Source of the DNA: an uncultured Candidatus Binatia bacterium
Lineage (GTDB): Bacteria > Desulfobacterota > Binatia > Bin18
Assembly (NCBI GenBank): GCA_965220195.1
Contig: CBDCPK010000005.1
Coordinates: 664,717 to 696,716 of the forward strand
Direction: 5' to 3'
Length of the DNA stretch: 32,000 nt
The notes under the pieces are model-generated. The model was not told the origin of the DNA and ran no database searches. It was given only the letters and a program-made list of their open reading frames with translations. The position numbers and the translations under genes are program-made. Of this stretch, positions 1 to 32,000 are shown one piece after another (position 1 is the stretch's first letter; each line of letters starts with the position of its first letter).

Positions 1-2
1 AG

Positions 3-1286
3 ATGCTGCACCGACATGGCCATACGGCTTATTTTGCCGGTGGCTGTGTGCGGGATCGCCTCCTTGGCATTCCGGCCAAAGACTTCGATATCGCCACGGA
101 TGCCCGGACCGCCGAGATCCGGAAGATATTTTCGCAGACGATCCCGGTCGGGGCGCAGTTCGGCGTTATCCTCGTTGTCCTGGAGGGTGTTCCCTATGAG
201 GTAGCAACGTTTCGGGCGGATGGGGCCTATCATGATGGCCGTCACCCGGTAGCGGTCCGCTTCAGCACGGCCCGTGAAGACGCGCTGAGACGTGATTTCA
301 CGATTAACGGCATGTTCTTTGACCCGCTGACGGACACGGTTATCGATTATGTGGACGGGCAGGCAGACCTGCACAACCGGATCATTCGGGCCATTGGGAA
401 GCCGACGGCGCGTTTTCACGAGGACCGCATACGCCTGCTGCGAGCCGTCCGCTTTGCCGCCCGGCTGGGCTTCGCTATTGAGCCCGAGACCTGGCGGGCC
501 GTGGGCCAGTTCGCTCCGACGCTGACCGACATGGCCTGGGAGCGGATCGGCGACGAGGTGGTGAAACTCCTGACCGAAGGAGGTGCACGCCCGGGGATGG
601 GATTGTTGGCGGAGTCAGGCCTGCTGGCGGCCGTGCTGCCCGAGGTTCTGGCGCTACGCGGGGTGGCTCAGTCACCCGATTTTCATCCCGAGGGCGATGT
701 ATTTATTCACACACTGTTGGTTCTGCACCATCTCGACGCTCTGGTGCAGCCGAGCGAGGGCCTGGCCCTGGGAGCGCTGCTCCACGATATCGCAAAACCA
801 CGCTGCCAGCGGCGGGCCGGAGAGCGCATTACCTTTCACGGTCACTGCGAGTCCGGTGCGGAGATGGCGGTCGATATCTGTCAGCGTCTGAAACGCTCGC
901 GCGCGATCTGGGAGCGGGTAGCCTTCCTGGTTAAAAACCACCTGCGGCTGCTCGACGCGCCCCGCATGCGAGCGGCGACGCTCAAACGCTTTCTACGTCT
1001 CGACGGTATTGAAGAACTCCTGGAGCTCGCCCGCCTGGACGCCCTGGCGTCGCACAGCAATCTTGAGGCGTATACATTCTGCCGCCAAAAACTGCTCGCG
1101 CTCGACCCCGAGGAACTGCGCCCGCCCCGTCTGTTGAGCGGCCGGGACCTGATCCAGCTCGGATTTCAGCCCGGTCCGCAGTTCTCCACTATCCTGAGGG
1201 CGCTGGAGGAGGCCCAGCTCGAAGGCCGGGTACGCACTCGACAGGCCGCGCTCTCCTGGGTGCACCAAAACTGGCAGCAGCCCTAA
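3..1286 (+). CDS. cca: CCA-adding enzyme / tRNA nucleotidyltransferase (poly(A) polymerase family) with HD domain; 5' end probably cut by the window edge
   Basis: ORF 3..1286. It has the N-terminal nucleotidyltransferase motifs GGCVRDRLLG and DFDIAT, then RRDFTINGM, and later HD-domain motifs (FHPEGDVFIHT, LLHDIAKP). The ORF is open to the window start. Confidence 0.8.
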   Translation: MLHRHGHTAYFAGGCVRDRLLGIPAKDFDIATDARTAEIRKIFSQTIPVGAQFGVILVVLEGVPYEVATFRADGAYHDGRHPVAVRFSTAREDALRRDFTINGMFFDPLTDTVIDYVDGQADLHNRIIRAIGKPTARFHEDRIRLLRAVRFAARLGFAIEPETWRAVGQFAPTLTDMAWERIGDEVVKLLTEGGARPGMGLLAESGLLAAVLPEVLALRGVAQSPDFHPEGDVFIHTLLVLHHLDALVQPSEGLALGALLHDIAKPRCQRRAGERITFHGHCESGAEMAVDICQRLKRSRAIWERVAFLVKNHLRLLDAPRMRAATLKRFLRLDGIEELLELARLDALASHSNLEAYTFCRQKLLALDPEELRPPRLLSGRDLIQLGFQPGPQFSTILRALEEAQLEGRVRTRQAALSWVHQNWQQP

Positions 1287-2824
1287 GAAGTCTGAGCGGT
1301 GTGCTCCGACGGAGGGAGCGTCAACGGCAGGGCGACCCGGACCGTGGTTCCGTGATTGACCTTACTCTCGATCCGAAGTGCGCCGCTATGGGCCATCACA
1401 ATATGTTTGACAATGGCAAGCCCGAGGCCCGTTCCCCCCAACTCACGTGAACGGGCTTTATCCACCCGGTAAAAACGCTGGGTCAGGCGCGGGATATCGG
1501 CTTCCGGGATACCACAGCCGGTATCGGTTATGACAATCTCCAGCCAGTCCCGGGCGCCGTTGCCTATGACATCAGAAACGCTGGTATCAGGCGCCTCATG
1601 ATCGTACTCTGCCGGAGCGGAATGCCCCCACCATCCTTGTGGTGCCCCCGTGTCGTCACGTGCAGAGTGCAGCGCCGCGGAGACCGTGACCTGACCCTGA
1701 GCGGGCGTATATTTGACCGCGTTGTCAATCAGGTTGATCAAGACCTGATGCAGGCGATCCCTATCTCCTCTCACGGTGGGCAGGGCGGGCGGGAGATGGT
1801 GAGAGAGGGCGATATTCCCCCGCAAGGCTTTCTCCTGGATCACATCAAACGCTTCCTGGACGAGTTCAGGGATATGGAGTTCCTTCCGGTGGAGCTCGGC
1901 CTGCCCCAATTCCAGGTTGGATAAGGTCAACAGGTCGTCTATGAGGCGGCTAAGACGTTCCGAGTGCCGGTCAATAATCGTGAGAAAGCGGGTCGCGTGC
2001 TCGGGGTCGTGGAGGGCACCCGTGAGCAGGGTTTCCGCATAGCCCTTGATCGCGGTGAGCGGGGTGCGAAGTTCGTGCGACACATTGGCCACAAAGTCTG
2101 CCCGGATGGATTCGAGCTGTTTGATCGGGGTCAGATCGTGACAGCTTAACACATACCCGCTGGCTGGTGGGCGGCTTCCCTGAGGCCCCCCATACTCTCC
2201 GCTGTGGGGCAGGCGCAAGACGCTCACGGCGAGCTGTCGCGGCTCCCGGCCCTCGACTTCGATTTCCTGGGTGACTCCCTCAGCCGATTCGGCGGACAAA
2301 AGCTGATGCAGAACAGGGTGGCGGGAAAATTCCTGAAAGGGCCGGCCCTGCCAGTCTTCCGTTGGGTCCAGACCAAACAGATGCAACGCGGCCGGGTTCC
2401 AGCGCACAATGTTGCCCTGCGGATCAAGCACGACAATGCCTTCAGCCATGCTGTGGAGCAGGGCTTCGAGTTCTTTCTTTTCGTCTTGGAGCTGCTGAAC
2501 GTGTCGGCCTTGCGTCGTGAGGAGTCGGGAGAGCTGGTACTCGATAGTACCCAGCACGTCATTTTCACGGACAGGGAGAGCAGGGAGAGGGGCTTGGTCC
2601 GGGGTCACAGAAAGAAAAGCGCTGAGCGCGCTCAAACGCCGCCGCAACTGTGTCCGCTGACGCAATGCGATGCCCAGCGCGACAATGCCACAGATCAGGG
2701 CTGCATACCAGACCCACTGCGGACGAGCGTCCACGGGAAGGGACAAAAAGAGATGGAGGAGGAGCAGGGCCAGCAGAGCCAGGCCAACCGGAAACAGAAC
2801 GGCAAAGGTAATATTATCTCTCAC
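1283..2824 (-). CDS. phoR: Phosphate-regulon sensor histidine kinase (PhoR-like)
   Basis: Has N-terminal TM segments, a PAS-like region, the H-box FVANVSHELRTPLTAIKGY, and HATPase boxes LINLIDNAVKYT, DTGCGIP and GGTGLGLAIVKH. It lies directly downstream of phoB. The GTG start at 2824 is unverified. Its stop overlaps the cca stop convergently. Confidence 0.8.
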   Translation of the reverse strand: MRDNITFAVLFPVGLALLALLLLHLFLSLPVDARPQWVWYAALICGIVALGIALRQRTQLRRRLSALSAFLSVTPDQAPLPALPVRENDVLGTIEYQLSRLLTTQGRHVQQLQDEKKELEALLHSMAEGIVVLDPQGNIVRWNPAALHLFGLDPTEDWQGRPFQEFSRHPVLHQLLSAESAEGVTQEIEVEGREPRQLAVSVLRLPHSGEYGGPQGSRPPASGYVLSCHDLTPIKQLESIRADFVANVSHELRTPLTAIKGYAETLLTGALHDPEHATRFLTIIDRHSERLSRLIDDLLTLSNLELGQAELHRKELHIPELVQEAFDVIQEKALRGNIALSHHLPPALPTVRGDRDRLHQVLINLIDNAVKYTPAQGQVTVSAALHSARDDTGAPQGWWGHSAPAEYDHEAPDTSVSDVIGNGARDWLEIVITDTGCGIPEADIPRLTQRFYRVDKARSRELGGTGLGLAIVKHIVMAHSGALRIESKVNHGTTVRVALPLTLPPSEHTAQTS

Positions 2825-2856
2825 ACGAGGGTGCTGCGTTGCTTCCGGTAGCGCGG

Positions 2857-3603
2857 CTAGGCCTCAAGCGCTTCCGGGTTAAATTTATACCCAACTCCAC
2901 GCACGGTGAGGAGCAGACTCGGGTTGGCATCATCTTGCTCAATGCGCTTCCGTAGGCGACGGATATGGACGTCGATCGTGCGGGGCTCAATATAGACGTT
3001 ATGCCCCCACACCAGATCGAGGATTTGGGTCCGGCTGAAAACGCGGTTCGGAGACTGGACAAAAAATTTGAGCAGTTCAAACTCACGCAGACCAAGTTCG
3101 AGCGGATTGCCATCGAGCTTCACCTCGTAGGTATCGTAATCGATCTGGAGCCGGCCACGGGCATACATCTGGTGCGGCTGGTCTGCAGGCGGCCCGTAGG
3201 TCCGTCGCAGGACAGCTTTGACCCGAGCGACGAGTTCGCGCGGACTGAAGGGTTTGGTAATGTAGTCGTCCGCTCCCATTTCGAGGCCCAGAACCTTATC
3301 GACCTCGGAGGCGCGCGCCGTCAGCATCAGAATCGGGACGGTGGCCATCTTGTCTTGTGCGCGTAAAGTTCGACACACCTCAAGGCCGGACAGGCCGGGC
3401 AGCATAAGGTCGAGAATAATAAGCGCCGGCCGTTCAATAGCAGCAAGACGCAGACTCACTTCACCGTCACTCGCTTCAAGGACGGTAAAACCTTCGGCTT
3501 CCAGATGATATCGAACCAGGTCGCGGATGTCTTTTTCATCTTCAATGATCAGCACTTTCCGCTTGGGCTCCGCCGCCTCCGCTGTCTGCTGTTGTCCTGC
3601 CAT
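2857..3603 (-). CDS. phoB: OmpR/PhoB-family response regulator (PhoB-like)
   Basis: Has a receiver domain (KVLIIEDEKDIRDLV, ILDLMLPG, ITKPF) and a winged-helix output domain (LTVRGVGYKF). It sits between phoU and phoR. Confidence 0.85.
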   Translation of the reverse strand: MAGQQQTAEAAEPKRKVLIIEDEKDIRDLVRYHLEAEGFTVLEASDGEVSLRLAAIERPALIILDLMLPGLSGLEVCRTLRAQDKMATVPILMLTARASEVDKVLGLEMGADDYITKPFSPRELVARVKAVLRRTYGPPADQPHQMYARGRLQIDYDTYEVKLDGNPLELGLREFELLKFFVQSPNRVFSRTQILDLVWGHNVYIEPRTIDVHIRRLRKRIEQDDANPSLLLTVRGVGYKFNPEALEA

Positions 3604-3616
3604 AACCTCCTCGGTT

Positions 3617-4372
3617 TTAGACTGACTCGGGTAAGGGCGAGAGGTGGCGTATGCTCTTGCCCTTTGCCAGATAGATCACCATCTCGGCGATATTGGTGGC
3701 GTGGTCCGCCACCCGCTCAAGGTATTTGGCAATAAACAATATCCGCATGGCGCGGGGGGCGTATTCGGGTTCCTGCCGCATCTGAGACAGCATGGTGTTG
3801 AAGATCTGCGCGGTTAAATCATCGATCCGGTCATCGCGCTGACACACACTCAGGGCCAGGTCGGGCGCCTCAACCACAAAATCGCCGAGTTTATCTCCGA
3901 GGGTAATACGCGTATCGGAGGTGGCGGTGACATCAGTGGAGGACTGCAAGAAAGCGTCGAGACTATCGCGCAGCATGGCCCGGGCGCCCTCGGCCATTTC
4001 GGGTAATTCGGGCCGCGGGGCAGGGGGCGCTTCCTGATTGAGTTCGATCGCTCGCTCACAGATATTCTCGGCGATATCGCCGATACGCTCGAGGTCGGTT
4101 GAAATCCGCAGACTGGTGGTAATAAAACGCAGATCCCGCGCGGCCGGCTGATGCAGGGCAAGGAGACGGATGCAGGCCTCATCAATGGCGACATCAAGAT
4201 AGTTGACCATATGGTCACGCTCTATGACCTCATGGGCGGTCTGCGAGTCGCGCTCGACGAACGAGTTGAAAGCGTCTCCGATCTGCTTTTCAACCAGCCC
4301 ACCCATTTCCAACACCTTGGCCCGAAGCTGCTGGAGTTCTTCTTCGTATTGGCTATCCGTATGAAGTGGCAT
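3617..4372 (-). CDS. phoU: Phosphate transport system regulator PhoU
   Basis: Shows the two-repeat PhoU architecture (LERIGDIAENI and LERVADHATNIAE). The SD sequence GGAGGGAG lies just upstream of the ATG at 4372. It follows pstB. Confidence 0.9.
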   Translation of the reverse strand: MPLHTDSQYEEELQQLRAKVLEMGGLVEKQIGDAFNSFVERDSQTAHEVIERDHMVNYLDVAIDEACIRLLALHQPAARDLRFITTSLRISTDLERIGDIAENICERAIELNQEAPPAPRPELPEMAEGARAMLRDSLDAFLQSSTDVTATSDTRITLGDKLGDFVVEAPDLALSVCQRDDRIDDLTAQIFNTMLSQMRQEPEYAPRAMRILFIAKYLERVADHATNIAEMVIYLAKGKSIRHLSPLPESV

Positions 4373-4385
4373 ACTCCCTCCGCTT

Positions 4386-5243
4386 CTAGCCGAATCGGCC
4401 GGTAATATAGTCTTCCGTGGCCTGTTTTTCCGGGGTGGTAAATAGTTTTTCGGTCTTCCCGAACTCTATCAACTCACCCAAATACATAAAAGCGGTGAAA
4501 TCCGAGACCCGTGCGGCCTGCTGCATATTGTGGGTGACGATGACAATCGTATACTGCTTTTTCAGCTCATGGATAAGTTCTTCAATTTTTGTCGTGGCAA
4601 TCGGATCCAGGGCGGAGCAGGGTTCATCCATCAGGATAACTTCGGGCTCAACCGCAATGGTCCGGGCGATGCACAGGCGTTGGTGCTGCCCACCGGATAA
4701 ACCCAGCGCATTGTCGTGCAGCCGATCCTTGGCTTCTTCCCACAGCGCCGCGCTGCGCAGGCTCTTCTCGACAATGTCGTCGAGCTGCGCCTTGTTGTGA
4801 ATTCCGAGCACACGCGGCCCGTAAGCCACGTTTTCGTAGATGGTCTTGGGAAAGGGATTCGGCTTTTGGAACACCATGCCGACCCGTTTGCGCAACGCGG
4901 TGACGTCCAGGGTTTGATCAAGAATTTGGATGCCACCCACGATAATACTGCCGCTGGTCGTACAGCCATCGATCAGGTCGTTCAGACGGTTCAGACAGCG
5001 CAGCAGGGTGGACTTCCCACAACCCGACGGGCCTATGAAGGCCGTCACCTGGCCTTTGGCGATATCCATATTGATGTGCTTGAGGGTCTGGGTCGTGCCG
5101 TCGTAGCTAAGACACACGTCCCGAATTTCGACTTCCACAGTGTTGCGCGTACCAAGTGCCGTAGGGTCATGACCGTTGCCCGAATCCGGTCGTGGCGGCA
5201 AGGTGACGGCATGGCCGACTGGGGATTTTTCCTGGCTTTCCAT
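4386..5243 (-). CDS. pstB: Phosphate ABC transporter ATP-binding protein PstB
   Basis: Has Walker [10 protein letters not shown], signature LSGGQHQRL and Walker B ILMDEP. The start was moved from 5306 to ATG 5243 (MESQEK), which is preceded by AAGGGAGGA and lies 13 nt after the pstA stop. Confidence 0.92.
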
Positions 5244-5256
5244 GCTAATCCTCCCT

Positions 5257-6885
5257 TTAGAAGGCGCCAAAGCGTAGGCGGCTGCGTAAGCGGTTCCGAA
5301 TCGCAATCGCAGCCAGGTTCAAGGCAATGACAATCACAATCAGCAGCAGGGTCGTCATAAAGACCATGGGCTTGGCCGCCTCGACATTCGGCGACTGAAA
5401 ACCGACATCGTAAATATGAAACCCCAGGTGCATAAATTTCCGTTCCAGGTGAAAGAACGGCCAGTGGCCGTCAACGGGCAGGGTTGGGGCCAGTTTGACA
5501 ACGCCGGTGATCATCAGCGGAGCGACTTCCCCGGCGCCGCGGGCCATGGCCAGAATAGTCCCGGTCAGGATCCCCGGCAGCGCGCCGGGAATCACGATTT
5601 TTTGCAGGGTCTCCCATTTGGTCGCGCCCAGCGCCAATGAGCCCTCCCGCCACTCTGTTGGGATGGCGGACAACGATTCTTCTGTTGCGACAATAACCAC
5701 CGGGACGGTCAGCAAGGCCAAGGTCAACGAAGCCCACAGAATCCCGCCGGTTCCATAGGTCGGGGTGGGGAGAGAATCCTGGTAGAAGAGCTGGTCCAGC
5801 GACCCGCCGATCACATACACAAAAAACCCGAGGCCAAAGACGCCAAACACAATCGAGGGCACGCCGGCGAGGTTGTTGACCGCAATCCGGACGGCGCGAA
5901 CCAGGGGACCCTGCTTGGCATACTCGCGCAGATACAGGGCGGCAACTACGCCAAAGGGGACCACCACAATACTCATGATGATGACCATCATGACCGTCCC
6001 GAAAATAGCGGGGAACACGCCGCCTTCGGTGTTTGCCTCGCGCGGGTCTTCCCAAAAGAATTCCCAGAAGCGCGTCACATACAGGCCGAGGCGTTCCAAC
6101 CAGTTCATATTATTGGGCAGAAAGCCGCGCACCACACCGGCAATGGCCAGATCTTTCTCTTTGCCGTTAATGTCCTGTACAGTAATGTGATAGCGTGAGT
6201 TTTCCTGGTATAAGGCCGCGAGTTCTTGGGCCTTTTCCTCATAGACCTGTTGCCGGGAGGCTATTTCCTGCTCAAGGCCGGCGACTTTTTCGGCGGCCCG
6301 GGTCGGATCGGTGTCCCGGCGTTGCGTCCGCTTGACCTCAATGCGCAGTTGTTCGAGGTCGTAGTTAATATCCCCGATATCCTTCTTTTCGATGGTGTGG
6401 ATATCATCCAGCGTCGCTTGCGTCCTGGCGTGGAGTTCGAGGAACTTTGGCCAAGCCTGGTCAAAGCCCTCGGCGACGATTTCGCCGTCCTGTCGCACCG
6501 TGGTGAGAAAGCCGAAAAACGGACCCCATTCATACCGTTCCAAATAAATCACCTGCTCGGGAAACGCATGCCCGGTCATCAGGCTGTCATCCACCCAGCG
6601 AAAATCGGAGCCGTACAGGTCGCGGTTGGCGACCTGGAATTGCGTCCGGTAGTATTCCCGGACGTCTCCGGTCTGTTGCGGAATAGCCTCCTGAGCACGG
6701 ACCGCCCCCAGGAGCTTTTGTCCATTCTGAAGGTCAACGGCTCTGAGTTGATCGGGCCAGAAGAACCCGAGCGCATTGGCCCCAACGATCCAAATGAGGG
6801 CAGCGATCATAAGCAGACTGAAGGCCAGGGTTCCCCCTGTCATCCAGATGAAAGGGTCGCCGCTGCGTAGAAAACCTTTGAACAT
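5257..6885 (-). CDS. pstA: Phosphate ABC transporter permease PstA (long form with a large extracytoplasmic insertion)
   Basis: The C-terminal permease core carries the loop [21 protein letters not shown] predicted coiled-coil insertion of ~200 aa follows TM1. The start was set at ATG 6885 (MFKGF), preceded by GGGGGTGG. The alternative start at 6966 would overlap pstC. Confidence 0.85.
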
Positions 6886-6925
6886 GCCACCCCCTGATGC
6901 GTGCGGCGCCACGGACGCCGAAGAA

Positions 6926-9259
6926 TTAGATACGGCCATAACGATCTCGTAAACGCTGGCGGACAACTTCCGCCGCGGTATTGACCAAAAACGTTAAAAT
7001 AAAGAGGAGCAGGGCGGCCAGGAAGAGGACGCGGTAGAGCGTCCCGCCGTGAGGCGCTTCCGGGATTTCCACCGCGATATTCGCCGATAAGGCGCGGAAG
7101 CCCGTAAAAGGATCAAAATCCATGACGGGCGTATTGCCGGTGGCCATCAGGACAATCATGGTTTCTCCAACCGCCCGGCCAAAGCCGATCATAATCGCCG
7201 AGAACACACCCGGGCTGGCCGTTGGCAGCACGACCCGCAGGGCGGTTTGCCAGCGCGTCGCCCCAAGCGCTAACGAGCCTGAAATAAGATGCTGGGGCAC
7301 GTTGGAAAAGGCATCTTCACATATGGTGTAGATAATGGGGATAACGGCAAAGCCCATCGCAAAACCCACAACCAGGGAGTTGCGGGGGTCGTACCGCACC
7401 CCGGTGGTGTCGTACAGCCATTGGGGAAAGTCACCGGCGAAAAAGGCCGCCTCAAGTGGGTTGTCAAGCAGGACACACACATAGATGGTGAGCATGAGCA
7501 GCGGGCCCAGAAGCACGAGTTCCGCGCCCGGCTTCAGGCTGCTGCGAAATCCAAGGGGCAGCAGCCGCCAGGCAAATGAGGCGCCCAAGGTCACCAGGGG
7601 CAGTGCAATAAACAGCAGCAGCAGGGCGGGCACCATGTCGGCCACCAGGGGCGCCAGCCACAGACCGGCGAAAAAGCCGAGCACGACGCTGGGCAGGGCG
7701 GCCATCACCTCAACCGAGGGCTTAACCATATTGCGTAGGCGCGGGTGCATGAACTGGGAGGTATATATCGCGCCGCACAAACTGAGGGGAATGGCTAGCA
7801 GCAGAGCGTAAAATGTTCCTTTTAAGGTCCCGTAGGCCAGTGGGGAGAGGCTGAATTTCGGCTCAAAATCGTCCGTTCCACTGCTGGACTGCCAGGTATA
7901 GTCCGGGGCGTCATAGCCCTCGTACCATATCTTCCCGAACAGGGCCGAGAGGGTGATCTCGGGATGAGGGTTGTCAACCGCCCAGTTGTACAGCTGGCCT
8001 TCTTGATTGAGAGCGATGATACCATTTGTCCGGGGGGCATAGGCGAGCTGCGTAATCGGGCTGCCGGTTGTGTCACGGCTCAACATAGTGGCTTCAGTGG
8101 TGGAATACTGTATACGAACCGTGCCGCTGGTATCGCCGGTCACGAAGCCTTTATTCCGTGGAGAGGGGGAGATGGTCGTGATGGCTGCGTCGTGGGACTG
8201 CATGACATGAATTTCACGGAAGGGAAGTTCGGCCGGATTGTCCTGATCGCGCACCTGGAACCAGACACTCACCCCCCCGGCGCCATCTCCCATGACCAGA
8301 GAGCGGTCGCCAATCAACCAGGCCATTACCCGAACGGGAGCCCGCTCCTGACTCCGCAAGCGCGGCATGACCTGGGGCGTGGCGGCGTTGCGAATATCCC
8401 AATGGATCACTTCGCCGGTTTCTAACGCGGCAAAGACGTTCCGCTGTTCCGCATCCAAGGTCAACGCTGTCGCGTCCGCATCCAGCGCAGCTGAGAGCTC
8501 TGTGCGGTGTTCCGATACTTGGGGTTCGCCTAAGAACGATTCTTCGATTGTCCGGGACAGAAAGAGGAGGGTGCGTGGGCCGAGCAGGGCGGCCAGGGTC
8601 ATCTTCTCCTCGTCTTCGCTGGTACTCTGATAAGCCAGAGCACGAATAGCACGGCCCTGCGGGTCGAGGACAATCGCCTCGTCTTCCGTGACCTGAGGCG
8701 TGCTGATGCGGGTCTTGCCCTCAAACGAGACCGGGAAGGAGATCGTCAGGGGAATAACGACACCGTCAGCGGTTCCGAGCGCGGCGGTGTGGGTCAGGTT
8801 GCGATAGTGGACCGCAGTGATCCGTCGTCCCTGCAGGGCTTGGATCTCATAACGCTGGAGGAGGCGGTTGTCTGAGAGGGAGAGAAAATCAACCGTTCCC
8901 GTCTGGGTAATGGTGTAGGCGATCTCTCGATATTCATCGATGCCCAGAGCCAAGACATCCGTATGAGGCCCGTTGCCGACCAGATGAGTCAACGGAATTG
9001 GCGGGGTCTCAAGCTCCGCAGTGGGTGCCTTCCAGAGGGGTAAGGTTTCGGCCACGATCACAAAGAGAATAGCGGCAATACTCAGAATAACGGCAAAGCC
9101 ACCAGCAGTGATCAGGATAGTCGCAGCCTTATCAACCAGCTTTTTCCGCTGGAGTCGGCTTTTATCTTCAGTCGCCGAGAGACGGACGCCGACCGGCTGC
9201 GCTCCGTTTGCGGCCGGCAGCGATGACGGTTGGGATGGACGTTCCTGCGTCTCCGGCAT
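6926..9259 (-). CDS. pstC: Phosphate ABC transporter permease PstC (long form with ~400-aa N-terminal periplasmic repeat domain)
   Basis: The C-terminal permease core carries [20 protein letters not shown]. The N-terminal part has one TM segment, then repeated beta-propeller-like motifs (GEVIHWDIRN, GGVSVWFQVRD, SGTVRIQYS, EGQLYNWAVDN). AAGGTAGG lies upstream of the ATG. Confidence 0.8.
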   Translation of the reverse strand: MPETQERPSQPSSLPAANGAQPVGVRLSATEDKSRLQRKKLVDKAATILITAGGFAVILSIAAILFVIVAETLPLWKAPTAELETPPIPLTHLVGNGPHTDVLALGIDEYREIAYTITQTGTVDFLSLSDNRLLQRYEIQALQGRRITAVHYRNLTHTAALGTADGVVIPLTISFPVSFEGKTRISTPQVTEDEAIVLDPQGRAIRALAYQSTSEDEEKMTLAALLGPRTLLFLSRTIEESFLGEPQVSEHRTELSAALDADATALTLDAEQRNVFAALETGEVIHWDIRNAATPQVMPRLRSQERAPVRVMAWLIGDRSLVMGDGAGGVSVWFQVRDQDNPAELPFREIHVMQSHDAAITTISPSPRNKGFVTGDTSGTVRIQYSTTEATMLSRDTTGSPITQLAYAPRTNGIIALNQEGQLYNWAVDNPHPEITLSALFGKIWYEGYDAPDYTWQSSSGTDDFEPKFSLSPLAYGTLKGTFYALLLAIPLSLCGAIYTSQFMHPRLRNMVKPSVEVMAALPSVVLGFFAGLWLAPLVADMVPALLLLFIALPLVTLGASFAWRLLPLGFRSSLKPGAELVLLGPLLMLTIYVCVLLDNPLEAAFFAGDFPQWLYDTTGVRYDPRNSLVVGFAMGFAVIPIIYTICEDAFSNVPQHLISGSLALGATRWQTALRVVLPTASPGVFSAIMIGFGRAVGETMIVLMATGNTPVMDFDPFTGFRALSANIAVEIPEAPHGGTLYRVLFLAALLLFILTFLVNTAAEVVRQRLRDRYGRI

Positions 9260-9311
9260 GATAGACCTACCTTATGCTATTCTGCGAACAGGGCAAGCGG
9301 CGAACGTGAAC

Positions 9312-9366
9312 AAAGAGGGAACGTGTCCAGCCTTGTACCTGCTATTAGAGGACACGTTTCCTCTTT
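9312..9366. repeat. Palindromic ~55-bp element, copy 1 (arms AAAGAGGGAACGTGTCC / GGACACGTTTCCTCTTT)
   Basis: The 17-bp inverted arms have 1 mismatch and a 21-nt spacer. It lies in the pstS-pstC intergenic region. It belongs to the same family as the copies at 23244, 25945, 27178 and 28877. Confidence 0.85.
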
Positions 9367-9397
9367 CAAAGAAGGGCGGGGGAGTCCCCCACCCTTC
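9367..9397 (-). terminator. GC-rich hairpin, a candidate intra-operon attenuator after pstS
   Basis: On the minus strand the sequence GAAGGGTGGGGGA-C-TCCCCCGCCCTTC forms a 13-bp stem with 1 mismatch, followed by TTTG. It lies 42 nt after the pstS stop. The U-run is short, so it would be an attenuator rather than a full terminator. Confidence 0.45.
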
Positions 9398-9438
9398 TGT
9401 TACTTCATCCTGGTTCGAACGTGTGCGTAAGAGGGCGC

Positions 9439-10410
9439 TTATTCCTCCATTGCCGCTCGATCTTCATTCACCAGCTTGGCAGACATTGGATAGTAGCCGT
9501 CCTTGACCACGATCTCTTGTCCTTCTTTGCTCAGGACAAACTTGAGAAATTCCTTGGTCAGGGGATCGAGCACCCTGTTCGGTTCTTTGTTCACATAGAC
9601 ATACAGGAAACGGGACAGGGGGTACTTCCCGCTGGCCACGTTCTCGTAGGTGGGCTCGACATAGTCGCTGCCCTCTTTGACCAAGGGGATGGGGCGCACG
9701 CCCGAGGTCGTGTAGCCGATACCGCTATAGCCCGCGCCGTTGCGGTCTTCACTCACACCTTGAACCACGGAGGCTGAGCCCGGCTGCTCCTTCACCGTAT
9801 CCTTGTAGTCTCCCTTGCACAGCGCAACCTTCTTGAAGAAGCCGTAGGTGCCCGAGGCGGAATTCCGGCCGTACAGGCTGATCGGAGCTGAGGCCCAGTT
9901 TCCTGTCAGACCCAGGTCGCCCCAGGTGGCAGTATCTAGAGGTGCGCCACATTTGCGGTTTTTCGAGAAGAGGGCATCGACCTGCTGAAGGTTGAGGCCC
10001 TGGACCGGATTGTCCTTATTGACAAAGACGGCCAGTGAGTCGAGCGAGGTACGAATCGGGGTCGGTTTGTACCCGAACTTCTTCTCAAACTCGTCCATTT
10101 CTTTGCTCTTCATAGCACGGGACATGGGACCGAGTTGGGCCGTGGCTTCAATCAGGGCCGGGGGGGCCGTGCTTGAGCCTTTGCCTTCGATCTGGACGTT
10201 CACGTTGGGATAGACTTTTTTAAACCCTTCGGCCCAGAGGGTCATCAGGTTGTTCAGCGTGTCCGAACCGATACTGTTCAGATTGCCCGAGATGCCGCTG
10301 ACCTTTTCATAGCTGGGCAGGTCGGCATCGACCTGAATCGTCTGAGCGTTTGCCACCGAGGCGCTCAGCGCCACGGCTCCACACAGGGCCAGTAGTTTTC
10401 GCATTTTCAT
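9439..10410 (-). CDS. pstS: Phosphate-binding periplasmic protein PstS
   Basis: Has a signal peptide ([22 protein letters not shown]) and PstS-family motifs ([29 protein letters not shown]). GAGGAGAG lies upstream of the ATG. Confidence 0.9.
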
Positions 10411-10429
10411 ACTCTCTCCTCTCTAGGGT

Positions 10430-11845
10430 TTAGAAATCCACCTGAAAACGTGCCTGGACGATGTCGGCGTCGCCGCAGTGATCGCCCATGTCGCCTTTGT
10501 AGTAGCAGTCATCCTCGTCCAACATGGCCCGCACGTAGTTGAGCATGATGCGCACGTTGGGGTTGAGATACCAGTTGACGCCAAAGGTGAAGTTGCTCAG
10601 CTCGCCGCCGTTCATGTCCTCGTCGTTCAGGTCCAGTATCGAGTAGCGGGCCGCGAGTTCCAGGGCTCCGTAGCCACCCTTCCAGTCGAAGTTTTTCTTG
10701 GGCTTGACGCGGTTGAAGGCGCCGCTGGAGGTCTTATAGGGCCGGTGCTCTCCGGTCAGGAAGAAGCTGCCGAAGATGTAGTAGCCGTTGTAGTGGAGAT
10801 CCTCACCTGTGGGCCGGTCGGCCAGGGCGCTCATCCACTCGAACTGGAGCGAAGCCGGGCCGTAGACCAGGGCCACCTCGGGGGCGAAATAGTCCACGTC
10901 CTCGACGTGGAACCGTGGGGTTTCCACCAGGCGGGGGCCGAGGTGGGCTTCGGGCCGCTGACGGAAGCGAATCCGTTCGTTCTCGTCGTGGAAGGCGTGG
11001 CGGTAGGAGAGGCCGAGGTGGACGAGCTGCCGGCCCTTTTCCACATACCAAGGCAGCATGGTCAGCCGGGTGGTGGCGTTATAGGTCCCGCTGTTGCCGA
11101 AAGTCGAACTGGTGTCGGCCGGGTTGCCCTGGCGGAAAAAGCCGAATGCCGCGGTGGCGCGCTTGTCCATAAAGGAGCGGTTGAGGCGCACACCGAGGTT
11201 ACGGCCGCTGGAGAACACGTTGGGCAGCGAGCGCTCCATAAAGGTGATGTATTTACTGCTGGTCAGCTCTTCGAGCGAGAACGGTTCCTTGAAATGGCCG
11301 ACCGTGAAGTTCCCGGCCATGGGGACTTTCTTGATCTGAATATAGGCGTCCTTAAACGGGTCAGAACTGGCAAAGTCGTACTGAAACTTGTACTTGATAT
11401 TGCCGTAGACGCTGCCTTCCATGAAGAAGCGCGCCCGCCGGAACTCGCTGCCGTCGCCGATGCGGCCAAACTGCCGGCGCAGTTCCTCGTCGGTGCTGTA
11501 GACGGCCCAGTCGTTCATGATCCGACCGCCGACCTTCAGCTTGAATTTGCCATCGGCCGAGTCGAGCCGCAGACCGCTCTTCCAGTAAGCAGCCAGAAAG
11601 TTCTTCTTGCCGACGTTTTTCTCTAAGCCTTCGACCTTTTGACTCAGGCCCGAGGCGGCTTCAACCTTCTCATCCTCGGATTGGGCTTTAATCATCAGAT
11701 CGCGGTACTGCTGCTCGCTGATCTGCCCATTGGCTTTGAGGATATCCAGGATTTCTGCGGCCACATTCTTGGCCTGGGCTGGTCGTGCCAGCAGCAGCCC
11801 GGCCGCAACGAGGCCGACGCAGAACGCTAATCCCAATCGTCTCAT
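10430..11845 (-). CDS. oprP: Phosphate-selective porin O/P family outer-membrane protein
   Basis: The C-terminal beta-barrel ends in RFQVDF. Overall it resembles the OprO/OprP family. The start was set at ATG 11845 (MRRLGLAFCVGLVAAGLLLARPAQA signal peptide), preceded by GGAGGAGGAG. It is 19 bp upstream of pstS. Confidence 0.8.
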   Translation of the reverse strand: MRRLGLAFCVGLVAAGLLLARPAQAKNVAAEILDILKANGQISEQQYRDLMIKAQSEDEKVEAASGLSQKVEGLEKNVGKKNFLAAYWKSGLRLDSADGKFKLKVGGRIMNDWAVYSTDEELRRQFGRIGDGSEFRRARFFMEGSVYGNIKYKFQYDFASSDPFKDAYIQIKKVPMAGNFTVGHFKEPFSLEELTSSKYITFMERSLPNVFSSGRNLGVRLNRSFMDKRATAAFGFFRQGNPADTSSTFGNSGTYNATTRLTMLPWYVEKGRQLVHLGLSYRHAFHDENERIRFRQRPEAHLGPRLVETPRFHVEDVDYFAPEVALVYGPASLQFEWMSALADRPTGEDLHYNGYYIFGSFFLTGEHRPYKTSSGAFNRVKPKKNFDWKGGYGALELAARYSILDLNDEDMNGGELSNFTFGVNWYLNPNVRIMLNYVRAMLDEDDCYYKGDMGDHCGDADIVQARFQVDF

Positions 11846-11978
11846 ATGGTATGTCTCCTCCTCCAGTGTTGAATTCTTGCTCTGACGTTTCTCCAGTACC
11901 TCGGTTGACGCATATATGCCGTTTCCGCAGATCACCCCCTCTCGTGTGGGCCGGAGGTGAACAAGGTAAGTTCGCACT

Positions 11979-12018
11979 GTTACAAGAGAGTGACAGGGCC
12001 GTTATGAATGCGTGAAAA
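11979..12018 (-). promoter_or_regulatory. Pho-box array (candidate PhoB site) for the oprP-pst-phoUBR operon
   Basis: The minus strand reads TTTTCAC GCAT TCATAAC GGCC CTGTCAC TCTC TTGTAAC, which is four heptamers at an exact 11-bp phase (11979, 11990, 12001, 12012). It lies ~135 bp upstream of the oprP ATG. Confidence 0.75.
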
Positions 12019-12044
12019 TCCAGGTCGGGTATGTATCGACGAGG

Positions 12045-12458
12045 TTAGCCGATTGCCTGACAGCCTGCGGGTCTCGACTTGTTCAAAGCGGGGGAGAGCT
12101 GCCGGTGGACAAGCAGACAGAGTTCGGAAATGGAAAATGGCTTGCTTAAACAGTGGTGTACGCCGCTATGTTGCAGTTCTTTTTGCTGCCGCTGGGAAGC
12201 AAGGGCGCTCACCACAATAATCGGGATCTGACGAACGCGCGCATCTGGATACCGGCGGATATGTTCGAGAACCTGCCAGCCGCTTTTCAGCGGCAGCAGG
12301 AGGTCTAACGTCACCAAGTCGGGTCCGAAGGATTCAACCCGCATGCAGGCCTGCTCTCCATCTTCGGCGATTTCGACGCAGTAGCCTGCCTGCTCCAGAT
12401 TATAGGCAATCAGGTGAGCAATACTGGGCTCATCCTCCACTACCAGAACTTTTTTCAA
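12045..12458 (-). CDS. Single-domain (CheY-like) response-regulator receiver protein
   Basis: Has the receiver motifs KKVLVVEDEPSI, LVTLDLLLP and CLSKPF and no output domain. The TTG start at 12458 is preceded by TAAGGAGGGAAC. Confidence 0.75.
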   Translation of the reverse strand: MKKVLVVEDEPSIAHLIAYNLEQAGYCVEIAEDGEQACMRVESFGPDLVTLDLLLPLKSGWQVLEHIRRYPDARVRQIPIIVVSALASQRQQKELQHSGVHHCLSKPFSISELCLLVHRQLSPALNKSRPAGCQAIG

Positions 12459-12544
12459 CAGCGCGTTCCCTCCTTACGGCCAGAGGGGATAGTAGGAATG
12501 TGAGATTGCAGGCATATGGCAAGCCTGTGAAAAAACAATGATTT

Positions 12545-13804
12545 TCAGTGCTGCTGCACGGTGGTTTGCCCTTCCTGAGGTGATACTCCCTGAGCGGATT
12601 GGAGGGTAGGAGCGGGGGCGGTCGAGGCAAACCAGCCCTCGGTGCGCTGGCAGAAGCGCACCAGCAGCAGCATCACCGGGACCTCGATGAGCACACCCAC
12701 GACGGTCGCCAGGGCGGCTCCGGATGACAGCCCGAACAGCATGGTTGCCGTGGCAATGGCAACCTCGAAATGGTTGGAGGCACCAATGAGCGCGGTTGGG
12801 GCCGCATTCTGGTACGATAGTCTGAGGACTCTCGCCAGTCCGTACGCCAGGGCGAAAACAAGGACTGTTTGAATGAAGAGAGGAATCGCGATCCAGCCTA
12901 TCATCAGCGGATTGGACAGAATCATTTCGCCCTTGAGGGAGAAGAGCAGGACCAGGGTGATGAGCAGGGCGCTAATGGTGACCGGCGTGAGAAAGTGCAG
13001 GAACCGCTCCCGGAACCATTGTTCGCCTTTGGTCCGCATAATCCACTGACGCGAGCAGTAGCCGGCCACCAGCGGAAGGGCGACATACACGCCAATAGAC
13101 AGCAGCAGGGCCTGCCAGGGGACCGGCAGACGGCCGATCCCGAGGAGCACATCGCCCAGCACGCCGTACAGGACGAGCATGGTCAGGGAATTAATCGCGA
13201 CCATGACAAGCGTCAGGCCATCATTGCCCTTAGCCAGATAGCCCCAGACCAAGACCATGGCCGTACAGGGTGCGATGCCCAGCAGGATACAACCCGCCAG
13301 ATAGCTGCGCCACAGCGGCACCTCCAACATCTTGATGCCGTCAACCACCACGACGGTCCCGGAGCCGTAATACGACCCCACCGGCAGATTGAGACCGAAC
13401 GGCATCTTGACGTGGTCAACGGCATCCGGACCGATCACATCGAGAAAGAAGGTCCCGAGAAAAAGAACGGCAATCACATACATGGTGAAGGGTTTAATGG
13501 CCCAATTGATAAATAGGGTGAGTCCAACCGGTCGGACGCTTTTCCCCGCTCGAACGACCTCGGCAAAGTCGATTTTGACCATGATGGGGTACATCATGAA
13601 GAACAAGCAGATCGCAATCGGAATCGAGACCACCGGCGCGTCGCCAACATATAAGGAAAGCCCGTCGAGAAAAGTCGCCATACCCGGTACGACACTCCCC
13701 AGACCAATGCCCGCGGCAATGCACAACAGAACCCAGACGGTCAGGTAGCGCTCAAAAACACTCAGCCCCTGCGACGGCTTAAACGGAGATGGTTTGGTTG
13801 CCAT
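12545..13804 (-). CDS. acr3: ACR3-family arsenite efflux permease
   Basis: The N-terminus [24 protein letters not shown] and the conserved Cys motif [12 protein letters not shown] are typical of ACR3. About 10 TM segments are present. Confidence 0.8.
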
Positions 13805-13868
13805 TGGTGTACTCTACTCTCAAAAGAAAACGGAGTCCAAAGGGGAGGAATTCAGACCATGTGACCTA

Positions 13869-13908
13869 AGCCAAAGAATATGACACCGATGTTACAAATC
13901 GAAAACAT
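13869..13908 (-). promoter_or_regulatory. Pho-box array upstream of acr3
   Basis: The minus strand reads ATGTTTT CGAT TTGTAAC ATCG GTGTCAT ATTC TTTGGCT, with heptamers at 13902, 13891, 13880 and 13869 (11-bp phase). It lies 65-105 bp upstream of the acr3 ATG. Confidence 0.65.
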
Positions 13909-13990
13909 CTGTATGAATTGTGCATACTTCCTTCGACTCTCAGGAGAGAACGGGCGGGTTGCGATCCTACTAGAGCGTTTTACGATACGT

Positions 13991-14098
13991 TGTAGCCGTA
14001 CCAGTCCGCGCTCGTCATGCCGGACGTGACCCGGCATCCAGAGGCCGGGAGGCTGGGGACCTGGATTCCGGCTTTCGCCGGAATGACGAGCGGCTACA
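13991..14098. repeat. Nested palindromic intergenic repeat (REP-like; its translation gives the common WIPAFAGMT artefact peptide)
   Basis: There are two perfect 7-bp-stem hairpins: ATGCCGG-N7-CCGGCAT (14017-14037) and ATTCCGG-N6-CCGGAAT (14065-14084). They are flanked by the outer inverted arms TGTAGCCG..CTCGTCAT and ATGACGAGCGGCTACA. Confidence 0.7.
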
Positions 14099-14115
14099 CA
14101 GCATCGTTATTTGCG

Positions 14116-14835
14116 CTATGCGCGGCACGCGAGGTCTTCCTCGCGACATTCCGTTGGTCCACAGCAGGCTGTTCCGGATTGCTTTTTCGCGAGCTGGCCG
14201 AGGCAGGTTGTGTCCGCCAAGTAAAAGGCAGTAAATCGGCTCTCAAAGTCCTCAGCAACCGACTTTTCGGCAATCCCTGTTGCCAGCACGCCTTCCTGCC
14301 ATCGCTTCACTTTTGGAAACGCTTCGAGAAAGTCGAAGTCCGTATAGCGCTCGATAATCGCGGCGCGATGGAGCAAGGGCAGCCAGGCGATATCCACCAT
14401 GCCCAGAGTGTCTCCATTAAAGTATGGACCTTCCCCAAGCCGAGATTCTATTTTTGCGAAGGCCGTACCCAATGTTGCTCGGCCCTCCTCCAATGCCTGT
14501 TCGTCCGTACTGCGCTGCGCACTGCATTGCGGCAGGTAATGCTTCGACGCCAGATAGGACCAAGCGCGGTCTTGGGCTTTCTTGACCGGGTCGTGAGCGG
14601 AAATTGGGGGTTCCGTCGTTTCGTCCAGGTATTCGGCAATCGCCTCGGATTCGAACAGGACCTGGTCGTCATCTGTGATCAGAATCGGCACCTAGCCGTT
14701 CGGAGAGGCTTCGAGAAACCACGCTGGCTTCTTGCTGAGGTCGATATATTCGACCTCGTACGGGACGTGCTTGGCCTCCAGCAGAGCCGTGACGCGCTGA
14801 ACAAAAGGACACGTTTTAAAGCTGACAATTTTCAT
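14116..14835 (-). pseudogene. Cys-type (CPF motif) glutathione S-transferase-like gene interrupted by an in-frame TAG at codon 48
   Basis: ATG 14835 is preceded by AAGGGGGAG and encodes MKIVSFKTCPFVQRVTALLEAKHVPYEVEYIDLSKKPAWFLEASPNG. A TAG follows at 14692-14694. The same frame then continues VPILITDDDQVLFESEAIAEYL and on into the C-terminal GST domain to 14116. Confidence 0.6.
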
Positions 14836-14913
14836 CCGCTCCCCCTTCGTTATTATATTTTCAAATAATGTGTCGTCCGCTTATACAGACGGATGATGCG
14901 AGACAAAGGACGC

Positions 14914-14940
14914 AAAAACGGACTCCCCCGAAAGAGACCG
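14914..14940 (-). terminator. Candidate intrinsic terminator of the lipid operon
   Basis: On the minus strand CGGTCTC-TTTCGGGG-GAGTCCG forms a 7-bp stem with one U-U mismatch, followed by TTTTTG. It lies 120 nt after the glycosyltransferase stop. Confidence 0.4.
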
Positions 14941-15060
14941 GATAATATGTAAGCTTAACGTCGATGCAGCACTTGGTATTCCCCAACTGAGGAGGGACGA
15001 CCATACTGCAACCAACACGAAACTTCACATAATTATATATGGATGCGGGTCACTTGCGCT

Positions 15061-16083
15061 CTAGGAGACGGTGGGCCAGCAGGATTCTTCAAATGGCTCC
15101 AGGAGGGAGAGAAACCGCTGCGTGCACGTTTGCCACGAGTGCTGCCTGGCAAACGCGACGCAGTCAGCCGGGTTCAGCTGGAGCGCTCCGATAATAGCCT
15201 GGCGTAGGTCGGTATCGAGCATTCCGGTTTTTCCTTGCTGTACCACATCGACGGGGCCAGTCACGGGAAAGGCCGCCACAGGCACCCCGCAGGCCAGCGC
15301 CTCCAGCAAGACAAGCCCAAACGTATCAGTCAGACTCGGAAAGACAAACACATCCGCAGCGGCAAGATGGGCAGCAAGGTTGTGTCCCAGCTTCTGTCCG
15401 ACAAACAAGACGTCCGGATAATGGTCGCGGAGTTTCAGCAGGTCGGGACCGTCGCCGACGACATATTTGGAGCCCGGTATATCGAGGTTCAGAAACGCCT
15501 CAATATTCTTTTCGACCGCAACCCGTCCGAGGTACATCATGACGGGACGGACGCTTGACAGAAAGGATTTTGGTCGGGGACGAAAGAGGCTGGTATCAAC
15601 CCCCCGGGACCAGACGTGCAGGTTTTGAAAACCACGGGCCTGTAACCGCTCCTGCATGGATGGCGTTGGGACAAAGGTGCGTACGGCTCGACCGTGATAG
15701 TGGCGGAGATATCCATAGGACCAGCTCACCGGGAAGGGCAAGCGTGCCCGAATGTATTCGGGAAACTGGGTATGAAAGGAGGTCGTAAAAGGCAGCCCCC
15801 AGTGGCGACACAGACTGCGGACCGCATGCCCGAGCGGCCCTTCGGTTGCAATGTGGATGGCATGCGGACGAAACGCGGTCAGCCTCTGTCTCACCCCTTT
15901 CTGGGGGAAGAGGGCCAAGCGGATGGCCGGATACGTCGGGCAGGGACAGGTCGTAAACGCTTGGGGCGTGATAAAGAGGGCCTGGTGCCCGCCTGCTTCG
16001 AGTTGTTCACCCGTGTAGGCCAGCGTCCGTACGACACCGTTGACTTGGGGATGCCAGGCATCGGTAATAATCGCGATTCTCAT
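15061..16083 (-). CDS. GT4-family (GT-B, Glycos_transf_1) glycosyltransferase, Agt/SqdX-like candidate diacylglycerol glycosyltransferase
   Basis: The N-terminus MRIAIITDAWHPQVNGVVRT is present. The C-terminal motif FVFPSLTDTFGLVLLEALACGVPV is the E-x7-E type. The start was set at ATG 16083; the upstream TTG at 16098 is also possible. Confidence 0.7.
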   Translation of the reverse strand: MRIAIITDAWHPQVNGVVRTLAYTGEQLEAGGHQALFITPQAFTTCPCPTYPAIRLALFPQKGVRQRLTAFRPHAIHIATEGPLGHAVRSLCRHWGLPFTTSFHTQFPEYIRARLPFPVSWSYGYLRHYHGRAVRTFVPTPSMQERLQARGFQNLHVWSRGVDTSLFRPRPKSFLSSVRPVMMYLGRVAVEKNIEAFLNLDIPGSKYVVGDGPDLLKLRDHYPDVLFVGQKLGHNLAAHLAAADVFVFPSLTDTFGLVLLEALACGVPVAAFPVTGPVDVVQQGKTGMLDTDLRQAIIGALQLNPADCVAFARQHSWQTCTQRFLSLLEPFEESCWPTVS

Positions 16084-16110
16084 AGTTATAACGAACAAGG
16101 AAAAGAGGAG

Positions 16111-16662
16111 TCAGTGATCGGGACAGGCCGGGCTGAGCTCTGGTGTATGTACGCGCTGCCAGGTCCTGTTTCTCGCACAACTCATCAAACAGTCTTGTAG
16201 ACCTATCGTCAGGGTGTCGGCCGTTACCAGCTCCATTTGATAGCTGAAAATCGAGTCGCCCAGCGTGTCACCAGTATCCGGATTGTAGATAAGCCCACCG
16301 ACCCAACGAGTCTCCTGATTAATCGGAAGATGAGGATGCGCTTGCCGAAAACCGCTCACAATTTGTAATCCCAGCACCCGGCGCGTCCGTTTGTCCGGGT
16401 CCGGGTTTTCTCTATCGAGCCTGTGACACACTGGAGTCGGCCCGTTCTCCTGCAAACGCACAATCTTTCCGCACACTTCATCTCGACACGGAAAGAGCTG
16501 GACCTGGACCCGATTATCCTTTGGTGCCCAGAGCCCGAAGACGCCAGCCGGGCTCAGCCGTGGTAAGAGCCCGGACGCACAAAGCATTATCCCCAGTATA
16601 AACAGGCAGAGGCGCGCCTGCCTGTGAGCGCAGCGTCGTGACTTTTCGGTTCGTATGAACAC
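16111..16662 (-). CDS. Secreted DUF2147-family protein
   Basis: Shows DUF2147-like motifs: GLW....V.L..C...CGKIV, DRENPDPDKRTRRVLGLQI and W.GGLIYNPDTGDT. The proposed GTG start at 16662 gives the signal-like N-terminus MFIRTEKSRRCAHRQARLCLFILGIMLCASG and abuts the stop of the upstream gene. The annotated 16959 start would overlap that gene by ~300 nt. Confidence 0.6.
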   Translation of the reverse strand: MFIRTEKSRRCAHRQARLCLFILGIMLCASGLLPRLSPAGVFGLWAPKDNRVQVQLFPCRDEVCGKIVRLQENGPTPVCHRLDRENPDPDKRTRRVLGLQIVSGFRQAHPHLPINQETRWVGGLIYNPDTGDTLGDSIFSYQMELVTADTLTIGLQDCLMSCARNRTWQRVHTPELSPACPDH

Positions 16663-16663
16663 T

Positions 16664-17209
16664 TTACTGCTCGGAATACGCGCCCCAGGCATAGTAGACG
16701 GTTTCCAGGGCGGGGAGCAGATACCAGTCATCATGCGGAAAACGCATGACCAGGAAAAAGCCCCAGATGGAAGCGACCGCTCCAATATATTGAGGATGGC
16801 GAAGCACCGAGAAGGGAAACAGGGAACAGCGGGGTATCGGATAGCCCAACTTGTTCCCGTAAAACACTCCAACCTTGCCCAAGCGGTAAAACACCATGAA
16901 GTTGAGCAGTTGTCCAATAACGATGAGAATCGCTCCGCCACCAAGTGCTGCTGTGTCACTACTCACCAGGCTGTTTGATTCTTGTCCATACACGACACAC
17001 CACCACAGGAACACCCCGAGTTGTACCCCCTTGAAGCCGTAAAAAAGCTTCCGTAACACATCGATAGGCTGTCCAAAGACTGTCACCACTGGGTGGGCGC
17101 ACAGTTCCCGAAAGATGTCGGTATGTCGCCAGATCCAGGCATAGCACAAGCGTTCCAGGCCCAGGACAAAGGCGACAATCAAAAAGGTCCAGATACTCAC
17201 TGCGCTCAC
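16664..17209 (-). CDS. Membrane methyltransferase of the PEMT / isoprenylcysteine carboxyl methyltransferase superfamily
   Basis: Has 4-5 TM segments and the C-terminal motif VLRHPQYIGAVASIWGFFLV typical of PEMT/ICMT proteins. The GTG start overlaps the stop of the upstream gene (GTGA). Confidence 0.6.
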   Translation of the reverse strand: MSAVSIWTFLIVAFVLGLERLCYAWIWRHTDIFRELCAHPVVTVFGQPIDVLRKLFYGFKGVQLGVFLWWCVVYGQESNSLVSSDTAALGGGAILIVIGQLLNFMVFYRLGKVGVFYGNKLGYPIPRCSLFPFSVLRHPQYIGAVASIWGFFLVMRFPHDDWYLLPALETVYYAWGAYSEQ

Positions 17210-19524
17210 TGATTCTGGTGCCGACGAGTGTAGGGCGGGAGCAGGGCCTGACAGGTGTTCAGATAGCGGGGAGAGTAGGCCACAATATCAGTCAGGGGGT
17301 CGGTGATGAGTTTAATAAACCAGATCAGGGAAACCCGAAAATCGTGCACCCAGATGAGATAGGCCACACGTCCGGTCACCACCACCAGCGTGAGGACAAA
17401 CCATTGCTGCGCAATGGCCGCAATCTGGGTGGTCAGGAACGTCAGCGTCCAGTCCCCGGCAAAGCCCATATGCAACACCGGGATTAGTACATAGGCGGCA
17501 ACAATGAGTGATTTGTTACGCGTGTTGAACCCTAAGAGCAGGGCCTCTTTGTCGTGACAGGGCGGCTCAATGAGCGCATGCCCAGCCTGACGCACCAGGA
17601 GTGCGGCCAGACTCCCGCAGACTGCCGTCGTCAAATCCGAGAACAGCAGTACATAGCAATACAGAAAGACACTTGAACTCAGAATGTGAAAAATTTGATT
17701 CACCGCATTGCTATGCGAAGCGACGTGGTCGTCTTTTTTCCGCTGCATGACCTCTGCGTAAAAACTTTGGATCGGTCGGGGCACCGGTATCAGACTGCCG
17801 AGCATTTCTCGCACCAGACGAGATCGCATTCTTTTCTCCCTTCCTGGTTGTTCGTGTTCGCTTAACCACCATCCATCGTGTTTCATCTTCAGCGCCGCTG
17901 TGAACAGCTTGGCTTGCAACTCCTGGTAGTCTTCCCGGGTAAAGTCAAGGCTGCTTAAGCAGCGCCCTGTGCCCACCCAACTCAAGGTCAGGCTCTCAGC
18001 GCGTAGATAGTATTGCAGGAGCCAGTTATATCGACTCGGTTCCTGAAAGAGCACGGTCCAGACGGTCACGAGGTGCACAACTCGTACCGGGAGTCGGGTG
18101 TCTGCGAGTTTTTGGTTCGTCTCCTGGGCCCATTGGCTGCACTGTCGGGCCGCCTGAGCGTAGAGCGTAGCCGTAGCGGGCTGGATTGCCCAACATAAAA
18201 ACTCGTACATGGTCCCCATCACCAGCGGATGGGCAGAGAACGTCCCGATAATGTACGCGATGCGCATAGGATGCGCGGGATCAAAGCGACGCATGAGCGC
18301 CGCCGTACCGCACACCACGCCAATAGGCATCCCGCCGGCGACGGTTTTGCCGTACACCACCATGTCCGCCTGGATGCCAAAGTATTCCTGGGCTCCACCT
18401 GGGGCGAGACGAAAGCCCGTGTACACTTCGTCAAAAATCAGAGGAATATCATTGGCGGTACATACCTGTCGCAATTGATGCAGCCAGTCTGTGTAGGGGG
18501 CGTGGGCGTCTCGTGTTTTTCCGACCACGTCGCGGACAGCACTGGTCAGCAGGACGGCATCGCTGGGTGGAGGCGAGTTGGGGTGAAATGACTGCACTGG
18601 ATTCACCAGAACGGCGGCAATCTCCTTGGCTCGCCGCCGCAACACAGTGAGCGAAGCCGGGTGCATGTCTTTGAGCGTCAAACAGTCACTGAGGTCCCGC
18701 TCACTGCCCAGCCCCGGCTGTACGCCATCCCACCAGCCGTGATAGGCGCCCGAGAAGCAGACGATCAGCTTTTTCCGCGTATTAAACCGGGCGAGACGAA
18801 CCGCGGCCATCACCGCTTCGGTGCCACTCATGTGAAAAGAGACCTCGTCAAGCTTGGAAATGGACTTGAGCATGGCCACATTGTCCGCCACCAGCGGATG
18901 CAACGGTCCAAGCACTGACCCCAGGTCTTTTACACGCTCCCACCCCTTTTGCACCCACTCTTTATAGCGATCAAAGCCGGCGACATTGACGCCATAGGAG
19001 CCGCTCACATCGAGCGTCCAGCGTTCGTCCAAGTCGCGCAGCTTCGGGCCGTCCGAGGCAGTCACTACTGAGCACAGGTTAAACTTCTCGCGGACGACAC
19101 GCCTGAAGGGGAAAGGTACCCGATTGGCGTCAGTAAAGCGTAAGTCGGAAAAGCTGTCACGGATGGCATTCCCCCATGCAATTGATCGGGCATGGTGTGC
19201 TCGGAAATAGGTCGCCAAACGAGTGAGGGCGTGTTGGCGCGGCGGTATCCACTTTTCTTCCGCCCCGTCTGCGCGAAAGAATTCCTCGTCCGAATAATCG
19301 CGTGACTTGACCCATTTCGACAGGAGTCGAGAGAAAAACGGGACGAAGGCCACGGCGCGCACGGTCAGCAGCCCAGTCAGCAGCCGGCGTCCGACGGACA
19401 GCACAACAAAGCCACCTACCACGAGCCCGAGGCCCAGCCAGAAGTCGTCCAAGGCAAACGTCCATGGGGCTGTCGAGTCTATACCGAAATACGCGAGCCA
19501 GCTCTGTCCTCTATCGTACAGCAT
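17206..19524 (-). CDS. Three-part membrane protein: N-terminal TM anchor, class-III (GSA-aminomutase-like) PLP aminotransferase, and C-terminal DUF962/Mpo1-like membrane domain
   Basis: Aminotransferase motifs are HMSGTEAVMAAVRLAR, FDEVYTGFR, and the PLP-lysine context VVYGKTVAGGMPIGVV. The C-terminal ~190 aa have SHSNAVNQIFH and GHALIEPP motifs resembling DUF962/Mpo1 (H-x-N-x2-N-x3-H, GH..E), plus about 4 TM segments. Confidence 0.65.
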   Translation of the reverse strand: MLYDRGQSWLAYFGIDSTAPWTFALDDFWLGLGLVVGGFVVLSVGRRLLTGLLTVRAVAFVPFFSRLLSKWVKSRDYSDEEFFRADGAEEKWIPPRQHALTRLATYFRAHHARSIAWGNAIRDSFSDLRFTDANRVPFPFRRVVREKFNLCSVVTASDGPKLRDLDERWTLDVSGSYGVNVAGFDRYKEWVQKGWERVKDLGSVLGPLHPLVADNVAMLKSISKLDEVSFHMSGTEAVMAAVRLARFNTRKKLIVCFSGAYHGWWDGVQPGLGSERDLSDCLTLKDMHPASLTVLRRRAKEIAAVLVNPVQSFHPNSPPPSDAVLLTSAVRDVVGKTRDAHAPYTDWLHQLRQVCTANDIPLIFDEVYTGFRLAPGGAQEYFGIQADMVVYGKTVAGGMPIGVVCGTAALMRRFDPAHPMRIAYIIGTFSAHPLVMGTMYEFLCWAIQPATATLYAQAARQCSQWAQETNQKLADTRLPVRVVHLVTVWTVLFQEPSRYNWLLQYYLRAESLTLSWVGTGRCLSSLDFTREDYQELQAKLFTAALKMKHDGWWLSEHEQPGREKRMRSRLVREMLGSLIPVPRPIQSFYAEVMQRKKDDHVASHSNAVNQIFHILSSSVFLYCYVLLFSDLTTAVCGSLAALLVRQAGHALIEPPCHDKEALLLGFNTRNKSLIVAAYVLIPVLHMGFAGDWTLTFLTTQIAAIAQQWFVLTLVVVTGRVAYLIWVHDFRVSLIWFIKLITDPLTDIVAYSPRYLNTCQALLPPYTRRHQNQ

Positions 19525-19593
19525 GTCGATCTCGTCCTTTCATGAAATGACCAATGAAGCGTTCATACAGGGGATTCGTCCGAACCTGTTTGT

Positions 19594-20418
19594 TTACGCG
19601 CATTCGCGCAATGTTATGCGATCACTAACCGTGATGAATGTTGCTGGTGTCTCCGTCCAGCAGCCCGTGTTATAGTAGGCCACCCCGGCAGATTGTTGAG
19701 ACATGGGATAATGCGTATGCCCGCAGAAAATCTGGGTCGCATCCCGTTTTTTCGCATACGATAATGCGCCCCAGGCTATCTGCTCGGATATACGCAGCCA
19801 CGTTTTGCTGCTGTGCTTGAGGAGACGGCTCAAACGGTAGTGACGTGGCTCAATGCGTTGGATGGTTCGATAGAGCTGATCCGCAGGACCGGTGATATAC
19901 GGATAGCGGGTAATGAAGGTATCAAACTGATGCCCGTGCAAGGCCAGCAACTTTTTTCCTCCATGGACCCATTCATACTGTTTGTAGATCGGAATCCCGA
20001 GAAAGGTCTGGATCACTTTGGAGAGCAGCCGATCATGGTTCCCTTCAACCCAGACCACCTCAATACCGCTCTGGGGCGCCGCCAGCTTTTGCACATGGGA
20101 GAGCAGACTCCAGTGACTTGGATGGAGTTTGGCAAAATTAAGATCGTCAAAGATATCGCCGAGCAGGATGAGCCGGTTAAACGTCAAGCGCTTGAGAGTA
20201 GCGAGTAGCGCATCCGCTCGGCTCACTCCGGTTCCTAAATGCACATCAGAGACAATGAGCGTGTCGACAACGTCAGAGACTACTCGCCGCTCTGCGGGGA
20301 GGGAGTTGCCTGGGGAGGGAGTTGTGCGCTTGAGTAGCGGAATGAAGAGCTGGGAAGACTGGGAGAAATGACCAAGCAGCTTCTGGTCTCCTACCCGCCT
20401 CGCAATACCTCGTGCCAC
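19594..20418 (-). CDS. Calcineurin-like metallophosphoesterase, LpxH/PlcP-like (candidate phospholipase C for lipid remodelling)
   Basis: All the metallophosphoesterase motifs are present: SDVHLG, LLGDIFD, VEGNHD, LHGHQFD and CGHTHYP. The GTG start at 20418 has no clear SD, so the start is uncertain. Confidence 0.65.
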   Translation of the reverse strand: MARGIARRVGDQKLLGHFSQSSQLFIPLLKRTTPSPGNSLPAERRVVSDVVDTLIVSDVHLGTGVSRADALLATLKRLTFNRLILLGDIFDDLNFAKLHPSHWSLLSHVQKLAAPQSGIEVVWVEGNHDRLLSKVIQTFLGIPIYKQYEWVHGGKKLLALHGHQFDTFITRYPYITGPADQLYRTIQRIEPRHYRLSRLLKHSSKTWLRISEQIAWGALSYAKKRDATQIFCGHTHYPMSQQSAGVAYYNTGCWTETPATFITVSDRITLRECA

Positions 20419-20534
20419 GGGGCTGAATATGAGGAACGTATGTTACACTGGAGTCTCCCAGGGCTGAAACTTCCATGACACAGGACAGAGCGCAAGAGGC
20501 GCCCCGCAGGTGCTATCGTTCGGCCTATCACTTT

Positions 20535-20574
20535 TTGTCATATTTCCATCTTACAGATGTCATCGTCCTGTCAT
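20535..20574 (+). promoter_or_regulatory. Pho-box array in the divergent intergenic region
   Basis: The plus strand reads TTGTCAT ATTT CCATCTT ACAG ATGTCAT CGTC CTGTCAT, with heptamers at 20535, 20546, 20557 and 20568 (11-bp phase). TGATAT lies ~12 bp downstream as a possible -10. Confidence 0.7.
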
Positions 20575-20623
20575 CTGGAGTGAATGATATAGGGGGATCA
20601 AAACAAAAAAAGAGAGCTGCCTT

Positions 20624-20953
20624 ATGTCCGATCTTTTGTCTACGCTGCTGAGGGGAGCCACAGCAGAGCACGAGGAGGGAAGAACGCGCTATGATACCGT
20701 CCTGACAGGGCTCTGCCGCGTGACCCTGAGCTTACTCATCATAGCCGGAGGCACCCTAGCTACGCTCTCCGTACAGGGCGGACCTACCCGCCCGGACGCG
20801 CGCATCCTTGTGGGCTTGGGTCTCCTCCTGTTCGGAGTCGGGCTGGTCTTCTTGACCCTCCGGAAGATACGCGCACTGACTGCGGCAATGTCCTTGAGGC
20901 GGAGACACACAGGGGACTTCGCGAAGCCCCCTGTGTCCCACCCAGCAGCCTAG
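20624..20953 (+). CDS. Hypothetical small membrane protein (2 predicted TM segments)
   Basis: 109-aa ORF with two hydrophobic segments (VTLSLLIIAGGTLATL and ILVGLGLLLFGVGLVFLTL). It lies 50 bp downstream of the plus-strand Pho-box array. The SD (AGAGAG) is weak and I recognise no homology. Confidence 0.4.
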   Translation: MSDLLSTLLRGATAEHEEGRTRYDTVLTGLCRVTLSLLIIAGGTLATLSVQGGPTRPDARILVGLGLLLFGVGLVFLTLRKIRALTAAMSLRRRHTGDFAKPPVSHPAA

Positions 20954-20991
20954 CGGCCTGTCTCGCTCCGCACCGATCATCCGTAGGGGAC

Positions 20992-21033
20992 AAAAAAAGG
21001 CCCGCAGGAAAAAGGAGGGGAAACCTACGGGCC
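20992..21033 (-). terminator. Candidate intrinsic terminator for the mgtE-lipoprotein unit
   Basis: On the minus strand GGCCCGTAGG-N15-CCTGCGGGCC forms a 10-bp stem with 1 mismatch, followed by TTTTTTTG. Confidence 0.5.
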
Positions 21034-21191
21034 TCAATACACGCCGAGTCGGGGAGAACTCAGCTATGTATATCTGTGTTTGCGGAGTTTATACAGGGCT
21101 TATAGCATGGCGATATAGGCTTGGGAAGATAACTCAGCCTGAATTATGTGAATGTCTATTATTAGAGAAATTGATAGGTCGATGCCTGTCA

Positions 21192-21821
21192 TTACAATTC
21201 TTTCAGAATCTCCGCTCGTTTCCGTTCGTATTCTTCGGTGTTGAGATAGCCCTGGTCTCGCAGTCGCTCAATATCCTTCAGGCGCTCCTCCGGGAGGCGT
21301 TCCGGGGGAGCGAGCGCGGCCTCGCGGAGTTGACGTTTCTCTTGTCCCGTGAGCGGACGACCGGCCAAGTAGGCCTGAACATGCTCCCGGACCGGGTCCA
21401 GCAGAGCGCGTGGGAGGGCACCTTCGTCGTCCCCCCCGACCGGCCCCCCATCCGAAACCAGGACGGCACTCCTCCCTTGTGTGGTGTAAATCATAATGTC
21501 GTGTTTGGCATACCCGAACCAGTGCTCTTCAAACGGGTTCAACAGATGAACGAAATACGTGCCGCCATGGTGTTTATTGACTGTATCGCGCGCGTGCCAG
21601 CCTGCGGCTTTTGCAGCCTGGATCACGAGGGCAGCAAGTTGCTCCGCGGGGATAGAAAACTCAATGGCCTGATTGTCGTCCGACCAGATGCCCCCTGGGT
21701 CCAGCTTCCCTTCTTGGGCGAGCTGTGCCACCGGCGTATGGATTGACGCAGGCGGGAGAGCTGGTGTCAGGGTTTCAGCGCAGCCGGCGAGGCATAGACT
21801 GATGATTGTCAGGTGACGCAT
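21192..21821 (-). CDS. Hypothetical lipoprotein with C-terminal SHOCT-like domain
   Basis: Has a signal peptide with lipobox (ISLCLAGC). The C-terminus LKDIERLRDQGYLNTEEYERKRAEILKEL resembles the SHOCT short C-terminal domain. It lies 9 nt downstream of mgtE. Confidence 0.55.
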   Translation of the reverse strand: MRHLTIISLCLAGCAETLTPALPPASIHTPVAQLAQEGKLDPGGIWSDDNQAIEFSIPAEQLAALVIQAAKAAGWHARDTVNKHHGGTYFVHLLNPFEEHWFGYAKHDIMIYTTQGRSAVLVSDGGPVGGDDEGALPRALLDPVREHVQAYLAGRPLTGQEKRQLREAALAPPERLPEERLKDIERLRDQGYLNTEEYERKRAEILKEL

Positions 21822-21830
21822 GTCGCCCCT

Positions 21831-23228
21831 TCAGACAAATTGCAGAAACAGGGTCAGAATGCCCAAAAAAGACAAAAAGCCAAAGATATCGGTGCACGCG
21901 GTCACAAACACGTTTGAGGCCACCGCCGGATCAACCCCCAAACGACGGAGAGTCAGGGGGACCATACTCCCAACAAAGGCCGCAATGATCAGGTTGGCCA
22001 GCAGCGCCAGCGCCAGCACGACACCCAGTGTGGCATCACCCTTCCACAGATAGGCAACGATGCCGGCCGCACAGCCAAGGGCAAGACCATTGCCCAGCGC
22101 GATGGTCAGTTCCTTGACTAACACCCGCTTGGTTTGGGTCAGTGGGACTTCCCCAAGCGCAATACCCCGCACGATAACGGTCAGCGTTTGCACGCCGGCA
22201 TTCCCGCCTTGGGCTGCGACAATCGTCATAAAGGCCGCGGCAATGGCAATTTGCTGAATCGTCCCCTCAAAAAAGGCAATGACCAGAGCGCTCAGCGTGG
22301 TAGTCACCAAATTGAGTGCCAGCCAGGGCAGGCGCAGACGGATGGACTGCCAAGGCGAGTCCAGCACTTCTTCCTCTTCATCGAGACCGGCAAGCTTATA
22401 AATGTCTTCCGTCGCCTCCTCCTCCATGACATCCACCACGTCATCAACCGTAATACGCCCGAGTAAGCACCCTTCGCTATCGACTACGGGCAGAGAAATC
22501 AGGTCATATTTTTTAAACATCTGGGCGACCTGTTCCTGGTCCAGGTCAACCCGAACCGAAATAACCTGCTGGTCCATGACGGTTTCGACGAGATCAGTCG
22601 GGCGGGCGAGAATAAACTTTCTGAGGGGGAGGACGCCAACGAGGCGATTGGTGGTATTAACGATAAAGACGCTGTGGATATCTGGTATTTCATCGCTCCG
22701 ACTGCGAATCATCTCAGTGGCCTGGTCGATACGCGTCCCTTGGGATACGGCCATATACTCGACCTGCATGATCCCGCCAGCCGTATCCTCGGGATAGCGT
22801 AAGAGTTGGGTGACTTCGTCGGACACGTCCTGCGGCACTTCGTCAAGGACCGCCTTGGCACGGCGGGCCGACAGGGAGGCCAGCAGATCCGCAGCATCAT
22901 CAGAGTCAAGATATTCGAGCAGGTCCCCGAGCCCGTCATCCGACAGACGTTCGACAAGATCGTCTTGGGTGTGTGCGGAAACGAGACTCAAGACTTCGGC
23001 TGCTTGCGGTGCAGCCAGAAAGCCGAACACCTTAAACTTCACCTCGGGCTCTTCCAGCACATTCAATAACTCTGCGGTGTCCGCCGGATGGAGGGCGGCT
23101 ATCCCTGTCCGCACCATCTCGTCCTGACCCAACTCAGCCTGAATGACGAGATGTTCGAGGGAAGGCGGTTGCGGAGGTTCCTGAGGAGAGGCCGCTGCAA
23201 CCGGCGGATATGTCGTCTGCACTTCCAT
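21831..23228 (-). CDS. mgtE: Magnesium transporter MgtE
   Basis: Has the MgtE N-domain (LHPADTAELL), tandem CBS region and C-terminal 5-TM channel domain. The start was set at ATG 23228 (MEVQTTY). The longer ORF to 23387 reads through the palindromic repeat. Confidence 0.85.
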   Translation of the reverse strand: MEVQTTYPPVAAASPQEPPQPPSLEHLVIQAELGQDEMVRTGIAALHPADTAELLNVLEEPEVKFKVFGFLAAPQAAEVLSLVSAHTQDDLVERLSDDGLGDLLEYLDSDDAADLLASLSARRAKAVLDEVPQDVSDEVTQLLRYPEDTAGGIMQVEYMAVSQGTRIDQATEMIRSRSDEIPDIHSVFIVNTTNRLVGVLPLRKFILARPTDLVETVMDQQVISVRVDLDQEQVAQMFKKYDLISLPVVDSEGCLLGRITVDDVVDVMEEEATEDIYKLAGLDEEEEVLDSPWQSIRLRLPWLALNLVTTTLSALVIAFFEGTIQQIAIAAAFMTIVAAQGGNAGVQTLTVIVRGIALGEVPLTQTKRVLVKELTIALGNGLALGCAAGIVAYLWKGDATLGVVLALALLANLIIAAFVGSMVPLTLRRLGVDPAVASNVFVTACTDIFGFLSFLGILTLFLQFV

Positions 23229-23243
23229 GCGTCGTCTCGCTTC

Positions 23244-23297
23244 AAAGAGGAAACGTGTCCAGCATCTCTCTATCATTGGAGAGCACGTTTCCTCTTT
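23244..23297. repeat. Palindromic ~55-bp element, copy 2
   Basis: Sequence is AAAGAGGAAACGTGTCC AGCATCTCTCTATCATTGGA GAGCACGTTTCCTCTTT. It starts 16 bp upstream of the mgtE ATG. Confidence 0.85.
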
Positions 23298-23380
23298 TCG
23301 TCCGAACTGTAGCTGCCAAATCACAAAAGATGAATGGCCTGGAATGAGATGAGAGCGCCCAGAGCGGGTGTGACCTAACA

Positions 23381-23420
23381 GCGTCACACATTTTTCATCG
23401 TAGCGTCACAATGTTGTCAT
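23381..23420 (+). promoter_or_regulatory. Pho-box array, distal unit upstream of ppk1
   Basis: Reads GCGTCAC ACAT TTTTCAT CGTA GCGTCAC AATG TTGTCAT, with heptamers at 23381, 23392, 23403 and 23414 (11-bp phase). Confidence 0.55.
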
Positions 23421-23446
23421 ACAATGAGGAAACATAGGGGCAGGAA

Positions 23447-23545
23447 ACGCTATCCCTACCCCCCGGCGCTGGTAGGCGCCGTGCCGATCCGCCTCCCTAG
23501 GATCACACGCCCTACCAGCGCGCCCCCACTATCGTGGACTCCTAT
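23447..23545 (+). repeat. Structured ~95-bp direct repeat, copy A
   Basis: Nearly identical to 23614-23707. It contains competing pairings: CCTACC (23455) with GGTAGG (23471), CGGCGC (23464) with GCGCCG (23476), CGCTGGTAGG (23467) with CCTACCAGCG (23511), and GATCC (23486) with GGATC (23500). Confidence 0.8.
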
Positions 23546-23552
23546 ACTGCAT

Positions 23553-23592
23553 GGATCATCAGATTTTCACCGACCTGTCACTCCTATGTAAA
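23553..23592 (+). promoter_or_regulatory. Pho-box array, proximal unit upstream of ppk1
   Basis: Reads GGATCAT CAGA TTTTCAC CGAC CTGTCAC TCCT ATGTAAA, with heptamers at 23553, 23564, 23575 and 23586 (11-bp phase). Confidence 0.65.
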
Positions 23593-23613
23593 ATCTCTTC
23601 GATAGGACAGAAG

Positions 23614-23707
23614 ACGCTATCCCTACCCCCCGGCGCTGGTAGGTGCCGTGTCGATCTCCCTCCCTAGGATCACACGCCCTGGCAGCGCCCCTTCCTCTCG
23701 CTCCTAT
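23614..23707 (+). repeat. Structured ~95-bp direct repeat, copy B (likely part of the ppk1 5' leader)
   Basis: Sequence ACGCTATCCCTACCCCCCGGCGCTGGTAGGTGCCGTG...CCCTAGGATCACACGCCCT... matches copy A with a few substitutions and indels. It begins ~21 bp after the proximal Pho-box array. Confidence 0.8.
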
Positions 23708-23808
23708 GAACTCGTATCGGTTCGTGTAGCGCAGGATTCGGGTATTCTCTACGGGGTTGCTATTCAGCGGGCTGAGCTTATATCTATCGTTGTCGGATCG
23801 TACACCGG

Positions 23809-31755: not shown

Positions 31756-32000
31756 ATGTCCCACCAATCCGATCTGATTGCGACCGATATCGAAGCCTAT
31801 CTCGCCCAGCATGAGCGCAAGGACCTGCTGCGCTTCCTGACCTGCGGCAGCGTGGATGACGGCAAGAGTACCCTGATCGGCCGCCTTCTGTACGACTCCA
31901 AGATGATCTATGAGGATCAGCTTGAGGCGATAAAAAAAGACTCGGTTCGGCATGGCACGACCGACACGGAGTTTGATCCCGCCCTGCTGACCGACGGCCT
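31756..32000 (+). CDS. cysN: Sulfate adenylyltransferase subunit 1 (CysN, GTPase), 3'-truncated by the window edge
   Basis: My own translation from ATG 31756 gives [58 protein letters not shown], with the G1 motif GSVDDGKST. The frame is open to the window end. This ORF is absent from the ORF track because it has no stop. Confidence 0.85.

What the first reader, a model, noticed from the sequence alone, without database searches (positions are those of the whole stretch)
23381..23707. Tandem ~170-bp duplication of a Pho-box promoter plus structured ~95-nt module upstream of ppk1
Two homologous units lie head-to-tail on the plus strand. Unit 1 has four phased heptamers (23381-23420), then a shared ATAGG (candidate -10), then repeat A (23447-23545). 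Unit 2 has four phased heptamers (23553-23592), ATAGG, and repeat B (23614-23707), followed 100 bp later by ppk1. Each repeat begins ~21-27 bp after its array, about where a PhoB-dependent transcript would start. Each repeat contains mutually exclusive pairings around GGTAGG. It can pair upstream with CCTACC or downstream as CGCTGGTAGG with CCTACCAGCG, and a competing CGGCGC/GCGCCG hairpin is also possible. This is the layout of a switchable leader. Between copies, GCGCCG changes to GTGCCG. That keeps a G-U pair only in the plus-strand RNA, which argues for function as plus-strand RNA. Neither copy ends in a U-run, so they look like leaders or cis-regulatory RNAs rather than terminated sRNAs. 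I recognise no known riboswitch class in them.
Basis: partly seen in the sequence, partly recalled or inferred. Interest (0 to 1): 0.65.

Follow-up and report, generated by a model that had tools for sequence, protein, structure and literature searches.

The report
Tandem phosphate-starvation small RNA candidates
Two copies of a previously undescribed, well-conserved RNA hairpin with pyrimidine-rich tails, each behind its own phosphate-starvation promoter, sit upstream of the polyphosphate kinase gene of an uncultured Binatia bacterium. They look more like small regulatory RNAs than like a switchable leader of that gene.

Summary
The repeat is real: two 87-nt copies, 89% identical and 167 bp apart. 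Each follows an array of TCAY heptamers phased at 11 bp, the same array that precedes the window's own porin-pst operon. Only the RNA module is demonstrably duplicated, not the whole 170-bp unit.

The module recurs in Candidatus Binatia MAGs only, at one locus per genome in one or two copies. It is not a dispersed repeat and matches no Rfam family. It folds as one long hairpin: 95.9% of cells are paired, and 14 of 22 pairs show compensatory changes. The RNA strand is the plus strand (52 G-U cells against 3 A-C cells). Sequence conservation lies in three unpaired CU-rich stretches: the 5' tail, the apical loop CCUCCCU, and the 3' tail.

In one clade an intrinsic terminator follows the module. 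In two distant relatives the module, with its own heptamer array, lies downstream of ppk1.

Best reading (about 0.5): Pho-regulon small RNAs with anti-Shine-Dalgarno-like seeds, duplicated in tandem. Rivals are a cis leader of ppk1 and a Rho-dependent attenuator. No transcription, PhoB binding or target has been shown.

The parts
23381..23422 (+). Promoter type A. It has four heptamers phased at 11 bp: GCGTCAC, TTTTCAT, GCGTCAC and TTGTCAT, with TCAY at 23384, 23395, 23406 and 23417. This is a candidate double Pho box.
   Evidence: Read directly. Phased TCAY arrays occur only here and at promoter B in the window (3 hits against 0.01 expected). The array aligns in phase with the window's own porin-pst promoter and with the module promoters of L003 and L088. 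It is conserved in L001, L002, L003, L024, L038, L045 and L059.
23420..23438 (+). Candidate -10 elements for promoter A: TACAAT at 23420-23425, or CATAGG at 23433-23438. The start site is therefore expected somewhere within 23431-23447.
   Evidence: Sequence. CATAGG aligns with CATACT of L003 at the same distance from the array and from the module. TACAAT is kept in L001 where CATAGG is lost. The choice is unresolved and inferred only.
23447..23545 (+). RNA module A. It has a 5' CU-rich tail (23447-23464, ACGCUAUCCCUACCCCCC), a hairpin (23466-23521) with apical loop GCCUCCCUA (23491-23499), and a 3' C-rich tail.
   Evidence: The covariance model hit scores 97.4 bits. MFE is -41.3 kcal/mol with z = -5.07.
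23553..23594 (+). Promoter type B. It has phased heptamers (TCAT 23556, TCAC 23567, TCAC 23578, TAAA 23589) overlapping a sigma-70-like pair, TTCACC-17-TAAAAT (23566-23594).
   Evidence: Its 3' half, CCTGTCACTCCTATGTAAAATC, closely matches the porin-pst promoter CCTGTCACTCTCTTGTAACAGT. The same promoter type drives ppx-ppk1 directly in L002 without a module.
23614..23712 (+). RNA module B. It has a 5' CU-rich tail (23614-23631), a hairpin (23632-23689) with apical loop CCCUCCCUA (23658-23666), and a 3' CU-rich tail CCUUCCUCUCGCUCCUAUG (23690-23708).
   Evidence: The covariance model hit scores 110.2 bits. MFE is -33.7 kcal/mol with z = -3.58.
23751..23784 (+). Conserved block ACGGGGTTGCTA-N16-TATATC between module B and ppk1. 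It may be a proximal ppk1 promoter or another conserved 5'-UTR element.
   Evidence: The block is conserved in L001, L012, L036, L039, L045 and L050. It is recognisable in L024, L038, L059 and L003. The consensus promoter scan did not call it, so the promoter assignment is inference.
23824..25938 (+). ppk1, polyphosphate kinase 1. The start is most likely at 23824, giving 704 aa as in relatives. The ORF is also open from 23809.
   Evidence: All four PPK domains are found by Pfam. Homologues of 704 aa are 96-97% identical.
21831..23228 (-). mgtE (Mg2+ transporter), divergent neighbour.
   Evidence: Pfam finds MgtE_N, CBS and MgtE. tblastn places the start at 23228.

Best explanation
The two repeats are tandem paralogous genes for a small structured RNA restricted to a clade of uncultured Candidatus Binatia. 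Each is transcribed on the plus strand from its own PhoB-type (Pho box) promoter, so both should be induced by phosphate starvation.

The RNA consists of a stable 56-58-nt hairpin that presents a CU-rich apical loop (CCUCCCU). It is flanked by single-stranded CU-rich tails (UAUCCCUACCCCCC on the 5' side, CCCCUUCCUCUC on the 3' side). These three unpaired pyrimidine tracts resemble the anti-Shine-Dalgarno sequence. They are proposed to act as seed regions that pair with purine-rich ribosome-binding sites of target mRNAs in trans, which would adjust translation during phosphate limitation.

In the window no terminator is visible. The same transcripts may therefore also read on into ppk1, or be ended by Rho or by processing.

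Shown: the repeat, its conservation, the structure, the strand, the promoter-like arrays, and the variable position relative to ppk1.
Inferred: PhoB control, transcript ends, and trans action on ribosome-binding sites.
For: 1. Conservation and single locus. A pattern scan of 185,579 species genomes found true copies only in Binatia MAGs, at one locus each and always next to ppk1 on its strand. Covariance model hits score 63-110 bits in 21 copies.
2. Structure. On the alignment of 20 distinct copies, 95.9% of cells are paired and 14 of 22 pairs carry compensatory changes. No shuffle of 500 reached the observed values, and slid controls gave 30-50% paired. Independent single-sequence folds give the same hairpin in L003, L038, L088, L170 and L002.
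3. Strand. There are 52 G-U cells against 3 A-C cells. Pairing is 95.7% on the plus strand and 84.6% on the minus strand. Fold z-scores are better on the plus strand.
4. What is conserved. When the stems are completely replaced (L003 inner stem; L088 and L170 both stems), the CU-rich tails and loop persist. Reinkensmeier and Giegerich describe the same conservation pattern for the anti-SD cuckoo sRNAs (PMC4615179).
5. Own promoter. A four-heptamer array phased at 11 bp sits directly upstream of every copy, including the distant ones. The same array precedes the porin-pst operon in the window and the RR-porin-pst operons of relatives.
6. Independence from ppk1. An intrinsic terminator follows the module in L003 and L043, with a compensatory stem change. 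In L002 a second Pho-type promoter lies between the module and ppx. In L088 and L170 the module lies downstream of ppk1, in front of unrelated genes.
7. Not coding. There are 1-2-nt indels between close copies.
Against: - There is no expression data: no start site, no transcript end and no PhoB binding is shown.
- In the window clade there is no terminator after either copy. The module is strictly linked to and co-oriented with ppk1 in 13 of 15 lineages examined, which also fits a leader.
- Predicted pairing to translation-initiation regions in the window is not better than background. The best values are -20.4 for pstS and -20.1 for phoU, against a 5% background tail of -20.6.
- The -10 element is ambiguous (TACAAT or CATAGG).
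- The pair counts were made on an alignment fitted to the model. However, RNAalifold on a MAFFT alignment found the same outer helix and the apical part of the inner stem (18 pairs; it missed the three-pair GUG/CAC helix).
Confidence: 0.5

Rival explanations
1. The module is a cis-acting 5' leader of ppk1. Pho-dependent ppk1 transcripts would start upstream of the modules, and the hairpin with its CU-rich tails would control elongation, stability or translation of ppk1. It might do this as a riboswitch or a protein-binding leader.
For: - The module lies upstream of and co-oriented with ppk1 or ppx-ppk1 in the window and in 12 related loci.
- No terminator separates it from ppk1 in the window.
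- The proposed proximal promoter is imperfect, and the consensus scan did not call it.
- Tandem cis-regulatory RNA elements are a known arrangement (my own knowledge).
Against: - In L088 and L170 the module lies after ppk1, in front of a 68-aa ORF and an M50 peptidase respectively.
- The L003/L043 clade has an intrinsic terminator and then about 480 nt before ppk1.
- L002 has a Pho-type promoter downstream of the module that would bypass it.
- The alternative helices do not covary.
- Conservation lies in the unpaired tails and the loop, not in internal loops or junctions as in ligand-binding cores.
- ppk1 has no strong Shine-Dalgarno sequence for the CU tracts to sequester, and the predicted interaction is weak (-11.6 kcal/mol).
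Confidence: 0.22
2. The module is a Rho-dependent attenuator or terminator. The C-rich, G-poor tails on either side of a hairpin would act as a split rut site, as rutA-boxB-rutB does at lambda tR1. Rho would end Pho-promoter transcripts before ppk1 unless termination is relieved.
For: - The plus-strand C/G ratio is 1.6-2.2 across 23440-23720, which is the 95th-99th percentile of the window.
- The unpaired tails have C/G ratios of 2.5-11.
- There is no intrinsic terminator in the window clade.
- This reading is compatible with the sRNA reading, because Rho could form the sRNA 3' end.
Against: - Specific sequence motifs (UCCCU, CCUCCC) are conserved, rather than mere C-richness.
- One clade uses an intrinsic terminator instead.
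Confidence: 0.12
3. The module is a protein-binding RNA or a sponge. The CU-rich tracts would bind a pyrimidine-specific RNA-binding protein (ribosomal protein S1 or a KH-domain protein), or would titrate G-rich RNAs, rather than pairing with ribosome-binding sites.
For: Each unit carries three repeated CU-rich unpaired tracts, doubled by the tandem arrangement. Sponges for C-rich sRNAs and G-rich partners are known in Bacillus (PMC8216469).
Against: No candidate protein or G-rich partner was identified. The only strong G-rich matches in the window lie antisense to coding regions.
Confidence: 0.08
4. The module is a DNA-level repeat: a REP or MITE-like element, a protein-binding palindrome, or a G-quadruplex-forming minus strand, with no RNA function.
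For: The sequence is an imperfect palindrome and is duplicated. The window does contain a genuine dispersed palindromic element elsewhere.
Against: - There is one locus per genome in complete Binatia chromosomes, and no other copy in 32 kb.
- The strong strand asymmetry of G-U against A-C (52 to 3) is expected for RNA, not for DNA cruciforms.
- Compensatory changes keep the helix while the sequence changes.
Confidence: 0.03

Closest known systems
C-rich-region sRNAs of Firmicutes: RoxS/RsaE, and FsrA (Fur-regulated)
   Same: These are short RNAs with several unpaired C-rich tracts, used to pair with ribosome-binding sites of targets (PMC8216469). FsrA is switched on by a nutrient-limitation regulator, as proposed here for PhoB.
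   Different: There is no sequence or Rfam relationship. The phylum differs. Here there is a single long hairpin with CU-rich tails on both sides, and in the window there is no terminator. Targets are unknown.
Cuckoo / CcsR1-4 / NfeR1 (alpha-r14) family of Alphaproteobacteria
   Same: The loops resemble the anti-Shine-Dalgarno sequence and are conserved while the stems drift by compensatory change. These RNAs occur in clusters of adjacent copies (PMC4615179).
   Different: The defining loop motif CCUCCUCCC is absent from the window. Each unit here has one hairpin rather than 2-4. CU-rich tracts also lie outside the hairpin. Each copy has its own promoter. Regulation is by stress in that family and by Pho here.
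PrrF1/PrrF2 of Pseudomonas aeruginosa (from my own knowledge, not checked here)
   Same: These are two near-identical sRNA genes in direct tandem. Each has its own binding site for a nutrient-sensing regulator (Fur there, a Pho box here), and read-through transcription is possible.
   Different: The nutrient, regulator logic, sequence and structure all differ. PrrF ends in terminators.
PhoS sRNA of Bacillus (PhoP-dependent, phosphate-starvation induced)
   Same: It is an sRNA induced by the Pho two-component system that acts at a ribosome-binding site (PMC11522486).
   Different: PhoS is a 66-nt RNA derived from the 3' UTR of phoPR. It is unrelated in sequence, position and organism.
Lambda tR1 rutA-boxB-rutB (from my own knowledge)
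   Same: C-rich, G-poor tracts flank a hairpin downstream of a promoter.
   Different: Rho dependence is untested here, and the specific motifs conserved here are not required of rut sites.

Membership tests
Any Rfam 15 family (riboswitches, leaders, sRNAs) | The covariance model score reaches the family's gathering threshold. | tested here: not met
   There were no matches in the window at gathering thresholds. There were none in 23230-23830 at E<=10. In relatives only a tRNA and miRNA-hairpin noise appeared.
Cuckoo / CcsR sRNA family | The loop motif CCUCCUCCC is present in each hairpin. | tested here: not met
   CCTCCTCCC is absent from the window on both strands. The loops here are GCCUCCCUA and CCCUCCCUA.
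Cuckoo / CcsR sRNA family | Each RNA has two to four adjacent hairpins. | tested here: not met
   There is one extended hairpin per unit.
Cuckoo / CcsR sRNA family | A C-rich loop is conserved while the stems vary by compensatory mutation. | tested here: met
   14 of 22 pairs carry compensatory changes. The stems are fully replaced in L088 and L170 while the CU-rich loop and tails are kept.
Trans-acting base-pairing sRNA (general) | It is a discrete transcription unit with its own promoter and terminator. | tested here: inconclusive
   Promoter-like Pho arrays precede every copy. An intrinsic terminator is present in L003 and L043 but absent in the window.
Trans-acting base-pairing sRNA (general) | Seed complementarity to target mRNAs is conserved. 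| tested here: inconclusive
   Only the roughly 25 genes of the window could be scanned, and the best initiation-region duplexes are within background. Whole genomes were not available to the tools.
Riboswitch / switchable cis leader | It lies in the 5' UTR of the regulated gene in all members. | tested here: not met
   The module lies downstream of ppk1 in L088 and L170. In L003 and L043 a terminator and about 480 nt separate it from ppk1.
Riboswitch / switchable cis leader | Conserved, mutually exclusive alternative helices are present. | tested here: not met
   The CCUACC/GGUAGG alternative has 1 pair with a double change, a level that 91 of 500 shuffles reach. Its central pairs are broken in 8 of 14 and 6 of 15 sequences.
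Riboswitch / switchable cis leader | It binds a ligand. | not testable with these tools
   In-line probing would be needed.
PhoB-dependent (Pho box) promoter | Direct 7-bp repeats related to CTGTCAT are phased at 11 bp. | tested here: met
   Four phased TCAY heptamers precede each module. The window has 3 triple-phased hits against 0.01 expected.
PhoB-dependent (Pho box) promoter | The same element lies upstream of core Pho regulon operons of the same organism. | tested here: met
   The window porin-pst promoter aligns in phase. Arrays also precede the RR-porin-pst operons in L088 and L086.
PhoB-dependent (Pho box) promoter | PhoB binds and the promoter is induced at low phosphate. | not testable with these tools
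   EMSA, a reporter assay or a metatranscriptome would be needed.
REP / MITE-type dispersed repeat | Many dispersed copies occur per genome. | tested here: not met
   There is one locus per genome in the species-genome scan, including complete chromosomes. The only copies in the window are the two tandem ones.
Rho-dependent terminator (rut site) | There is a C-rich, G-poor stretch of about 70-80 nt. | tested here: met
   The C/G ratio is 1.6-2.2 over 23440-23720, the 95th-99th percentile of the window.
Rho-dependent terminator (rut site) | Termination depends on Rho. | not testable with these tools
   In vitro transcription or bicyclomycin treatment would be needed.

The most novel reading that the evidence does not exclude
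The module could be a ligand- or signal-sensing cis-regulatory RNA of the Pho regulon. It might respond to phosphate, polyphosphate, Mg2+ (mgtE is the divergent neighbour) or an alarmone, be used in tandem, and gate transcription into whatever gene follows it. The terminator of the L003 clade would then be its expression platform. To my knowledge no phosphate- or polyphosphate-sensing riboswitch is known.
Probability: 0.05. Interest if true: 0.9.

Novelty: new member of a known kind. Interest (0 to 1): 0.45.

Why it matters
RNA regulators of phosphate homeostasis are few. A 2024 paper states that almost all known regulators of bacterial phosphorus metabolism are proteins (PMC11522486). To my knowledge, nothing is known about riboregulation in the uncultured phylum Binatota.

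If these RNAs are PhoB-induced anti-Shine-Dalgarno sRNAs, they would be a phosphate counterpart of the iron-sparing sRNAs (RyhB, PrrF, FsrA). They would also be physically tied to the polyphosphate kinase locus.

The family comes with a calibrated covariance model and 20 distinct copies. It could therefore be submitted as a new RNA family and looked for in soil and sediment metatranscriptomes.

Tried and rejected
- Dispersed repeat (REP/MITE): rejected. There is a single locus per genome.
- Known RNA family: rejected. Rfam gave nothing at gathering thresholds or at E<=10, in the window or in relatives.
- Minus-strand RNA (for example GGA-motif, CsrA-sponge-like loops): considered, because the minus strand reads AGGGAGG in the loop. 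Rejected on the G-U against A-C asymmetry and the weaker folds.
- Small ORF: rejected, because 1-2-nt indels separate close copies.
- Wider distribution: model R1 was run over 29 loci and model R2 over 58 ppk1 loci (545 kb). These included 27 relatives from JGI metagenomes with 62-72% Ppk1 identity. The only hits were false positives inside ppk1 coding sequence. L086 and L171 (72-76% Ppk1 identity) have no copy within 4-10 kb.
- Target prediction: duplex scans of the whole window and of 25 initiation regions were dominated by self-antisense matches and did not exceed background. The long Shine-Dalgarno sequences of the CheY-like RR gene (UAAGGAGGGAAC in the window, UAGGGAGGAAAC in L001) and of pstS are complementary to the loop and the 3' tail. 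They are leads only.
- Proximal ppk1 promoter: the conserved TTGCTA-N16-TATATC block is suggestive but was not called by the scan, so it is left open.
- Literature: searches for a ppk-associated RNA motif found nothing.
Full report
**Setting**

The finding lies in the 580-bp gap between the divergent genes mgtE (21831-23228, minus strand) and ppk1 (23824-25938, plus strand; the ORF is also open from 23809). The first 12 kb of the window carry the core Pho regulon on the minus strand: phoR, phoB, phoU, pstB, pstA, a WD40-fused pstC, pstS, a porin O/P gene and a CheY-like regulator gene.

The closest Ppk1 proteins (86-97% identity) come from unnamed metagenome assemblies, and the next named ones are Candidatus Binatia MAGs. 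A DNA scan of species genomes later confirmed the lineage as Candidatus Binatia.

**The observation**

- An 87-nt direct repeat is present, 23438-23524 against 23605-23691, at 89% identity and 167 bp apart. Its cores occur exactly twice in the window, against about 0 expected.
- Each copy is preceded by TCAY motifs phased at 11 bp. Triple-phased arrays occur in the window only at these two places, 3 hits against 0.01 in shuffles.
- The two 170-bp units are not homologous as wholes. Outside the module the alignment is essentially unrelated.
- There are two promoter types. Type A reads GCGTCAC-N4-TTTTCAT-N4-GCGTCAC-N4-TTGTCAT. Type B reads TTTTCACC-gacc-TGTCACT-cctatg-TAAAAT.
- Both types recur in relatives, sometimes separately. 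L012 has only type B with a module. L024, L038, L045 and L059 have only type A with a module. L002 has type A with a module, followed by type B without a module directly in front of ppx-ppk1.

**Are the arrays Pho boxes?**

The window's own porin-pst promoter (11968-12036, minus strand) has the same four-heptamer array. Its 3' half, CCTGTCACTCTCTTGTAAC, is close to type B, CCTGTCACTCCTATGTAAA. Equivalent arrays precede the RR-porin-pst operons in L088 and L086.

The repeats resemble the E. coli CTGTCAT consensus, with 11-bp phasing (established knowledge). PhoB binding itself is inferred.

The -10 element is ambiguous. For unit 2 it could be TAAAAT (23589-23594) or ATAGGA. Either way the RNA would start within roughly 0-20 nt of the module's first base.

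**Distribution**

A degenerate pattern for the outer helix was scanned over 185,579 species genomes and returned 76 stretches. Only those from Binatia MAGs are true copies (one of these MAGs is labelled Thermodesulfobacteriota). The rest are coding sequence or chance.

Every true copy lies at one locus per genome, next to ppk1 and on its strand. This holds for complete chromosomes too, so the module is not a dispersed repeat.

A covariance model found 21 copies at 63-110 bits.

| Copy number | Loci |
|---|---|
| Two tandem copies | window, L001/L039, L036, L050 |
| One copy | L002, L003/L004/L006/L008/L043, L012, L024, L038, L045, L059 |

L045 and L024 combine a type A promoter with a B-type 3' tail, and L045 is internally mosaic. 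This suggests collapse or gene conversion between tandem copies (inference).

**Structure**

Each copy folds into one extended hairpin. The energies are -41.3 and -33.7 kcal/mol, with z = -5.1 and -3.6.

- RNAalifold on a MAFFT alignment recovers the outer helix and the apical part of the inner stem (18 pairs), but not the three-pair GUG/CAC helix.
- On the model-guided alignment of 20 distinct copies, 95.9% of cells are paired and 14 of 22 pairs carry compensatory changes. No shuffle of 500 reaches the observed values, and slid controls give 30-50% paired. This alignment is fitted to the model, which favours the structure.
- Independent single-sequence folds of L003, L038, L002, L088 and L170 give the same architecture with different stem sequences.
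- The strand is the plus strand. There are 52 G-U cells against 3 A-C cells, with 95.7% paired on the plus strand and 84.6% on the minus strand.

**What is conserved**

The conserved sequence is not in the stems. It lies in three unpaired CU-rich tracts: the 5' tail (UAUCCCUACCCCCC), the apical loop (CUCCCUCCCUA) and the 3' tail (CCCCUUCCUCUCGCUCC).

| Locus | 5' tail | Loop | 3' tail |
|---|---|---|---|
| L003 clade | - | CUUCCCUCUCCA | UCCUUCCCCCCGCCUUCCCC |
| L088 | UCCCUCCCCUACC | CUCUCCCA | GCCCUCCUCAUUGCCCAGCCUCCGCUC |
| L170 | CACCCCCC | CCCCUCUCCCUCC | UCCUCCUGCUUC |

The tracts resemble the anti-Shine-Dalgarno sequence.

**Relation to ppk1**

Four observations argue that the module is its own unit rather than a ppk1-specific leader.

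1. In the L003/L043 clade an intrinsic terminator follows about 35 nt after the hairpin. It reads GCGGCGAATCCGCCGT plus T6 in L003, and GCGGCAAACTCGCCGC followed by CC and then T5 in L043. About 480 nt of unrelated sequence then precede ppk1. That defines an RNA of about 125-130 nt.
2. In L002 a type B Pho promoter lies between the module and ppx-ppk1.
3. In two more distant relatives (Ppk1 73% identical) the module lies downstream of ppx-ppk1 with its own four-heptamer array. In L088 it is at 6179-6268, in front of a 68-aa ORF. In L170 it is at 12225-12319, in front of an M50 peptidase gene. R1 gave E = 2e-4 and 4e-6 for these.
4. A conserved block, ACGGGGTTGCTA-N16-TATATC, lies between module B and ppk1 and could be a proximal promoter. 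It is imperfect and the scan did not call it.

Against independence, the window clade shows no terminator, and linkage to ppk1 is otherwise strict.

**Mechanism**

The best-supported reading is a Pho-regulon small RNA whose three accessible CU-rich tracts pair with purine-rich ribosome-binding sites. It would be present as two paralogues with separate promoters.

This works like the C-rich-region sRNAs RoxS and FsrA (PMC8216469). It also works like the anti-SD cuckoo/CcsR family, where loops are conserved and stems drift (PMC4615179). The tandem layout recalls PrrF1/PrrF2 (my own knowledge).

It is not a member of those families. There is no Rfam match, no CCUCCUCCC motif, and only one hairpin per unit.

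Target prediction within the window was uninformative. The long Shine-Dalgarno sequences of the CheY-like RR gene and of pstS are complementary to the loop and the 3' tail, but no more so than background.

**Rivals**

- A cis leader of ppk1 (0.22).
- A Rho-dependent attenuator (0.12). The plus-strand C/G ratio is 1.6-2.2 across the modules, the 95th-99th percentile of the window. This could also be how the sRNA 3' end is made.
- A protein-binding RNA or sponge (0.08).
- A DNA-level repeat (0.03).

**Limits**

No expression data were available. PhoB control, transcript boundaries and trans action are all inferred. The family's true phylogenetic range is probably underestimated, because the genome scan used a sequence pattern for a helix that covaries. 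Further members were sought only near ppk1.

**Verdict**

The region holds a genuine, previously undescribed structured RNA family of an uncultured phylum, under Pho-box-type promoters. It is of a known general kind (nutrient-regulated sRNA with anti-SD-like seeds) and is of moderate interest. Its 'switchable leader' interpretation is not supported.

Noticed in passing
window 9315-9363, 23244-23297, 25948-25995, 27181-27228; also L001 9420-9467, L024 3818-3865, L036 1135-1182 and 4778-4825, L039, L050: There is a dispersed REP-like palindromic element, GAGGAAACGTG-N26-CACGTTTCCTC (14-bp perfect arms at 23244-23297). Half-sites match 9 times in the window against 0.69 expected. It sits in intergenic spots: between pstC and pstS, 5' of mgtE, and just 3' of the ppk1 stop. 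In L024, L036 and L050 it lies immediately upstream of the ppk1 ATG. Its purine arm AGAGGAA is complementary to the module's 3' tail UUCCUCU.
   Followed up: partly
window 6926-9259 (-): The pstC-like permease is 777 aa and carries an N-terminal WD40/beta-propeller-like region fused to the BPD_transp_1 domain. The same fusion is called in L001, L088 and L171. This is an unusual architecture for PstC.
   Followed up: no
L003 9520-9860 (and L043): The roughly 340 nt between the sRNA-like terminator and the ppk1 promoter region contain repeated TTCGACAAG / GTCGAAG motifs (cttcgacaacttcaggga, tttgtcgaagagtcgaggg, ccttcgacaagctcagga, cctgtcgaagggtcgaaagg). They look like an inserted repeat array or a set of binding sites.
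   Followed up: no
L088 6300-6385 and L170 9440-9502: CU-rich tracts lie immediately upstream of strong Shine-Dalgarno sequences: UCUCUCCUCU ... GAGAGGAGAAACUAUG in L088, and CCCUCCCUCUUUCUUCGGAGGAGAAAAAGUUCAUG before ppx in L170. They are predicted to sequester the ribosome-binding site in cis (for L088). In these genomes, C-rich anti-SD logic therefore also appears within mRNA leaders.
   Followed up: partly
window 12476-12546 (-) and 12090-12462 (-): A CheY-like single-domain response regulator gene heads the porin-pst cluster. It has its own Pho-box-like array and an unusually long Shine-Dalgarno sequence (UAAGGAGGGAAC), which is complementary to the module loop UCCCUCC.
   Followed up: partly
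window 23368-23389 (+): The inverted repeat GTGTGAC-N8-GTCACAC overlaps the first heptamer of promoter A. The scan flagged it as terminator-like. It is not conserved in L001 or L045, so it is probably incidental.
   Followed up: yes
window 20286-20330 (+): There is a tandem GGGGAGGGAGTTG x2, perfectly complementary to the module loop. However, it lies antisense to the 5' part of the metallophosphoesterase gene (minus strand), so it is unlikely to be a target.
   Followed up: no
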